Origin: an uncultured Enterobacteriaceae bacterium
Lineage (GTDB): Bacteria > Pseudomonadota > Gammaproteobacteria > Pseudomonadales > Pseudohongiellaceae
Direction: 5' to 3'
Assembly: GCA_964606735.1 (NCBI GenBank)
Contig: CAZSHI010000007.1
Span: 13,630 to 77,629 of the forward strand
DNA: 64,000 bases
Part shown: piece after piece, positions 1 to 64,000 of the stretch
Numbering within the stretch: the stretch's first letter is position 1
Layout of the letters: each line of letters opens with the position of its first letter
The notes under the pieces: generated by a model
What the model was told of the DNA's origin: nothing
What the model saw: the letters and a program-made list of their open reading frames with translations, nothing else
Databases searched by the model: none
Made by a program: the position numbers and the translations under genes

Positions 1-89
1 GGTACCGAACCGGTCATGGCAAAACCGCCCATGAGCATTCCGCCTTTGAGTAAATCTCTTTTGCTCTTATCTTGTTCTTGTTCTGACAT
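1..89 (-). CDS. 5' end of an unidentified CDS running off the window edge. N-terminus is MSEQEQDKSKRDLLKGGMLMGGFAMTGSV, a possible Tat-like (KR variant) signal.
   Basis: ATG (complement of 87-89) is preceded by GGAGGGG (complement of 93-99). The frame is open to position 1. It is absent from the ORF track because it is truncated. Same strand as, and just downstream of, the 155-1474 gene. Confidence 0.35.
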   Translation of the reverse strand, partial: MSEQEQDKSKRDLLKGGMLMGGFAMTGSV

Positions 90-154
90 ATGCCCCTCCA
101 CTGATTTGAACGATGATTATTTAGCCGGGGGCAGGGGCTGTCAAGGGAGAAGAT

Positions 155-1474
155 TCAGGGCAAGCTGTTTGCCTGAAATACCGGCAGTTCATCAATCTCT
201 TGTTCAATATCGCTTATACGCAAGTCATAAGCTTCTGAATTGCGGCTGCCATAACGGCGAATAAACTCCTCCTCACTGATACCGTCCGGCCTGCCCACCG
301 GCGGCATAAAGGAATCTTCGCGTTCTACTGCAGCAAAAAATCGCTGCAGATTTTCGGCAGCAGATTCACTGGCATTACTCAGTATGCCAAGTCGGGTACC
401 TACCCGGTTGGCGGTCATGTCACTGAAGCTAAAGCCAGAACTTGTTCGGCTGTCCTGCACCTCTTTATAGACCGCCAGGATATCGGCAAGGTCATTGTCG
501 GCATAAGCAGCAATGGCTGCTGAAGCAATCAGGTGCCTGGGAAGGTCATCACGTGACTCCAGTGTGATTCTCAGTTGTCGGGCCTGGTCCAGTTCGGTAG
601 ACAGAGGCCCCAGCAGGTCTGCCAGTTCCAGTTCACTGAGCACGTAAGCACTGAGAACAGTGAAGATGGCACGATTTTCTTCCTGTGGGTTGCCTGGCGT
701 AACCAAGGCATGAGAGAACAGCGGCGCCAACAGTTCTATGAGGCTGGCAGAGCGACGATTACCGGGTATGTCTGTCAGGATTTCCTGCAGTCTGCGCTGA
801 TAGCTGAGCAGCTGTTCTGCCGTCTGCGGATCAATTAATAACTGTCGGACGAGGCCTTGCAGGCTGAGCAGGCTTTCGGATTCCCAGTTCAGGCCAAACT
901 CGATGTGCTGGTCAGCAATCCTGATACTGTTAATGGATGCCAGGACAGCCGAGGCAAGCTGGAAATTGGGGTATGTACTTAAGGCAGACCTGAGCTTATC
1001 CAGCAGGGTTTGAACGATGAAAGCCGGAATTTCATGGCTAGAAAGTTGCAGCCCTGTGAGCATAAGCTGCTCGCCATCCACGACAAAGCGGGCAGAAAAG
1101 TTCAGGTAGTTGCCGAATATACTTGGCTTTAAAGCCACACTACCGTGTAGAGTCGCCAGTTCGCTCTGAAAGGCCAGTTCGGCTCCCAGGCCCTCGATCC
1201 ATTCGTTGTCAGTATTTATCACCTGTCGGATGAGATAAGTGAGCAGGGCATTGCTTTCTTGTTCATTTAGTTCTATCAGCAAGCTATCGCTTCCACCGAG
1301 CAAGCCGGGTCCATTATTGAGGACAATTCCCTGAATATCTTCCAGCTGTTGGCGGGAAAGTTGCGTGTTCAGTGCAGTTATGGGCTGCTCTTCCAGCAGG
1401 ATGAACAGCATCAAAAAGGGCAGGCTGAGAATGAAAAGCCCAGATACACCGAGTAAATAAGAAAAAAACCTCAT
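155..1474 (-). CDS. Hypothetical membrane-anchored protein, 439 aa, with no recognisable family.
   Basis: Long ORF. One N-terminal hydrophobic helix (LLGVSGLFILSLPFLMLFILL) is followed by a Leu/Glu/Gln-rich, probably helical domain. I recognise no catalytic motif. Confidence 0.6.
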   Translation of the reverse strand: MRFFSYLLGVSGLFILSLPFLMLFILLEEQPITALNTQLSRQQLEDIQGIVLNNGPGLLGGSDSLLIELNEQESNALLTYLIRQVINTDNEWIEGLGAELAFQSELATLHGSVALKPSIFGNYLNFSARFVVDGEQLMLTGLQLSSHEIPAFIVQTLLDKLRSALSTYPNFQLASAVLASINSIRIADQHIEFGLNWESESLLSLQGLVRQLLIDPQTAEQLLSYQRRLQEILTDIPGNRRSASLIELLAPLFSHALVTPGNPQEENRAIFTVLSAYVLSELELADLLGPLSTELDQARQLRITLESRDDLPRHLIASAAIAAYADNDLADILAVYKEVQDSRTSSGFSFSDMTANRVGTRLGILSNASESAAENLQRFFAAVEREDSFMPPVGRPDGISEEEFIRRYGSRNSEAYDLRISDIEQEIDELPVFQANSLP

Positions 1475-1587
1475 CCAAACAGTATACTTAGCTGCTTACA
1501 CCGTGGGTAGTTGTCAGTTTAAAGTTTATTACAAGGCCAGTATTTGCGGTATCATTCGCCCCTCATTGCAAAAACAGTTCGGAACTC

Positions 1588-2199
1588 ATGAAGAGCATCA
1601 AACAAAGCTTAAAACTTCTACTTATCGGATTTGTCGTGTTTTTAGTCGCCTGTGCCACCGAAAATGTGCCTTCGCAGGCGCAGATTGAGGAAGAACAGGC
1701 TATGCGGCAGGCGCAAGAGGCGGCTGAAGCACAGCGTATTGAAAGGCAGCAGGCTGAAGAACTGGCACGGCAGGAAGCATTGGAGGCACAACGTCAGGCT
1801 GAGGAAGCTCGCCAGGCAGCAAGACAACGGGAACTGGAAGACCAGGAAGCCAGACGACTTGCCGAAGAAGCCCGACTGGCAGCACAGCGTGAAGCCGAAG
1901 CCTTGCGGGCGGCTCAGGAGCTTGCCCGGCAGCAGGCGCGTGTGGAAGAACTAAGAGCCAGAGTCGCTGAAGTCAATGCGCAAACACAGGCAATGCGCAG
2001 TGCCAATACAGTGCTTAACGATGCACTGCTCGCAGCTGAAGCCCTCAGCGATGCACTGGATGAAGAAAGTGAAAAGTTCAGTGCAATGGATGAAGAAACT
2101 GCCGAATTGAGCGTTGAGGTCGATGAAGAAAGGCTACAAAGGCTCAGCGAGGAATTGCAGCGTTTACAGGCTGAAGCGGCGAGGCTGCAAGCACAATAA
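1588..2199 (+). CDS. Lipoprotein with a long, highly charged Glu/Arg/Ala/Gln helical region (coiled coil or single alpha-helix).
   Basis: Signal peptide with lipobox FLVAC. About 150 residues follow of the type QAEEARQAARQRELEDQEARRLAEEARLAAQREAEALRAAQ. Confidence 0.7.
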   Translation: MKSIKQSLKLLLIGFVVFLVACATENVPSQAQIEEEQAMRQAQEAAEAQRIERQQAEELARQEALEAQRQAEEARQAARQRELEDQEARRLAEEARLAAQREAEALRAAQELARQQARVEELRARVAEVNAQTQAMRSANTVLNDALLAAEALSDALDEESEKFSAMDEETAELSVEVDEERLQRLSEELQRLQAEAARLQAQ

Positions 2200-2304
2200 T
2201 CCCCCGTTCTTAACTTTGTTTGTGAACAGCGTTGTGGTAAAGTGCGCGGGTTTTTTTAACTCAATTTATTAACTCATTAAACTCATGCAAACGGAGAAAA
2301 CCGG

Positions 2305-4437
2305 ATGACAATTGCGTTGATTTTTATCCTCTCCCTGTTGGGCCTGGCTATTGCCTTTTATTATATGAAAAAGGTGACATCCATCCCGGTCGATTTGGGC
2401 CTGAATCAGGAAGAAGGTGAGCGTCTGAAAACCATTCATGGTGCTATCGCTGAAGGGGCTATGGCCTTCTTGAAACAGGAATACAAATACCTGGGCGTGT
2501 TCATGATTGCCTTTGCGGTGGTCATTGCTGTGCTGATCGATGATACCCACACTGAAGGTGTCAGAGAGGGGATCTACACAGCCATCGCTTTTCTATTCGG
2601 CGCCTTGATTTCCATTGTATCCGGTTACATCGGTATGAAAGTGGCAACTGCCGGTAACGCCCGTACCACCGTTTCAGCCCGTAACAACATAGCTGATGCT
2701 TTTGTGGTAGCGATGAACTCCGGGGCGGTCATGGGTTTTGCTCTGGTCGGTCTGGCGACACTGGGTCTGATGATCATTTACCTGGTCATGCAGGCACTGT
2801 TGCCCGATGTTGAGAACAATGTACTGATGGAAGTGATTGCCGGTTTTGGATTGGGTGGTTCGTCAATCGCTCTGTTTGCCCGTGTTGGGGGCGGTATTTT
2901 TACCAAAGCCGCCGACGTCGGAGCAGACTTGGTGGGTAAGGTTGAAAAGGGCATTCCGGAAGATGATCCACGCAATCCGGCTGTGATTGCCGATAACGTC
3001 GGTGATAATGTCGGTGACGTTGCTGGGATGGGAGCTGACCTGTTTGGCTCCTGTGCAGAAAGTACCTGTGCTGCCCTAGTGATTTCAGCAATTGCCTTTT
3101 CGGCTGATCTCAATGCCATGCTTTACCCGATCATGATTTCAGCAGTTGGCATTCCTGTCAGTCTGGTGACTAAGATGCTGGTAAGGGTTCACACCGAAGA
3201 ACAAGTAGCACCGGCCCTAAAGAAATTGCTGATTATTTCCTCAGTACTGATGGCTGTGGTCATCTTCTTCTTTACCAGCTGGATGATTCCTGAAGAGTTT
3301 GTCATCAATGGTGAAGCTTATTCTGATATGGGCGTCTACTGGTGTTTCCTGTCTGGTTTGATTGCTGGACTTGCTGTTGGTCTGTTGACTGAGTATTACA
3401 CATCAGACATGTACAAGCCGGTTCAGGATGTTGCCAAATCCTGTGAAACAGGCGCTGCGACCAATATCATATTTGGGCTGGCCCTGGGGTATAAATCGAC
3501 CGTTCTGCCCTATCTGGCGATTGCGATTTCAATTTTTATTTCCTGGGAGCTCGCTGGCATGTACGGTATTGCCATCGCCTCACTGGGTATGCTGGGAACA
3601 CTGGCAATTGCGCTGACCATTGATGCCTATGGTCCGGTTGCTGATAACGCCGGTGGTATTGCCGAAATGGTTGGTCTGGACAAGGAAGTACGCCGTCGCA
3701 CCGATATCTTGGATTCCGCCGGTAACACCACGGCAGCGATCGGTAAAGGTTTTGCGATTGGCGCCGCTATCCTGACCTCGCTGGCTCTGTTTTCGGCTTT
3801 CCTGACGCACTCGGAAAATCTCATGCGTGAAAACATGGGTGAGAATTTCAGTCTGATTTCCTCCATTACTTTGCTGGATCCAGTAGTATTCACCAGCCTG
3901 TTTGTCGGTGCCGTATTACCCTTCCTGTTCACCGCCATGACCATGCAGTCAGTCGGTGCTGCAGCTTTCGACATGATTGAAGAAGTGCGCCGTCAGTTTC
4001 GTGAAATTCCCGGCATCATGGAAGGGCAGGGACGTCCGCAATATGGTCAGTGTGTGGCTATATCCACCAAGGCCGCGCTGCGAGAAATGATCGCCCCTGG
4101 AGTGCTGATTATGGGAACTCCTCTGGTGGTTGGCTTTCTGTTCGGGGTGCCTGCAGTTGCGGGTATTTTGGCAGGCTCACTGGTCGCTGGTGGCGTGCTG
4201 GCCATCGCCTCTTCCAACAGTGGTGGTGCCTGGGATAATGCCAAGAAATACATCGAGGCTGGCAATCTGGGCGGCAAAGGCTCTGATGCCCATAAAGCTG
4301 CCGTTATCGGTGATACCGTCGGTGACCCGCTCAAAGACACCTCAGGTCCTTCACTGAATATCCTGATTAAACTGTCCGCTATTCTGAGTCTGGTGTTTGC
4401 CCCGTTCTTTGTGAACTATGGTGGCATCTTACTGTAA
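2305..4437 (+). CDS. hppA: Membrane-bound proton-translocating pyrophosphatase with the K+-dependent (type I, plant-like) signature.
   Basis: 710 aa and polytopic. Motifs present: [51 protein letters not shown]. Confidence 0.95.
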
Positions 4438-4461
4438 TTGCTAGACAGCATAGCTGTATCA

Positions 4462-4487
4462 AAGGGGCCTTATTGGCCCCTTTTTTA
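4462..4487 (+). terminator. Rho-independent terminator after hppA.
   Basis: AAGGGGCC-ttatt-GGCCCCTT hairpin followed by a T6 run. Confidence 0.8.
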
Positions 4488-4769
4488 TTAATAAAATCCA
4501 GTGTTGCTGGGGAGCCTGATTAACCTGAACTGGGCATCCACTGAAATGTCTTTTCCCGATAAAGTGCGAGGACCACTGCACGATAAAAACAGGAGGGAAA
4601 GTTCGAAGGGTGTGCAGGCGTGATAGCCCGCAATACAGCTAGAAAATGTTTTAAGCCAAAATTCCGGAAAATAAATTTTCTGGTTTTATAAGGCTATCTG
4701 TTCAAAGCCGGCTCTCCAGCTTTACCTTGCTCCTGATATAATCGGCGGGAATTTAACAAAGAGAGCCTT

Positions 4770-5612
4770 ATGAAACAGCATCCTGAAAATGAAAACCCCA
4801 ACCTGGCAGGCATCAAGCATATTATCGTGGTTTCCTCTGGTAAGGGAGGAGTGGGCAAATCCACGACAGCGGTCAATCTAGCACTTGCACTGAAATCGCT
4901 CGGTGCCAGCGTCGGCCTCTATGATGCCGATATTTATGGCCCCAGTATTCCGACCATGCTCGGTCTGCCAGATGGCACCCGACCGGAAATTGTCGATGAA
5001 CGCACCATGAAACCGGTACAGGCGCATGGGATCGCGTGTCATTCAGTCGGCTTTCTGGTGGACCAGCGTCAGGCAATGGCCTGGCGAGGGCCCATGGTGG
5101 TGGGCGCTTTTAACCAGATTCTAAATGATACCCAGTGGGGGGAACTCGACTACCTGGTCGTCGACATGCCGCCGGGTACCGGTGATATTCAGCTCAGTCT
5201 GGCGCAGTCTCTCGCTGTCAGCGGCTCTGTCATTGTCACCACGCCACAGGACATAGCCCTGCTGGATGCCCAGCGGGGTATTGAGATGTTCCGCAAAGTT
5301 GGTATTCCCATACTGGGAGTCGTGGAGAATATGGCTCAGCACATTTGCAGTGAGTGTGGACACATGGAGCATATTTTCGGTCAGGGGGGCGCCAGGCGCA
5401 TTGCTGAGACATATGCGGTAGATGTTCTGGGTTCCCTACCGCTGGACAAGGCAATACGGGAGCACAGTGACGAGGGCCTTCCCATCGTTGTTGCTGACCC
5501 TGAGAATCCTGTCAGTCTGCTTTACCGACAGATTGCTGCACTGGTGGATGAGGCCGTGAAAGATCTCGACAGCAGTTTGAGTGCGCCCAAGATCAGCATC
5601 ATGGATGATTAG
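4770..5612 (+). CDS. apbC: Fe-S cluster carrier ATPase, Mrp/ApbC family.
   Basis: Deviant Walker A SSGKGGVGKST and the CSECGH (CxxC) motif. TGATATAAT (4734-4742), an extended -10, lies upstream. Confidence 0.9.
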   Translation: MKQHPENENPNLAGIKHIIVVSSGKGGVGKSTTAVNLALALKSLGASVGLYDADIYGPSIPTMLGLPDGTRPEIVDERTMKPVQAHGIACHSVGFLVDQRQAMAWRGPMVVGAFNQILNDTQWGELDYLVVDMPPGTGDIQLSLAQSLAVSGSVIVTTPQDIALLDAQRGIEMFRKVGIPILGVVENMAQHICSECGHMEHIFGQGGARRIAETYAVDVLGSLPLDKAIREHSDEGLPIVVADPENPVSLLYRQIAALVDEAVKDLDSSLSAPKISIMDD

Positions 5613-6124
5613 TCAGTTGACTTGAGATCTCTCAAGTATTTGAATAACTTGCGGCTGGCCTGCGGAGGCTTGTTAGCGTCTTTTTCTTTGATTGCCAGAC
5701 GGATCAATTGCCTCAGATACTGGATATCCAGATCGGGATGTTCCTGTATAAGAGCCTGTAGAGTATCTTCCGAACCCTCCAGCAAGGCTTCACGGGTGAG
5801 CTCTAATTGCTGAAACAGACGCCTGTCATGATTGGCCTGCTGCTGGTCCTTTGCAATGACCTGTTCTATCGTCGAGGTATCAATCTGGCGCATCAATTTA
5901 CCAATATATTGCAGCTGGCGCCGGCGTGCTTCATGCTTGTTTGGCAAGCGCTTGTATTCGTTTATGGCGGCCAACAAATCTTCCGGTAACTGGCATTTCT
6001 GCAGGTTTGCGGCATCCATGCTGATAAGCGTCTGGCCGAGTTCCTGCAGGGCCAGCATTTCACGTTTGCGCTGACTCTTGCTGACGACAAAATCCTGGTC
6101 TGTTTCCTGGTTTTGTTCAATCAT
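5609..6124 (-). CDS. yjgA: Ribosome-associated protein of the YjgA/DarP (DUF615) family.
   Basis: 171 aa and highly charged. SKSQRKREMLALQELG and the downstream helical pattern are typical of YjgA. Its stop codon overlaps the apbC stop by 4 nt (convergent). Confidence 0.8.
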   Translation of the reverse strand: MIEQNQETDQDFVVSKSQRKREMLALQELGQTLISMDAANLQKCQLPEDLLAAINEYKRLPNKHEARRRQLQYIGKLMRQIDTSTIEQVIAKDQQQANHDRRLFQQLELTREALLEGSEDTLQALIQEHPDLDIQYLRQLIRLAIKEKDANKPPQASRKLFKYLRDLKSTD

Positions 6125-6126
6125 GT

Positions 6127-7485
6127 TTAATAAAAAAGGGCGGCAAAACCGAGAAATGAAAGAAAACCAACCACGTCGGTAATGGTGGTGAGAACCACCG
6201 AACCGGCCAGTGCCGGATCAATATTAAGGCGTTTGAGGAATAGTGGCAGGAAGGCGCCGGAAAGGGCGGCTGTTACCAGATTGACAATCATGGCGCCGGC
6301 AAAAATATAGCCCAGTTTATTGTCATCAAACCAGATGATGGCAATCACTGCCGCTACCAGAGCCCACAGAATGCCATTGAAGAAGCCGACACCCAGTTCA
6401 CGCCACATCAGCCAGATTGAATTGGTCCGTCCGATCTGGCCAAGCGCCATGCCGCGGATCACCAGTGTGAGTGTCTGATTGCCAGCGACGCCACCCATGC
6501 TAGCCACGATGGTCATCAATACGGCAAGTGCAACAACCTGGTCAATGGTTTCAGAAAATCGATTGATAACCAGCGCTGCCAGAAAGGCTGTGATCAGGTT
6601 GAGGCCCAACCAGATGGCTCGTCGTTTGGCTGTTTTTAGGACCGGGGCAAAAGCGTCGTCTTCTTCATCCAGGCCCGCCATACCCAAGAAAGCGTGGTCG
6701 GCATCCTCACGGATTACATCGACGATATCATCAATAGTGATGCGTCCTAGCAGTTTACCATTTTCATCCACTACCGGAGCGGATACCCAGTCCATTCTTT
6801 CAAAGAGCTGGGCGACTTCATTGTCGGGCATGCTTACCGGAATGGCTTCGAAGTCGGTAATCATGACATCACCGACCGTCAGATTGGGGTCAGAAACCAG
6901 CACTTTACGTAAAGGCAGCAAGCCAACCAAGTGGTCGTCACGGCTGACCACCAGAATATTGTCGGTCATGCTGGGAATTTCATCATGGCGTCGCAGATAG
7001 CGCAGGACTACATCCAGAGTGTGGCTGCGACGGACTGTGATGGTGTCTGTATTGAGCAGGCCACCAGCCGTGTCTTCCGGGTAGGAGAGCACACTCTCAA
7101 GGCGGGCGCGGTCCTGTTCGCCCATGGCCAGCAGAACCTCATTGATCACCTGGTCCGGTAACTGTTGCAGAATGTCGGCCAGGTCGTCCGTTTCCAGACC
7201 TTCGGTCAGGCTGGCAACTTCTTCCGGTGTCAGCCGGTTGAGGATTTCACTCTGAATATCCTCATTCAGGTAATTAAGTACTTCACCTTCATTGTCTTTG
7301 CCAACAAGACGCCATAATACTTCTCGTGATTTGTGTGGTGAAGATTCCAGCAGGTGAGCAATAGTTGCTGTAGGCAGGGCATTGAGCATCTGCCTGACGT
7401 GAACAAAAGAGCCGCTGTCCAGAGCCGTGGTCAACGCTTCCAGATGTTCATGAGCCTGTATTTTATTATCGCCCGGCTGCAACAT
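6127..7485 (-). CDS. mgtE: Magnesium transporter MgtE.
   Basis: N-domain, CBS pair and 5-TM C-terminal domain in the usual order. 452 aa. Confidence 0.93.
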   Translation of the reverse strand: MLQPGDNKIQAHEHLEALTTALDSGSFVHVRQMLNALPTATIAHLLESSPHKSREVLWRLVGKDNEGEVLNYLNEDIQSEILNRLTPEEVASLTEGLETDDLADILQQLPDQVINEVLLAMGEQDRARLESVLSYPEDTAGGLLNTDTITVRRSHTLDVVLRYLRRHDEIPSMTDNILVVSRDDHLVGLLPLRKVLVSDPNLTVGDVMITDFEAIPVSMPDNEVAQLFERMDWVSAPVVDENGKLLGRITIDDIVDVIREDADHAFLGMAGLDEEDDAFAPVLKTAKRRAIWLGLNLITAFLAALVINRFSETIDQVVALAVLMTIVASMGGVAGNQTLTLVIRGMALGQIGRTNSIWLMWRELGVGFFNGILWALVAAVIAIIWFDDNKLGYIFAGAMIVNLVTAALSGAFLPLFLKRLNIDPALAGSVVLTTITDVVGFLSFLGFAALFY

Positions 7486-7578
7486 GCTTCAATGGAAAGA
7501 CAAATAATGAAAGATGCAGGTATTATAACAGTGCGGCATCAGCAAAGTCCCTGAAACTCAATGCAGTAATGAAAATAC

Positions 7579-9261
7579 ATGTTTGCGAGCAAGAGGCAAA
7601 TTGGCCTTGCCCTGATAATTATTTTTGCCTTTTCGTCACTGGCCTGGTTTTTCCAGATTCGTAGCGGGACTGATGAGTATCACTGGTACAGCATTCTGCC
7701 GCCAGTTTTTGCTGTCGCCTGTGCGATTGCAACCCGACATCTGTTGTTGAGCCTCAGTGCTGGAGTTATCAGTGGTTCACTCTTGATCAATGTGCCCTCT
7801 GCGCCATTGCAGTTTGAATCTTGGTCAGACAGTGTTATCACCCTGCTATTACAGCTCTGGAATGTGATAAGTGACCCTTTCAATCTTTCGGTACTGGCCT
7901 TCATCATACTCATGCTGATCATGATCTCTGTCGTGATTCTGTCTGGTGGCTTGCTGGCTATCGTGTCCTGGCTGGAACGTTTTGCACAGGGACCGCGTTC
8001 AACCCAGTTTGTCACAAGCCTGATGGGTTTTCTGGTTTTTATTGATGACTATGCCAATGTGATGATTGTTGGATCGTCCATGCGGCCGATCAGTGATGCC
8101 ATGAAAATAAGCCGGGAAAAGCTGGCTTTTCTGGTTGATGCTACCAGTGCGCCGGTAGCCGGTATCGCCCTGATGTCAACCTGGATTGGCTATGAAGTCG
8201 GCATCTTTGCTGAGGTCAGTACTTCTCTGGGATTCAACCGCGATGCCTATTCCATGTTTCTGGATGCTCTGAGCTTTCGGTTTTACTGCATCTTTATGAT
8301 CCTGTTTATTCTGATAAACGTGTGGTCAGGCCGTGAGTTTGGCAGCATGTTAAAGGCTGAACGCCGCAGCAGGACAGGCGCCATTGTCGCCGAGGATGCC
8401 GTACTGCCGACTAAAATTGAAAATGAAGTGAAACCTGATGAGCAGGCTACAATCAGGGCATCAACGGCGCTGCTTCCCATTGGCGTTTTATTTTTAATTC
8501 TGTTTGCAGGTCTCTGGCTGGATGGTGGCGGACTTGCTTTGTTGTCGGAGTCCATGGGAGCTCTCCTGAGTTTCACCGCCTGGCGCAATGTCATTTCTGC
8601 CTCTGAGAATAATGTTCAGGTGCTGATTGTAGCCGGAGCCTTCTCCCTGCTTACGGCGCTTATCTGCACTGTGTTGCTGGCCAGGCTTTCGTTTGAGCGC
8701 ATTCTGCCGGCAGTCAAAAAAGGTGCCAGGTCTTCTTTCTACCCCTGGGTAATCCTGATATTGGCCTGGTCGCTGGGGGGTATCTGCGAGCAAATTCAAA
8801 CGGGGCCATTTCTGGTGGCTGTTACTGGTGAGGCGATCCCTGCCTTTATCTACCCGCTGATCGTGTTCTTGCTGAGTGCGGCCGCTGCACTGGCAACCGG
8901 AACATCCTGGGGCACCATGGCCATTTTTATTCCCATCACCTCACAGCTGGCTTTTCAACTGGATGGAGGGAGTTATGGGCTGATTACCATGATGAGTCTT
9001 GCGGCGGTACTCGATGGAGCCATTTTCGGGGATCACTGTTCCCCGATATCCGATACGACCATTATGAGTTCGATCTCAACATCCTGTGACCACCTGCATC
9101 ACGTCAGAACGCAGTTTCCCTATGCAACACTGGTTGCCTGCTGCGCCATGGGACTGGGTTATTTGCCGGCAGTAGCAGGACTGGGATTGAGTGCTTCGAT
9201 AGCCCTGGCAGTAGCCGTCTTTATGGGTTTTTTGAAAATCTTTGCAAAGAAGGTGGATTGA
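7579..9261 (+). CDS. NhaC-family Na+/H+ antiporter-like membrane transporter.
   Basis: 560 aa and polytopic. The segment FIDDYANVMIVGSSMRPISD resembles NhaC-type (COG1757-like) carriers. Substrate not determinable. Confidence 0.65.
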   Translation: MFASKRQIGLALIIIFAFSSLAWFFQIRSGTDEYHWYSILPPVFAVACAIATRHLLLSLSAGVISGSLLINVPSAPLQFESWSDSVITLLLQLWNVISDPFNLSVLAFIILMLIMISVVILSGGLLAIVSWLERFAQGPRSTQFVTSLMGFLVFIDDYANVMIVGSSMRPISDAMKISREKLAFLVDATSAPVAGIALMSTWIGYEVGIFAEVSTSLGFNRDAYSMFLDALSFRFYCIFMILFILINVWSGREFGSMLKAERRSRTGAIVAEDAVLPTKIENEVKPDEQATIRASTALLPIGVLFLILFAGLWLDGGGLALLSESMGALLSFTAWRNVISASENNVQVLIVAGAFSLLTALICTVLLARLSFERILPAVKKGARSSFYPWVILILAWSLGGICEQIQTGPFLVAVTGEAIPAFIYPLIVFLLSAAAALATGTSWGTMAIFIPITSQLAFQLDGGSYGLITMMSLAAVLDGAIFGDHCSPISDTTIMSSISTSCDHLHHVRTQFPYATLVACCAMGLGYLPAVAGLGLSASIALAVAVFMGFLKIFAKKVD

Positions 9262-9528
9262 CTAGTCTTCGTCGAAGTTATTGGCGACCAGTGCGGTGAT
9301 GGCTGAAAGTGCTTCCAATTCATCATTGCCATCGACTTTCACATCCAGAACCGTACCAGGTGATGCGGCCAGTAGCATGATGGAGAGAATGCTCTTGCCG
9401 TCGACCATCTTTTCGTGGGTGCCAATTTCAATCAGGCAGTCATAATTACTGATGGTTTCAACCAGCTTGGCAGCAGCACGGGCGTGCAGCCCGGCTTTAT
9501 TATTGATGGTTATTTTATCTTCGATCAT
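9262..9528 (-). CDS. ptsO: HPr-like phosphocarrier NPr of the nitrogen PTS.
   Basis: 88 aa. Active-site GLHARAA. Located after rapZ, as in the canonical rpoN operon. Confidence 0.88.
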   Translation of the reverse strand: MIEDKITINNKAGLHARAAAKLVETISNYDCLIEIGTHEKMVDGKSILSIMLLAASPGTVLDVKVDGNDELEALSAITALVANNFDED

Positions 9529-9546
9529 GGTTCCGGCAGAACTTCC

Positions 9547-10410
9547 CTAAAAATTACTCAGTTCTCTGTGACGAACCTGAATATTACTAATTGTTTGCGA
9601 GAAATGCTTCTTAAGTTTTTCAGACAGAAAGACGGAGCGGTGTTGGCCACCGGTACACCCCAGTGCCACGGTAATGTAACTGCGATTATTCTGTTCGAAA
9701 CAGGGAATCCATGTTTCCAGAAAGTCTTTGATATGATTGAACATTTTAATAACCTCCGGGTGGGATTCCAGGTAATCCACCACTTCCTGGTTAAGCCCGG
9801 TGAGGCCACGCAGACTGCTGACCCAATAGGGATTGGGCAGACAGCGCACATCAAAAACCATGTCAGCATCAATCGGTATTCCGTGTTTGAAGCCAAAAGA
9901 CTGAAACTGTAGAGCCAGCTTGCCGGCTTTGTGCTCAGCAACCCGCTCACGCACGATATCACGCAGGTCGTGCAGGGTAAGACTGCTGGTATCAATGGTC
10001 AGGCTGGCTAGGTCGGCAATCGGCAGCAACAGCTCTTTTTCGAGCTTGATGGCTTCAAGCAAGCCCAGTTCAGAATTACTCAGAGGGTGCTTGCGGCGGG
10101 TTTCGCTGAAGCGTTTGAGCAGGGTGTCGGTATCGGCATCCAGGTAAATGATTTGTACCTCGATATCGGTGGCAATGAGCCGTTCATGGATGAACTGAAA
10201 CTGGCTCAGGTCGCTGGACAGGTTTCTGGCATCAATACTTACAGCGACTTTATTCAGCTGCTGTTTGCTTTCTTCAGCGATACGTTCGGCTAGTGAAGCC
10301 AGCAGGCTAGCTGGCATGTTATCCACGCAGTAGTAGCCCAGGTCTTCCAGTACATGCAGGCAGGTACTTTTACCTGAGCCGGAACGACCACTGATAATGA
10401 TGAGTTTCAT
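9547..10410 (-). CDS. rapZ: RNase adapter protein RapZ (YhbJ).
   Basis: N-terminal P-loop GRSGSGKS. C-terminal CTGGQHRSV motif. Operon context. Confidence 0.93.
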   Translation of the reverse strand: MKLIIISGRSGSGKSTCLHVLEDLGYYCVDNMPASLLASLAERIAEESKQQLNKVAVSIDARNLSSDLSQFQFIHERLIATDIEVQIIYLDADTDTLLKRFSETRRKHPLSNSELGLLEAIKLEKELLLPIADLASLTIDTSSLTLHDLRDIVRERVAEHKAGKLALQFQSFGFKHGIPIDADMVFDVRCLPNPYWVSSLRGLTGLNQEVVDYLESHPEVIKMFNHIKDFLETWIPCFEQNNRSYITVALGCTGGQHRSVFLSEKLKKHFSQTISNIQVRHRELSNF

Positions 10411-10481
10411 ATGAGCTCTTGCTTGGTTGAAACTGGAAATAAACGATTATAGGGGGATTTCGTCAGGACGAAAGGCCAATT

Positions 10482-10943
10482 TCAGGCCTGAACGTCCGGG
10501 GTTCGCATCGCGGCGGTATACAGGTCGCTGTCAGTCTGACTTTTTCGCAGGCCTTCACAGTAGCTCGGGTCCTTGAATAACTCTGCCAGCGTACGCAGAA
10601 CCTCGAGATGTCCCTCAATGGTGTTTTCCGGCACCAGGAGGAAAAACAACAGATCAACCGGCTTCTGGTCAATGGCATCAAAATCGATAGGGGAAGCCAG
10701 CTTTATCAGGCAGCCGACTGTTTTCTTGCATTTGGGAACACGGCAATGGGGGATGGCGATACCATTGCCGAGCCCGGTACTGCCCAGCTGCTCGCGGGCT
10801 ATCAGAGCCTCATAGACTTCGTCAGCATTGACATCTACTTTGCTGGCGATCAGTTCGGCACTGGTTTCCAGGAGTCGTTTCTTGCTCACTCCCTCGACAT
10901 TACAAAACGTAAGCTCGGGGCTGATGATAGTTTCTAGCAGCAT
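10482..10943 (-). CDS. ptsN: Nitrogen PTS enzyme IIA (PtsN).
   Basis: 153 aa. IIA-Ntr fold signature GNGIAIPHCRV with the phospho-His. Operon context. Confidence 0.9.
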   Translation of the reverse strand: MLLETIISPELTFCNVEGVSKKRLLETSAELIASKVDVNADEVYEALIAREQLGSTGLGNGIAIPHCRVPKCKKTVGCLIKLASPIDFDAIDQKPVDLLFFLLVPENTIEGHLEVLRTLAELFKDPSYCEGLRKSQTDSDLYTAAMRTPDVQA

Positions 10944-10994
10944 CTTGACTTGGTTTACTTGTTAATTCTGTCTACAGGCCGCTTTTTGACTGGC

Positions 10995-12479
10995 CTAGAG
11001 TAGGCGTTTCCTTTCATTTGAAGGTGAGATGGACAGGGATTCCCTGTATTTCGCAATGGTACGGCGCGCAATATTAATACCTTGTTCCCCCAAAAGTGAA
11101 GTAATTTTACTATCACTGAGTGGTTTTTGCGGGTTTTCAGCAGCGACAACCTTCTTGATCAGGGCCCGGATTGCCGTCGAGGAGCACTCGCCGCCTTCCT
11201 GAGTGCTGACATGACTGGAGAAAAAATATTTCAATTCAAAGATGCCACGAGGGGTGTGCATGAATTTCTGGGTGGTAACTCGTGAGATGGTTGATTCATG
11301 CATGCCGACTGCTTCAGCAATATCGTGCAGGACCAGTGGTTTCATGGCTTCGTCGCCATAATCCAGAAAACCGCGCTGGTGCTCGACAATTTTGCTGGCA
11401 ACCTTCATCAGCGTTTCATTTCTGCTTTGCAGGCTTTTGATAAACCAGCGAGCTTCCTGCAGGTTGTCTTTGAGGAAGTTTGAATCAGCCCTAGAAACCT
11501 GTCGATTGACCAGCGCTGCGTATTCAGGATTAACCCGGATAGATGGTGTACTGTCAGGATTCAGTTCCACTTTCCAGCGCCCATTCTGTTTGGATACAAA
11601 TACATCTGGAATGACATAGGCAGCATCGGAAGGGGTGATTTCAGAGCCGGGCTTCGGGTTAAGTGAAAGTATGATTTGCAAGGCATCTTTCAGCTCAGGC
11701 TCTTTGATTTTCAGACGCTTCATGATGTAGGCGTAATCATGAGTGGCCAGTTGTGACAAAAATTCATTAACTATCCTGCGGGCGGTCGGGTAGCTGGCAC
11801 AGTGCTGGTCGTAATGATCCAGTTGCAGGTTCAGGCATTCCTTCAGGTCTCGGTAACCCACGCCAACCGGGTCAAACTGCTGGATACGATGCAGAACCGC
11901 GAGAACCTCTTCCTCGTCGATATCCAGCTCGCGAATCAGCCCGGCGTGGATGGATTCGATGCTGGACGTTAATTGGCCATTGGGATCAATCGCATCGATG
12001 ATGGCAGTGGCAATAAGACGGTCACTGTCTGACATCGGTGTGAGATTGAGCTGCCAGTTAAGATGGTCCTGCAGGCTTTCAGCTGTGCTGTTGCGAGATT
12101 CGAAATCACTGTCCTCAAAGTCTTGAGCGGCATGACTGCTGGGCGCGGTGTTGATATAGACATCTTCCCAGGAACTGTCGACGGAAAGCTCTTCGGGAAT
12201 GTTGTTATCTTCCCAGTCTGAAGCGGACAGGTCCTGAACGCTTTCCTCTACCTCGTCACGGGGGGATGTTAGCTTATCGGCATAATCTTCTGTGTCGGAA
12301 CTTTCCCTGTCATCCTCATTCTGGGACTCCTCCAGTTCCAGCATGGGATTACTTTCCAGAGCTTCCTGGATTTCCTGCTGCAGATCCAGAGTCGACAGTT
12401 GCAGGAGGCGGATTGCCTGCTGCAATTGTGGGGTCATGGTAAGTTGCTGACCCAGTTTGAGTTGTAGCGATAATTTCAT
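10995..12479 (-). CDS. rpoN: RNA polymerase sigma-54 factor.
   Basis: Gln/Leu-rich region I ([18 protein letters not shown]), an acidic region II, and the RpoN box [10 protein letters not shown]. Confidence 0.96.
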
Positions 12480-12596
12480 GTTCGCCAGTATCTATTACAC
12501 AGCTGATTTCGACATCATGGGGTGGTTAACAGTCAGTGCAATATAGCAAAGATCATGCAAGTATCATACCGATTCCGGCTTGCTGCTTGATAGCCG

Positions 12597-13337
12597 TCAA
12601 ATACGAAATTCGTGGCCCAGATAAACGCTTTTGACCTCTTCATTGCTGAGGATGCTGGAAGGGTCGCCGGTTGCCAGAATGCTGCCTTCATTAACGATGT
12701 AGGCTAACTCACAGATATCGAGGGTTTCCCGCACATTATGATCGGTGATCAGGATGCCGATATTACGCGCACTCAAATCCCGGATAATCTGCTTGAGATC
12801 GCCCACCGAAATCGGATCGACACCGGCAAAAGGTTCATCCAGTAATATAAAATCCGGTTCGGTTGCCAGTGCCCGGGCGATTTCAACGCGGCGTCGCTCA
12901 CCACCAGATAGACTCATACCCAGACTGTTCTCAAGGTGGCTGACATGGAACTCCTGCAGCAACTGCTGACAAAGCTGGACACGGGCATCACGGTCAAGCT
13001 CGGCGCGGGTTTCCAGAATGGCCATGATGTTATCCCTGACCGTGAGCTTGCGAAATATTGATGCTTCCTGCGGCAGATAGCTCAGGCCCTTGCGAGCTCG
13101 TTCGTGCATGGGTGCTTTTGAGATGTCTTCCTGGTCAATGAAGACTTCGCCGTGATCGGCTTTGACCAAGCCGATAATCATGTAAAAAGAGGTGGTTTTG
13201 CCGGCGCCATTGGGACCCAGCAGACCCACGATCTGTCCGCTTTTGACAGTCAGTGAGGCATCCCTGACGACCTGACGTCCCTTGTAGGACTTGGCCAGCT
13301 TGCGGACACTGAGTGTTCTAACAGGGTGTGTATTCAA
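12597..13337 (-). CDS. lptB: LPS export ABC transporter ATPase LptB.
   Basis: Walker [10 protein letters not shown]. Signature [15 protein letters not shown]. Sits between lptA and rpoN. Confidence 0.95.
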
Positions 13338-13849
13338 GGGGAGCCGGGTTGGGCAGGGATGACCATGTTCATCTGGGTGGCATCCAGCTTGCGATTGGTA
13401 ATGTCGTAATCGATACGGGCAGCAGTTGTATCAATGGTACCTTCCTGCGAGAAAGAAGCCCCACCTTCAATGGTGATTGTCTGATTGGTGTTGTTAAACA
13501 TAATCCTTTCGCCGTAGGCATAGACAATGGCCTGATCGATGGCAGGTTGCTGCTGGAAACTGGCCGGCGAGCCGGTAGCAGTCACCTGCTGAATGACGCC
13601 CTGTATACGTTCAATGGTAATTTCAAGGCCACTTAAACGCAGGCTGCCCTGGGTTATTTCTGCAGGCTGGGTTTCTGTGCCACGGCAGATTTCCAGACCC
13701 TGGTCCAGGAAAGATTCACTCTGTGCCGGGCAGCTCGTCAGCAGGTCCTGGTTAAGGTCATCCGGGAGAGCCACTAGCACAGCAGGCAGCAGTAACAGGC
13801 TGAGCATGATTCCGGTAGTGTTCAATCTAGTCATAGCGACCCTGGACAT
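13334..13849 (-). CDS. lptA: Periplasmic LPS transport protein LptA.
   Basis: Signal peptide and OstA-like beta-jellyroll composition. Position between lptC and lptB. The true start may be an internal Met at 13834 or 13807. Confidence 0.8.
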
Positions 13850-14390
13850 TGCCTAAAAATGTAAGGTGTTTGCTGAATAAATCGGCAGTCATACCCTGGC
13901 TGCTGATTTCACGGCTGCCGGATTCCATCAGGACATCCTGATCCGTTGTCAGAATCCGGCTGTCGAGATAGATCGTCAATGCTTCCGTGTAAATATTATG
14001 CGTCTCACCTCGATTATCAGTATGTTGGACAATAACATTCTCTGATAATTCCAGCTTGTCTTCGGCACGATCAGCATCTTGCTGTATTGTGCCATAGGCT
14101 GCACTGAGGAACCACGGACCGGCCTCGTCAGCATAAAAAATCAAACGAGGCGTTTCAATACTGGTCAGTTCGGGTTCCGGGTAGTGCAGGATCCGTTCGG
14201 CCTGCAAGCGATAGAGAGAGTCTCCCGCAGCACTGAAGCGAGTACTATCTACGACACTCATGTAGTAATCAAAATCCTGGTTTACCCGGCTGCCACTTAA
14301 TGCTGCATTCTGTGTTTCATCCGTTGCGCTGTTGAGCAGATAAAACAGCAAAATAAAACAAGCTATCAAGAGTAGGCTGCGTTTGGGCAT
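13827..14390 (-). CDS. lptC: LPS export protein LptC.
   Basis: N-terminal anchor MPKRSLLLIACFILLFYLL. Start trimmed to the ATG at 14390 so that it abuts the kdsC stop at 14392. Confidence 0.78.
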   Translation of the reverse strand: MPKRSLLLIACFILLFYLLNSATDETQNAALSGSRVNQDFDYYMSVVDSTRFSAAGDSLYRLQAERILHYPEPELTSIETPRLIFYADEAGPWFLSAAYGTIQQDADRAEDKLELSENVIVQHTDNRGETHNIYTEALTIYLDSRILTTDQDVLMESGSREISSQGMTADLFSKHLTFLGNVQGRYD

Positions 14391-14391
14391 G

Positions 14392-14925
14392 TTACAGGTA
14401 GGGCTCGATGGCCTGCTCAAATTTGTCTTGAGCCTGTAGAATCAGGTCGCAAATTTCCCGCACGGCACCTGCTCCGCCGCGACGCTGCGTGCAGCATAGG
14501 GCATGTTGTTGCAGGACCGGATGTGCATTGGGTACGGTCACAGCAAAGCCAACGCGTCGCATGCAGGCAAGATCCGGCAGATCATCACCGATATAGGCGG
14601 CTTCCTGATAGCCCAGCTTGAGACTCTGGAGCAATTCATCGAGTGCTGCCAGTTTGGATTCGCTGCCCTGCACAAGTTTGCTGATACCCAGTTCCCTGGC
14701 GCGACGGCTGACAACATTGGATTCCCGGTTGGTGATGATGGCAACTTCAATACCATTGTTGAGCAGCAGTTTGATTCCCTGACCATCAAGAATGTTGAAG
14801 CTTTTGATTTCATCTCCGTTGTTACTGTAATACAGCTTGCCATCACTGAGTACACCGTCAACATCCAGCACCAGCAGTTTTATGTGACGGGCTTTTTCCT
14901 GAATTTCACGTGGGAAGTCCTGCAT
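14392..14925 (-). CDS. kdsC: KDO 8-phosphate phosphatase KdsC.
   Basis: HAD motif LVLDVDGVLSDG. 177 aa. Follows kdsD. Confidence 0.9.
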   Translation of the reverse strand: MQDFPREIQEKARHIKLLVLDVDGVLSDGKLYYSNNGDEIKSFNILDGQGIKLLLNNGIEVAIITNRESNVVSRRARELGISKLVQGSESKLAALDELLQSLKLGYQEAAYIGDDLPDLACMRRVGFAVTVPNAHPVLQQHALCCTQRRGGAGAVREICDLILQAQDKFEQAIEPYL

Positions 14926-14927
14926 GC

Positions 14928-15899
14928 TTACACCACGTTGGCTTTTAAGAGGTCATGCATGGTCACGATGCCGCTGAGTTGCTGTTCAGCATTCAACACC
15001 ACGAGTGAGTATATTTCATTGTCCTGCATCAGTTTTGCGGCTTCTGAGGCCAGCGCATTTTCTGCAATGGCGCGGAAACTGCCTGTCATCACCTCGCCGA
15101 TTCGGGTGCTTTGCAGATCAAGCTTCTGATCAAGAAAACGACGCAGGTCTCCGTCTGTAAAAACACCACACAGTTTACGCTTGTCATCCTCGATGGCCGT
15201 CATGCCGAGTTTTTTGGCGCTCATTTCAAGCAGGGCTTCGCTGACAGGGATGTCTTGTGTAACCAGCGGAATATCTTTGCCCCGATGCATGACATCGCTG
15301 ACCTTCAGCAAGAGCCGACGTCCGAGGTTGCCACCCGGGTGGGAAAAGGCGAAATCTTCGGCAGTAAAACCTCGGGCTTCCAGCAAAGCCATGGCCAGGG
15401 CATCGCCAAGTACCAGTGCCACTGTGGTGCTGGTGGTGGGTGCCAGGCCCAGCGGACAGGCTTCCTGGGACACGCTGGCATCCAGATTGACATCGGCGCT
15501 TTCAGCCAGCGGTGACATTGCATTGCCACACATGCTGATCAGAGGGACACCCTTGCGTTTGAGAACAGCCAGTATGACCAGGATCTCTTCGGTTGTGCCT
15601 GAGTTTGACAGGGCGAGCACCACATCATTTGCCGTGATCATGCCAATGTCACCATGACTGGCTTCTGCCGGGTGAACAAAGTAGGCCGGTGTGCCTGTGC
15701 TGGCCAGGGTGGCAGCGATTTTTTTGGCAATATGCCCCGATTTTCCAATACCCATGACGATGGCACGTCCCGAGCAATTCAGGATGAGCGAGCAGGCCTG
15801 TTCAAAATCCTGATTGATCCTGCTCTTGAGAGCTGCAACTGCATCCAGTTCAAGACTGATAGTTCGCAGCGCGGTCTCCGAAAAAGAATTGTTGCTCAT
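14928..15899 (-). CDS. kdsD: Arabinose-5-phosphate isomerase KdsD.
   Basis: SIS domain (GIGKSGHIAKKIAATLASTGTPA) plus a C-terminal CBS pair. Confidence 0.93.
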   Translation of the reverse strand: MSNNSFSETALRTISLELDAVAALKSRINQDFEQACSLILNCSGRAIVMGIGKSGHIAKKIAATLASTGTPAYFVHPAEASHGDIGMITANDVVLALSNSGTTEEILVILAVLKRKGVPLISMCGNAMSPLAESADVNLDASVSQEACPLGLAPTTSTTVALVLGDALAMALLEARGFTAEDFAFSHPGGNLGRRLLLKVSDVMHRGKDIPLVTQDIPVSEALLEMSAKKLGMTAIEDDKRKLCGVFTDGDLRRFLDQKLDLQSTRIGEVMTGSFRAIAENALASEAAKLMQDNEIYSLVVLNAEQQLSGIVTMHDLLKANVV

Positions 15900-15903
15900 G
15901 GGG

Positions 15904-16875
15904 TCAACTCATTACGATCAGTAAAGCAGTGTAAGATAAATACAGCGCCAATAAAACTACACCCATGGCCCGCCCCAGCTTCTGCTGTTGATGAATTTTA
16001 AAGGCAATGATGCAGGCCAGCAGTAAGGTGATGCTTAACATGGACAGCGTATCGCGCCAGAACACAACAGGTTCAATAGTTAGCGGAGCCAGAAAGGCCG
16101 GTACCGGCAATACCAGCAGAAGGTTGAGGATGTTGGAGCCGAAGACATTGCCCACCGCAAGATCATGATGTCCACGCAAAGCGCCCATGGCAGAAGCGGC
16201 CAGTTCGGGCAAGCTGGTGCCGATGGCAACAATGGTCAGACCAATAATCAGCTCACTGACACCCAGTTCACGGGCAATGCCGCTCGCGCCATATACCAGT
16301 ATGTTGGCACTGAATAGCAGAACCACCAGTCCCATTAGCATCAGAGCCAGCGCTTTGCGGGTGCTGATGTCAGCAATATAGTCGGCAATTTCCTCAGACT
16401 CCGACATGTGGGATTTTGACAATGCGCCTTTTCGTTTCAGGATAAACCAGGTAAACAGTGCTAGCAGAAGCAACAGGATAATACCGTCGATCCGGTTGAT
16501 CGACAGGTCCTGGAAGATGAAAACAGCCGCAAGTGTAACCAGAAGCAGCGCCGGCAATTCTTCCTTGAGCAGAGTGACCGGGATAACAATCGGACAGATC
16601 AGCAGGGTAATACTGAGCACCAGACCGATATTGGCAATATTGGAACCAATCACATTGCCAATTGCCAGTTCAGGCGCGCCGCGCAGTGCCGCCGTTGCGG
16701 AGGTGAAAATTTCAGGGGCAGAGGTGCCGAAAGAAACGACCGTCAAACCGATAACCAGAACGGAAACACCGAGGTTGCGGGCAGTGGTGGAAGCCCCCAG
16801 AACAAACTTGTCGGCACTCCATAAGAGCCCAATGATCCCGACGATAATTGCCAGCGCGAACAGTAAGTAATTCAT
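15904..16875 (-). CDS. yrbG: Ca2+/Na+ antiporter of the YrbG (CaCA) family.
   Basis: Two alpha-repeats, GTSAPE and GTSLPE. 10-TM-like profile. Conserved position next to kdsD. Confidence 0.88.
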   Translation of the reverse strand: MNYLLFALAIIVGIIGLLWSADKFVLGASTTARNLGVSVLVIGLTVVSFGTSAPEIFTSATAALRGAPELAIGNVIGSNIANIGLVLSITLLICPIVIPVTLLKEELPALLLVTLAAVFIFQDLSINRIDGIILLLLLALFTWFILKRKGALSKSHMSESEEIADYIADISTRKALALMLMGLVVLLFSANILVYGASGIARELGVSELIIGLTIVAIGTSLPELAASAMGALRGHHDLAVGNVFGSNILNLLLVLPVPAFLAPLTIEPVVFWRDTLSMLSITLLLACIIAFKIHQQQKLGRAMGVVLLALYLSYTALLIVMS

Positions 16876-16937
16876 GCAATATCCTGTCAGGGAATAAATC
16901 GCGATTATAGCTTATTTGCTTTGGCCAGTGATAAATT

Positions 16938-16966
16938 CTGACATTGCTGCAGCTTTACGGTAAAAT
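16938..16966 (+). promoter_or_regulatory. Candidate sigma-70 promoter for ibaG-murA.
   Basis: CTGACA, 17-nt spacer, TAAAAT. It lies inside the 5' extension of the track ORF, which argues for the ibaG start at 16995. Confidence 0.4.
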
Positions 16967-16994
16967 GCCCGCCGAATTAAACAGGCCACAAACA

Positions 16995-17231
16995 ATGTCG
17001 TTAAGTACTGAAGAAATAGCGGAACTGATTCGCGCAGAAATGGCGAATGCGCAGGTGCATGTGCAGGGAGCAGATGCCAAGTATCAGATCCAGGTCATCG
17101 CTGATGAATTTGCAGGTCTGAATGCTGTGAAGCGTCAGCAACGTATTTATCGGATTATTAATCCGCATATCGCATCGGGTGAAATTCATGCGGTCAGTAT
17201 GCAACTGCAAACGCAGGATGAGCATCAGTAA
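16995..17231 (+). CDS. ibaG: BolA-family protein IbaG (YrbA).
   Basis: 78-aa BolA-like sequence immediately upstream of murA, as in enterics and pseudomonads. Start moved to the ATG at 16995. Confidence 0.8.
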   Translation: MSLSTEEIAELIRAEMANAQVHVQGADAKYQIQVIADEFAGLNAVKRQQRIYRIINPHIASGEIHAVSMQLQTQDEHQ

Positions 17232-17252
17232 TTGACTGGCAAGCTGGTTTAT

Positions 17253-17279
17253 AAAAAGAGCCAGCCGGCTCTTTTTTTA
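17253..17279 (+). terminator. Rho-independent (bidirectional-type) terminator after ibaG.
   Basis: AAAAAGAGCC-agcc-GGCTCTTTTTTT. Confidence 0.8.
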
Positions 17280-17319
17280 TGTTTGGAAAATGCTCACACA
17301 GCAAAGTTCAAACTGATAG

Positions 17320-18621
<1,302 letters not shown>

Positions 18622-18666
18622 CCAGATTTCGATTCCTTAATGATGAATGCAATAAGGGAATAGTTT

Positions 18667-19308
18667 ATGTCTGCACAGGGACTGGTAATCGCTCTGACAA
18701 AAGGGCGGATAATGGAAGAAGTGCTGCCTTTGCTGGAGCAGGCAGGGGTTATTCCTGCCGAGGATTTGAATAAAAGTCGCAAGCTGATTTTTGACAGCAA
18801 TATTGAAGGCGTACAGCTGATGGTCATCCGTGGTTCTGATGTGCCAACCTATGTTGAACTGGGTTGTGCCGATATTGGCATTACCGGTAAGGACATCATC
18901 ATGGAAAATGGATCAAGCGGGTTTTATGAACCGCTGGATCTTAAACTCGCCACCTGCCGCTTGATGACGGCCAGGCCAATTGATCAAACGCAAAATCCCA
19001 GACGTCTGCGTGTGGCCAGCAAGTTCGTTAATATAGCAAAGCGTTATTTTTCCGAAAAAGGCCAACAGGTCGATATCATCAAACTCAATGGTGCACTGGA
19101 GCTGGCACCATTAATGGGGCTGGCGGACTGCATTGTGGATATCGTTGACACAGGAAATACGCTCAAAGCCAACGGTCTGGTACCTGAGGAATTGATTGCC
19201 GAAGTCAGTACCCGTGTAATCGTGAACAAGGCAGCCATGAAACTGAAACATAAACAGATTCAGAGTTTGCTGAGCCGATTGCAGGATGCCGTCAATGTGT
19301 CTAATTAA
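18667..19308 (+). CDS. hisG: ATP phosphoribosyltransferase, short form.
   Basis: 213 aa and lacks the C-terminal regulatory domain. This implies a HisZ partner elsewhere. Confidence 0.93.
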
Positions 19309-19325
19309 GCAAGTCCAGAAGCAAA

Positions 19326-20621
19326 ATGCTAAGACTTAAAAAACTAAGTACGCAGGATTCCGATTTTTCCACGCAATTGGAGAAGGCTCTGGCCTGGGAG
19401 TCCCTGGCCAGTTCTGCTGTGTTGCAAAGTGTGCAGAGTATTCTGGCTGAGGTCAGGGCCGAGGGTGATAGTGCGCTTCTGGCATTGACGGAACGTTTTG
19501 ACAAACTGACACTACAGAATGCCAGTGAGCTCGAAATTCCGTCACAAAGGTTGCAGCAGAGCCTGCAGGAAATTCCCGCAGATCAGGCCAGTGCATTGCA
19601 GGAGGCTGCAGAGCGCATTCGCCGTTACCATGAAAAACAGAAACAGGATTCCTGGCAATACACTGATGATGATGGCTCTGTCTATGGTCAGAAAGTCACT
19701 GCACTGGATCGGGTTGGTATCTATATTCCTGGTGGAAAAGCCTCATATCCCTCAACGGTTCTGATGGATGCCATTCCGGCCAGGGTAGCAGGTGTAAAAG
19801 AAATCATTGCCATGGTGCCAACTCCTGCAGGAGAGGTAAATGAGTTGGTGCTGGCGGCACTGGCCCTGGCGGGTGTAGACCGCGTATTTCGTGTTGGCGG
19901 CGCCCAGGCAATAGCTGCTCTGGCCTACGGAACGCAATCGATTCCAAAGGTCGACAAGATTGTCGGTCCGGGCAACATTTATGTGGCTCTGGCCAAGCAA
20001 CAGGTTTTTGGGCAGGTTGGCATCGACATGGTTGCCGGTCCCTCGGAGATTCTGGTGATATGCGATGGTTCTACCGACCCTGAGTGGGTGGCCATGGATC
20101 TGTTTTCCCAGGCGGAACACGACGAAGATGCCCAGTCCATTCTGCTGTGCCCGGATGAGGAATACATTGCGGCTGTTGAAAGCAGTATGCAGACTTTACT
20201 GCCTCAAATGGAACGCCAGGAAATTATCAAGGCTTCACTCGAATCGCGTGGTCTGCTGATTAAAACACGTGATTTGGAGGAAGCTGCTGCCGTATCCAAC
20301 CGGATAGCACCCGAGCACCTGGAGCTTTCACTGAAAGATCCACAAGCACTGTTATCGCAGATCAAGCATGCCGGTGCGATCTTCCTGGGGGCCTATACCT
20401 CGGAAGCACTGGGTGATTACTGTGCCGGGCCGAGTCATGTATTGCCAACCTCAGGGACAGCCCGATTTTCATCTGCCCTGGGGGTCTATGATTTTCAGAA
20501 ACGCTCATCAATTATTCAGTGTTCGGCTGAAGCTGCTTCACGTCTGGCAGATACAGCCTCAAAACTTGCCCGTTCGGAAGGTCTGACGGCGCATGCCCGT
20601 TCAGCCGAATACCGCAAATAA
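19326..20621 (+). CDS. hisD: Histidinol dehydrogenase.
   Basis: 431 aa, full-length HisD-like sequence directly after hisG. Confidence 0.95.
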
Positions 20622-20663
20622 AATCCAGAACTTATCGTCCTTTGAGGAGCCAGCAGCTTGCTG

Positions 20664-21836
20664 CTATTGAATGGTGAACAGCACGAAGGGTTCGCCGATG
20701 CCCAGTTTGACAGGGATCTTCAGCTGGCTGCGTTCGCGGAAAATTTCTATTTCAACGATTTCGCCAGCACCCAGACTGCTGATGCTTTCAATGGCTTCAA
20801 ACAGTTCATCTTCGTTGGACAGGGTGCCAATTTTCTGCTGGTTAAAACCGGTGATAATGTCACCGGCCCGAATGCCGGCCCGCTGCGCCGGGCCATCTTC
20901 AACCAGCGACACAACTCGCAGCCCCTGGACACGTTGTCCATACAATAAAAGCCCTTCATTGGCCGAGAAATATTCGATATCTGAGACGCCAAGATAGCCG
21001 CCGGGGCCACTTTCATAATAATAATCTAGCAGCAGTGAAATCATACTGGCATGTGTTGCAAAGCCGATCCCTTCAGAGCCGCCGGACTCCGAAAGGATAT
21101 TGGAATTGATGCCGATCAGCTGGCCATCTGCATTTATCAAGGCGCCGCCGGAATAACCCGGATTTATGGCAGCATCTGTCTGGATGAGTTGTGCATTGTC
21201 CGTCTGGTAGAGAGCACTGATAATCCCCAGAGAAGCTGAGAGTCCAATGTTTCTCGGGTTGCCCAGGGCCACAACCAGATCGCCAACTTCCTGATCACTC
21301 AGGGTATAAGGTTCGACATGGCTGATATTGGGGCTGTCAATTTTTAACAGAGCAAGGTCACTGGCTTCATCATATAAGAGTGGCCGCGCATTGACTGTCC
21401 TGCCGTCATAGAGGGTGGCAGTTATGGTTTCGGGGAAATTGACAACGCCGGTCTCTGGACTGACAAAAATATGGTAACTGGTTACCAGGAAACCATCGGC
21501 GGTAATAATTACCCCTGAGCCTAGACTGTTGTTCTCATTCAGGTCGGTAATCTGCAGTCTGGCCAGACTGCTCAGTGAATTGCTGAAGTCCTGGGCATTT
21601 TCAGATTCGGCCAGCACTTGTTGCAGATTGATTGTGACAACAGCCGGCATGACTTTTTGAATGGCATCCTTAAAGGAGCGGGGGAAGCCCGGCTGGGGAG
21701 CACTGACAAGAGGCTCGGGCTCAGCTTCCGTCAAAGACAGCATCTCGGCCAGCCTGGGTAATTGAAGGATTACCAGGGCAAACACCAGTCCGGAAAGTGC
21801 CGGCCAGAATATATAGTTGAAAACTTTATTCATCAA
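20664..21836 (-). CDS. Membrane-anchored trypsin-like serine protease with one PDZ domain (DegS/AlgW-like).
   Basis: N-terminal TM helix. Catalytic His (TSYHIF), Asp (SDLALLKI) and Ser (NPGYSGGALIN). C-terminal PDZ. Same neighbourhood as algW in pseudomonads (recalled). Confidence 0.8.
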   Translation of the reverse strand: MMNKVFNYIFWPALSGLVFALVILQLPRLAEMLSLTEAEPEPLVSAPQPGFPRSFKDAIQKVMPAVVTINLQQVLAESENAQDFSNSLSSLARLQITDLNENNSLGSGVIITADGFLVTSYHIFVSPETGVVNFPETITATLYDGRTVNARPLLYDEASDLALLKIDSPNISHVEPYTLSDQEVGDLVVALGNPRNIGLSASLGIISALYQTDNAQLIQTDAAINPGYSGGALINADGQLIGINSNILSESGGSEGIGFATHASMISLLLDYYYESGPGGYLGVSDIEYFSANEGLLLYGQRVQGLRVVSLVEDGPAQRAGIRAGDIITGFNQQKIGTLSNEDELFEAIESISSLGAGEIVEIEIFRERSQLKIPVKLGIGEPFVLFTIQ

Positions 21837-21948
21837 AGGCCCTCTTTATTGGGGCTTCAGATATGGGCTATTGCCTGAATTTGTTATGATGCGAGGCTTC
21901 GAGTATACAGTAATTGAATAAAGCAAACACTTTGCTGTCGGGGATAAG

Positions 21949-22710
21949 ATGTCGGTTGAACTGAAAACATTGGTTACAGAAAGCGATTCTTTATTGAGCC
22001 CTAATGACTACCGGGATTACTGTCCCAATGGTCTGCAAATTGAAGGCCGGAAGCAGGTAAATAAAATAGTCAGTGGTGTCACGGCCAGTCAGGCCCTGAT
22101 TGATGCTGCCATCCAGGCAGATGCAGATCTCATATTGGTGCATCACGGTTATTTCTGGCAGGGTGAACCAGCTGAAATTCTCGGTGTAAAGAAAAAGCGC
22201 ATCAAAGCGCTGCTGGAAAATGATATCAGCTTGCTAGCATACCACTTGCCGCTGGATGCACACCCCGAGTTGGGCAACAATGCTCAGCTGGGAAAGCTGC
22301 TCGGTTTTGCCACACAGCAGGATCTGTTCCCCCGCCTCAAAAGCAAAGTCGGCGTCTGCGGCGAAAATACGGAACCCTGCGATGCTGCCGGACTGCTTGT
22401 CAGGCTGGAAAATAAATTAATGCGCAAGCCTTTTCATGTGCCGGGCAAGGCGGATCTCATTAGACGTATTGCCTGGTGTACCGGTTCGGCACAGCACTAT
22501 ATTGAACAGGCCTTTGCCGCCGGTGCCGATGCCTACCTAAGCGGTGAAGTATCTGAGCAGACGGTTCATTTTGCGCGCGAGTCTGGTATCCACTACTTTG
22601 CGGCCGGGCATCATGCTACCGAACGCTATGGAGTACAGGCGCTGGGCAGGCATCTGGCTGAAAAGTTTGCAATAGAACATCAGTTTATTGATATTGATAA
22701 TCCGGTATGA
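21949..22710 (+). CDS. Nif3-like dinuclear metal-centre protein (YbgI family).
   Basis: LILVHHG and AAGHHATE motifs. 253 aa. Confidence 0.85.
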   Translation: MSVELKTLVTESDSLLSPNDYRDYCPNGLQIEGRKQVNKIVSGVTASQALIDAAIQADADLILVHHGYFWQGEPAEILGVKKKRIKALLENDISLLAYHLPLDAHPELGNNAQLGKLLGFATQQDLFPRLKSKVGVCGENTEPCDAAGLLVRLENKLMRKPFHVPGKADLIRRIAWCTGSAQHYIEQAFAAGADAYLSGEVSEQTVHFARESGIHYFAAGHHATERYGVQALGRHLAEKFAIEHQFIDIDNPV

Positions 22711-23066
22711 GTACTTACAGCAGGCGGGTCTATTCAAGTGAAACGGGCAATATCTGCCCGCAGTGTGGAAAAGCATACAAGGCCTGTCGCTGTCAGGCTG
22801 ACTCAGCAGAGGCCCGTTTGAGCGGTGGGGGAAAAATCAAAGTATCCCGCGAGAGTAAGGGCCGTAAAGGTAGCGGCGTTACCCTGATCAGCGGATTGCC
22901 GCTTAATGATCAGGAACTGAAAAAGCTGGCCAGTTCCTTCAAGCAACTTTGTGGTTCCGGTGGCGCCGTCAAGCAGGGTGTTATTGAAATCCAGGGCGAG
23001 CACCGGGATAAACTGCTACATGAATTAACACGTCTTGGCTATCAGGCTGTTAAAGCCGGAGGCTAG
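22707..23066 (+). CDS. yciH: SUI1/YciH-family translation initiation factor-like protein.
   Basis: 119 aa. N-terminal CPQCG...CRC knuckle and a C-terminal SUI1 fold pattern (GGAVKQGVIEIQGEHRDKL). Confidence 0.85.
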   Translation: MSTYSRRVYSSETGNICPQCGKAYKACRCQADSAEARLSGGGKIKVSRESKGRKGSGVTLISGLPLNDQELKKLASSFKQLCGSGGAVKQGVIEIQGEHRDKLLHELTRLGYQAVKAGG

Positions 23067-23096
23067 GCATCATCCACTTCAGCAGGGGGCAACAGC

Positions 23097-23396
23097 ATGG
23101 CGAATAGTTCAGAGACACAAAGGGATATTGAAGCAGCCGTTTTCAGACGACTGCTTGAGCATCTGGATTCCCGCAAGGATGCCCAGAATATTGATCTGAT
23201 GAATCTGGCAGGTTTTTGTCGCAACTGTCTGTCCAAGTGGTATGTGGCGGCAGCAAGCGACCGCGGCGAAGACATTGACTATGAAGCGGCCAGAGAATTG
23301 ATTTATGGCATGCCTTATCCAGAATGGAAAGAGAAGTACCAGCTGGAAGCCAGTGAAGAACAAAAGCGCCAGTTCGAAAAAAACAAACCGAAATAA
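23097..23396 (+). CDS. DUF1244-family small protein.
   Basis: NIDLMNLAGFCRNCLSKWY is the segment I associate with DUF1244. Not verified by search. Confidence 0.7.
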   Translation: MANSSETQRDIEAAVFRRLLEHLDSRKDAQNIDLMNLAGFCRNCLSKWYVAAASDRGEDIDYEAARELIYGMPYPEWKEKYQLEASEEQKRQFEKNKPK

Positions 23397-23541
23397 ACCG
23401 GGAAGTTTGAATAGTAAAGTGCCTAAATAGCCTGTTCTATTGATTATTGGGGCCCAGTAGTTTAGTTTTGCCCGACTTGAATTAAGCTCTTTGTCCATAC
23501 TGGCAGTGTAAAAAACAACGAAAAACATCAGGGGAATCCAA

Positions 23542-25620
23542 ATGCAATTATCAGGAGCCAAAGTCTCTTCATTAGGCCTGGCCATTGGTCTGCTCTGTAC
23601 CAGCCTTCAGGTAAGTGCGCAAACCAACACCATTGAATCCATTATTGTCACGGCTGACCGGGATGAGAATCCCCTGCGTGAAATTCCAGCGAGTGTCTAT
23701 TCGCTGGATTCTGAATTACTGGATGAAGTGGTACCGGTACATATTGAGGAAGTACTACGCGCTGTGCCGGGTATAGTTTTCAACCGTGGTAATGGCCAGG
23801 AAACCCTGTTGGGTATTCGCTCGCCAGTACTGACGGGTGCAGGTAGCTGTGGTGCCTTTCAGACTGCCCAGGATGGCATTCCCCTGCGTGGTGCCGGTTT
23901 CTGTAATGTGAACCAACTGTTTGAATCGAATTTTGCCCAGGCCTCGGCCATAGAGGTCATTCGCGGTCCGGGCAGTATTTTATATGGCGTAAATGCTCTG
24001 CACGGCGCCATCAACATCATCAGCCCGACACTGGGAGAGCCTGGTGGTGATGTCTCTATTGATCTGGGACCTCATGATTATGCCCGCTTTAACTTTGGCT
24101 ATAACGCCAATCAGGGACAGCATGATTACGGCATCTTTTTTAATGGTGATAAGGATGGTGGTTACAAGGATGAATCCGGCTTTGGCCAACAGAAACTCAA
24201 TCTCTCGCATCGTTACCAGGGTGATGTCACCGTCACCACGGTATTTGCTACCACCAACCTGAACCAGGAAACGGCTGGTTATGTCACAGGAACCGATGCC
24301 TATAAAGATGAAAGCCTGAAAAAAACTAATGGTGATCCCAATGCTTTCCGTGATGCCAGCAGCGTGCGTTTGCACAGCCGTATTGAAGGCCAGACTGACA
24401 GCGGAGCCAACTGGATCCTGACACCTTATTTCAGGGATACTGACATGACCTTCCTCATGCACTTTTTACCGGGCACACCGCTGGAAGAAAATGGCCATAC
24501 TTCAATAGGCCTGCAAAGTTCATACAGCACTGCCTTGACCAGCGACATGCTGGGCACGGCAGGTGTGGACCTTGAATTCAGTAACGGTTACCTGAAGCAG
24601 AGTCAGGAAGGCGGATTTGGCTCTTTTCCGGCAGGGCAGCAATACGATTTTGAAGTGGATGCCCAGCTCATATCCCCCTATGCACAGATCAAGTTTCAGC
24701 CCAGTGAGAGCAACCAGTTAAACCTTGGGCTGCGTTTCGAATTTCTCGATTATGACTATGATAACCGGATGATCGATGGCAATACGGCAGCCGATGGCAG
24801 TTCTTGTGCCGCTTCTGCCTTTAACCCGGCAGGGACTTGCCGCTACAGTCGTCCGGCTGATCGCAGTGACGACTTCCAGAATGCATCCATTCAGGCCGGT
24901 TGGATACACAATTTTGATGAACTGCAACAGCTTTATGTCAATATCGGCCATGCCTTCCGGGCGCCACAGGCCACCGAATTGTACCGCCTGCAAGTTGACC
25001 AGACGGTCGCTGACCTGGATTCCGAAGAAATTGACAATATCGAAGTTGGCTACCGCGCTACCCGTGACAATGTTTCCTACACCGTTGCGGCTTACTGGAT
25101 GCAGAAAGACAATGTGATTTTTCAGGACAGTGCCCGTAACAATGTCAGTGGCGGTGAGACCGAGCACAAAGGCATCGAACTGAACTCACAGATTGCCCTG
25201 AGTGATTCATTTGATCTCAGTATTGTGGGCAGTTATGCGAAACATACCTATGAAGGCAATATTGCCCCGCTGGGTGTTACGGTTTCCATTGATGGCAATG
25301 ACATGGATACAGCGCCCGAATTGACCGGTAATGTACGCTTGAGCTGGCAAATCAATGCAGATAACCGGGCTTCGCTGGAATGGGTTCACATGGATGATTA
25401 TTACACCAATGAAACCAACACCAACCGTTATGAAGGACATGATCTGGTGAATCTGCGTTATCAATACACGACACCTGACAGCTGGTATTTTTCTGCCAGA
25501 ATTACCAACCTGTTCGACACGGATTATGCTGAACGGGCTGATTACAGTACCTTTGGTGGAGACCGCTATTTCATTGGTGAACCAGCCTCACTGTATCTGA
25601 CGCTGGGCATGCAGTTCTAG
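23542..25620 (+). CDS. TonB-dependent outer-membrane receptor, substrate unknown.
   Basis: Signal peptide. TonB-box-like ESIIVTADR. Plug and 22-strand barrel length (692 aa). C-terminal ...LTLGMQF. Confidence 0.9.
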   Translation: MQLSGAKVSSLGLAIGLLCTSLQVSAQTNTIESIIVTADRDENPLREIPASVYSLDSELLDEVVPVHIEEVLRAVPGIVFNRGNGQETLLGIRSPVLTGAGSCGAFQTAQDGIPLRGAGFCNVNQLFESNFAQASAIEVIRGPGSILYGVNALHGAINIISPTLGEPGGDVSIDLGPHDYARFNFGYNANQGQHDYGIFFNGDKDGGYKDESGFGQQKLNLSHRYQGDVTVTTVFATTNLNQETAGYVTGTDAYKDESLKKTNGDPNAFRDASSVRLHSRIEGQTDSGANWILTPYFRDTDMTFLMHFLPGTPLEENGHTSIGLQSSYSTALTSDMLGTAGVDLEFSNGYLKQSQEGGFGSFPAGQQYDFEVDAQLISPYAQIKFQPSESNQLNLGLRFEFLDYDYDNRMIDGNTAADGSSCAASAFNPAGTCRYSRPADRSDDFQNASIQAGWIHNFDELQQLYVNIGHAFRAPQATELYRLQVDQTVADLDSEEIDNIEVGYRATRDNVSYTVAAYWMQKDNVIFQDSARNNVSGGETEHKGIELNSQIALSDSFDLSIVGSYAKHTYEGNIAPLGVTVSIDGNDMDTAPELTGNVRLSWQINADNRASLEWVHMDDYYTNETNTNRYEGHDLVNLRYQYTTPDSWYFSARITNLFDTDYAERADYSTFGGDRYFIGEPASLYLTLGMQF

Positions 25621-25642
25621 AAGCCGTCTATTCAGGCATGAT

Positions 25643-25671
25643 AAAAAGAGGGCCATAGGCCCTCTTTTTTT
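25643..25671 (+). terminator. Rho-independent terminator after the TonB-dependent receptor.
   Basis: AAAAAGAGGGCC-ata-GGCCCTCTTTTTTT. Confidence 0.8.
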
Positions 25672-25683
25672 GGGAACTTTTGC

Positions 25684-26547
25684 ATGTACCAGGTCATTGC
25701 CAATGCCATCAGCCAGCATCTGGAACAGCCCTTAAGCATTATTGATGCTCAGTCGCTTGCCGGTGGCAGCATCAACCAGGTGATGCTCATTACGCTGGAC
25801 AATCAGCAGCAGTATTTGCTGAAAACCCAGTCGGGCAGGGTGGCAGCAAATACTTACCGGATCGAGTTTAACAGTCTGTCCCTGCTGTCGGCCGCTAAAG
25901 CCCTGCGGGTTCCTCAGGGACTTGTTTATGGAGAGGACTTTCTGGTGATGGAATATATTCAGCCCGGTGACAGAGCAGCAGACTGGGAAGAAACCCTTGG
26001 CCGGCAGCTGGCGATGCTGCACCTTAATACCCGAGGTGATGATTTTGGCTTTGCTTGTGACAACTATCTCGGAACTACTGTCCAGATGAATGACTGGCAG
26101 TCCTCCTGGCTGGATTTCTGGCGTGAACAACGACTGGGTAAGCAATTGCAGCTCTATGCAGAACGGGCAGGCAAGAATGCCCTGACAGTGAAGGGCGATC
26201 GATTGATGCAGACCCTGGATAATTTGCTGGCAACAGTGCAGGAACCGGCCGTGCTCCTGCATGGGGATCTGTGGTCCGGTAATGCCATGGCTGATCAGAA
26301 GGGTCAGCCGGTGATATTCGACCCCGCTGCTTACTACGGGCACCGGGAAGCCGAGTTTGGCATGATGCGTCTGTTCGGGGGCTTCGGTCCGCGTTGTGAG
26401 GCGGCGTATCAGGAAATCTGGCCATTTGAGGCAGGCTATGAAGCGCGTTTTCGGCTTTACCAGTTATACCATGAGCTCAATCATCTGAATCTGTTTGGCC
26501 ACAGTTACTATGCTGCCTGCATGGCTTCCATGGATGCCTTGCTCTAG
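25684..26547 (+). CDS. Fructosamine/ketosamine-3-kinase family protein (YniA-like).
   Basis: 287 aa. HGDLWSGN catalytic-loop motif and overall family pattern. Confidence 0.85.
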
Positions 26548-28445
26548 ATAATGGCTTGCTCTTTCAAGAGATTGATCAGACGCTCAATACATTCATCGAC
26601 ATCCAGTTCGTGGGTTGGCAGCATCAGGTGCGGTTTGTCCCAGTCTTCGTAAGGGAAGGAAACACCTGGTACCGTACCGCTTTCGAGATTGGCCTCGGCA
26701 GCATAAAGCCCACTCGGGTCGCGCTGTTTGCAGACTTCCAGCGGTGGATTGAGATAGACGATGATGCAGTTCTCTTCACCAATGACGTTGATGGTATGTT
26801 CGCGTGAATCTTTGTTGGGTGCGACGAAGGCAGCACAGCAGATAAAGCCGGCATCATTCAGGTATTTGGCGATATAGGCACTGCGGCGCAGGTTTTCGGC
26901 TCGGCCTGCAGCATCATGGGCAAGATCCTTGCTGATTCCCAGGCGCATGGCTTTGCCATCCAGAATGGTGCTGACACGCCCCATATCAAACAGCCGTCTT
27001 TCCAATGCATGGGCCAGGGTTGATTTGCCAGATCCGGACAGTCCGACAAACATGATGGTTACTGGCTTCTGACCGTAACGGGCGGCCCTTTCTTCGCGGG
27101 TGACATGGGCTGTTGAATTGGCGCTGAGCCGGCGGGTTTTCTGTTTGCCCACATCGATCATGCCGGCTCCGACCGTGACATTGCTTAAACGGTCGATGAT
27201 GATAAAGGAGCCGGTACTCGGGTTTTTTTTGTAGTCATCAAAGTGGATAGGCTGGGCAAAATCCAGTTCGCAAAAGCCTATTTCATTAAGTTCCAGACTC
27301 GGACTGGGGCTGGTTTGCAGAGTGTTCACATCCAGTTTGTACTGGATATTGCTGATATTTCCGCTGAATATTTTGCTGGCCTGTTTGAAATCATACTGTT
27401 TGCCGGGCAGCAGGGGACTTTCATTCATCCACACGATGGTTGCCGACACTTTGTCGCTGGAAACCGGTAGGTTATCCGAATGCACGATCATGTCACCACG
27501 GCTGATATCGATTTCATCTTCCAGCGTCAGGGTAATCGCCATGGGCGTAAATGCCTGCTCCAGCTCTTCATCATAGGTAACGATGGATTTGATGCGACTC
27601 TTCTTGCCGGATGGCAGGGCAACTATCTCGTCTCCCTTGCGCACAATGCCTGAGGCGACGGTACCGCAAAAACCGCGGAAATCGAGATTCGGCCGGTTGA
27701 CGTACTGCACCGGAAAGCGGAAATCAACAAAATTCCGGTCAGCTGAAATTTTCACGTTTTCCAGCATCCACATGAGGGTTTCGCCTTCATACCAGGGTGT
27801 CTGTTCACTGGTATTCACCACGTTGTCGCCTTTGAGGGCGGAGATCGGGATGAAGTAAAGTTCGCCGGTATCCAGTTCTCGGGTGAAATCAATGTAATCC
27901 TGCTTGATCTGTTTGAACACCGCTTCATCGAAGTCCATTAAATCCATCTTGTTGACGGCTACGATGATGTGTTTGATGCCCAGCAAGGATGCGATGAAGG
28001 TGTGTCGTTTGGTCTGTGTCTGCACGCCATAACGGGCATCGATCAGAATAATGGCCAGTTCGCAGTTGGAAGCCCCGGTGGCCATATTGCGAGTGTACTG
28101 TTCGTGCCCGGGTGTGTCAGCAATGATGAATTTGCGCTTGGCGGTAGAGAAATACCGATAGGCCACATCAATGGTGATGCCCTGTTCCCTTTCTGCCTGT
28201 AGGCCATCTACGAGCAGGGCAAGGTCAAAATTTTCGGACGTGGTCCCCGACTTGATGCTGTCCGACTTAATGGCTTCAAGCTGGTCCTCATAAATCATTT
28301 TGGAATCATGCAGCAGACGGCCGATCAGTGTACTCTTGCCATCGTCCACACTGCCGCAGGTCAGCAGGTGGAGTAATTCCTTGCGTTCGTGCTGTGCCAG
28401 GTAGGCATCAATGTCGGTACTGATGAGATCGGACTGGTGAGACAT
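26544..28445 (-). CDS. cysNC: Bifunctional sulfate adenylyltransferase subunit 1 / APS kinase (CysN-CysC fusion).
   Basis: N-terminal GTPase ([18 protein letters not shown]). C-terminal APS kinase P-loop GLSGSGKST. Confidence 0.95.
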
Positions 28446-28447
28446 GA

Positions 28448-29356
28448 CTAGAAGTATCCCTCACGCTTTTTCTTTTCCATGGAGCCGGACTGATCGCTGT
28501 CGATTAGACGACCCTGACGTTCAGATGTCGTCGTTAGCAGCATTTCCTGAATAATTTCCGGCAGGGTTTTGGCTTCTGACTGCACGGCCCCGGTCAGGGG
28601 ATAGCAACCCAGAGTACGAAAGCGTACGGTTTTCATGGTGATCTGGCTTTTCAGTTCTTCCGGAATGCGTTCATCATTGGCCATAATCTCAACGCCTTCA
28701 TAATTCACCACGGGTCGTTCTTCGGCAAAATACAGAGAAGGAATGTCGATTTTGTTGAGATGGATGTACTGCCATACATCCAGTTCGGTCCAATTGGAAA
28801 GGGGAAATACCCGTATGCTTTCGCCCTTGTTGATCTTGCCGTTGTAGAGGTTCCACAGCTCCGGGCGCTGGTTTTTCGGATCCCAGCGGTGATTCTTATC
28901 GCGGAAGGAATACACCCTTTCCTTGGCCCGCGATTTTTCCTCGTCACGTCTGGCTCCACCGAAGGCCGCATCAAATTTGTACTTGTTAAGGGCCTGTTTC
29001 AGGGACTGTGTTTTCATGATGTCGGTATGTTTCTGGCTACCGTGGGTGAAAGGGCCGACGCCGGCATCCAGGCCTTCCTGATTGATATGAACCAACAAAT
29101 CCAGACCGAGTTTTTGAGCCTGCTGGTCACGAAACTCGATCATTTCCTTGAATTTCCAGGTGGTATCAACATGCAGGAGCGGAAAGGGCAGCTTACCTGG
29201 ATAAAAGGCCTTGAGTGCCAGATGCAGCATGACGGCAGAATCCTTGCCGATGGAGTAGAGCATCACTGGCTTGTCAAACTCAGCGGCCACTTCACGGATA
29301 ATATGGGTGCTCTCGGCTTCCAGCTGCTTGAGGTGAGTCAGGCGGTGTTCAGTCAT
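28448..29356 (-). CDS. cysD: Sulfate adenylyltransferase subunit 2.
   Basis: 302 aa. SIGKDS PP-loop motif. Directly upstream of cysNC. Confidence 0.96.
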
Positions 29357-29429
29357 TGCTTACAATTTTGATGTTACAAAGAGGGCGCGATTATAAAGGA
29401 AGTCCGTGCCAAACCCAAGAAAAGGCTGC

Positions 29430-29888
29430 TTAATGGGCCTGTCCGGAACTCTTCTTTTCCAGGCCGTAATCCGCTGCCAGTCCGCCTTTCTGGTCTGGGC
29501 TGCTTTTGGTAGCATAATCACGGGGAGGAAACAGATCGTCCATCTGCTTGTTTAGCTCAGCTTCGGGGGCACTGCCCAGCAGGTCAGAACGTTGCTTTGT
29601 CAGTGCCAGCTGGCTGGTGATTTCTTCCGGGCACAGGATATCGGCATCACGGGCCAGTCGTTCATAGAGGTCTTTATAGCTCTGGGTCAGGGTATTGACC
29701 AGTTGGGCCGTATTTTCAAAATGCGAGTATACGCTCTGACGGTAGTCCTGATGGGTTTCCTGCAGAGTTTCAAGTTCATCGGTAATTTTCTGTATTTTGG
29801 CTGAATCAGATAAAAACTGCTTGTAAAGCAATGCTCCGGCAACAACGCCGACAACAAAACACAAGATACCAACCAGCCAAATGAGCAT
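29430..29888 (-). CDS. zapG: YhcB/ZapG-family inner-membrane protein (DUF1043).
   Basis: N-terminal TM helix plus coiled coil. SHFENTAQLVNTLTQSYKDLY and PRDY match the E. coli YhcB pattern. Divergent from zapE, as in E. coli. Confidence 0.8.
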   Translation of the reverse strand: MLIWLVGILCFVVGVVAGALLYKQFLSDSAKIQKITDELETLQETHQDYRQSVYSHFENTAQLVNTLTQSYKDLYERLARDADILCPEEITSQLALTKQRSDLLGSAPEAELNKQMDDLFPPRDYATKSSPDQKGGLAADYGLEKKSSGQAH

Positions 29889-29991
29889 AATGACCCTTAA
29901 AATGATTCCATCAGGATTACCAAAACTATAGCGATTATACCTATAATTGGATCTTTAATCTTCACTTGAGCGATAGTTAGCAGCCTTTTCC

Positions 29992-31122
29992 TTGCGGGAA
30001 CGACGAGACGTTTTGAGCACATCATTAAGCCCCCTAGAACGATACCGGCATGATATAAACCAGAAGCTGCTGAGTCCCGACCCGGCACAGGCAGCTGCTG
30101 TTGAAGCCTTGCAGGAAGTTTTTATCACCCTGAGCCAGCGTCGCCGTGCCGCGAACAAAAAGCTACCGCTGCTCGGCTCGCTCTTCACCGGCAAAAGACC
30201 TGCCCTGCAGGGCCTTTATTTATGGGGTGGAGTCGGTCGCGGCAAGACCTATCTTATGGATCTGTTTTATCAGTGCCTGCCAGAGCAGCGTAAAATGCGC
30301 CGGCATTTCCACCGCTTCATGCTGATGGTGCACAGGCAGTTGAATGCTCACAGAAATCAGAAGAATCCCTTGCAAAAGGTGGCTCAGGCGATTGCCCGGG
30401 ATATAGACGTGATCTGTTTTGACGAGTTTTCAGTCAATGACATTGGTGATGCCATGATACTGGCTGGCATACTGGAATCCCTGTTTTCTGAAGGTGTAAC
30501 CTTGATTGCGACCTCCAATATCGAGCCAGCCCGCCTCTATGAAAATGGATTGCAGCGGGCGAATTTTCTGCCTGCTATAGCCCTGCTTGAGCAGCATACC
30601 CGTATCCTGAGGGTTGATGGTGGTATTGACTATCGCCTGCGCAGTCTGGAACAGGCAGAAATTTACCACAGTCCTTTGGGGCTTGATGCTGAGCGCTTGT
30701 TGCGGGAAAGTTTTGAGCACTTGAGTGCGGGGCTGGAAACGGTCAGTGGAGGAAATATTGAAATTCAGGGTAGGCAGATCCCCATCCGGCAGCGAGCTGA
30801 AGATCTGGTCTGGTTTGACTTTCCAGCTATTTGTGAGGGGCCCAGAAGTACAGCCGATTACATTGAAATTGCCCAGCTCTTCCATACGGTCATGATCAGC
30901 AATGTGCCGGTAATGGATGGCTACAGTGATGATAAGGCCCGTCGATTCATCAATCTGGTGGATGAATTTTACGACCACAAGGTCAAGCTCATTGTTTCAG
31001 CAGCTGATACGCTGGAGCGGCTCTATCAGGGTAATGAGCTGGCTTTTGTCTTTGAGCGAACACGCAGCCGCCTGCTGGAAATGCAATCCCACGATTACCT
31101 GGCACTGGAACACATGCCATAG
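29992..31122 (+). CDS. zapE: Cell-division ATPase ZapE (AFG1/YhcM family).
   Basis: Walker A GGVGRGKT and Walker B ICFDEF. Start is uncertain: TTG at 29992 or TTG at 30013, with no in-frame ATG nearby. Confidence 0.88.
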   Translation: MRERRDVLSTSLSPLERYRHDINQKLLSPDPAQAAAVEALQEVFITLSQRRRAANKKLPLLGSLFTGKRPALQGLYLWGGVGRGKTYLMDLFYQCLPEQRKMRRHFHRFMLMVHRQLNAHRNQKNPLQKVAQAIARDIDVICFDEFSVNDIGDAMILAGILESLFSEGVTLIATSNIEPARLYENGLQRANFLPAIALLEQHTRILRVDGGIDYRLRSLEQAEIYHSPLGLDAERLLRESFEHLSAGLETVSGGNIEIQGRQIPIRQRAEDLVWFDFPAICEGPRSTADYIEIAQLFHTVMISNVPVMDGYSDDKARRFINLVDEFYDHKVKLIVSAADTLERLYQGNELAFVFERTRSRLLEMQSHDYLALEHMP

Positions 31123-31195
31123 CTGCTTAATTTCTGGGCTCTTGGCATGCAGATTTCAGATTTCTATTTTATGCATGAAAAACCCTGCAGAACCC

Positions 31196-31224
31196 TTGAA
31201 TATCCGGCCTTGCATCTGTAGAAT
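31196..31224 (+). promoter_or_regulatory. Sigma-70 promoter of the rplM-rpsI operon.
   Basis: TTGAAT, 17-nt spacer, TAGAAT. About 70 nt upstream of the rplM ATG. A small hairpin (TTGCCG-n8-CGGCAA, 31244-31263) lies in the leader. Confidence 0.55.
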
Positions 31225-31295
31225 TCGCGCTCCCTTAATGGCTTTGCCGTGAAATGTCGGCAAGTCTGTGTTCGGAGCGTGTTGAGACTAGCTAG

Positions 31296-31727
31296 ATGAA
31301 GACTTTTTCAGCTAAAAAAGAAACTGCAGAAAATAACTGGGTATTGATTGATGCCGAGGGCCAGACCCTGGGCCGCATGTCTGCCGAAATTGCGCATCGT
31401 CTGCGCGGCAAACATAAAGCGGAATACACGGCACATGTTGATACGGGTGACTACGTGGTCGTGGTGAATGCCGAGAAAGTCAAAGTGACCGGCAACAAAG
31501 CAAGCGACAAGTTATACCAGCGTCACTCCGGCTTCCCCGGTGGCCTGAAAACACGCACCTTTAATGAAATGATTGCCAAGAGCCCAGAAGAGGTCATTCG
31601 TCGTGCCGTTAAAGGCATGATGCCGAATACGCCTTTAGGCCGCGCAATGTTTCGCAAGCTCAAGGTTTATGCAGGTGGCGAGCATCCTCACGGTGCCCAG
31701 CAACCCTCGCAGCTCAATTTACAATAG
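31296..31727 (+). CDS. rplM: 50S ribosomal protein L13.
   Basis: 143 aa, canonical L13 sequence ([27 protein letters not shown]...). Confidence 0.97.
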
Positions 31728-31752
31728 CATTCATATTTAGGTTCATTAGGGC

Positions 31753-32145
31753 ATGGCTGATACACAATACTACGGTACCGGACGACGCAAGACTTCCACT
31801 GCACGTGTATTTTTGACACCGGGTAGCGGCAATATTTCCGTCAATAAAAGGACGCTGGATGGCTATTTCGGCCGTGAAGTTGCCCGCATGATCGTTCGGC
31901 AGCCTCTGGAACTGCTGGAAATTGGCGATAAATTTGATGTCACTGTGACGGTCAGTGGCGGTGGCAGTTTTGCCCAGGCAGGTGCCATTCGTCATGGTTT
32001 GACAAGAGCACTCATCAATTATGATGAGAGCAACAGAAGTCCGCTGCGATGTGCCGGTTTCGTGACTCGCGATTCCCGTGAGGTCGAGCGTAAGAAAGTC
32101 GGTCTGCGTAAAGCGCGTAAAAAACCACAGTTCTCAAAACGTTAA
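31753..32145 (+). CDS. rpsI: 30S ribosomal protein S9.
   Basis: 130 aa, ending ...[12 protein letters not shown]. Confidence 0.97.
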
Positions 32146-32166
32146 TCTGTTTGGCTTATTGGCAAT

Positions 32167-32199
32167 AGCGCCGGAACTTGACGGTTTTGGCGCTTTTTT
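32167..32199 (+). terminator. Rho-independent terminator after rpsI.
   Basis: AGCGCCGGAAC...GTTTTGGCGCT hairpin followed by a T6 run. Confidence 0.7.
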
Positions 32200-32348
32200 A
32201 TGGGTAAAAATAGCGTAATGGCCCTATAAACGGGCTTCTTCGCCTTGAAAAAAAAGCCTGTTTTTAGTAGCATTCGCGCAACTTGCAGGTCCGTCGTCAA
32301 GGCGTCGTTCCTTACCCAATCAGGCGTTTCCAGAAGGAGAGTTTCATT

Positions 32349-32948
32349 GTGAGTGGCGGTTCTATTAATACTGGTCGCAGACGCTTTTTAATCGGCAGTA
32401 CCTCTGTAGTTGGCGCAGCCGGCGCCGTCGGTGCAGCAGTCCCCTTCGTAGGTTCCTGGAATCCAAGTGCCAGAGCACTGGCAGCAGGAGCTCCCATTAC
32501 CGTAGATATCAGTCGCCTCGAACCAGGCGAGTTGCTTGGCCCCATCCCGGCCTGGCGTGGTCAGCCCATCTTTGTCCTGCGCAGGGATGAGGAGACGCTG
32601 AGCAATCTGGAGAGCTTCACAGATCATCTCTCTGATCCTGACTCTGAAAGTGATCAGCAGCCAGAGTATGCCCAGAATGCATTCCGCTCCATTCGTCCGG
32701 AAGTGGGTATCTATGTTGGTCTTTGTACCCACCTTGGCTGTTCTCCAAGAATCAATACTGAAGTCACTCCGCAGGAATATGATCCGGACTGGAAAGGCGG
32801 TTTCTTCTGCCCCTGTCACGGTTCCATGTTCGATCTGGCCGGGCGAGTCTATAGTGGAGTCCCGGCTCCCGATAATCTGGTGGTGCCTCCGCATACCTAT
32901 GAGACAGACAATGTGGTGGTGATTGGTGTTGACGGGGAGAATTCGTAG
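32349..32948 (+). CDS. petA: Ubiquinol-cytochrome c reductase Rieske iron-sulfur subunit.
   Basis: Tat motif GRRRFLIG. Rieske boxes CTHLGC and CPCHGS. Start set to the GTG at 32349, behind AGGAGA (32335-32340). Confidence 0.93.
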   Translation: MSGGSINTGRRRFLIGSTSVVGAAGAVGAAVPFVGSWNPSARALAAGAPITVDISRLEPGELLGPIPAWRGQPIFVLRRDEETLSNLESFTDHLSDPDSESDQQPEYAQNAFRSIRPEVGIYVGLCTHLGCSPRINTEVTPQEYDPDWKGGFFCPCHGSMFDLAGRVYSGVPAPDNLVVPPHTYETDNVVVIGVDGENS

Positions 32949-34960
32949 TGAGTGAAGAAATGAGCAACGCTGTGAACGAGCAGGTTAAAAAGAATTCCTT
33001 TATGAGCTGGATCGATGCGCGTCTGCCGGTTACCCAGGCCGTGCAAAAGCACATGACCAAGTATTATGCGCCCAAAAACTTCAATTTCTGGTATGTCTTC
33101 GGCGTACTGGCGCTGGTGGTGCTGGTCAATCAACTGCTGACAGGTATCTGGTTGACGATGAACTATGTCCCCAGTGCCGATGCCGCTTTTGCTTCTGTTG
33201 AATACATCATGCGGGATGTCGATTTCGGCTGGATGTTGCGATATATGCATTCCACCGGGGCCTCTGCTTTTTTTGTTGTGGTTTATCTGCATATGTTCCG
33301 TGGCCTTATGTATGGCTCTTACCAGAAACCGCGTGAACTGATCTGGATTTTCGGTATGACCATTTACCTGGTGCTGATGGCCGAGGGTTTCATGGGCTAT
33401 GTACTGCCCTGGGGTCAGATGTCCTACTGGGGAGCCAATGTGATCGTCAGTCTGTTTGGCGCCATTCCCTTTGTTGGTGAAGACCTGATGGTCTGGATTC
33501 AGGGGGATTACCTGATCTCTGGTGCTACGCTGAACCGCTTCTTTGCCCTGCACGTGGTGGCTCTGCCGCTGGTGCTTATTGCCCTCGTTGTACTACATTT
33601 GTTGGCCCTGCACGAAGTCGGTTCCAACAACCCGGACGGTATTGAAATCAAGGCCAATAAGGATGAAAACGGCATTCCGCGAGACGGCATCCCATTCCAT
33701 CCCTATTACACGGTGCATGATCTGGTTGGTGTGGTCGTGTTCCTGTTTGTGTTTGCCTTTGTAATTTTCTTTATGCCGGAAATGGGTGGTTATTTCCTGG
33801 AGTACGCCAACTTCGAAGAAGCCAATAACCTCAAGACACCGGAACATATTGCTCCGGTCTGGTATTTCACCCCCTTCTATTCAATGCTTAGAGCCGTGAC
33901 CTTCCCGCTCTTCGGTATCGATGCCAAATTCTGGGGACTGGTAGTGATGGCCGGTGCTATTGCCATCCTGTTCGTGATGCCCTGGCTGGATCGCAGCCCG
34001 GTTAAATCCATGCGCTATAAAGGTACTTACAGCCGCGTTGCTTTGTTTGCTTTTGTCATCAGTTTTATCATTCTGGGTGTCCTGGGTACCAAGATTGCTA
34101 CCGGGCCACGTACGGCACTGGCGCAGATCTGTACGGTCATCTACTTTGTGTATTTCCTGGCAATGCCCTGGTATACCCGCAAAGAACAAACAAGCACACC
34201 GCCAGAGCGAGTGACCGGTCGTTTTATCACGCTTCCACAGTTACTAATGGCGCTGGGCCTACTGATTGCCCTGACCATAGTCCCCTTAACGGTTGTGGGT
34301 GCTGAAGCCGAAGTCGAACTGGAAGAAGTGGAAATGAATTTGGAAGATACCGTTTCGCTGCAATCCGGTTTACAGACTTTCATGAACTACTGCATGGGCT
34401 GTCATTCACTGGGTTATTCACGCTACCAGCGCGTGGCTGAAGACCTGAATATCCCTGAAGACATCATGCTGGAGTCTGTAGTTTTCAACCCTGAAACCAA
34501 TATCGGTGATCTGATGATCAGTGCCATGCCGGAAACAGCAGAAAACTGGTTTGGTGTAGCTCCTCCTGACCTTTCTCTGGTTGCACGGGTTCGTCAGCCG
34601 GAATGGTTATATGGATATCTCACCGGCTTTTATCTGGATTCCTCACGCCCCTTCGGTGTCAATAACCGGGTGTTTGCCAATGTCGGTATGCCAAATGTAC
34701 TGGCTGAATTGCAGGGTGATCAGGTCTGTGATGATCTGGAACACTGTGAAGAGCTGCATCACGTTGATGGCACCGGCGCACTCAGCGAAGCAGAGTTTGA
34801 GGAAGTGGTCTATGACCTGGTTAATTTCCTCTACTATGCCGGTGAACCTTCCCGCCTGGATCGCGAGCGAATCGGCGGATTCGTGCTGTTCTTTTTAGCC
34901 TTCCTCTTTGTCTTTGTTTACATGCTGAACAGAGAATACTGGAAAGACGTAGAACATTAA
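32948..34960 (+). CDS. petBC: Fused cytochrome b / cytochrome c1 in a single 670-codon ORF.
   Basis: Residues ~1-418 are cytochrome b and end at PPERVTG. A c1-type signal/anchor follows (LPQLLMALGLLIALTIVPLTVVGA). Mature c1 has CMGCHS, PPDLSLVARV, GMPNVL and the C-terminal anchor ...REYWKDVEH. No stop codon lies between the two parts. Confidence 0.9.
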   Translation: MSEEMSNAVNEQVKKNSFMSWIDARLPVTQAVQKHMTKYYAPKNFNFWYVFGVLALVVLVNQLLTGIWLTMNYVPSADAAFASVEYIMRDVDFGWMLRYMHSTGASAFFVVVYLHMFRGLMYGSYQKPRELIWIFGMTIYLVLMAEGFMGYVLPWGQMSYWGANVIVSLFGAIPFVGEDLMVWIQGDYLISGATLNRFFALHVVALPLVLIALVVLHLLALHEVGSNNPDGIEIKANKDENGIPRDGIPFHPYYTVHDLVGVVVFLFVFAFVIFFMPEMGGYFLEYANFEEANNLKTPEHIAPVWYFTPFYSMLRAVTFPLFGIDAKFWGLVVMAGAIAILFVMPWLDRSPVKSMRYKGTYSRVALFAFVISFIILGVLGTKIATGPRTALAQICTVIYFVYFLAMPWYTRKEQTSTPPERVTGRFITLPQLLMALGLLIALTIVPLTVVGAEAEVELEEVEMNLEDTVSLQSGLQTFMNYCMGCHSLGYSRYQRVAEDLNIPEDIMLESVVFNPETNIGDLMISAMPETAENWFGVAPPDLSLVARVRQPEWLYGYLTGFYLDSSRPFGVNNRVFANVGMPNVLAELQGDQVCDDLEHCEELHHVDGTGALSEAEFEEVVYDLVNFLYYAGEPSRLDRERIGGFVLFFLAFLFVFVYMLNREYWKDVEH

Positions 34961-34996
34961 TAATAGGCTGAATAACATTTACGAGGCTGATTCAAT

Positions 34997-35635
34997 ATGG
35001 GAGTAGTGACCAAACGCTCTTCAATGCTGTTCTATTCTGATGGCAACAGTCAGTATAGCCATCGGGTCAGGATTGTGCTGGCGGAAAAAGGTGTCACGGT
35101 GGATATTGTCGATGTCGATAGATACGACTTGCCTGAAGATCTGATTGATCTGAATCCCTACAGTACGCTGCCTACTCTGGTTGATCGTGATCTGGTGCTG
35201 TATGAATCCGGTATCATGATGGAATATCTGGACGAGCGTTTTCCCCATCCGCCACTGTTTCCTGTCTATCCGGTAGCACGTGCCCAGAGTAGACTGTGGA
35301 TGCACCGCATTGAAAAAGACTGGTGTACCCTGGTAGAAAAAATCCAGCTCGAAGAGGGCACCGACAAAGAATTGAATGCAGCGCGTAAAGAACTGGTTGA
35401 AAGCCTGCTTTCCATAGCGCCTATTTTTGCCGAAAAGCCTTATTTCATGAGTGAGGAATTCACCATTGTTGATTGTTGTGTGCTCCCCATCCTCTGGCGC
35501 TTACCTGAACTGGGTATCAAACTGCCAGAAAACAAGACAAGCAAACCTCTGATAGAATACCGGCAGAGACTCTTTGAACGGGAGTCTGTCCAGGAGTCAC
35601 TTTCCGAACAGGAAAAGGAAATGGCCAGCTGGTAA
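34997..35635 (+). CDS. sspA: Stringent starvation protein A.
   Basis: GST-like, 212 aa. KRSSMLFYSDGNSQYSHRVRIVLAEKGV parallels E. coli SspA. Confidence 0.95.
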   Translation: MGVVTKRSSMLFYSDGNSQYSHRVRIVLAEKGVTVDIVDVDRYDLPEDLIDLNPYSTLPTLVDRDLVLYESGIMMEYLDERFPHPPLFPVYPVARAQSRLWMHRIEKDWCTLVEKIQLEEGTDKELNAARKELVESLLSIAPIFAEKPYFMSEEFTIVDCCVLPILWRLPELGIKLPENKTSKPLIEYRQRLFERESVQESLSEQEKEMASW

Positions 35636-35670
35636 ACAATTTTTCTCTTATCAGCGCAACGGGTAAAAGC

Positions 35671-36084
35671 ATGACAATGACTTCACACCGTCCCTATATG
35701 ATAAGAGCCCTGCATGAATGGATGCTGGACAATAACTGCACGCCCTACATCCTGGTGAATGCCTTTGTCAAAGGTGTCGAAGTTCCACAGGATTACGTCA
35801 AGGATGGCCAGATTGTTCTTAACATATCCCCACGTGCCATCAAGACCCTGAATATCAGCAATGCCGGTATAGAGTTTGAGGGCCGTTTTGGCGGCATTCC
35901 CACCAAGGTTTATGTCCCTACAGCTGCTGTGCTGGGTATTTATGCCAGAGAGAACGGGCAGGGTATGATGTTTGACGATGACGACCCCATGCCAGAGCCT
36001 CCATCATCAGTCACTGAGGGTGATGCTGATTTTAAAGGGAAAAAAATTAAAAGCGGCAAGCCGACCTTGCGCGTTGTTAAATAG
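35671..36084 (+). CDS. sspB: ClpXP adaptor SspB.
   Basis: RPYMIRALHEWMLDNNCTPYILVNA and the C-terminal ...LRVVK ClpX-binding tail. Confidence 0.92.
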   Translation: MTMTSHRPYMIRALHEWMLDNNCTPYILVNAFVKGVEVPQDYVKDGQIVLNISPRAIKTLNISNAGIEFEGRFGGIPTKVYVPTAAVLGIYARENGQGMMFDDDDPMPEPPSSVTEGDADFKGKKIKSGKPTLRVVK

Positions 36085-36162
36085 TTACCCTGTGTTTTGA
36101 GTGCGTCCTGATAAGCCGAGTTCTTGTCGATATTACTGAGCTAAGCCAAGACTCTGAGGATG

Positions 36163-36735
36163 CTAGTCGATATATTCGAATGCCCTTACTACTTTGGTCA
36201 CACCGCGAGTGGCGCTGACCAGTTCTACAGCACGATCTGCCTCTTGCCGGGTCAACAGGCCCATGAGATAAACCACACCGTTCTCGGTCACAACCTTGGT
36301 GCGCAGGCCTTCGACATCATCATTGACCAGCATCATGGATTTGATTTTGGTGGTCAGCCAGGCATCGTTGGTTCTGGAGAGGAAGGAGGTATCACCGGCT
36401 ACTTCCAGCTCATTGTAGATGGTTTTAACACGGCTGTTACTGGTGCTCGCTACTCGTGTGGCCAGGTTTTTCAGCTCCTGTGTCGGCACCTGGCCAACCA
36501 GCAACACGGTCTGGTTAAAACTGATAACGTCGATATTGGAATCACGGAGCGCTTCATCGGCTGCATTGATATTGACGGCAATCATGGTTTCAATGGCGCC
36601 ATCATCAAGGACTGACCCGGTGCTGCGGCTACCGCGGTTCTCCTCAATGCTGTCATTCCCATTCAGGGTGCTGATGATCGAGGAGCAGGCGCTCAGGTTC
36701 AGCAACATTAAAATGAAAAATAGTCGAGCTAGCAT
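36163..36735 (-). CDS. dolP: Dual-BON-domain outer-membrane lipoprotein DolP (YraP).
   Basis: Lipobox LSAC and two BON-like repeats. Conserved position after diaA. Confidence 0.85.
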   Translation of the reverse strand: MLARLFFILMLLNLSACSSIISTLNGNDSIEENRGSRSTGSVLDDGAIETMIAVNINAADEALRDSNIDVISFNQTVLLVGQVPTQELKNLATRVASTSNSRVKTIYNELEVAGDTSFLSRTNDAWLTTKIKSMMLVNDDVEGLRTKVVTENGVVYLMGLLTRQEADRAVELVSATRGVTKVVRAFEYID

Positions 36736-36753
36736 AAGTATAGATCCTGGGCT

Positions 36754-37353
<600 letters not shown>

Positions 37354-37457
37354 TCAATTAAGAAAATCGATAGTTTTCATTAAGATACAAGGTTTTCTTG
37401 CAACTTTTTGGTCAATGACATTGCACAGTCATTGTTAATTGTGTCAGACTGTAAGCA

Positions 37458-37474
37458 GCTAGTACAGTACTAGC
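37458..37474. repeat. Perfect 17-bp palindrome GCTAGTAC-A-GTACTAGC in the diaA/phoH divergent intergenic region.
   Basis: Read directly: 8-bp arms around a single central base. A second inverted repeat, CAATGAC-n8-GTCATTG, lies at 37413-37434. Confidence 0.9.
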
Positions 37475-37609
37475 GATATTCTTCACACAAACCAACAAAG
37501 CGCATCAACAGGAGGCCACCCAGCATTCATCTAAACAACTAGCCAAGTACACAGAGAGTACAGTTACCTTTTCTCAACTCAAACTTTTTTAGCATATTGG
37601 AGTGTGAGC

Positions 37610-38422
37610 ATGGCCAGAAGATCGCACAAACGTTCGATCCAATATTATGATGACCTAGACAACCCTTACTACACGCACAAAAGCAACAAACGTAAAGACA
37701 AACAAAGGCGCCGAAAAGGCCCAGAAGAACCCAGCAATATCGTCGAGCTTAACAGTCTGCTCAATACAGGCTACAAGCCTCCGCAGCAAAAACTCCTGTT
37801 AGAACCCCGCAATCCTGCACAAAAACGCTATATCAATGCCATCAAGAATAATTGTCTGACCTTTGGTCTTGGGCCTGCCGGTACCGGCAAATCCTATTGT
37901 GCAGGGGCTCTGGCTGCCCAGGCTCTGGAATCCGGTCGAATTGAGCGAATCATCTTTACCCGTCCTGCAGTTGAAGCCGGTGAACAGCTCGGCTTTTTGC
38001 CAGGCAAACTGGAAGATAAATTTTCCGTTTACATCGATGCCTTCCGGGATATTCTGAATGAACGTTTGGGCAAGGGTGTTGTCGAGTATTGTCTGCGGCA
38101 CGGTAGAATCGTCGGAGCTCCACTGGCATTCATGCGAGGTAAAACCTTCAATGCATCTACCTTTGTGATTCTGGATGAAGCACAAAATGTCACCCCTGCG
38201 CAGATGAAAATGTTTTTAACGCGGATTGGTGAAGACTGCAAAGTAGTGGTGAACGGCGATACGCATCAGAGCGATATACGTGGCCCAAATGGTCTGGATG
38301 ATGCGGTTAACAGATTGCGTGGTCTGCCGGGAGTGCATGTGCATACCTTCAGGAAGGAAGATTCGGTGCGCAGTGGTCTGGTACGGCATGTGCTGGATCG
38401 TTACGAGAGCATTCATGGCTAG
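37610..38422 (+). CDS. PhoH-family ATPase with a Lys/Arg-rich N-terminal extension.
   Basis: Walker A GPAGTGKSY, RPAVEAGEQLGFLPG and ILDEAQN. The ATG at 37610, behind GGAG, is preferred over the GTG at 37604. Confidence 0.88.
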   Translation: MARRSHKRSIQYYDDLDNPYYTHKSNKRKDKQRRRKGPEEPSNIVELNSLLNTGYKPPQQKLLLEPRNPAQKRYINAIKNNCLTFGLGPAGTGKSYCAGALAAQALESGRIERIIFTRPAVEAGEQLGFLPGKLEDKFSVYIDAFRDILNERLGKGVVEYCLRHGRIVGAPLAFMRGKTFNASTFVILDEAQNVTPAQMKMFLTRIGEDCKVVVNGDTHQSDIRGPNGLDDAVNRLRGLPGVHVHTFRKEDSVRSGLVRHVLDRYESIHG

Positions 38423-38440
38423 TTGTCAGCGGCGCTGAAT

Positions 38441-38827
38441 TCAGCTTGCGGGGATAAAGGCATTTTTAAACCAGCGAATCTCGGCATGCTTGTCTCTGCC
38501 GCTGATGCTGACAACGTCGAAACGGGCATCACATCGATCATAAAGCCCCTGGCGCAATAGGTAGTAGCGGGCACACTTAATCAGCTTTTGCTGCTTGTGC
38601 CAGTCGACGGTTTCGTGGGCCAGTCCGAACACCTCATTGTTTCGATAGCGTACTTCTGCAAAGACGATACTGCCCTGATCACTCAGGATCAGATCAACTT
38701 CTCCGAAACGGCAGTGGAAATTCTGGCTGAGTAAGCTCAGTCCTTGTCCTTGCAGATACTTCAAGGCCAGTTTTTCGTAAAAAAGCCCTTTACGCTGAGC
38801 GAGGCTGCGTGGCCTGCTGCTGAACAT
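38441..38827 (-). CDS. yraN: UPF0102 protein YraN (endonuclease-like fold).
   Basis: GEVDLIL motif. Start trimmed to the ATG at 38827, behind GGGAGGA, which removes the overlap with lpoA. Confidence 0.85.
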   Translation of the reverse strand: MFSSRPRSLAQRKGLFYEKLALKYLQGQGLSLLSQNFHCRFGEVDLILSDQGSIVFAEVRYRNNEVFGLAHETVDWHKQQKLIKCARYYLLRQGLYDRCDARFDVVSISGRDKHAEIRWFKNAFIPAS

Positions 38828-38853
38828 ACGATCCTCCCTGATCGTGTTGTAGT

Positions 38854-40710
38854 TTAATTTTCTGTGCTGAGAGGTCGGGGAAAGCCATCCTGCATGCGTG
38901 CCCAATTCAATTGCCGGGTGATACGGTTCTGTGCATCCAGGCTGAGTACGCCTGTAGCTCCAATGAAGGCATTGGTGGCGCCCGTCTCCAGTTGACGGAT
39001 TCTGGGATACAGCCTGAAGGCATCTATGCCGAATGCCTGCAAGCGCAGATTTTGTGCGCTGTTTTGCGGGAACAGCATTTGTGCGCTGGTCTTAAGTTCA
39101 TCTTCCTGCGAAAGCAGCCAGGGGCTTTCACCGAATATGATGCCATTTAGATCAACATCTTCCAGTGGGCGATTGATGCCCGAATAGATATCCTGTGTTG
39201 CATAGACCGGGATATCGCCGGCATAAAGATAACCCAGGCTGGGCTTTATCTGGCGGGCGGCCAGTGGTCCGGCAATCAGGAAGATGAAATCGACGTCCTG
39301 GCGGCGCCGCTGCGAAAACTCCACCGATGCGTTGATCAGATCACTGATTTCCTCTTTGCGGTTTTCGCTGGCATTCAGGTCCAGCATGTTTTCAATACTT
39401 TCGGTGTAGTTGTTGCTGAAAAATTCCTGGGTAACGACCTGGCCACCCAATTGGGTCCACTGCTGAATGAAACTGTCCCGTTTGCGCTGGTAAATTTCAT
39501 CCGGCGGATTGAGAGGGCTTAGAATTGCAGCATAGCGGTGACCATCGTTCCAGGCTTTGACAGCAAGCTGGCGGGCTTCACTTTCCGGAGACAGGGCAAA
39601 CTGATAAAGCTGGGGCGAGAGAGCTTCCAAACCTTCAATGTTATTCAGGGCCAGTGTTGGGACTCCGAGATTTCTGACACTTTGCAGTTGGGCAACATTC
39701 TGTCTTAACAGGGGGCCGATTATCATCCCGGCGCCTTCCAGTCGGGCCTGACGATGCAGAGCGACCATGTCATTTGTGCTACTCGTGTCATAAAAGCGAA
39801 TCTGTGGTACCTGGCCGCCGAAAGAAAGCACATTGAGGTAGGCACTCATGAAGGCGTCTCTGACGATGAGACCGGCTGCAGTATTCAAGGGCAGCAGCAG
39901 GGCAATCTGATTCGGCCTTTCTGCGGCCATCTGCTCGACCAGCTGCAGGGTTTGCGGTAGCTGTTCCGCAGCTGGATGACGGGACCAGCGCAGCTGCCAG
40001 TTATTGAGTTCAACCAGCTGTCTGTCCAGGTTGTATTGATAAGCTTTGCCGACAATGCCCAGTTCGTACCAGCCCTGGAAGGCATAAATGATCTCTGCTT
40101 CAGCCAGACTTCTTAACTCATCGACAGGCAGCGCCAGCAGGTTTTGCCAGAGCTTGTCATGATTGGTTTCTTTCTCGAAGACATTGAGAACCGGATCAAC
40201 CAGAATTCGTTCTCGGATGGCGGCGGCAACATCGTTCTGCCCCTCATACGACTCTGCGCGCATCAGGCGTAATTGTTTTTGTAAATTAATGGGTAGCTGG
40301 GGAAGGGCATCGAAGCGTTCAATGGTCAGGATGGTCAGCGCTTCTTCATAGCGCTGATTATCGACCAGATACTGCGCACGCAGGAGTAGAATTTCAGTCG
40401 CCAGAGGCAGCTCAAGCTGGCGCGTGTTAAGTGTCGTCAACAGCTCATAGGCATCCCGGTCACGTCCTATACCGATATAGGTTCTGGCTGCCTGCAGGGA
40501 AAAAAACTCACTATCCGGAGTTGAAGAATTATTGGCCTGGCGCAGCAGGGTGAAAATAAGCTCCTCTTCCGGGCTGCTGATACCATCATTATCGAGATCT
40601 ATTTCTTCAATGCTGGCCAAGCCTTCCGGAAGCGAACCTGATGGCGTTGTGCTGCAGGAAACAAGCAACATTGCCAGCAAAAAAAGGACTGAAAAACGTA
40701 CTGGGGACAT
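38854..40710 (-). CDS. lpoA: Penicillin-binding protein activator LpoA.
   Basis: Lipobox LLVSCS, an N-terminal TPR-like part and a C-terminal periplasmic-binding-protein-like part. 618 aa. Divergent from rsmI. Confidence 0.85.
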   Translation of the reverse strand: MSPVRFSVLFLLAMLLVSCSTTPSGSLPEGLASIEEIDLDNDGISSPEEELIFTLLRQANNSSTPDSEFFSLQAARTYIGIGRDRDAYELLTTLNTRQLELPLATEILLLRAQYLVDNQRYEEALTILTIERFDALPQLPINLQKQLRLMRAESYEGQNDVAAAIRERILVDPVLNVFEKETNHDKLWQNLLALPVDELRSLAEAEIIYAFQGWYELGIVGKAYQYNLDRQLVELNNWQLRWSRHPAAEQLPQTLQLVEQMAAERPNQIALLLPLNTAAGLIVRDAFMSAYLNVLSFGGQVPQIRFYDTSSTNDMVALHRQARLEGAGMIIGPLLRQNVAQLQSVRNLGVPTLALNNIEGLEALSPQLYQFALSPESEARQLAVKAWNDGHRYAAILSPLNPPDEIYQRKRDSFIQQWTQLGGQVVTQEFFSNNYTESIENMLDLNASENRKEEISDLINASVEFSQRRRQDVDFIFLIAGPLAARQIKPSLGYLYAGDIPVYATQDIYSGINRPLEDVDLNGIIFGESPWLLSQEDELKTSAQMLFPQNSAQNLRLQAFGIDAFRLYPRIRQLETGATNAFIGATGVLSLDAQNRITRQLNWARMQDGFPRPLSTEN

Positions 40711-40805
40711 AGCAAGCAGTATAACCTAATATAGAAAGTGCGCTAACACTTGGCGCACAGTCTATGGCAAGATGCCAGGCTTGCACAGCATCAGGGTTCC
40801 GGATT

Positions 40806-41663
40806 ATGTCAGCAGCCAGTCTATACATTGTCGCGACACCGATTGGCAATCTGCAGGATATTAGCTTGCGAGCCATCGAGGTACTCAGACAGGTCGACCT
40901 GATAGCCGCTGAAGATACTCGCCACAGTGCTAAGCTGTTGAAACATTACGGAATAACAAGCCCCTTGATGGCACTGCATGAACACAATGAACAGGCACGT
41001 ATCGAACATTGCCTGCAAAACCTCAAAGAGGGCAGGTCGCTCGCGCTTATCACGGATGCCGGCACACCGCTGATATCTGATCCCGGTTTCCAACTGGTCC
41101 GTGCCGCCAGACAGGCCGGCCTGACGGTCAGCCCGGTTCCCGGCCCCAGTGCCATCACCGCTGCCTTGTCATGCGCCGGCTTGCCATCAGACAGTTTTAT
41201 ATTCGCGGGTTTTTTACCTGCCAAACAGGCTGGTCGTCTGAAAAAACTGGAAAGCTTTTCAGGTGAAATCAGAACGATGATTTTTTATGAAGCTCCGCAT
41301 CGTATCGTGGATACGTTACATGACATGCAAACGGTGTTTTCCCCGCAACGCCGAGCTGTGCTTGCCAGGGAAATGACCAAAGCGCACGAGACATTTCTTG
41401 CTGATACACTTGAAAACTTGCTGGAGAGACTTTCACAGGATGCCAATCAGCAACGCGGAGAAATGGTGCTTCTGTTGGAAGGTGATTCTGAAGAAAAATC
41501 TGCACCGCTGAAGGAAGTCACAGTGCAGCCAGATTGGCTGATGAAAATTTTACTGGAAGAACTGCCACTGAAACAGGCCAGTGCTCTGGCGGCAAAAATC
41601 AGCGGCCTTAAAAAGAACAGCCTTTACCAGATAGGCTTACAATTAAAAGAAAGTAATGATTGA
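40806..41663 (+). CDS. rsmI: 16S rRNA (cytidine1402-2'-O)-methyltransferase RsmI.
   Basis: LYIVATPIGNLQDIS, AAEDTRHS and ITDAGTPLISDPG. The ATG at 40806 is preferred, but the track ORF start at 40764 is possible. Confidence 0.92.
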   Translation: MSAASLYIVATPIGNLQDISLRAIEVLRQVDLIAAEDTRHSAKLLKHYGITSPLMALHEHNEQARIEHCLQNLKEGRSLALITDAGTPLISDPGFQLVRAARQAGLTVSPVPGPSAITAALSCAGLPSDSFIFAGFLPAKQAGRLKKLESFSGEIRTMIFYEAPHRIVDTLHDMQTVFSPQRRAVLAREMTKAHETFLADTLENLLERLSQDANQQRGEMVLLLEGDSEEKSAPLKEVTVQPDWLMKILLEELPLKQASALAAKISGLKKNSLYQIGLQLKESND

Positions 41664-42147
41664 ATTTTTCGCTTGGCTGGAAGCCACTTCGCTTAGTATC
41701 TGGCTGCGGGAGTCCATGATAGGGTTTCCTTTGAGCCTGGTCATGCATGCACTCGGTATGGCCTTTTTGGTGGGTGTGCATTTTCTGCTGGATTTACGGA
41801 TTCTGGGGATAGCTGGCAATGTACCGCTGGCTCCGCTACAACGATTTTTCCCGCTTATGTGGTTCAGTTTTTTTCTTGCCCTGTTTTCCGGCCTACTGCT
41901 CTTGCTGGCATACCCAGCCAAAGGGCTAACCAACCCGGTTTTTTATAGCAAGTTGCTACTGGTAGCGGCAGCGCTGTTAGTGGGTACAGTACTGGCCCGT
42001 CGGACTGTCAATGAGCCTGCTGTCATCAGCAGTAATACCAGGTTGATGGCGTTGCTGTCACTGTGTCTCTGGGCGACAGTGATTACGCTAGGTCGTCTAC
42101 TGGCATACACCTATAAGGTATTATCAAGCTTCGAGCTGACATTTTGA
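41656..42147 (+). CDS. Uncharacterised 4-TM inner-membrane protein, paralogue A.
   Basis: ATG overlaps the rsmI stop (ATGATTGA). Four hydrophobic helices. Shares H-x-x-G, DLR(I/M)LG, NP-x-F-x-x-K and VIT-x-GRL with the next ORF. Confidence 0.7.
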   Translation: MIEFFAWLEATSLSIWLRESMIGFPLSLVMHALGMAFLVGVHFLLDLRILGIAGNVPLAPLQRFFPLMWFSFFLALFSGLLLLLAYPAKGLTNPVFYSKLLLVAAALLVGTVLARRTVNEPAVISSNTRLMALLSLCLWATVITLGRLLAYTYKVLSSFELTF

Positions 42148-42148
42148 T

Positions 42149-42658
42149 ATGGAAGAAGCACTCCTCAGTTTTTCCCAGCAGTCCGGTATCTACGCCATCA
42201 TGAACAGCCGTTGGGGCTGGCCGATTGTGGAGTCACTGCATTTTTTTGGGCTCTCACTGTTAATCGGAACCGTTGGCCTGTTTGATCTGCGTATGCTGGG
42301 CTTTGTCCGGCAAATTCCTTTGGCGGCGATGCACAAGCTGATACCTTTTGGAGTAGCCGGATATCTGCTCAATGTGCTTACCGGCATTATGTTTTTTACC
42401 AGTGTTCCGGATCAGTATCTCTATAACCCGGCGTTTCAGACTAAAATGCTTTTTATGATAGGAGCTGGGATGAACATGCTGGTGTTCTACCGCTTTGCTT
42501 ATCAGGAAATCAAGCTAACAGGGGCCGGGCAGGATCTGAGGACCAATACCAAAGTGTTTGCTGCTGTTTCGCTACTGTGCTGGATGGGTGTGATTACGGC
42601 GGGGCGCTTGATTACTTTTTTTAGGCCGCCGGCGCATTACTGGTGTTTCTGGTGCTGA
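42149..42658 (+). CDS. Uncharacterised 4-TM inner-membrane protein, paralogue B.
   Basis: Starts 2 nt after the stop of paralogue A (TGATATG). Alignable with paralogue A over most of its length. Ends in ...HYWCFWC. Confidence 0.7.
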   Translation: MEEALLSFSQQSGIYAIMNSRWGWPIVESLHFFGLSLLIGTVGLFDLRMLGFVRQIPLAAMHKLIPFGVAGYLLNVLTGIMFFTSVPDQYLYNPAFQTKMLFMIGAGMNMLVFYRFAYQEIKLTGAGQDLRTNTKVFAAVSLLCWMGVITAGRLITFFRPPAHYWCFWC

Positions 42659-42964
42659 GCTGCTGTGATCGGTAATGCTTCGTTAAAAGGCTGAATTCAA
42701 TCAGTCACTTACTATTTTGTAAGCTCTTTCTTGACTTTCGCCTTGCCTTCCCATCACTTGCGACGCTCAGTTTTATGCCGAGCTATTGTACGTGCATTTT
42801 TTTACTGCACGAATCAGGTGATGGCTCTTAACTGACACAGAAACTTGAGGTCGTACAGCTTGCCCATAGTATAAAGCGATTGCTATGGCTCAATGTGTGC
42901 ATATTGCCGATAGTTTGGATAAGCTAGGCAAGGAATATTCGAGAACTGATCTGGAGACATCTCA

Positions 42965-43354
42965 GTGAAAAAAAATTCACATGTAGCGGCTTTTATTCTA
43001 ATCATGCTGGGCAGCTACTCTTCTGTGCTCAGAGCCCATCATTCAACGGCCATGTTTGATTCCGATAATCCCATTGAGTTGGCAGGAACAATCGTCGAGT
43101 GGCAATACACAAACCCCCATACCTTCATTATCCTGAAGGTTGATGAGGATGGAGATGAAGTGGAATGGGCGCTGGAAGGGCGAAGTACCAGCGCCATTTA
43201 TCGCCTGGGTTGGACCCCGGAAAGCCTTCAGCCAGGCGATGAAATAATGGTTACCGTGCGACCTTTACACAGTGGAGCACCGGGTGGAAATTACAGCAAT
43301 ATTCGCTGGAAGGACGGTACCGAAATTGACCCCTATGCTCCAAGAACACAATAA
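42965..43354 (+). CDS. Small Sec-secreted protein with predicted mature N-terminus HHS (probably the family catalogued as DUF6152), copy 1.
   Basis: Signal peptide KKNSHVAAFILIMLGSYSSVLRA|HHS. NPHTF motif. About 105-aa mature domain, probably beta-rich. GTG start behind GGAGA. Confidence 0.75.
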   Translation: MKKNSHVAAFILIMLGSYSSVLRAHHSTAMFDSDNPIELAGTIVEWQYTNPHTFIILKVDEDGDEVEWALEGRSTSAIYRLGWTPESLQPGDEIMVTVRPLHSGAPGGNYSNIRWKDGTEIDPYAPRTQ

Positions 43355-43364
43355 CCCTCTGGTA

Positions 43365-44240
43365 ATGAAGATGAAAGGTATAAAAATCTGGCGCAAGGTG
43401 TTTTCCCTGACAGTTGTGCTTCTTGGCCTGTGCCTGGTGACGGCATGCGCGCCGCAGAATGATCAAGTTAATGCAGCAGGGAATACAGCCTCTGCGAACA
43501 CCATGAGCTATCCGGACTGGCGCGGGCAATGGCAACGCGCCCCTGGCAGCCTGAACTGGCCTTCCGAGGGCTATGAGCAGGTCGGTCCTCCACCTCTTAC
43601 GGAAGAGTACATGGCGATCTGGCAGGGCTATACCGCTCTGCAGGAAGCGGGCATCCCTGCTGGTGATCCCCCATCAACCTGCCTGCCTCAGGGGATGCCG
43701 CGAATTATGAAAATGACTTACCCCATGGAAATCATTGTTACCCCTGAAATCACTTATATCTATGCCGAGTGGAACAGCCAGTTTCGGCGGATATACACTG
43801 ATGGTAGGGATTGGCCATCATATATACTGCCGGCATTTAATGGCTACTCGATTGGGCAATGGCATGATGAGAATAACGATGGAGTCTACGATATGCTGGC
43901 CATTGAAACTCGTGCCATGAAAGGGCCACGCTCCTATGATTCCCGTGCCGTTCCTTTGCATGAGAATAATGAGACAGTGGTTCTGGAAGAAATACGCCTG
44001 AGCGATGACATGACTATGGTAAATACCATCACCACCATCGATGATGCATTAACGGGCCCCTGGACTGTTGATCAGGTTTATCTGCGTGAACTGGACAATA
44101 TTGTCTGGGCTGAATATGCCTGCGCAGAAAATAATCTGCATTTAAAACTTGGGGATGAATGGTACTTTATTAACCAGGATGGCACGCTTTCCCCGACTCG
44201 GGAAGGACAGCCAGGTTTGGTACCAGAAGTACAGGATTAG
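43365..44240 (+). CDS. Uncharacterised lipoprotein (~290 aa).
   Basis: The internal ATG at 43365 gives MKMKGIKIWRKVFSLTVVLLGLCLVTAC, a lipobox signal. The track ORF start at 43272 would overlap the preceding gene by 83 nt. Confidence 0.7.
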   Translation: MKMKGIKIWRKVFSLTVVLLGLCLVTACAPQNDQVNAAGNTASANTMSYPDWRGQWQRAPGSLNWPSEGYEQVGPPPLTEEYMAIWQGYTALQEAGIPAGDPPSTCLPQGMPRIMKMTYPMEIIVTPEITYIYAEWNSQFRRIYTDGRDWPSYILPAFNGYSIGQWHDENNDGVYDMLAIETRAMKGPRSYDSRAVPLHENNETVVLEEIRLSDDMTMVNTITTIDDALTGPWTVDQVYLRELDNIVWAEYACAENNLHLKLGDEWYFINQDGTLSPTREGQPGLVPEVQD

Positions 44241-44415
44241 CAATAAGCATCCAGAAAAGATTTATGAGCGCTAACTATCCAAATTGGAAATCAACTAGCT
44301 AGCATTAAATTGGTATTTTCAGATTCGCCTACAGCTACAAGGAAAATGTGCTATTAATAAATCAGAAGCCCGTGAAGAAGATAAGAATTCGAAAAAAATA
44401 AAAGCTGCTTTTGAG

Positions 44416-45081
44416 TTGATAGTATTTGTTGCTTTAGTACTGGGTTCAAAGGAATTCATGGATCCTTATTTTGGCGCCTATGCAGGGCCTGCATCATTAA
44501 TAATAACTCTTGTAATTTTAACCATATATATCCGTCAAGCGGGGCAATCCTGGAGCTCAATGGGCTTGCGTAATTTGCCTGGCCTAAATGCAAAATTTCT
44601 GGTCTTACCCCAAGCATTTGCAATATTCGTAACTGTATTAGCGATTATCGTCATTCTCACAAGAGCATTAGAAGTTGTAGGGTTTACTTTTATGTCAGAA
44701 CCCATTGAGGGTGAAACAGAGCGCTGGGGAGACATCCAAGGAAATTTTCAGTTGTATCTGGTATTAATCGCTTTGTCATGGGTGAGTGCCGGTTTTGGTG
44801 AGGAGATGTTTTTTCGAGGTTTCCTTGTTACTCGATTGAAAACTGTTTTTAGTGATATTTATTTTTCGTCAACTGTATCAGTTTTACTTGCGGCTCTAAT
44901 ATTTGGTTACGTGCACATCTATTACCAGGGGTTGACGGGCTTTGTAAATGCAGGAGTAATCGGGATAATTTTCGGGACTTATTTTCTGCTATATAGAAAC
45001 AACCTTTGGCCGCTTGTAATAGCTCACGGCTTTATCAATTCCCTAGGATTTACATCTGAGTTCATGGGTTGGGGTCTATAA
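44416..45081 (+). CDS. CPBP-family (CAAX/Abi) intramembrane glutamic endopeptidase.
   Basis: Motifs EEMFFRG, FGYVH and HGFINS in hydrophobic helices. TTG start. Visibly AT-richer than the flanking DNA. Confidence 0.8.
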   Translation: MIVFVALVLGSKEFMDPYFGAYAGPASLIITLVILTIYIRQAGQSWSSMGLRNLPGLNAKFLVLPQAFAIFVTVLAIIVILTRALEVVGFTFMSEPIEGETERWGDIQGNFQLYLVLIALSWVSAGFGEEMFFRGFLVTRLKTVFSDIYFSSTVSVLLAALIFGYVHIYYQGLTGFVNAGVIGIIFGTYFLLYRNNLWPLVIAHGFINSLGFTSEFMGWGL

Positions 45082-45280
45082 CAATACTATAGCCAGAAAT
45101 GTCGGTTATTAATCGATACTGTGAGCATGGGTCCAGAAGCTTACAGGCTATTAGTGATTAAATTGCTCGAAAAAGAGTGATGAATATTAGTCATTCTGCG
45201 ATAGGTGTGGAAATGACAAGCTCAGTAATGTCTGTGCATAACTATCACTGAATCGATTTGTCTGAAGTGAAAATTATCAG

Positions 45281-45340
45281 ATCAAGCTTGCACTTTATTT
45301 CCATCATTAGTTAAGAATTTGTTAAGAATTCAAGCTTGAT
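45281..45340. repeat. Composite repeat: inverted ATCAAGCTTG / CAAGCTTGAT arms enclosing a tandem GTTAAGAATT-T-GTTAAGAATT.
   Basis: Read directly. Arms are at 45281-45290 and 45331-45340. The tandem copies are at 45310-45319 and 45321-45330. The element ends 35 nt upstream of the 45376 ATG. Confidence 0.8.
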
Positions 45341-45375
45341 AATAGGCTAACCAAACGTCATAAAGGAGATTGGTT

Positions 45376-45780
45376 ATGCAACCCAGCAAACGAAATTCAT
45401 TCACAGCCATCATGTTGTCAATGGGCATTAGTGTATTTGCCTCTGGAGCAGCCATTGCGCATCATTCATTCCCAGCTACCTATATTATGGATGACACGGA
45501 AACGATTGAGGGTGTCATGGTTCAGTTCCTGTTTCGTAACCCGCACTCATTTGTACATGTGATGGTGACGGATGAAGAGATAGGCGAAAATCATCGGTAC
45601 GCGGTTGAGTGGGGAGGTGCCAGTGCGCTGGCCGGCTCGGTTGACCGCTCCAGCCTGAAGCCTGGTGACAGGGTTCGCATCAGTGGTCAACCTGGACGAA
45701 ACCCCGATGATCATCGCCTACGTATGCAGAGTCTCGAAGTTGTGGATGGTGACTTTGTATGGAATGGCGACTTCGAGTAA
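45376..45780 (+). CDS. Small Sec-secreted protein with predicted mature N-terminus HHS (DUF6152-like), copy 2.
   Basis: AAGGAG (45363-45368) then ATG. Signal MQPSKRNSFTAIMLSMGISVFASGAAIA|HHS. NPHSF, VEW and LKPGD are shared with copy 1. Confidence 0.75.
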   Translation: MQPSKRNSFTAIMLSMGISVFASGAAIAHHSFPATYIMDDTETIEGVMVQFLFRNPHSFVHVMVTDEEIGENHRYAVEWGGASALAGSVDRSSLKPGDRVRISGQPGRNPDDHRLRMQSLEVVDGDFVWNGDFE

Positions 45781-45799
45781 TTAAACCTTTCGTTATTAT

Positions 45800-45838
45800 G
45801 CGTCAGAGTAGATTGAATCCCTACTCTGACGCTATTGT
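45800..45838 (+). terminator. Strong hairpin terminator after the second DUF6152-like gene.
   Basis: Perfect 12-bp stem GCGTCAGAGTAG-n9-CTACTCTGACGC followed by TATTGTT. Confidence 0.65.
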
Positions 45839-45998
45839 TAGATGCTTTAAACTTTCCTGATACCAGCTATTTAGCAGTATAGTAAACCTTCTTTACTGGG
45901 TGAGTTTGGGTCTCTTCTTGGTTGCCGTCAGCCCAGTTCTCCACTTGATCAATAATTTAAAGCTGGTTTGAATACACGAGCATAATTATAATTGCGCT

Positions 45999-46334
45999 GG
46001 TGAGTTGGCCAGACAATCGCTGTTTCTAACAGAGGAAAGTCCGGGCTCCACAGAGCGAGGTGCCAGGTAACCCCTGGGGGGCGTGAGCCTACGGAAAGTG
46101 CAGCAGAAAAGATACCGCCGGTTTACCGGTAAGGGTGAAATGGTGCGGTAAGAGCGCACCGCATGGGTGGCAACATTCCATGGCATGGTAAACCCCACCT
46201 GGAGCAAGGCCAAATAGGAACCTTTAGTGTTGCTCGCACTGGGTTCGGGTAGGCTGCAAGAGGGTCATGGCGACATGGCTCCCAGATGAATGATTGTCCA
46301 CGACAGAACCCGGCTTACAGGCCAACTCACTTTT
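45999..46334 (+). ncRNA. rnpB: RNase P RNA, bacterial type A.
   Basis: Near-identity to E. coli M1 conserved cores: GAGGAAAGTCCGGGCTCCA (46032-46050), GGTAAGGGTGAAA, GCGGTAAGAGCGCACCG, AGCAAGGCCAAATAGG and ACAGAACCCGGCTTA. The P1 helix pairs 46000-46010 with 46320-46330. TATAAT lies at 45987-45992. Confidence 0.95.
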
Positions 46335-46550
46335 TTCTGCAGCGGATGCAGTTCACGAAATCCTTTCCTGACCATTCGGGTCGCTTGCTAGCAGATCACG
46401 CTGCGTTTCTTAATAAATTACTTTAAGTTTTATGCATACCTAATTGTAAATTATGGTCTTTAACTTTTCCGTTGGCGGAAAAATGGGGACTTTTCCAGGT
46501 TTTCGCCGCATTTAGCTTCATTTTCTACACAAAATTATGCAAACAAGTGC

Positions 46551-46580
46551 TTGATTTACTTGTCAGAACTCCCTTATAGT
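46551..46580 (+). promoter_or_regulatory. Candidate dcw-cluster promoter (Pmra equivalent).
   Basis: TTGATT, 18-nt spacer, TATAGT. About 80 nt upstream of the mraZ GTG. Confidence 0.45.
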
Positions 46581-46599
46581 GCAAAAAAGTAGCAATAAA

Positions 46600-46628
46600 G
46601 TGGTTAAAAAGTGGGTTAATTGTGGGCT
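46600..46628 (+). promoter_or_regulatory. Candidate MraZ operator: three direct GTGG(G)-type repeats.
   Basis: GTGGTT (46600), GTGGGTT (46611) and GTGGGCT (46622), spaced exactly 11 bp apart between the predicted -10 and mraZ. Resembles the TGGGN direct repeats bound by E. coli MraZ. Confidence 0.5.
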
Positions 46629-46661
46629 TTCATGGTGAAAGACCCGGGTTGAGGTGAAGCT

Positions 46662-47120
46662 GTGCTATTTCGCGGATTACATTCAATTACCTTGGATGCG
46701 AAGGGTCGTATGGCGATGCCTGCCCGGTTTCGTGGAATTATCGATGAATTTTGCCAGGGCCAGTTGGTGGTTACTATCGATCAGGATGGTGAATCGCTGG
46801 TGATTTATCCACTGAACGAATTTGAAGCCATTGAGCGCAAGGTGGCTGCACTTTCCAGTTTTCATCCAGAATCTCGCCGCTTGAAAAACATATTTATCGG
46901 TCATGCTACTGAAGTGAATCTTGATGGTAGTGGCCGCATCCTGATTCCCCAGAATTTACGCCAGTTTGTTGGTCTGGATAAAAAGGTGGCGCTGGTCGGT
47001 CAGGGCAACAAACTCGCAGTCTGGAATGATGAGGTCTGGAATGAAACACGAGATGGCTGGCTGAAACATAAAGTGGAAGTTGACGATTTGCCGGATGAAT
47101 TAAAGAACCTCTCCTTGTAG
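46662..47120 (+). CDS. mraZ: Transcriptional regulator MraZ.
   Basis: 152 aa. Duplicated DxxxR motifs (DAKGR, DGSGR). GTG start behind GAGGTGA. Confidence 0.96.
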
Positions 47121-47130
47121 AGCAAGAGAA

Positions 47131-48060
47131 ATGAGTGGATTGCATCAGAGTGTACTGTTGGAGCAGGCCCTGGATGCATTGGTCAAGGATAAAGACGGTT
47201 TTTATATTGATGCCACCTTTGGGCGGGGTGGGCATAGCAGGAGAATACTGGAGAGCCTATCAGGTCAGGGGCGCTTACTGGTTATCGACAAAGACCCGGA
47301 GGCGATAGCCATTGCCAATGAGCTGGCAGCAAAGGATAAACGTGTCATTGTGCATCATGGCAGTTTTGCTGATGTGCAGGATGCGGTACAAGCCCTGAAG
47401 ATGCAGGGGCGTGTGGCAGGCGTATTGATGGATCTGGGGGTCTCATCACCCCAGCTTGATGATCCGCGCAGAGGGTTTAGTTTTATGAAAGACGGACCTT
47501 TGGATATGCGAATGAATACACAGGCCGGGGAATCTGCCGGAGATTGGCTGGCCAGGGCAGATGAAAAAAGTATTGCAGATGTTCTTTATCAGTTTGGGGA
47601 AGAGCGTTTTTCGCGACGAATTGCCAGAGCCATCGTCAAGCGCAGACAGGAAAGGACGATAACAAGAACCCTGGATCTGGCTGAGATTATAAAGCAGGCA
47701 CATCCCAAATGGGAAAAACACAAACATCCGGCAACACGGTCTTTTCAGGCGATCCGTATCTTTATTAACGATGAGCTGAAAGATCTTGAGCAGACCTTGC
47801 CGAAATTACTGGATGTTTTGATGCCGGGAGGACGTCTGGTTGTGATCAGTTTCCATTCACTGGAAGACAGGCTGGTGAAGCGTTTTATACAAAATGAAGA
47901 GAAGGGTGACAGCTACCCGGCAGATTTGCCGGTGACGCAAGATTTTCTTAACCCTCGCCTCAGGCACATTGGCAAAGCTCTCAAGGCTGAGGCGGATGAA
48001 CTGTCGGAAAATATCAGAGCGCGCAGTGCCGTTATGCGTGTTGCTGAAAAGGTTGCCTGA
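47131..48060 (+). CDS. rsmH: 16S rRNA (cytosine1402-N4)-methyltransferase RsmH.
   Basis: [10 protein letters not shown] and [10 protein letters not shown] motifs. Confidence 0.96.
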
Positions 48061-48377
48061 TGCCTGTGTTTTCCCAAAAGCAGGAGGCAAACAGAAGAAG
48101 AACCAGGCCGGGGAGAGTCTGGTTCGGTTTTACAGTATTGCTCGGTGCGGTGGGCGTGTCTGCATTGAGCGTTGTTTATTCAACACACCAGAGTCGGCAT
48201 TTATTGAATGAATTGCAGGCGCTGGAAAATGAACGAAATGCCTTGCAGGTTGAATGGGGCCAGTTGCTGCTGGAGCAAAGCAGCCTGATCTCGCAGGGCA
48301 GGGTGGAGGATATTGCCAAAGCAGAACTCAACATGGTGATACCAGGTCGGGAAGACATTGTGGTAGTAAAAAGATGA
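48060..48377 (+). CDS. ftsL: Cell division protein FtsL.
   Basis: 105 aa, a single TM helix plus a leucine-zipper-like segment. ATG overlaps the rsmH stop. Confidence 0.88.
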   Translation: MPVFSQKQEANRRRTRPGRVWFGFTVLLGAVGVSALSVVYSTHQSRHLLNELQALENERNALQVEWGQLLLEQSSLISQGRVEDIAKAELNMVIPGREDIVVVKR

Positions 48378-50149
48378 GTGTGTCTCATATAGAAAAAATT
48401 CAGGCTTGGAGACTTTATTTTGTCTTCACTGTGATTTTTTCACTTATTGCTGTCACCGCCTGGAAAGTTTTTGACTTGCAGGTTATGAACAATGAAGTGC
48501 TGCAAAGGCAGGGAGATGCAAGGACTGTTCGTAATGATGTGATTGCTGCGCACCGCGGCAATATTCTGGATCGCAATGGTCAGCCGCTGGCGATCAGTAC
48601 GCCAGTACAGTCACTGGCAATCAATCCCAGGGAAATACTCTTGCACCCGGAGCAGTGGGACCAGTTTGCGCTGGCAGTCACAGCTATCGGGCTTAATCCT
48701 GATGTACTGCGCACACGCATCGAAGCCAACTCAAATCGTGAATTCCTGTTTCTCAAACGGCGTATTCCGCCGGCAGAAGCCGATCTGGTATTGCGTCATG
48801 ATTTTGATGGCGTTTGGGCCGAAGAGGAATACAAGCGTTTCTACCCCTTGGGTGAAGTGGCAGTTCATGTAGTAGGTCTGGCCAATAGTGATGAGGTTGG
48901 TCAGGAAGGTATTGAGCTGGCCTATGAAGACTGGTTGCAGGGCTCGCCGGGTTCCAGGCAGGTTCTCAAGGATCGCAATGGCGGCATTATCCGTGAAGTA
49001 AAAATCAATGAAGTGGCCCAGCCCGGCAATGACCTGATGCTGAGCATTGATTCGCAAATTCAGTTTTTGGCCTACAAGGCCCTCAAGGAAGAAGTGACCC
49101 GCCGTTATGCTACGGCAGGATCGGCTGTCGTGCTGGATGTGCAAAGTGGTGAAGTCCTGGCAATGGTCAATCAGCCTTCCTATAACCCGAACAACCGCAA
49201 CAGTCTGAGTGAGCAACTGGACGGTCTTAAAAACCGCGCAATTGCTGAATCGCTGGAACCAGGCTCCACTGCCAAGGCATTTACGATTACTGCGGCACTA
49301 GAAAGCGGACTATTTGATACGCAAAGCATTATCGATACCAGTCCCGGCTATATCCGGGTCGACAGTGCGACTATCCGTGATCCGGTCAATTATGGTGAAT
49401 CCAATTTGGAAAGAATTCTGACTAAATCATCTCAGGTCGGCGCCACCAAGCTGGCACTTGCCATGGGACAGGAGCCGATGCTGGATATGCTAAGGCGTGT
49501 AGGCTTGGGCCAGGCCCCGGGTACGGGTTTCCCGGGAGAATCTGCCGGACTGATTCCCGAACGTTCGCGCTGGAGCAAAACAGAAATAGCCACGCTTGCC
49601 TACGGTTATGGCTTTCAGGCTTCGCCCTTGCAGCTTGCCCAGGCTTACATGGTCTTCGCCAACGGGGGTGTTTATAAACCTATTTCTCTGTTGAAGATTG
49701 ACAGTCCGGATGAGGTTTCCGGTACCCGTGTGATCAGTGAAGAACTGGCTGCCACGGTGACCAGCATGATGGAAGCCGTGGTGGCACCCGGAGAAGGTGG
49801 TACCGGAACCCGAGCCTATATTCCAACACATCGTGTGGCTGGTAAAACGGGAACAGCCTGGTTCTACGATGTTCAAAATGGTGGTTATGATGAGGAGAAT
49901 TATATCTCGCTGTTTGCCGGTTTTGCGCCCGTAACCAATCCGAGAATTGTTACGGTTGTAACGATTCATGAGCCACAGGGAGAAGAGTACGGTGGCGGTC
50001 AGGTCGCTGCACCGGTATTTGCAGAAATTACTGCCGGCGCGTTGCGCATCCTGAATGTGCCGCCGGATCTGCTACCAGTCAGCAACGGCGAGCTAAGTGC
50101 CGCCAATAGCGATGCAGTTCGTGTCAGCATGTCGGAGACAGGGCGATGA
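48374..50149 (+). CDS. ftsI: Peptidoglycan D,D-transpeptidase FtsI (PBP3).
   Basis: Start set to the ATG at 48374 (ATGA overlap with ftsL). Contains STAK (SxxK), SSQ and KTGT motifs. Confidence 0.94.
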   Translation: MSVSHIEKIQAWRLYFVFTVIFSLIAVTAWKVFDLQVMNNEVLQRQGDARTVRNDVIAAHRGNILDRNGQPLAISTPVQSLAINPREILLHPEQWDQFALAVTAIGLNPDVLRTRIEANSNREFLFLKRRIPPAEADLVLRHDFDGVWAEEEYKRFYPLGEVAVHVVGLANSDEVGQEGIELAYEDWLQGSPGSRQVLKDRNGGIIREVKINEVAQPGNDLMLSIDSQIQFLAYKALKEEVTRRYATAGSAVVLDVQSGEVLAMVNQPSYNPNNRNSLSEQLDGLKNRAIAESLEPGSTAKAFTITAALESGLFDTQSIIDTSPGYIRVDSATIRDPVNYGESNLERILTKSSQVGATKLALAMGQEPMLDMLRRVGLGQAPGTGFPGESAGLIPERSRWSKTEIATLAYGYGFQASPLQLAQAYMVFANGGVYKPISLLKIDSPDEVSGTRVISEELAATVTSMMEAVVAPGEGGTGTRAYIPTHRVAGKTGTAWFYDVQNGGYDEENYISLFAGFAPVTNPRIVTVVTIHEPQGEEYGGGQVAAPVFAEITAGALRILNVPPDLLPVSNGELSAANSDAVRVSMSETGR

Positions 50150-51684
50150 ATACGGCGCAGAGCATGTCGGAACAGATGAGTCTGTCCCTCTTGCTGGAAG
50201 GAGAACTCAAGATCCCCAAAAAGCTGGATGTTGTCCTAACCGGTATTGAGCTCGACAGTCGCAGGATAGAAGCCGGCGACCTATTTATCGCCTGCAAGGG
50301 GGCGAACTTTGATGGCAGGGACTTCGTTAATGAAGTTGTCACCAAAGGTGCCGCGGCTGTGCTGGTGGAAAAAGGGGATTTGTGGCAAGAAATTTCAACG
50401 GTAAATAATGTGCCGGTGGTCCCGGTCGATAAGCTGGCCTGCAGGCTGAGTAAAATCGCAGCAACATTTTTTGCCAATCCCGCCCGGCATCTCAATCTGA
50501 TTGGGATAACCGGAACTAATGGTAAAACCAGTATTTGCCAGTTTCTGGGTCAGTGTTTTACTAGCCTGGGCCATGTCTGTGGTGTCAGCGGAACTCTTGG
50601 CTACGGGCTCTTCGGTCAGGGCAATCAACAGATGTCCGCCGATTCTCCCGGAACAACGCCGGACTCGATTGCCGTGCAACGAATTTTTAGTGAACTGCTC
50701 AAGGCCAAAGCAGACACCATGGTGATGGAAGTGTCCTCGCATGGTCTCAAGCAGGGACGGGTCTGTGTCGATGAATTCGACATAGCCATTTTTACCAATC
50801 TGACACGCGATCACCTGGATTACCACGGTTCCATGCATGCCTATGGCGAAGAGAAGCTGAAACTCTTCAGTGGCGCGCGCCTGTCAACAGCAGTAGTCAA
50901 CATGGATGATCTGTTCAGTGCTGTCATCCTCAAGAATCTGTCTAAACGCGTGAACAGTTTTACCTACAGTTTGCGTGATCGTCGTGCAGATGTTTTCCCC
51001 GAAAATGTCGCGTTCACCCGGCACGGTTTTGAGCTGGATATTGTCAGCCCCTGGGGAGAGGGAACACTGCAAACGGGTCTGCTGGGGTCTTTTAATATCA
51101 GTAATCTACTGGCTGTGCTGACCACAGTATTGGCCAATGAAATGCCCAGGGGAAAGTTTACTTTTGAAGAGTTGCTGAAGCTTGTAGCTGGCGTGCAACC
51201 GGTAAAAGGTCGCATGGAATTAATTGGAGAGAAGTCAGTCGCCGTGGTTGTTGATTACGCACATACACCTGATGCACTCAAAAATGCCTTGCAGGCTCTG
51301 CATGAACATTACAAAGGAAAAATCTGTTGTGTTTTTGGCTGTGGTGGAGAAAGAGATCCGGGTAAGCGTCCGATGATGGCCCGTATAGCCGAGCGTCTGG
51401 CAGATAAGGTGATGGTGACTGATGACAATCCCCGGCAGGAATCGTCCGAGCAGATTATTCAGCAAATCCTCTCAGGTTTCAGTGATAGCGAAAAAGTCCG
51501 TGTGGAGAGTGATCGGGCCAAAGCCATTGAACTGGCAATCAATGAAGCCGAGCCCGGTGATGTGGTTCTGATTGCCGGTAAAGGTCATGAGGAATATCAG
51601 GATGTCGGAGGCAAGCGCATGCTGTTCAGTGATGTGAAGCAGGCACGAGTTTCATTAAGCAAACGTTTTCCAGAATCAGGTTGA
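50146..51684 (+). CDS. murE: UDP-MurNAc-tripeptide synthetase (meso-DAP-adding) MurE.
   Basis: GITGTNGKTS P-loop and the DNPR motif typical of DAP-adding enzymes. ATGA overlap with ftsI. Confidence 0.95.
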   Translation: MNTAQSMSEQMSLSLLLEGELKIPKKLDVVLTGIELDSRRIEAGDLFIACKGANFDGRDFVNEVVTKGAAAVLVEKGDLWQEISTVNNVPVVPVDKLACRLSKIAATFFANPARHLNLIGITGTNGKTSICQFLGQCFTSLGHVCGVSGTLGYGLFGQGNQQMSADSPGTTPDSIAVQRIFSELLKAKADTMVMEVSSHGLKQGRVCVDEFDIAIFTNLTRDHLDYHGSMHAYGEEKLKLFSGARLSTAVVNMDDLFSAVILKNLSKRVNSFTYSLRDRRADVFPENVAFTRHGFELDIVSPWGEGTLQTGLLGSFNISNLLAVLTTVLANEMPRGKFTFEELLKLVAGVQPVKGRMELIGEKSVAVVVDYAHTPDALKNALQALHEHYKGKICCVFGCGGERDPGKRPMMARIAERLADKVMVTDDNPRQESSEQIIQQILSGFSDSEKVRVESDRAKAIELAINEAEPGDVVLIAGKGHEEYQDVGGKRMLFSDVKQARVSLSKRFPESG

Positions 51685-51688
51685 GCAT

Positions 51689-53050
51689 GTGATCAGGGAA
51701 ATGCGTTTACAGGAAATTCAGGAATTGACGGGTGGCAGCTTGAGTAAAGCAGATGTCAGCTTCAATGCTGTGTCTATCGACAGCAGGACACTTGCCGCCG
51801 GTAATTTATATGTCGCCATCAAGGGTGAGCACTTCGACGGGAATGATTTTGTTGCCGAGGCAGAAAAAAAGGGGGCAGCTGGCGCAATAATCAACAGAGA
51901 AACGGAGACCGCTCTACCTACCTTGCAGGTAAAGGATACGCGTCTCGCACTGGGAAAAATCGGCCTGCATAACCGGCTCCTGAGTCAGGCAAAAGTGCTG
52001 GCCTTAACTGGTAGCCAGGGCAAAACCACCGTCAAGGAAATGACAGCCAGTATTCTGGCTGTGAGTGGCAAGGTGCTGAAGACTAAAGGCAATCTGAACA
52101 ACGATCTTGGGGTGCCTCTGACCCTGCTGCAGCTAGAGGCCGAGCATGAATTTGCCGTGATTGAGCTGGGAGCCAATGCGCCAGGCGAAATTGCCTACAG
52201 TTCTGCTTTTGTCAGGCCTCAGGTAGCGCATATCACCAATGTGGCGCCAACGCATCTGGAAGGTTTTGGTGACCTTGATGGTGTGGCCAGGGCCAAAGGA
52301 GAAATCTGGGAAAGCCTTGATGAAACAGGCATCGCTGTGGTCAATCTGGATGATGCTTATGCCGGCCAATGGATTGAGCAACTTAAAGGGAAAAGACTGG
52401 TGACGATCAGTGCGCTGGGTAAAAGCACTGCCGATTTCAGGGTAGCAGCACTTGAATTTAACGATGCCATGCACTCGCAGTTTATCTTGCATACCCCTGT
52501 CGGAGAGCTGTCGATAAAGCTGGCGTTGCCGGGTCATCACAATGTTTCCAATGCTCTGGCCGCTGCGGCCTTGAGCATACAGGCGGGAGCCGGTCTGTCG
52601 GCAGTCCAGCAAGGGCTGCAAAACATGCAGCCAGTCCCCGGGCGAATGACCCTTCGTAAAGGCTTCAAGCAAGCCGTCATTATTGATGATTCCTACAATG
52701 CCAGCCCGAGTTCGTTTCAGGCCGCCATTGATGTATTGGCGAGGCAACTGGGTACAACAATTATTGCCATGGGAGACATGGCAGAGCTGGGTTCGTATAC
52801 CGATGAAGCTCATCGGGAAATCGGAACTTATGCGAGACAAAAAGGCATCGATTTACTTTACACCATTGGCAGCAGCTCACAGCTGGCAACCGAAAGTTTC
52901 GGTAAAGATGCCAGGCATTTTACTCAAATGGATGCACTGGCACAGCATCTGATGTCCCTGCTTGACCCAACGGTAACCTTGTTGATCAAGGGTTCGCGCA
53001 GTGCGGGGATGGACAAGCTGGTTTCCACCTTAACCCAGGAAGGAGATTAA
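51689..53050 (+). CDS. murF: UDP-MurNAc-pentapeptide synthetase MurF.
   Basis: GSQGKTT P-loop. Start is the GTG at 51689 or the ATG at 51701. Confidence 0.94.
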   Translation: MIREMRLQEIQELTGGSLSKADVSFNAVSIDSRTLAAGNLYVAIKGEHFDGNDFVAEAEKKGAAGAIINRETETALPTLQVKDTRLALGKIGLHNRLLSQAKVLALTGSQGKTTVKEMTASILAVSGKVLKTKGNLNNDLGVPLTLLQLEAEHEFAVIELGANAPGEIAYSSAFVRPQVAHITNVAPTHLEGFGDLDGVARAKGEIWESLDETGIAVVNLDDAYAGQWIEQLKGKRLVTISALGKSTADFRVAALEFNDAMHSQFILHTPVGELSIKLALPGHHNVSNALAAAALSIQAGAGLSAVQQGLQNMQPVPGRMTLRKGFKQAVIIDDSYNASPSSFQAAIDVLARQLGTTIIAMGDMAELGSYTDEAHREIGTYARQKGIDLLYTIGSSSQLATESFGKDARHFTQMDALAQHLMSLLDPTVTLLIKGSRSAGMDKLVSTLTQEGD

Positions 53051-53056
53051 CCGCTC

Positions 53057-54139
53057 ATGTTACTTTGGCTGACAAATTATCTGGCGCAATTTAATTCCGG
53101 TTTTACGGTTTTTGAATACCTGACCCTGCGTGGCATTCTCGGGGTACTCACAGCCCTGTTAATTTCGCTGTTTATTGGGCCCTATGTCATCAGACATCTG
53201 AATTATCGACAGATAGGCCAGGTGGTTCGTGATGACGGACCGCAGACCCATTTAAGCAAGGCCGGGACACCAACGATGGGAGGTGCGCTGATTCTGATCA
53301 GCATCGTTATTGCCAGTCTGCTGTGGTCGGACCTGAGTTCAGCCTATGTCTGGACAGTACTATTCGTGACAGTTGGATTCGGTGTTATCGGCTGGGTTGA
53401 TGATTACCGAAAAATCTTTGAAAAAAATCCGAAGGGGCTGAGTCCTGGTTGGAAGTATTTCTGGCAGTCGATCATTGGTTTTACGGCTGCCTGCTATCTC
53501 TACTGGCATGCAGTCACGCCAGCAGAAACAGCTTTCATCGTCCCGTTTTTTAAGGACGTTGCACTCGAGCTGGGTCCCTTTTATGTATTTATCGCTTATT
53601 TTTTCATCGTTGGTTTCAGTAATGCCGTAAACCTGACCGATGGCCTGGACGGTCTGGCCATTCTGCCAACCGTGATGGTAGGCAGTGCGCTGGGCATTAT
53701 TGCGTATCTGGTTGGCAATACGGAATTTTCAGCCTACCTGAATATTCCCTATATCGCAGGCACCGGAGAACTGGTTGTTTTTTGTGGCGCCATGGCAGGA
53801 GCCGGCCTTGGTTTCCTGTGGTTTAACACTTACCCGGCACAGATATTTATGGGCGATGTCGGAGCTCTGGCGCTGGGAGCTGCGTTGGGCGCTGTTGCGG
53901 TAATTGCCAGGCATGAAATTGTGCTGGTCATCATGGGCGGTATTTTTGTGATGGAAACATTGTCGGTCATTTTACAGGTGGCATCCTTCAAGTTGACTGG
54001 GCGGCGTATTTTCAGAATGGCGCCCTTGCATCATCACTTTGAATTGAAAGGCTGGCCTGAACCACGGGTGATTGTCCGATTCTGGATTATCACCATTATT
54101 CTGGTCCTTTTCGGTCTGGGCACACTGAAGCTGCGATAG
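53057..54139 (+). CDS. mraY: Phospho-N-acetylmuramoyl-pentapeptide transferase.
   Basis: 360 aa, 10-[15 protein letters not shown] and PLHHHFE motifs. Confidence 0.97.
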
Positions 54140-54157
54140 GAGTTTTGTAGAAAAGTC

Positions 54158-55501
54158 ATGCAAACCGCGCTACACAGAAACGGAAAAGTCATTGTCGGTC
54201 TCGGCCAGACAGGGCTTTCCTTTGCGCGCTATTTGCAGCGGCAGGGTGAGAGTTTTCGAATTGTGGACAGTCGTCAGCAGCCGCCCGGATTAGAGGAAGC
54301 CAGACAGGCATTTCCGCAGCTTGAGATCGAGTTGGGTGATTTTCAGGAACAGACCCTGCTGGCAGCAGAAGAATTACTGGTCAGTCCGGGAGTGGATTTA
54401 CGCCAGCCAGTATTCGATAAGGCAAGACAGGCCAAGATTCCCCTGAACAGTGATATCAGCATTTTTGCTGCAAGCATTCAGGCGCCAATTGCGGCGATAA
54501 CCGGTTCCAATGCCAAAAGCACTGTGGTCAGTTTGCTTGGTGTGATGGCAGAGCGGGCAGGTCTGGATGTTGCGGTGGCCGGCAATATTGGTAAGCCGGT
54601 TCTGGACCTGCTCGACGAAAAAGAGCGTCAGCTGTATGTCCTGGAGATTTCCAGTTTTCAACTGGAAAGCACTCATGAGCTTGGCGCTGAAGTGGCCTGT
54701 ATTCTTAATATAAGCACGGATCATATGGATCGCTATGATGCCGAGCAGGAGTATCTGACAGCTAAACAACGAATTTTCCAGAACTGCAAACAGGCAGTTG
54801 TGAACCGCGATGATCCCCTGACGTCGTTGGGCATTCCCGCATCGGCAAGACAGTGGAGTTACGGTCTTGATGCCGGCGGTCCTGATGAGTTCGGTCTGCT
54901 GGAAGTGGAGGGTGAAACTTGGCTGGCCTTCGATCAGCAGGCATTAATGCCTGCCAGTCAGGTCAAACTCGCCGGTCGGCATAATCTGGCAAATGCACTG
55001 GCAGCACTGGCACTCGGTCATGCGCTGGGTCTGGACATGCCGCTCATGCTGGCCGCTTTGCGTGACTTTGCGGGCTTAGCGCATCGCTGTCAGTTTATTG
55101 CCGACATTCAAGGCGTTAAATATTACAACGATTCCAAAGGTACCAATGTCGGTGCCAGCATTGCCGCACTTCAGGGCCTGGGTGGAGAAAACAATGTAAT
55201 ACTGCTGGCCGGAGGTCAGGGCAAGGGCGCGAATTTTAGTGACTTGCAGGAGAGCCTATCGCGCCACGCCAAACTGGTCATTGTTTACGGCGAAGATGCA
55301 AAACGAATCAGCCTGGCTATATCTCCAGTAGTGTCTGTCACAGCGGTCGACAATCTGCTTGCGGCGGTGGAGTTGGCGCACCAGCAAGCACAGCCAGGAG
55401 ATATTGTTTTATTGTCACCTGCCTGCGCCAGTTTTGACATGTTTGCGAATTTTGAGGAACGCGGCAGGGTATTTACAGCGGCGGTGGAGGCTCTGCACTG
55501 A
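54158..55501 (+). CDS. murD: UDP-MurNAc-L-alanine:D-glutamate ligase.
   Basis: GSNAKST P-loop and position in the cluster. Confidence 0.95.
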   Translation: MQTALHRNGKVIVGLGQTGLSFARYLQRQGESFRIVDSRQQPPGLEEARQAFPQLEIELGDFQEQTLLAAEELLVSPGVDLRQPVFDKARQAKIPLNSDISIFAASIQAPIAAITGSNAKSTVVSLLGVMAERAGLDVAVAGNIGKPVLDLLDEKERQLYVLEISSFQLESTHELGAEVACILNISTDHMDRYDAEQEYLTAKQRIFQNCKQAVVNRDDPLTSLGIPASARQWSYGLDAGGPDEFGLLEVEGETWLAFDQQALMPASQVKLAGRHNLANALAALALGHALGLDMPLMLAALRDFAGLAHRCQFIADIQGVKYYNDSKGTNVGASIAALQGLGGENNVILLAGGQGKGANFSDLQESLSRHAKLVIVYGEDAKRISLAISPVVSVTAVDNLLAAVELAHQQAQPGDIVLLSPACASFDMFANFEERGRVFTAAVEALH

Positions 55502-56694
55502 TGGCGACATTGGCGCAACAAGCGTTCAAACGTGAAAGGGAAGTAGTTTACCTGGGCGATCAGGGGCTGATTGTCTGCGTCCTCCTTCTGCTGATATTCG
55601 GCCTGATCATGATGACGTCGGCATCAATAGAAATTGCCAGCAGTGATTATGGTGATGCATTTTACTACCTGAAAAAACAGCTGATATTCATGGTGATGGG
55701 AGCCATTGCCGGGCTGGTTGTTTTCAATATTCCCATCAAGTTTTATCGCGCCTGGAGTATGCCACTCATGCTGCTGGGGATAGGTTTGCTGATGCTTGTG
55801 CTGATGCCGGGGATTGGCAGGGAAGTCAATGGTAGTACACGCTGGCTTAATCTTGGCTTTATGACATTACAGGTCTCCGAGCCGGCAAAAGTGTTCATTG
55901 TGATTTTCATTGCTGCTTACCTGAGCAGGCATCATCAATATGTCATCAGTAGCTGGAAAGGATTTGCTACGCCACTGGCTTTTATTGCTCTGCCAGTTTT
56001 GCTGCTCTTGAAAGAACCTGATTTTGGTGCGGTCGTTGTGCTCATGCTCTCGGTATTCGGCATGATGTTCCTGGCCGGGGTCAAACTATACCAGTTTGTG
56101 TTGTTAATTCTTGCTGCAGGCGGAGCAGGCGCTGCGCTGATTCTGTCATCTTCCTATCGTATTGCGCGGGTCAAATCATTCGTGGCGGCCCTTTCAGATC
56201 CTTTTAATGAGGACGTGGTCTTTGGATCCGGATATCAGTTGGCTCAGGCCTTGATAGCGTTTGGTCGGGGAGAATGGTTCGGGGTCGGCTTGGGTAACAG
56301 CATTCAAAAACTTTACTTTTTGCCCGAGCCGCACACCGATTTTGTACTGGCAATTATCGCCGAGGAGCTGGGCGTTATTACAGTCATAGCCTTGCTGGCC
56401 CTGTTCATGGTGTTTGTCTGGCGAGCCATGCTGATTGCCAGAAAAAATGAACAAAAAGGTGATTTCTTTCCTGCTTATCTTGCTTACGGTATTGCGCTGA
56501 TTTTCATGGGACAAATCATCATCAATGTCGGTGTAAATATCGGCTTGCTGCCGACCAAGGGTCTGACATTGCCATTTTTAAGCGCTGGCGGTTCCAGCCT
56601 GATTACCTGCATGGTAATGGTTGCTCTGCTGCTGAGAATCGATGTTGAAAATTTTGCCAGGGAAAACAACCTGAAAAGGGTGGTAAACCGATGA
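55501..56694 (+). CDS. ftsW: Lipid II flippase / SEDS glycosyltransferase FtsW.
   Basis: 397 aa SEDS-family polytopic protein. ATG overlaps the murD stop. Confidence 0.95.
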   Translation: MATLAQQAFKREREVVYLGDQGLIVCVLLLLIFGLIMMTSASIEIASSDYGDAFYYLKKQLIFMVMGAIAGLVVFNIPIKFYRAWSMPLMLLGIGLLMLVLMPGIGREVNGSTRWLNLGFMTLQVSEPAKVFIVIFIAAYLSRHHQYVISSWKGFATPLAFIALPVLLLLKEPDFGAVVVLMLSVFGMMFLAGVKLYQFVLLILAAGGAGAALILSSSYRIARVKSFVAALSDPFNEDVVFGSGYQLAQALIAFGRGEWFGVGLGNSIQKLYFLPEPHTDFVLAIIAEELGVITVIALLALFMVFVWRAMLIARKNEQKGDFFPAYLAYGIALIFMGQIIINVGVNIGLLPTKGLTLPFLSAGGSSLITCMVMVALLLRIDVENFARENNLKRVVNR

Positions 56695-57833
56695 GCCAGA
56701 CCAGTGCTAAAAAAGTTCTGATCATGGCCGGCGGTACCGGAGGACACATTTTCCCGGCCTTGAGTATTGCCCGTCACCTGCAATCTATGGGTGTGGTGGT
56801 TGAATGGTTAGGCACACGTAAAGGCATGGAGTCTCGTATCGTGCCTGAAACGGATATTCCGATTCACTATATTTCAGTTTCCGGATTACGGGGCAAGAGT
56901 CGCTTAACCATTTTGCTCTCGCCCTTCGTAATAACTCTGGCGATCTGCCAGGCGCTGGCAAAGCTGTGGTCCTGTAAACCCTGCTGTGTGCTTGGAATGG
57001 GCGGTTTTGTAACTGGACCAGGTGGGGTAGCTGCTTGGATGTTAGGAAAACCATTACTGATTCATGAACAAAATGCGATTGCTGGACTCAGCAACCAGAT
57101 CCTCAGTCCTCTGGCTACGGTTGTAATGGAGGGTTTTGCTGGAGCCTTCAAGCGTAAGCAGATGCTCAGCAAGCGAAGCTTAATAAGGTTTAAACCTGAC
57201 AAAGCAATTCATGTTGGTAATCCGTTGCGTAAAGAAGTACTTGACTGTGAGCCACCCGAGAAGCGTTTCGCAGGTAGGGAAGAGCAAAGGATTCGTCTGT
57301 TAATTGTAGGTGGTAGTCTCGGCGCCCAGGCTATTAATCGCTTTCTGCCGGAATTTCTTGCTGAATATTCGAACGCAAATAAAGTTGAGCTCTGGCACCA
57401 GTGTGGAAAAAATAATCTTGATGATTGTCTGCAAGCCTATAAGCAGGCGGGAATCAATACTGATGAAATCAAGGTGTCGGCCTTTATTGATGATATGGCC
57501 CAGGCCTATGCATGGGCTGATGTGGTTCTGTGCCGTGCCGGAGCATCCACGGTATCTGAAATTGCGGCGGTGGGCGTGCCGGCAGTATTTGTGCCATTTC
57601 CCCATGCGGTCGATGATCATCAGACAGAAAATGCCCTGATTCTGCAAAAACTGGGAGCAGCATGGATTATTCAACAGCATGAATTAAGTTCGACAAAACT
57701 TGCAGACATTCTGGATCGTTTCCTGGCAAATCGAGCACTGATTTTACAGACTGCATTGCTTGCACAGGAGGCAGCGAAACCGGAAGCAACAGAGACAGCG
57801 GCAGGCTATTGTATGGAGGCCTGTTATGTCTGA
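56691..57833 (+). CDS. murG: UDP-GlcNAc:lipid I N-acetylglucosaminyltransferase.
   Basis: [12 protein letters not shown] motif. ATGA overlap with ftsW. Confidence 0.95.
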
Positions 57834-59268
57834 GATGCAAAACAAAAAGCTCATCTCCAGCGTGCCTGAAATGCGGCGTATCAGCAATATACATTTTATT
57901 GGTATTGGTGGTGCCGGCATGAGCGGTATTGCAGAAGTGCTGCTAAATCAGGGCTACAAGATCAGCGGTTCTGATATTGCGCCAAGTAAAACCTGCGCCA
58001 GGCTCGAAAAGCTTGGGGCAAAAATTTATATCGGACATAAAGCCCGCCATGTTGAAGATTCTGATGTGGTTGTTATTTCCAGCGCGGTTAATGAAAGCAA
58101 CAATGAAATCAGGGCAGCCATCAAGCGCCGCATTCCGATAATCCGGCGCGCTGAAATGCTGGCTGAATTAATGCGTTATCGACATGCAGTTGTCATAGCG
58201 GGTACGCATGGTAAAACCACCACTACCAGCATGATTGCCTCAGTTTTTGCACAGGGAAAACTAGACCCTACTTTTGTGATAGGCGGGTTGCTTAACAGTG
58301 CCGGCACCAATGCCAAACTGGGTACCAGTAGATACATGGTGGCAGAAGCAGATGAAAGTGACGCATCCTTCCTGCACCTTTTACCAATGGTAGCGGTTGT
58401 CACAAATATTGATGACGATCATATGCAGACTTACGGAAGTGATTTTGAAAAACTGAAGCGAACCTTTGTGGAGTTTTTACACAACCTGCCTTTCTATGGC
58501 TTGGCTGTTTTATGTGCAGATGATCCAGTCATTCAGGAGCTGATGCCACAGGTTTCAAGGCCGATACTGACTTACGGTTTTTCAGAACAGGCCGATTTCA
58601 GGATCAAGGAAATATCCCAGCAAAACCAGCATACCAGTTTCAGTGTCAGTAAGCCGGACAAAGGCGAACTATCACTGACCCTGAGTATGCCCGGTGCGCA
58701 CAATGTGCTGAATGCCACAGCAGCAATTGCGGTGGCAAGCGATCAGGGTCTTTCTGATGAAGACATCATTCAGGGGCTGGAAAGATTTGAAGGTGTGGGC
58801 AGGCGTTTCGAGATGCACGGTGAACTTCAGTTTAGCAGAGGTAGTGCCATGCTTGTTGATGATTATGGGCACCATCCCACAGAGGTGGCAGCCAATATCA
58901 AAGCCGTGCGGGCAGGCTGGCCAGACAAACGACTGGTGATGATCTATCAGCCACATCGTTACAGCCGTACCCAGGACCTATATGACGATTTCGTCTCCGT
59001 TTTGTCTGAGGTTGATTTGCTGCTGATGCTGGATGTCTATCCGGCTGGCGAGAAAGCGATACGAGGAGCGGACAGTAAAAGTCTATGTCGCAGTATCCGG
59101 CAGCGCGGACAACTGGACCCGGTATTTGTAAAAGAACTTCAGGAGCTCCCGGCTTTGCTGGATGAGTTACTAGAGGATGGTGATCTGCTGATAACCCAGG
59201 GCGCAGGCAGTGTTGGTTTACTGTCTGCCCGTCTGGCACAGGATGGTCTTGCAGGAGACTGGAGCTAA
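57826..59268 (+). CDS. murC: UDP-MurNAc:L-alanine ligase.
   Basis: Start set to the ATG at 57826 (MSEMQNKK...). Contains [13 protein letters not shown] and GTHGKTTT. Confidence 0.95.
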
Positions 59269-59273
59269 AAGCT

Positions 59274-60200
59274 ATGGCAGACGAGTTTGGCAGAGTTGCA
59301 GTTTTGATGGGCGGAGATTCTTCCGAACGGGAGATTTCGCTGCTCAGCGGCAATGCTGTCCTGGAAGCCCTGCTGACCAGCGGAGTTGATGCAATAGGCA
59401 TTGATACGGGAAAAGACTTTTTTGCAGCCATTAGCGGGGAAATCTTTGATCGGGCTTTCATTATGCTGCATGGCAGTCATGGTGAGGACGGGCGGGTTCA
59501 GGCAGTGCTTGATCTGATGAACATTCCCTATACCGGCAGTGGTCACATGGCAAGCGCACTGGCGATGGATAAAGTGCGCAGCAAACTGATCTGGATGGCT
59601 CAGGGTTTGCCGACACCTGAATTTGAACTGCTGTATGACAGTACTGACTGGCAAGCTGTCATCGACAGACTTGGCGACTGTTTCGTCAAGCCGGTCAATG
59701 ATGGTTCCAGCCTGGGGATTAAACAGGCCAATGATCCGGAATCGCTGAAGGAAGCCTTTGAATATGCCTGCCAGTTCGATGATGTGGTAATGGCGGAAAG
59801 CAAGATTGAGGGTCCGGAATATACCGTGCCAATCGTGAACAGGCAGGTGCTTCCAGCTATTGAACTGAGGCCTAAGAATGCCTTTTATGATTATGAAGCC
59901 AAGTATGAGGCTGATGATACTGAGTACTTGTGCCCCTGTGACCTGAATGATGAAGAGGACCAGAGTATCCGAAGCCTTTCCGGTGAAGCCTATCAGTTGA
60001 TTGGTTGTGAAGGTTGGGGGCGAGTTGACCTGATGCGTGACAGGGAAGGCACTTTCTGGTTGCTGGAAGTCAATACCGTACCCGGGATGACCAGTCACTC
60101 ACTGGTACCCAAGTCAGCCAGCGTTGCTGGTATGGATTTCAATACTTTGGTTCTGGAAATACTGAAGGGCAGTTTGCAAAAAGAGGTGCAAGACAGGTGA
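59274..60200 (+). CDS. ddl: D-alanine--D-alanine ligase.
   Basis: 308 aa, ATP-grasp fold. Ends its core with ...EVNTVPGMTSHSLVPK. Confidence 0.95.
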   Translation: MADEFGRVAVLMGGDSSEREISLLSGNAVLEALLTSGVDAIGIDTGKDFFAAISGEIFDRAFIMLHGSHGEDGRVQAVLDLMNIPYTGSGHMASALAMDKVRSKLIWMAQGLPTPEFELLYDSTDWQAVIDRLGDCFVKPVNDGSSLGIKQANDPESLKEAFEYACQFDDVVMAESKIEGPEYTVPIVNRQVLPAIELRPKNAFYDYEAKYEADDTEYLCPCDLNDEEDQSIRSLSGEAYQLIGCEGWGRVDLMRDREGTFWLLEVNTVPGMTSHSLVPKSASVAGMDFNTLVLEILKGSLQKEVQDR

Positions 60201-61006
60201 GTTTGCTCAAGCGCAACAATAAAGGACGGGGAGCCAGTATGCGAAGTCGCCAGCAAAGCAGCAACTTGCAGCGTGTGTTCCCTGTCTTGAAAAAAGCCGT
60301 GCTTGCGTCCCTCTTGCTGGCCTTGCTTGCCTTGCTGGGCCTCAATTCCCGGGCTGTTTTTGATGATGTGGCAAGCCAGCGTATTGAGTTTGTCGTGATC
60401 GAAGGTGAGCTACTGCGGGTAACTGAAAACGATGTGCAGGCGGCGGTTTTCAATTTTATTAACCGCAGCATGGTGTCGGTAGATCTTGATCAGGTCAAGG
60501 CGGCTCTCGAAGGCAATGCCTGGATTAAAAGTGCAAGCCTCCGGCGCAAGTGGCCCAACACCTTGATTGTTGATGTGACAGAAGAAGTGCCAATTGCCCG
60601 CTGGGGAGACAGCCAGTTATTGAATCAGGACGGCAACATCTTTTCGCCACCCGTGGTGGATTTGCAACTAAATCTGGCGAAGCTGTCGGGTCCGCCAGGT
60701 AGTGAAAAGCGGGTCATGGAGCAGTACCAGGTGTTTAACCAGCTTCTGTATCCGAAAAATATTCGGATAGCCAGCCTGGATCTGAACACTCGGGGAGCCT
60801 GGACAGTAAAGCTGATTAATGGAGTGACATTATCTGTCGGCAGTATCAGCCCGGTTATGCGGGTGCGCCGTTTTGCCCGGATCTATGACACTGTGTTTGC
60901 CGCTCATATGGCAGACATAGAACGTTTTGATCTGCGTTATGAAGATGGAATAGCCGTAGCCTATAAAACAGCGGCGACAAATGAAGCACTGGTTTCAATG
61001 CAGTGA
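60197..61006 (+). CDS. ftsQ: Cell division protein FtsQ.
   Basis: A single TM helix followed by a POTRA domain. GTGA overlap with ddl. Confidence 0.88.
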   Translation: MSLLKRNNKGRGASMRSRQQSSNLQRVFPVLKKAVLASLLLALLALLGLNSRAVFDDVASQRIEFVVIEGELLRVTENDVQAAVFNFINRSMVSVDLDQVKAALEGNAWIKSASLRRKWPNTLIVDVTEEVPIARWGDSQLLNQDGNIFSPPVVDLQLNLAKLSGPPGSEKRVMEQYQVFNQLLYPKNIRIASLDLNTRGAWTVKLINGVTLSVGSISPVMRVRRFARIYDTVFAAHMADIERFDLRYEDGIAVAYKTAATNEALVSMQ

Positions 61007-61057
61007 TGGGCACTATGAGTAAAAAAGTATGCATGTTAACAAGGTGGGCTCAGCGCG

Positions 61058-62293
61058 ATGAGTAATTTAACGGAAGGAAACATGATCGTCGGATTGGATA
61101 TCGGCACTTCTAAGGTCGTGGCGATAGTCGGTGAAGTGGATTCTGAAGGCGGCCTGAATATAGTCGGTATCGGACGGCATAAATCCCGCGGTCTCAAAAA
61201 AGGCACGGTGGTGAATATTGAATCAACAGTGCAGTCCATACAGCGTGCCATAGAAGAAGCCGAATTGATGGCGGGTTGTCAGATTCACTCGGTGTATGCC
61301 GGAATTGCGGGTAAACATATTCGCAGTATGAATTCACATGGCATCGTGGCGATACGTGATAAGGAAGTCTACCCGGCAGATATTGAGCGGGTCATTGATG
61401 CTGCGCAGGCAGTTGCCATCCCTGCTGACCAGAAGGTCCTGCACATACTGCCACAGGAATACATTATTGATTCCCAGGAAGGAGTGAAGGAGCCGCTGGG
61501 CATGTCAGGGGTGCGACTGGAAGCGAAAGTGCATCTGGTGACCTGTGCCACTAACGCTGCACAGAATATCGAAAAATGTATTCGTCGCTGCGGGCTGGAA
61601 ACCGATGAAATCATCCTGGAACAACTGGCCTCGAGCTATTCCGTACTGACCGAAGATGAAAAGGAGCTGGGTGTCTGCCTGATTGATATCGGAGGAGGTA
61701 CGACTGATATTGCCATCTTCACTGAAGGAGCCATCCGCCACACCGGCGTCATTCCGATAGCTGGGGATCAGGTGACCAATGATATTGCCATGGCCCTGCG
61801 TACACCAACTGAAAATGCAGAGGAACTAAAAATCAAATATGCCTGTGCCCTTTCACAGCTTGCCAGCCCAGATGAAATGATCAAGGTACCGAGTGTCGGC
61901 GACAGGCCTGCACGCGAGCTTTCCAGGCGGGCACTGGCTGATGTGGTTGAACCGCGCTATGACGAATTGTTTCATCTGATCCAGGCTGAACTGCGCCACA
62001 GTGGCTTTGAAGACATGCTGGCTGCCGGTCTGGTGTTCACAGGTGGAACCAGCAAGATGGAGGGAGTGGCCGAGCTTGCTGAAGAAATTTTTCATATGCC
62101 GGTGAGGGTAGGAATGCCTTATGAAATCAGCGGTCTGGTCGATATCGTTCGTAACCCTACCTATTCAACCGGTGTGGGTTTATTGATGTATGGGCTAAAA
62201 CAGCATCAGGAAAAACAGGGGGGCAGGGAGAAAGGATTTTCGGGGATCAATATTTTCGACAGGGTAAAACGATTTTTTAGCAGTGAAGATTGA
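61058..62293 (+). CDS. ftsA: Cell division protein FtsA.
   Basis: Actin-like ATPase (GLDIGTSKV, DIGGGTTDIA). C-terminal amphipathic helix. Confidence 0.96.
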   Translation: MSNLTEGNMIVGLDIGTSKVVAIVGEVDSEGGLNIVGIGRHKSRGLKKGTVVNIESTVQSIQRAIEEAELMAGCQIHSVYAGIAGKHIRSMNSHGIVAIRDKEVYPADIERVIDAAQAVAIPADQKVLHILPQEYIIDSQEGVKEPLGMSGVRLEAKVHLVTCATNAAQNIEKCIRRCGLETDEIILEQLASSYSVLTEDEKELGVCLIDIGGGTTDIAIFTEGAIRHTGVIPIAGDQVTNDIAMALRTPTENAEELKIKYACALSQLASPDEMIKVPSVGDRPARELSRRALADVVEPRYDELFHLIQAELRHSGFEDMLAAGLVFTGGTSKMEGVAELAEEIFHMPVRVGMPYEISGLVDIVRNPTYSTGVGLLMYGLKQHQEKQGGREKGFSGINIFDRVKRFFSSED

Positions 62294-62348
62294 AGGTCAT
62301 TTTTTTTATAACGAGTTTTAACTTACGGTAGAAAAGAGGGGTAATACT

Positions 62349-63524
62349 ATGTTTGAGATCATTGATAATATTGCGCAAAACGCAGTAATAAAGGTGATTG
62401 GTGTCGGTGGTGGCGGAGGGAATGCTGTCCATCATATGTTGAGTAACAGTATCGAAGGTGTAGAGTTTATCTGTGCCAATACTGATGCTCAGGCACTTGA
62501 AAAAATCAACACAAAAATGAACCTGCAGCTGGGTAACAACGTCACCAAGGGGCTTGGGGCGGGTGCCAACCCAGAGCTTGGCCGGCAAGCAGCAATTGAA
62601 GACAAGGACCGTATTCGTGAAATTATTTCCGGTGCAGACATGGTCTTCATTACCGCAGGTATGGGAGGCGGAACAGGCACGGGTGCAGCACCTGTTGTTG
62701 CAGAAATTGCTCGTGAAATGGGTATATTGACGGTTGCCGTAGTAACCAAGCCCTTCCCTTTTGAAGGCCGCAAACGTATGGCTATAGCGGAAAAAGGAAT
62801 CAAGGAGCTGGAAGAGCACGTTGATTCTTTAATCACCATTCCAAATGAAAAATTGATGGATGTGCTGGGCAAAGGCGCTACGCTGCTGGATGCATTCAAA
62901 TCAGCCAATGATGTTCTTTTGGGGGCAGTAAAAGGGATAGCAGATCTGATTACGCGACCGGGCATGATCAATGTGGATTTTGCAGACGTCAGTACAGTGA
63001 TGTCTGAAATGGGCATGGCCATGATGGGAACAGGTATTGCTAAAGGTGAAAGCCGTGCTGTAGAAGCTGCTCAAGCTGCTATCTGCAGTCCTCTGCTTGA
63101 AGATATTAACCTGCAAGGTGCCAGGGGTATTTTAATTAATATCACTGCCAGTGAGGGCCTGACACTGGGAGAATTCTCTGAAGTTGGTGACACCATTTCC
63201 GAGTTTGCTTCCGATCAGGCAATTGTGGTGATCGGCACAGTGATAGATTCGTCGATGGAAGATGATATCTGTGTCACGGTCGTTGCAACGGGGCTGGGTG
63301 CTCAGGGTATGGAACAGCGGCCGACCAAGGTTGTGGATAACACCAAAAAGGCCACTGTTGATTTTAACTCGCTGGACCGACCTGCGGTAATGCGTAAAGC
63401 CGGCAGTGTGGCTCTTGAAAGCGAAAAGGCTGAGGAGAAACCGGTGCTGGCAAAGGCTGCCGGTGCTGAAACGGATATGGATTATCTGGATATCCCGGCT
63501 TTTTTGAGAAAACAGGCGGATTAA
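62349..63524 (+). CDS. ftsZ: Cell division GTPase FtsZ.
   Basis: GGGTGTG tubulin signature. C-terminal peptide DYLDIPAFLRKQAD. Confidence 0.98.
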   Translation: MFEIIDNIAQNAVIKVIGVGGGGGNAVHHMLSNSIEGVEFICANTDAQALEKINTKMNLQLGNNVTKGLGAGANPELGRQAAIEDKDRIREIISGADMVFITAGMGGGTGTGAAPVVAEIAREMGILTVAVVTKPFPFEGRKRMAIAEKGIKELEEHVDSLITIPNEKLMDVLGKGATLLDAFKSANDVLLGAVKGIADLITRPGMINVDFADVSTVMSEMGMAMMGTGIAKGESRAVEAAQAAICSPLLEDINLQGARGILINITASEGLTLGEFSEVGDTISEFASDQAIVVIGTVIDSSMEDDICVTVVATGLGAQGMEQRPTKVVDNTKKATVDFNSLDRPAVMRKAGSVALESEKAEEKPVLAKAAGAETDMDYLDIPAFLRKQAD

Positions 63525-63687
63525 AGGAACTTATGGCGGGACTACTGTCTTACTTACAATACTCGCTAAAAAAGCAGTTTACTGACCCCTAACTGCTTGG
63601 GATAGTACGATGAGTTTGTTAAGATTGCCCGCTTATATGGAGCAGCCAGTATCGCTAGCCAAAACGATGACAAGACGAGTTGAATAA

Positions 63688-64000
63688 ATGATTAAACAGA
63701 GAACCCTGAAGAATGTCATTCGCGCCACAGGTGTCGGTTTGCATACAGGGGAAAAAGTTTATTTGACTCTGAAACCGGCTCCGGCTGATACCGGGATTAT
63801 CTTTACCCGCGTCGATCTGGACCCGCCTGTCCAGATACCGGCCCTGGCTGACAAAGTAGGTGATACCACCCTTTCCTCTACCCTGGTAGAGGGCGACATC
63901 AGAATTTCTACCGTAGAGCATCTGATGTCAGCCATGTCAGGTCTGGGTATTGATAATGCCTATGTGGATGTCAGCGCGCCGGAAGTTCCGATCATGGACG
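63688..64000 (+). CDS. lpxC: UDP-3-O-acyl-GlcNAc deacetylase, 5' portion (runs off the window).
   Basis: [39 protein letters not shown]...TVEHLMSA is the canonical LpxC N-terminus. Absent from the ORF track because it has no stop in the window. Confidence 0.93.

Follow-up and report, generated by a model that had tools for sequence, protein, structure and literature searches.

Genes between rsmI and rnpB

The analysed stretch of 64,000 nucleotides (the window) carries six genes, designated A to F, on the + strand at positions 41656-45780 between rsmI and rnpB. The ORF list places all six where the first-pass annotation had located them, and its gene inventory and its assignment of every product to the envelope proved correct.

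40806..41663 (start 40764 or 40806), + strand: rsmI, left boundary (TP_methylase and RsmI_C; ORF list)
41656..42147, + strand: A, A-type DUF6644 four-helix inner-membrane protein, 163 aa (Pfam, profile of B homologues)
42149..42658, + strand: B, B-type DUF6644 four-helix inner-membrane protein, 169 aa (Pfam, alignment, 792 homologues)
42965..43354, + strand: C, secreted DUF6152 protein, 129 aa (Pfam, AlphaFold2, Foldseek)
43335..44240 (alternative start 43365), + strand: D, lipoprotein of an unnamed family, 301 aa (homologues, AlphaFold2, Foldseek)
44458..45081, + strand: E, CPBP (Rce1-like) glutamic intramembrane protease, 207 aa (Pfam, motifs, GC)
45376..45780, + strand: F, second secreted DUF6152 protein, 134 aa (Pfam, BLASTP against C)
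46001..46333, + strand: rnpB, right boundary, RNase P RNA class A (Rfam RF00010, 329 bits)

Beyond rnpB, mraZ follows at 46662. The backbone contains rsmI, rnpB and mraZ as claimed earlier, but departs from that claim by a phoH-like gene (37604-38422) between diaA and yraN. Since each protein has many homologues, A to F are regarded as real genes. The stop of rsmI and the start of A overlap by 8 nt, which makes a common transcript with rsmI and translational coupling to it probable for A-B. As previously described, the rsmI-rnpB interval contains no regulator, ATPase, integrase or transposase gene; flanking repeats were likewise not found, and promoter and terminator signals within the interval did not rise above chance. 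Pfam searches recovered the families DUF6644 (A/B), DUF6152 (C/F) and CPBP (E), whereas D matched no family in Pfam or NCBIfam, and the earlier statement that none of the six genes has an assigned function holds.

The membrane pair, the secreted proteins and the lipoprotein

A and B are paralogous four-helix proteins of the inner membrane (30% identity, E=1e-20) that belong to DUF6644 and form an obligate tandem pair. B matches Pfam DUF6644 with 31.2 bits, above the 27-bit cut-off; A scores below it (15.7 bits, E=0.017) and is recovered by a profile of the B homologues (E=5e-20). Among the 80 metagenome loci with room for it, only two lack an A-type gene directly 5' of the B-type gene; L012-L015 have this arrangement as well. 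The histidine of TM1 is invariant in A and in B; the residues invariant in the alignment of B are H31, P87, K99, W145 and G152-R153. B terminates in W-C-F-W-C (pattern W-C-x-W-C), a C-terminal Cys motif that A lacks. Positive-inside analysis predicts a periplasmic location for both termini and loop 2 of B, and the invariant residues of A/B are grouped on this predicted face. Both proteins match the CopD profile weakly (E 0.003-0.015) over profile positions 3-99 of 105, and are weakly similar also to DUF2214 and HemJ, in each case in consistent register. A alone yielded E=0.63 against Pfam CopD, and hhalign of A/B against E. coli YebZ found nothing. The CopD likeness proposed in the first-pass annotation thus survives as a weak match in consistent register, but its 11-18 bits remain under the 32-bit gathering score and the proteins have 4 TM instead of 8.

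C and F affiliate with DUF6152 (89 and 58.8 bits, respectively) and are paralogues (29% identity, BLASTP E=5e-11). The mature N-terminus of C is His25-His26-Ser27, and the protein also has N50-P51-H52 and E71; F carries the same A/HHS junction, an NPH and the conserved Glu. Each of the three histidines (His1, His2 and the xPH His) is present in 112/112 DUF6152 domains and the Glu in 109/112; A/HHS occurs in 87/101 homologues, at a median position of 25. The AlphaFold2 model of C (pLDDT 89, with the N-terminal segment at pLDDT ~96) is a five-strand barrel for which Foldseek returned OB folds, the haem chaperone CcmE being among the matches. An identity of C with CopC was rejected: its fold is of the OB and not the Ig-like type, and a profile comparison with YobA, a homologue of CopC, showed no similarity. 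One homologue of C bears the unverified name 'Copper-binding protein' in UniRef.

D has the lipobox V-T-A-C38 and belongs to a large family of proteins of ~280 aa (2429 word-index homologues; 4492 cluster representatives). It features Cys116/Cys263, a Met-rich loop (120-132), which is not conserved across the wider D superfamily, and a DxNxDGxxD loop (178-186). Its AlphaFold2 model, of moderate confidence (pLDDT 72), is a calycin/FABP-like barrel; Foldseek matched CRABP-II (E=5e-5), nitrophorins and lipocalins, the calycin matches having a query-normalised TM of about 0.3.

C and D form a two-gene cassette that is complete in itself and widely distributed. In 65/80 species-level loci from Gamma- and Alphaproteobacteria, Acidobacteriota and Gemmatimonadota, a D-family gene lies <700 bp 3' of the DUF6152 gene, and D retains 63-75% identity between unrelated contexts. 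Fusions of DUF6152 and D in a single ORF occur in L029 (860-2032) and twice in L034 (719-1861 and 7684-8760). The cassette neighbours varied catabolic genes and is multiplied within loci, with a maximum of four D and three to four DUF6152 genes per locus; genes for esterases, metallo-beta-lactamase-fold hydrolases, monooxygenases and TonB receptors lie near the expanded paralogues.

Modular composition of the junction and linkage elsewhere

Between rsmI and rnpB, three envelope modules, each inherited on its own, are stacked at one variable site. Comparison with close relatives showed the content of this site to vary: L096, L097 and L100-L106, with a B 73-78% identical, have rsmI-A-B-[rnpB]-mraZ only, and L098, with a C 84% identical, has rsmI-A-B-C-D-MFS-mraZ. 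A+B are the ancestral residents between rsmI and rnpB in this marine gammaproteobacterial lineage, and the C+D cassette was added later, joining A-B in a sub-lineage. F is an extra DUF6152 paralogue, whose orthologue in L018 (E=2e-78) is located immediately upstream of C-D. E is a recent foreign, strain-specific insertion and stands outside the proposed system. Its GC content of 0.405 (GC3 0.361) compares with about 0.50 elsewhere, and the lowest-GC 600-nt segment of the whole window falls at this gene; E is present in none of the relatives and in none of 160 related loci, and is unlinked to the other five genes elsewhere. With the CPBP/Rce1-like proteases E shares a full Pfam match (65.3 bits) and all three catalytic motifs (EEMFFR, FGYVH and HGFIN for EExxxR, FxxxH and HxxxN), but it lacks a known substrate system such as a bacteriocin or CTERM sorting partner. 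The earlier treatment of the six genes as one module is hence contradicted by the relatives, by the autonomy of C-D in unrelated contexts and by the foreign composition of E.

Homologues of A/B and C/D do come together again in distant genomes, and the two are linked, at the level of the A/B family and the C/D superfamily, in at least three separate lineages. DUF6644 pairs lie <8 kb from DUF6152-D in 5/80 loci (L065, L066, L069, L072 and L081), in at least three different arrangements; by rough estimate, chance would give at most about 0.25 such pairs in the ~1 Mb of random flanking DNA. The Alphaproteobacteria arrangement is A-B-cytochrome c'-C-D. In L072 and L065 the gene between the modules encodes a class II cytochrome c (Cytochrom_C_2, E=3e-12 and 6e-13), with homologues also in L069, L081 and L062. 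Furthermore, ~28/80 metagenome loci show an order seen in a marine clade, D'(-), [AKR], A, B, SURF1, a cytochrome c protein and two 310-aa proteins, D' being a D-superfamily paralogue beside A-B. In the linked lineages, c-type cytochromes or SURF1 are found beside or between A/B and C/D. As C-D occurs without A/B in 75/80 loci and A/B mostly occur without C-D, any coupling is facultative. No copper-homeostasis gene was among the 25 most frequent Pfam families of three neighbour sets (~430 proteins), and the same sets revealed no enrichment of metal-homeostasis genes or metal regulators near either module. The recurrence of c-type cytochromes and SURF1 as third partners speaks for redox or cofactor chemistry no less than for copper trafficking.

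Possible functions

The two modules, A+B and C with its lipoprotein D, have the appearance of a so far undescribed system for metal or redox chemistry in the periplasm. As an explanation of the whole locus we tentatively favour, from sequence and models, a modular stack in which C/D would be a metal pair served by A/B as membrane partner. Signal-peptide cleavage would expose the invariant His-His N-terminus of C and F, which together with the xPH His and the Glu may build a putative histidine-brace-like mononuclear metal site, most probably for copper. C would dock on D, whose barrel would provide a ligand pocket. In the A/B heterodimer, the conserved His, Lys, Arg and CxxC would face the periplasm, and the heterodimer might supply the periplasmic pair either with the metal or with electrons, the latter through a haem bound between the TM1 histidines of the two subunits; redox supply is rated slightly above copper trafficking. 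This division of labour among C/F, D and A/B is proposed with low confidence. Of the copper or redox module suggested in the first-pass annotation, the N-terminal His of C/F is retained and proved invariant; the six-gene unit is not retained, and neither a CopC fold of C nor a CopD score above threshold for A/B was found.

To our knowledge, the known histidine-brace families all occur on beta-sandwich/Ig-like folds. C and F resemble these proteins (LPMO AA9/AA10, X325/Bim1, PmoF, CopC) in the invariant His at mature residue 1 and a further invariant His, and differ by the OB barrel, the second consecutive His (His2) and the conserved Glu. An N-terminal His unmasked by signal-peptide cleavage is a hallmark of the group (PMC10952591). 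It is likewise shared with CopC/CopD (P. syringae CopCD, E. coli YobA/YebZ) and B. subtilis YcnI/YcnJ, where a small extracytoplasmic protein is also encoded beside a polytopic membrane protein. By analogy with YcnI and YcnJ, which exchange Cu(II) (PMC12362106), a hand-off between two extracytoplasmic partners would be plausible here. CopC and DUF1775 proteins, however, have Ig-like/cupredoxin-like folds and CopD is one 8-TM protein instead of a 4-TM heterodimeric pair; no copper regulator or other copper gene is nearby, and D has no counterpart in those systems. The OB-fold metallochaperones CusF/SilF are, like C, small periplasmic five-strand OB-type barrels, C being a proposed metal binder, but the His/Met/Met plus Trp ligands of CusF and cusCBA-type partners are missing, and CusF was not among the top 50 Foldseek matches of C.

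An organic cargo in place of a metal has a small chance of being correct. C-D would then carry or capture a hydrophobic small molecule (lipid, isoprenoid/quinone, tetrapyrrole or organic substrate), His-His would serve ligand binding or catalysis, and A/B would be haem- or quinone-linked, analogous to YceI with cytochrome b561 (yceJ-yceI), where a four-helix protein with a conserved His likewise stands beside a periplasmic lipocalin-like barrel. The CRABP-II/FABP, nitrophorin and lipocalin matches of D and the CcmE match of C are consistent with such a role, as are the paralogue expansion beside hydrolases, monooxygenases and TonB receptors, the weak match of A/B to HemJ (UPF0093), a type of small haem b protein, and neighbours such as cytochrome c', an HbpS-like protein and SURF1. 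The fold matches are weak, however (query-normalised TM 0.3-0.45), no sequence relationship to cytochrome b561 or YceI is detectable, and A/B have only one invariant His per subunit. The absolute invariance of His-His, the third His and the Glu is the pattern of a metal site rather than of a hydrophobic pocket.

We consider it unlikely that the system supplies copper for the biogenesis of a cuproenzyme or haem-copper oxidase, with C/F as periplasmic Cu(II) chaperones handing to A/B as a CopD/CtaG-like conduit and D tethering the chaperone at the membrane. SURF1 is a haem a insertion factor, and its position directly 3' of A-B in ~28/80 loci would fit, as would the invariant N-terminal His of C/F and the YcnI-YcnJ precedent. 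In addition, the CopD domain of CtiP delivers copper with CopC to aa3 oxidase, and its loss resembles that of Surf1 (PMC9145763). Yet cox, sco, PCuAC and P-type ATPase genes are not nearby, multiplication of C-D beside varied catabolic genes is unusual for a housekeeping chaperone, and the calycin pocket of D is unaccounted for.

Functionally unrelated modules, adjacent by accident of an insertion hotspot, appear quite unlikely. An MFS transporter and a CPBP protease occupy the same site, and co-location may therefore merely reflect such a hotspot; the stepwise content of the junction (A-B; plus C-D and MFS; plus C-D, E and F) and the lack of the other module in most C-D and most A-B loci point the same way. 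Against this stand the excess of linked loci over expectation, the same cytochrome c' gene between the modules in two of them, and the D-superfamily paralogue next to A-B in ~28/80 further loci.

Finally, a single co-evolved CopC/CopD-type periplasmic copper operon of all six genes, in which C/F would be chaperones akin to CopC, A/B an importer akin to CopD, and D and E accessory factors, is highly improbable given the A-B-only and A-B-C-D-MFS relatives, a foreign E never found with the other genes elsewhere, the OB fold of C, the sub-threshold CopD scores and the lack of copper genes among the 25 most frequent Pfam families of the neighbour sets, even though it would accommodate the envelope location of all products, the invariant N-terminal His of C/F, the weak CopD matches of A/B and the UniRef name of the C homologue.

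Gene layout between rsmI and rnpB

Six plus-strand ORFs are located between rsmI and rnpB, as described in the first-pass annotation. Profile-HMM searches assigned A and B to DUF6644, C and F to DUF6152 and E to the CPBP proteases, and left D unmatched.

Features of the rsmI-rnpB interval
40806-41663, rsmI, left boundary
41656-42147, + strand, A, 163 aa, DUF6644 membrane protein (below the cut-off on its own)
42149-42658, + strand, B, 169 aa, DUF6644 membrane protein
42965-43354, + strand, C, 129 aa, secreted DUF6152 protein
43335-44240, + strand, D, 301 aa, protein with lipobox, Pfam and NCBIfam without match
44458-45081, + strand, E, 207 aa, Rce1-like/CPBP protease
45376-45780, + strand, F, 134 aa, secreted DUF6152 protein
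46001-46333, rnpB, RNase P RNA gene (Rfam RF00010, 329 bits)

The end of rsmI overlaps the start of A by 8 nt (41656-41663) and B begins 1 nt after A, a spacing which suggests translational coupling between the DUF6644 pair and this housekeeping rRNA methyltransferase gene. Longer gaps precede C (306 nt), E (217 nt) and F (288 nt), and the genes for C and D overlap or abut. Scans of the block for promoters, terminators and repeats gave no signal above chance, so that putative operon boundaries are drawn from gene spacing alone; rnpB was the sole RNA found in the Rfam scan. The block is identical on marine metagenome contigs, which marks its source as a marine gammaproteobacterium that is uncultured. 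A 75-aa ORF antisense to rnpB (45986-46213, - strand) and its equivalents, called as genes on some metagenome contigs, e.g. L004 and L098, are almost certainly spurious. The backbone order lpoA-yraN-diaA-dolP of the first-pass annotation stands with a small departure, a phoH-like ATPase gene (37604-38422) between diaA (SIS) and yraN, which is kept in the relatives L096 and L098.

Mosaic history of the junction

The first-pass annotation had tentatively read the six genes as one periplasmic module for the handling of a metal (possibly copper) or a redox cofactor. A comparison of the interval among relatives revealed variable content in a graded series.

Gene order at the junction in the window and in related contigs
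L096, L097, L100-L106 (B 73-78% identical): rsmI-A-B-(rnpB)-mraZ, nothing more
L098 (GCA_038131775.1; C 84% identical): rsmI-A-B-C-D-MFS transporter-mraZ, without E and without F
Window: rsmI-A-B-C-D-E-F-rnpB

At another chromosomal location, in contig L018 (UBA5109; C 87% identical), an orthologue of F (E=2e-78) lies directly upstream of C-D, and this F-C-D group is adjoined by another DUF6152/D-like pair as well as by a LysR gene. Gene E deviates in composition, with a GC content of 0.405 and a GC3 of 0.361 against about 0.50 for all its neighbours. Of all 600-nt windows in the 64 kb, the one with the lowest GC falls in E, and E together with both flanking spacers (44241-45369, GC 0.34-0.40) forms the lowest-GC stretch of the 64 kb. 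No homologue of E was present among 160 related loci. The graded series, the L018 arrangement, the composition of E and its absence from the related loci argue for a stepwise assembly, and we hold the mosaic architecture of the block with high confidence. A-B are old residents of the rsmI-rnpB site and C-D (with F) later arrivals. The GC minimum in E and its spacers indicates that E is a recent foreign (horizontal) insertion, although a mobility gene and repeats are absent. The reading as a single module is thus contradicted by relatives that hold A-B alone or A-B-C-D-MFS, by the foreign nature of E and by the position of F beside C-D elsewhere. The remark that the block lacks a mobility gene was borne out by the ORF list and Pfam. 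Classification of the block as a mobile element or genomic island was rejected, given also the lack of flanking repeats and the restriction of deviating GC to E. For annotation, the lesson is that a run of unknown genes may look like a neat operon and yet be a mosaic, and that guilt-by-association is to be drawn from conserved pairs, not from the six-gene block.

E stands outside the A/B-C/D system. It is a CPBP/Rce1-like protease (Pfam PF02517, 65.3 bits, cut-off 22.4) whose translation carries GEEMFFR, FGYVH and HGFIN, corresponding to the motifs EExxxR, FxxxH and HxxxN. The tail of B (W-C-[FLI]-W-C) is formally CaaX-box-like, but the CPBP gene is not co-inherited with it. Cleavage of the C-terminal C-F-W-C of B by E was rejected because no other A-B locus contains E; many B homologues, moreover, continue for one more residue beyond the motif, which also speaks against a CaaX box.

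In L098, the closest sequenced relative, A is split into two overlapping HMM matches (7714-8201), due to a frameshift or an assembly error, and a 521-aa MFS/sugar-transporter gene (10347-11912) occupies the place of E-F. A DegP-like protease is encoded upstream of the F-C-D genes in both L018 and L007, a further contig with homologues. The region 10505-12011 of L018 encodes the second DUF6152 protein followed by a 354-aa protein that joins a CarboxypepD_reg domain to a domain like D', a distant paralogue in the D superfamily; this superfamily thus also occurs with extra N-terminal domains.

Two conserved gene pairs and their linkage

C (89 bits) and F (58.8 bits) exceed the Pfam gathering threshold of DUF6152 (27 bits) and are paralogues with 29% identity (E=5e-11). 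A degenerate-pattern scan with one genome per species yielded 80 DUF6152 loci from Gamma- and Alphaproteobacteria, Acidobacteriota (Terriglobia, Solibacteraceae) and Gemmatimonadota, none of them between rsmI and mraZ. A same-strand D-family gene begins under 700 bp downstream in 65 of these 80 loci, and four of the others end too early to tell. Pairing was counted with HMM envelope coordinates, since greedy ORF calling loses small genes in high-GC loci; genes in the compared loci, many of which derive from MAGs, were called by ORF and HMM. D is 63-75% identical across unrelated contexts, and its superfamily comprises 4492 representatives of 50%-identity clusters (E<=1e-3). No Pfam or NCBIfam model matched D, and NCBIfam likewise gave no match for D', the fusions or C/F. 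The lipobox V-T-A-C38 and its counterparts I-S-A-C, L-S-A-C and V-A-G-C in homologues (pattern [LVI][ASTVI][GAS]C) identify D as a lipoprotein; one homologue (in L009) carries a type I signal peptide in place of the lipobox. DUF6152 and the unnamed D family constitute a large cassette that spans four phyla and is carried by abundant marine clades.

Single-ORF fusions of a signal peptide, a DUF6152 domain and a D-like domain, with predicted cleavage after Ala and a mature His-His-Ser N-terminus (A↓HHS), were detected in L029 (860-2032) and L034 (719-1861 and 7684-8760). By the Rosetta-stone argument, such single polypeptides indicate that C and D would work as one unit. Neighbours of C-D were heterogeneous: Pfam scans of two sets of 148 and 136 dereplicated neighbours retrieved scattered families (Lactamase_B 6, TonB Plug 4, DUF155 4), no conserved third partner and no copper or metal-homeostasis genes. 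Further A↓HHS DUF6152 ORFs occur in L031 (12992-14074), L053 (13750-14784), L054 (6122-7291), L056 (12532-13725) and L027 (5842-6867). Across these five contigs, L029 and L034, the fusion ORFs span about 340-400 aa with a C-terminal domain of about 200 aa that is D-like or unassigned.

B affiliates with DUF6644 (31.2 bits; Pfam gathering threshold 27 bits). A scores 15.7 bits, below that cut-off, and matches the profile of B homologues with E=5e-20; the two are paralogues with 30% identity (BLASTP, E=1e-20). In the 80 metagenome loci found with a DUF6644 profile, an A-type gene lies directly upstream of a B-type gene wherever the locus leaves room for it, with two exceptions, and the same tandem order recurs in four further contexts. 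Each protein has four hydrophobic segments. Loops 1 and 3 carry 2.7 and 1.6 K+R, whereas the N-terminus has 0.5 and loop 2 has 0.2, which by the positive-inside rule assigns both termini and loop 2 to the predicted periplasmic side. The invariant residues (His31 of TM1, P87, K99, W145 and G152-R153) lie on this side, as does by prediction the strictly conserved W-C-[FLI]-W-C of the B C-terminus (42644-42658), a CxxC motif that A-type proteins lack.

A/B and C/D usually occur each without the other. Five loci from Alphaproteobacteria (L065, L066, L069, L072 and L081) have DUF6644 genes no more than 8 kb away from DUF6152-D, in at least three arrangements. L072 and L065 share the order A-B-cytochrome c' family protein-C-D-D, the cytochrome scoring above the gathering score of Cytochrom_C_2 (E=3e-12 and 6e-13); cytochrome c' homologues are also present in L069, L081 and L062. 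The expected number of DUF6644 pairs in about 1 Mb of random flanking sequence is at most about 0.25, a rough estimate with some loci non-independent; the five observed linkages are well above chance. The co-occurrence of A/B and C homologues thus holds at the family level, with three separate lines of linkage, the marine cluster described below being the third. Their co-location in this window could be due in part to an insertion hotspot, and we regard a functional coupling of A/B and C/D as an evenly balanced question.

In about 28 of the 80 metagenome loci, D' lies on the divergent strand next to the series [aldo-keto reductase] A-B-SURF1-480-aa protein-two paralogues of about 310 aa. This marine cluster is seen at L168 (6529-13131) and also at L122, L138, L144, L146, L152, L153, L158, L159, L162, L166, L167, L169, L174 and L175. 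A SURF1 paralogue beside DUF6644, outside any cox operon, was unexpected. The 480-aa protein (L168, 9647-11089) has an N-terminal CxxCH haem c domain, the only part recognised by Pfam and PDB, and a large domain with FHHM, HLH and HLHAPGERM, motifs that recall the CuH/CuM ligand sets in copper monooxygenases of the PHM/DBH type. In L072 (5643-10721) and L065 (3100-10100) a DUF6644 pair, a class II cytochrome c and DUF6152 are followed by a tandem array of two to four D genes; the L072 cluster is flanked downstream by the gene of an HbpS-like protein and upstream by that of an 821-aa CxxCH-containing protein.

Relation to known systems and candidate roles

The AlphaFold2 model of C (pLDDT 89) is a five-strand OB barrel, for which Foldseek returned LysRS anticodon-binding domains (LysRS-N), SSB, PriB and CcmE (E~1e-3, TM~0.45). 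The N-terminal His pointed out in the first-pass annotation proved invariant: in a set of 112 non-identical DUF6152 domains that also covers fusions and distant paralogues, three histidines (His1, His2 and the one in xPH) are each conserved in 112/112, Pro in 111/112 and a Glu in 109/112. The A↓HHS pattern is found in 87 of 101 DUF6152 homologues at about residue 25, and from this signal-peptide pattern His is the predicted first residue of mature secreted C/F. In a histidine brace a second His is positioned for T-shaped N3 coordination and Cu binding is measurable; to our knowledge, the motif, which attracts broad attention in copper trafficking and oxidative catalysis, is currently known on beta-sandwich folds only. 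What defines such copper sites is an N-terminal His that becomes exposed when the signal peptide is cleaved (PMC10952591).

In the model of D (pLDDT 72) the N-terminal part is helical and precedes an antiparallel barrel. The best Foldseek match of the model was CRABP-II/FABP (E=5e-5), with a TM score of 0.56-0.61 target-normalised and about 0.3 query-normalised; nitrophorins and lipocalins matched as well. Calycins (lipocalin/FABP) are closed antiparallel barrels of 8-10 strands with an internal ligand pocket. Invariant features of D include Cys116, Cys263 and His209 as well as two loops, one Met-rich and one reading DxNxDGxxD. The latter (residues 178-186, 43866-43892) resembles the DxDxDG calcium-binding pattern of EF hands; this insertion is confined to the D family proper and missing from D' and the fusions. 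The Met-rich loop was downgraded as a general Cu(I) site, Met not being conserved in fusions and distant paralogues. Sequence searches of PDB returned no significant match for C, D or A/B, whether run with single sequences or with profiles.

Of the CopC/CopD-type likeness raised in the first-pass annotation, membership of C/F in CopC is refuted by fold and profile, and membership of A/B in CopD found no support. No CopC gene is present in the block, C/F gave no Pfam CopC match, and their OB barrel differs from the Ig-like/cupredoxin-like beta-sandwich of CopC. CopD has about eight TM helices in one polypeptide and is usually adjacent or fused to CopC; A/B depart from it in score, in helix number and in the comparison with YebZ. 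Alignments with hhalign against single E. coli target sequences, and hence of limited sensitivity, yielded no similarity of the DUF6644 profile to YebZ (probability 0.2) or of the DUF6152 profile to YobA (0.3). A-type members match positions 3-99 of 105 of the CopD profile below threshold (E=0.003-0.015; best score 18.4 bits at E=0.003, window A 10.9 bits, cut-off 32.1), and DUF2214 matched in 11 of 40 members and UPF0093/HemJ in one, all below threshold. The consistent register of the CopD matches together with these hits suggests that A/B may be distantly related to the CopD superfamily. Likeness of A/B and C to CopC/CopD is functional at best; CusF has only its fold class in common with C, and YceI with cytochrome b561 is analogous in architecture, without sequence relationship. 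The arrangement is of a known kind, a periplasmic N-terminal-His protein with a putative CopD-superfamily membrane partner, built here from non-homologous parts and an unnamed lipoprotein family. Our literature search retrieved no paper mentioning DUF6152 or DUF6644, none linking CopD, DUF2214, HemJ and DUF2269, and no publication or solved structure for the DUF6152-D cassette.

We propose that C and F would hold a transition metal, copper being the most probable one, at a putative histidine-brace-like site, that C would dock on D, whose barrel would provide a ligand pocket, and that A/B would be the membrane partner. That C is a metalloprotein through its N-terminal His may or may not prove true, the two outcomes being equally probable; that the metal is specifically copper is a tentative proposal. 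With its invariant secreted His-His N-terminus, the OB fold would give histidine-brace-type metal sites a scaffold of a new sort. For A/B we slightly prefer a role in redox supply, with a haem between the two TM1 His of A/B and electrons passing via a periplasmic cytochrome c. This is consistent with the cytochrome c' between A-B and C-D, the SURF1 and cytochrome c protein downstream of A-B in the marine cluster, the weak HemJ-like match, the presence of several C-D pairs next to catabolic genes and the absence of a metal-regulatory context. Copper trafficking, with A/B as a CopD/CtaG-like conduit, is a nearly as probable alternative that agrees with the weak CopD similarity of A/B, the SURF1 adjacency and the precedent of CopD-domain proteins and Surf1, which act in aa3 oxidase biogenesis (PMC9145763). 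DUF6644 pairs, with their recurrent SURF1 and c-type cytochromes, offer a testable entry to an unstudied CopD/HemJ-like branch of membrane proteins and may matter for cofactor insertion or periplasmic electron transfer.

A further reading, which we consider improbable, is that C-D, serviced by A/B via a periplasmic c-type cytochrome, form an unrecognised periplasmic copper oxidoreductase/oxygenase system. C would then be an OB fold bearing a histidine-brace-type copper centre, the calycin pocket of D would present a hydrophobic substrate, and A/B would be a small haem b heterodimer of the CopD/HemJ superfamily delivering electrons, analogous to the cytochrome b561-DOMON proteins that reduce LPMOs. 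If so, substrate diversification would explain why C-D pairs have multiplied near catabolic genes in Alphaproteobacteria of soil and Gammaproteobacteria of the sea.

Follow-up and report, generated by a model that had tools for sequence, protein, structure and literature searches.

[quoted passage not shown] CusF and SilF are periplasmic OB-fold metallochaperones of Cu(I) and Ag(I), and the functional site of CusF consists of His/Met/Met and a Trp on beta2-beta3. The histidine brace, which is canonical in LPMOs, is defined by His1 and a second, distant conserved His, and its bacterial derivatives are described as mostly tied to metal transport (PMC10952591). In the same source, CopC/PcoC and YcnI are reported to bind Cu(II) through His1 and one further His or Asp, with a membrane protein partner encoded by the neighbouring gene. 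The four signal-strapping families, DUF4198, DUF6702 and the Ang-1 and Ang-2 "anglerases", were found by the same logic as is used here, namely a conserved His right behind the signal peptide. They are described as binding Ni, Co or Cu through His1 and further His residues, as apparently non-enzymatic and as associated with TonB receptors or permeases (PMC12537917). The families described in that account (Nat Commun 2025) are either beta-sandwiches (DUF4198 and DUF6702) or domains fused to HupE/UreJ permeases.

The stretch of DNA analysed here (64,000 nucleotides, referred to as the window) carries two genes for small exported proteins, paralogues A and B, as seen in Table 1. A sequence-only reading had proposed that both belong to DUF6152 and that their mature N-terminus is a candidate metal site. 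Both open reading frames were present as that reading gave them, and the family assignment was correct, since both scores exceed the curated Pfam gathering score of 27 bits. The motifs that it listed as common to A and B (HHS, NPH(T/S)F, (V/A)EW and SL(Q/K)PGD) were also recovered, at an overall identity of 29%. Gene A has a GTG start with GGAGA 8 nt upstream and a stop codon at 43352-43354, and gene B has an ATG start with AGGAGA 6 nt upstream. The paralogue B gene was transcribed in four metatranscriptomes. Both DUF6152 clades, a partner lipoprotein and DUF6644 proteins are all present within the window; E47, the downstream partner gene and the upstream DUF6644 pair had not been part of the sequence-only reading.

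Table 1. Features of the DUF6152 module in the window
Feature	Coordinates	Strand	Details
DUF6644-like membrane protein type 1	41656..42147	+	163 aa, ~4 TM helices (inspection); weak Pfam DUF6644 match
DUF6644 membrane protein type 2	42149..42658	+	169 aa; Pfam DUF6644 E 3e-07
DUF6152 paralogue A (clade A)	42965..43354	+	129 aa; Pfam PF19649 E 2.3e-25, 89 bits
Paralogue A signal peptide	42965-43036	+	predicted mature start His25 (43037)
His1-His2-Ser3 codons, mature A (H25-H26-S27)	43037..43045	+	proposed N-terminal metal-ligand motif; sequence read and family conservation
Asn-Pro-His codons, A (N50-P51-H52 = mature N26-P27-H28)	43112..43120	+	
Glu71 codon, A (mature E47), on beta3	43175..43177	+	candidate carboxylate ligand, kept in both clades
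Partner gene, 291-aa lipoprotein	43365..44240	+	lipobox LVTAC; starts 10 nt past the stop of A
DUF6152 paralogue B (clade B)	45376..45780	+	134 aa; Pfam E 5.6e-16, 58.9 bits
Paralogue B motifs	HHS 45460-45468; NPH 45538-45546	+	predicted mature start His29

DUF6152 is a large family, whose 6,643 clusters at 50% identity are spread over the Gamma- and Alphaproteobacteria, Acidobacteriota and Gemmatimonadota. Among these are lineages from estuaries and the sea, and there the genes are transcribed. The family is known just as DUF6152, as had been supposed, and is unnamed in the literature searched, where no mention of DUF6152/PF19649 or DUF6644/PF20349 was found. It is also absent from the text and supplements of the signal-strapping study (PMC12537917).

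Two adjacent histidines were found 25-26 residues upstream of an xPH motif in 370 of the 378 DUF6152 members collected, a placement far beyond chance. In 364 of those 370, the pair directly follows a canonical signal peptide with a median length of 25 aa. Residue -1 of these leaders is Ala in 346 (95%), Gly in 10 and Ser in 5, and residue -3 is A, V, L, S, T, G or I in 361 of the 364. Each of these leaders contains a hydrophobic core that stops 4-12 residues ahead of H1, 99% have a basic n-region, and no lipobox was found among the 364. The resulting consensus, A-x-A followed at once by HH, agrees with the earlier prediction of a signal peptide with an A-x-A-type site abutting His. Protein A has Leu at -3 and a weaker S-x-S site 5 residues upstream and, therefore, its own predicted cleavage site rests on the family consensus. 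DUF6152 was never found as an internal domain among the family members examined. In both of the natural fusions, it is the N-terminal domain and HHS still stands directly behind the signal peptide, which is what a requirement for a free N-terminus would predict. Judging from these leaders, processed A and B almost certainly start with two invariant histidines.

The histidines named in the sequence-only reading were near-invariant when 151 diverse DUF6152 representatives were aligned: H1 and H2 are each kept in 147 of 149 sequences and the NPH His in 150 of 151. The NPH Pro is kept in 151/151 and E47 in 146/151. H1, H2, H28 and E47 are common to both clades (E47 conservation is 0.98 in clade A and 1.00 in clade B), clade B has additional conserved H33, D84 and H85, and the comparison of clades found no Met conserved across both. 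Ser3 is kept in 354 of the 364 members with a leader (~97%), with Ala, Gly, Thr or Asn as substitutes in ~3% of members, and HHS as a whole is found in ~98%. The conservation of H1, H2, the NPH His and E47 fits a putative metal site based on the N-terminus. H2 and H28 are the conserved candidates for the second His of a brace, which would complete a T-shaped N3 coordination together with the amine and imidazole of His1. His1 is conserved in about 98-99% of DUF6152 members, compared to the 65-79% given for DUF6702 and DUF4198 (PMC12537917). Like the LPMOs (AA9/AA10), DUF6152 proteins are secreted and have a predicted His1 and a distant conserved His. Unlike the LPMOs, they are far smaller (about 105 aa), show no association with polysaccharide or carbohydrate-active genes, are not known to be catalytic and keep a conserved carboxylate, a feature seen more typically in transport-type brace variants.

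The fold was also predicted to differ. An AF2 model of mature A (pLDDT 94) shows an OB-fold, in which five strands form the barrel and beta3 is joined to beta4 through a helix. The best PDB fold matches of the model are SSB, PriB and the anticodon-binding domain of LysRS. The first ten residues average pLDDT 80, compared to 95-98 in the core, making the N-terminus the less certain part of the model. The predicted secondary structure places N26 and P27 in the beta1-beta2 turn and H28 as the first residue of beta2, and E47 lies within beta3 of the model. The hairpin register and the alternation of hydrophobic residues suggest that the side chains of H28 and E47 point outward on the beta2-beta3 face. 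Single-sequence and profile searches did not find homologues of solved structure for A, B or the partner. The model is not an immunoglobulin/fibronectin-III-like beta-sandwich of the LPMO type, and the OB-fold is predicted to be a scaffold that the known His1 proteins compared here do not use. The sequence-only reading had pointed to the copper sites of LPMOs and CopC; given the OB-fold model and a CopC profile comparison that gave no homology, this likeness is functional only.

One explanation to be weighed at this point is that DUF6152 is an ordinary copper-resistance chaperone, CopC/PcoC-like or CusF/SilF-like, that Pfam happens to class separately. Like CopC and PcoC, DUF6152 proteins are small and exported, and the fetched sequences of E. 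coli YobA and PcoC and of Pseudomonas and Ralstonia CopC all share the junction of A-x-A with His. DUF6152, with its signal peptide and predicted OB-fold, also resembles CusF, a small periplasmic OB-fold protein; the strands of CusF align topologically with those of the DUF6152 model, and hhalign sets the HHH near the mature N-terminus of E. coli CusF on the HHS motif. One UniRef member of DUF6152 is even named "Copper-binding protein", a name for which no experimental basis was found. However, the hhalign probabilities were only 1.2% with YobA, 0.4% with a four-sequence CopC profile and 6.6% with CusF, and there was no Pfam CopC match. The NPH motif aligns with "SKK" of CusF and not with its His/Met/Met/Trp ligands, and no CusF-type His-Met-Met (+Trp) site was found in DUF6152. 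In contrast to the beta-sandwich of CopC, DUF6152 is predicted to be an OB-fold that is not cupredoxin-like, and it has an invariant His2 and Ser3. The partner conserved alongside it is calycin-like and either soluble or lipid-anchored; the membrane proteins encoded next to gene A, the DUF6644 pair, are not linked to CopD, so that the CopC-like arrangement with an adjacent CopD-family protein was not seen. CusF works with the CusCBA efflux pump, and no such system was found at DUF6152 loci, where CusA/B/C-type neighbours were isolated matches at 2 of about 170 loci. Genes of the cop, pco or cus groups were not found near the module. Membership in the CopC or CusF families is largely refuted, and this explanation is highly improbable.

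The wider context was no more specific about copper. Across 1.68 Mb surrounding the module, known copper genes were all but missing, and a true CopD was found at only 1 of about 170 loci. No outstanding box for Fur, Zur, CueR, CopR/CusR, NikR or MntR was found in four intergenic regions with consensus sequences for these regulators; the best match, 10/12 upstream of B, is expected by chance from ~14,000 tests. No notable palindromes were seen there, and promoter and terminator scans were at background. Copper specifically is, therefore, without support from context, and each of Cu(II), Ni(II) and Zn(II) would be a plausible metal.

Another possible explanation is that no metal is involved. HHS, NPH and the Glu could serve as the surface on which the partner docks, as the binding site of a small organic or anionic ligand, or as the residues of a Ser-His-Glu-type catalysis, and the N-terminal location of HHS would then be incidental. 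The genomic context without metal-related genes is consistent with this, as is the conservation of Ser3, which is about as high as that of the histidines and is not required by a histidine brace. OB-folds also classically bind oligonucleotides, oligosaccharides or proteins through the beta2-beta3 face. However, HHS abuts the signal peptide in all full-length members that were examined and is still N-terminal in the fusions, a pattern that would be difficult to account for if the free N-terminus did not matter. The substitutions of Ser3 would not be permitted for a nucleophile, and an exposed N-terminal His is described as an intrinsic chelator of transition metals (PMC12537917). A metal-free role is rather improbable.

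Evidence for a second component came from the gene downstream of A. The partner lipoprotein has no Pfam or NCBIfam match, and its divergent superfamily members are likewise without a Pfam match. With more than 4096 relatives, it belongs to a large superfamily that is uncatalogued in both databases. A partner gene lies directly downstream of DUF6152 in 66 of 80 loci, and the reciprocal test gave 62 of 63. This linkage concerns clade-A genes, and the length of the partner is conserved at ~290 aa; remote partner homologues were found at a clade-B locus (L168/L169). Transcript contigs crossed the junction of A and the partner in three runs, and the two natural fusions join DUF6152 to the partner. 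Paralogue expansion was seen in both families: 2-4 copies of the DUF6152 gene stand at 25 of the 80 loci, and as many as 5 partner genes on one megaplasmid. The partner is very highly conserved: many polar residues, two Cys and one His are invariant, and a loop of the form DxNxDGxxD is reminiscent of a Ca-binding motif. Its model is moderately confident (pLDDT 74) and shows a calycin-like beta-barrel, for which the best Foldseek match was CRABP2/FABP (E 1.5e-4, TM on target 0.56-0.60). Like the calycins (FABP/CRABP, lipocalins and avidins), the partner is predicted to have an antiparallel up-and-down barrel of ~10 strands. Unlike them, it has an extra N-terminal region of ~90 residues, as well as the two Cys and the loop.

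These features of the partner raise the possibility of a two-subunit periplasmic metalloenzyme, in which DUF6152 would supply a redox centre of the histidine-brace type and the partner barrel would bind a small substrate, probably a hydrophobic one. Periplasmic cytochromes would deliver the electrons, and paralogous pairs would serve different substrates. The extreme conservation of the partner with its polar residues, Cys and His, the resemblance of its barrel to ligand-binding calycins and the expansions of both families would suit an enzyme. Genes for di-haem-type cytochrome c (6/80 loci) and MBL-fold proteins (8/80) recur at a minority of loci, and the module of Sphingobium lies amid luciferase-like monooxygenases, an FAD oxidoreductase, a peroxiredoxin and TauD. 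However, those redox neighbours are confined to 6-8 of 80 loci. The sulfonate context was seen just once, and a sulfur-scavenging link, drawn from the Sphingobium cluster, was rejected because it recurs in 0/80 loci. The partner model reaches a pLDDT of only 74, no substrate can be named, and the bacterial non-LPMO His1 proteins that have been characterised are described without convincing catalysis (PMC10952591; PMC12537917). We regard a metalloenzyme as unlikely. The bolder version, a new two-component periplasmic histidine-brace oxidoreductase of DUF6152 and the partner, is a slim prospect. Redox-active Cu or another metal, bound through His1 to the OB-fold subunit, would then act on small hydrophobic substrates inside the calycin-like barrel. 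If true, the paralogous pairs would be tuned to their substrates in a system widespread in abundant marine and soil bacteria.

The partner barrel also bears on whether the module handles haem or another tetrapyrrole, with the partner holding the cofactor as in nitrophorins and the histidines of DUF6152 serving as axial ligands or as the acceptor. Nitrophorins are among the weaker fold matches of the partner, which has an invariant His. TonB-dependent receptors adjoin the module in both of the cultured hosts examined, and cytochrome c genes occur at some loci. However, the FABP/CRABP matches are the best, and the nitrophorins reached only E 0.02 or worse and a TM of about 0.2-0.25. No genes for haem uptake or degradation were seen, and a need for a free N-terminus is atypical of haem ligation. 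The chance that this explanation is right is very small.

The DUF6644 proteins appear to be the counterpart of the partner for clade B. The pair lies downstream of clade-B DUF6152 genes in 2 of the 3 contexts examined. Type 1 was always found together with type 2, and its orthologues elsewhere directly follow clade-B genes. In the window, the pair is upstream of gene A, and the type 1 start overlaps the rsmI stop by 8 nt. The alignment of the DUF6644 family has invariant H, LR, G, F, K and W columns. Sub-threshold Pfam matches to CopD, DUF2214 and UPF0093 led to the idea of a split CopD, which was rejected: the CopD matches occurred in only 3 of 23 DUF6644 members (best E 6.3e-5), and hhalign gave 0.5% with YebZ and 0.3% with a four-sequence CopD profile, where the reversed control scored higher. 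The CPBP protease gene between the partner and B was also rejected as part of the system, since it is absent from 80/80 loci; no transcript contigs were found over it.

We conclude that DUF6152 is probably a variant of the N-terminal-histidine metalloproteins within a two-protein periplasmic module. The protein would be a Sec-exported, periplasmic OB-fold protein of ~105 residues, cut by signal peptidase directly ahead of His-His-Ser so that the alpha-amine and imidazole of His1 are exposed. We infer that His1 and/or His2, H28 and Glu47, with Asp8 as an added ligand in clade A, make up a single mononuclear metal site, located on the face with which OB barrels canonically bind their ligands. 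Clade-A DUF6152 and the downstream calycin-like lipoprotein may form a 1:1 periplasmic complex, which would set the family apart from the signal-strapping families in having an obligate, separate partner protein, and clade-B DUF6152 may work with the pair of small DUF6644 inner-membrane proteins. The role would most likely be the capture of a divalent transition metal, followed by its hand-off inside the module. Taken as a whole, from the metal-binding OB-fold through the partner complex or DUF6644 pair to the hand-off in that direction, the proposal has about an even chance of being correct. The precedent of the four signal-strapping families and the TonB-dependent receptors beside the module in both cultured hosts examined speak for it. 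Several observations count against it: known copper-homeostasis genes were not found nearby and no metal-regulator box stood out, the CopD relationship of DUF6644 was unsupported, the N-terminus is the less certain part of the model, such paralogue expansion is unusual for a simple metallochaperone, the conservation of the partner resembles that of an enzyme or specific ligand binder, and a histidine brace does not account for how strictly Ser3 is kept.

DUF6152 would extend the list of His1 proteins by an OB-fold scaffold with an unusually strict motif and a conserved, uncatalogued partner. If metal binding is true, the module would be a new periplasmic metal-handling or metal-dependent system, and three families of unknown function would become open to functional study for the first time. 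The cultured carriers, Sphingobium, Novosphingobium and Croceibacterium, make the module directly testable.

The two paralogous proteins of the window, A and B, belong to DUF6152, as the sequence-only reading had suspected: both score far above the curated threshold of Pfam DUF6152 (PF19649), whereas no NCBIfam model was matched by either. They are 29% identical in a pairwise comparison, which also confirmed the motifs first listed as common to the two (HHS, NPH(T/S)F, (V/A)EW and SL(Q/K)PGD). No relative of A or B was found among known structures by sequence or profile search. In a scan of 1.84 billion representative proteins, the family comprised 6,643 clusters (50% identity, E <= 1e-3). The two genes lie in a 4.1-kb block with the order DUF6644a, DUF6644b, DUF6152-A, partner lipoprotein, CPBP protease, DUF6152-B, flanked by rsmI and rnpB-mraZ, and, therefore, both module types, those of clade A and clade B, are present in the window.

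Coordinates of the features discussed (an L prefix marks a related locus collected elsewhere)
Feature	Coordinates	Remarks
DUF6644 membrane proteins, about 165 aa each	41656-42147, 42149-42658	directly upstream of A; weak to moderate Pfam matches
DUF6152 protein A, 129 aa	42965-43354	GTG start, GGAGA 8 bases upstream
Transcript contigs across the A-partner junction	43241-43484, 43245-43395, 43249-43407	
Partner lipoprotein, 291 aa	43365-44240	lipobox LVTAC; starts ten bases past stop of A
CPBP/Rce1-like intramembrane protease	44416-45081	probable ATG 44458; between partner and B
DUF6152 protein B, 134 aa	45376-45780	ATG start, AGGAGA 6 bases upstream
RNase P RNA, bacterial class A	46001-46333	329 bits; between B and mraZ
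Remote partner superfamily members	L168:7763-8665, L168:9821-10600	profile-profile comparison
MBL-fold protein	L168:8691-9749	N-terminal hydrophobic leader
Cytochrome c	L168:10763-11584	two c-type domains
DUF6644 type 2 with DUF2231-like domain	L049:3136-4527	
Sphingobium sp. TomTYG65 megaplasmid module (L173)	AP027331.1, 293976-308716	

The histidines singled out at the start proved near-invariant. In an alignment of 151 diverse DUF6152 representatives, H1 and H2 (mature numbering of A, in which residue 1 is precursor His25) were each His in 147/149, the preceding position was Ala in 137/149, a Ser directly followed HH in 136, and the NPH motif had Pro in 151/151 and His in 150/151. Asp32, Trp68, Glu71, Gly82-Trp83 and Gly91-Asp92 (precursor numbering) were nearly invariant too. 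Leaders were analyzed in 378 pooled sequences from both clades. HH stood 25-26 residues ahead of xPH in 370/378, and 364 of these 370 had a leader (median length 25 aa). Within these 364, the -1 residue was Ala in 346, Gly in 10 and Ser in 5, the -3 residue was A, V, L, S, T, G or I in 361, and none had a lipobox. Every leader contained a strongly hydrophobic 9-mer ending 4-12 residues (median 7) ahead of H1, and 99% carried a basic residue (Lys or Arg) in the n-region. In 31 of the 32 long leaders, an M, V or L located 18-35 residues before H1 could serve as an internal start. Seven of the eight exceptions lacked the N-terminal region because their records are truncated or carry unrelated upstream sequence, and the remaining one kept HH and had NPY instead of NPH. 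So, by sequence, the domain is never internal among the 378, and HH always directly follows a canonical predicted Sec signal peptide with an A-x-A-type site. Protein A has Leu at -3 and an alternative S-x-S site five residues upstream, so its cleavage site rests on the family consensus; the consensus of the 364 leaders bears out the original claim of a signal peptide ending in A-x-A before the His.

The mature chain was modelled by AlphaFold2 with a 140-sequence alignment (pLDDT 94, pTM 0.84) and showed a beta1-beta2-beta3-helix-beta4-beta5 topology. All Foldseek matches in the PDB were OB-folds (SSB, PriB and the LysRS anticodon-binding domain; TM 0.5-0.6, E ~3e-4), consistent with weak Pfam matches to OB domains and with automatic JGI 'YhcR' labels, which probably derive from an OB-fold COG match. 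The Foldseek and Pfam matches, therefore, indicate that the predicted fold is not the beta-sandwich of LPMOs, CopC and DUF4198. Database names for P0055, P0415, P0418, P0425 and other members are automatic and conflict: in JGI, several carry the label 'DNA/RNA endonuclease YhcR with UshA esterase domain' and one is a 'cell shape-determining protein MreC', and in UniRef one member is a 'Copper-binding protein'. We found nothing experimental behind these names.

According to the DSSP string, N26-P27 would form the beta1-beta2 turn, H28 would open beta2, and E47 would lie in beta3. Judging by the hydrophobic alternation and the two-residue beta2-beta3 hairpin (register i+j = 77), the side chains of H28, aromatic residue 30 and E47 would be directed outward on the beta2-beta3 surface, where OB-folds canonically bind their ligands. 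The model is less confident in its first ten residues (block mean pLDDT 80); here residues 4-6 make a helical turn and residue 7 a beta-bridge, and this segment would need to fold back onto the beta2-beta3 face. A similar difficulty is described for apo PaDUF6702, whose His1 side chain was modelled with low confidence, in the signal-strapping study (PMC12537917). The candidate ligands kept across both clades are H1, H2, H28 and E47. D68 is likewise conserved in both, in the PGD turn, and its role is more likely structural. D8 is additionally conserved in clade A (96%), and H33, D84 and H85 in clade B (99%), where protein B and its relatives have a nearly invariant His33 and Asp84-His85-Arg86 that are missing from clade A. 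His33 is four residues past the NPH His, so it would occupy the same face of beta2, and the extra residues hint at a larger or second predicted binding site.

The histidine brace of LPMO/CopC type proposed at the outset stands in part: the predicted His1 agrees with it, and the conserved distant His would be a candidate second ligand, but the predicted OB-fold and the lack of homology to CopC (hhalign 1.2% and 0.4%) do not fit. The OB strands of CusF align topologically with those of DUF6152, with its N-terminal HHH on HHS, but the hhalign probability is only 6.6%, and the metal ligands reported for CusF do not align with NPH. No PcoA/B/C, CopC or CusF gene was found in 1.68 Mb around the module, where CopD occurred once, and no metal-regulator box was prominent once multiple testing was allowed for. 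Plain membership of the CopC or CusF families is, in our view, very unlikely.

For the partner, no Pfam or NCBIfam match appeared at thresholds up to E = 10, yet its relatives number more than 4,096 at 90% clustering. It lies directly downstream of DUF6152 on the same strand in 66/80 loci of species-representative genomes found through DUF6152. Reciprocally, of 80 metagenome loci found through the partner, 63 included 450 nt or more of upstream sequence, and a DUF6152 gene lay directly upstream in 62 of these 63. Two natural fusions among the representative proteins, P0152 (370 aa) and P0259 (290 aa), consist of a signal peptide, HHS-DUF6152, a linker and a partner domain that lacks a signal peptide of its own (E 2.8e-38 and 1.2e-22, respectively, against the partner profile). 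Mismatch-free transcript contigs from three independent salt-marsh metatranscriptomes span the A-partner junction, at low depth and with DNA carry-over possible. The linkage, fusions and transcripts indicate that the genes belong together and that DUF6152-A has an obligate partner. Both fusions would be good targets for structure determination.

Across 51 partner sequences, mean column identity is 59%, and two Cys, one His and many Trp, Tyr, Arg, Asp and Glu are invariant; a DxNxDGxxD loop is similar to a calcium-binding motif. In a moderately confident model (pLDDT 74), the barrel resembles calycins (CRABP2/FABP, E 1.5e-4, TM on target 0.56-0.60), with weaker fold matches to nitrophorins and avidins; the low-confidence parts are the two segments carrying the invariant cysteines. 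Haem handling as the role of the system seems very improbable. Genes for proteins of about 260-300 aa at a clade-B locus (L168/L169) encode remote partner homologues (hhalign 99.2%, E 6e-20; 97.2%, E 4e-11), detectable by profile-profile comparison only and with no Pfam family found. The partner belongs to a large protein superfamily for which neither Pfam nor NCBIfam has a model.

There is an 8-nt overlap between the rsmI stop and the start of the first DUF6644 gene. Orthologues of both DUF6644 genes directly follow the clade-B gene in two of three long contigs (L165 and L168/L169), and the third, L166, has a clade-B gene standing alone. Type 1 and type 2 were paired in 18/19 loci, and when they are aligned, His, Leu-Arg, Gly, Phe, Lys and Trp positions are invariant. 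Some Alphaproteobacteria have a type 2 protein with a DUF2231-like membrane domain fused at its N-terminus. Sub-threshold Pfam matches to CopD occurred in 3/23 members; a relationship to CopD was unsupported (hhalign 0.5% and 0.3%, with the reversed control scoring higher). The CPBP/Rce1-like gene was found in 0/80 related genome loci and was covered by no transcript contigs in the four metatranscriptomes; probably it was inserted in this lineage only and is unrelated to the module. Genes for division and the cell wall (mraZ, rsmH, ftsL and ftsI) adjoin the block. Many 'joints' appear at rnpB in metatranscriptome contigs, most likely because conserved rnpB stretches of different species were assembled into chimeras.

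Further neighbours are uncommon across the 80 genome loci: 8 have an MBL-fold protein near the module, 6 a dihaem-type cytochrome c, and 3 a TonB-dependent receptor, with 7 more having a TonB-dependent receptor of another type. The recurrence of MBL-fold proteins and cytochrome c beside some modules raises the possibility of periplasmic redox chemistry. The module also occurs in cultured bacteria. Croceibacterium atlanticum 26DY36 carries two DUF6152 genes, a partner, a TonB-dependent receptor and MarR on a plasmid; the Sphingobium sp. TomTYG65 megaplasmid has two partners, two DUF6152 genes, the DUF6644 pair and a TonB-dependent receptor. Around the latter module lie genes for luciferase-like monooxygenases, an FAD oxidoreductase, a peroxiredoxin, TauD and sulfonate-binding proteins. 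Such a cluster is typical of sulfur scavenging, and its association with the module was absent from the 80 other loci. Novosphingobium megaplasmids hold up to five partner copies. The main rival explanation, a two-subunit metalloenzyme, draws on such paralogue expansions, the occasional redox neighbours and the enzyme-like conservation of the partner; we consider it unlikely.

A need for the free alpha-amine of His1, which would form an N-terminal metal chelate, best accounts for why His-His is so strictly positioned at the processed N-terminus. This explanation draws on the HH placement being kept in the fusions, with DUF6152 always the first domain, and on the distant His and Glu that both clades keep on the OB binding face. 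Families that bind Ni, Co and Cu have been discovered before by looking for a His after the signal peptide (PMC12537917), and bacterial histidine-brace derivatives are mostly tied to metal transport (PMC10952591). A chelate that serves metal trafficking within a complex with the partner has, in our judgment, an even chance of being correct, and the narrower claim that DUF6152 binds a metal is somewhat likelier. Non-metal roles for DUF6152 appear quite improbable. Coordination chemistry favours Cu(II) as the putative metal, the candidate Glu/Asp ligands and, by analogy, the DUF4198 precedent would allow Ni or Zn, and the genomic context points to no particular metal.

Secreted proteins with an N-terminal His metal site are an already known kind. 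What appears new is the DUF6152 family itself, of which no mention was found in the literature searched, together with the predicted OB-fold scaffold for N-terminal-His proteins, the invariance of His-His-Ser, an obligate, calycin-like partner whose superfamily is uncatalogued, and the link to DUF6644 membrane proteins.
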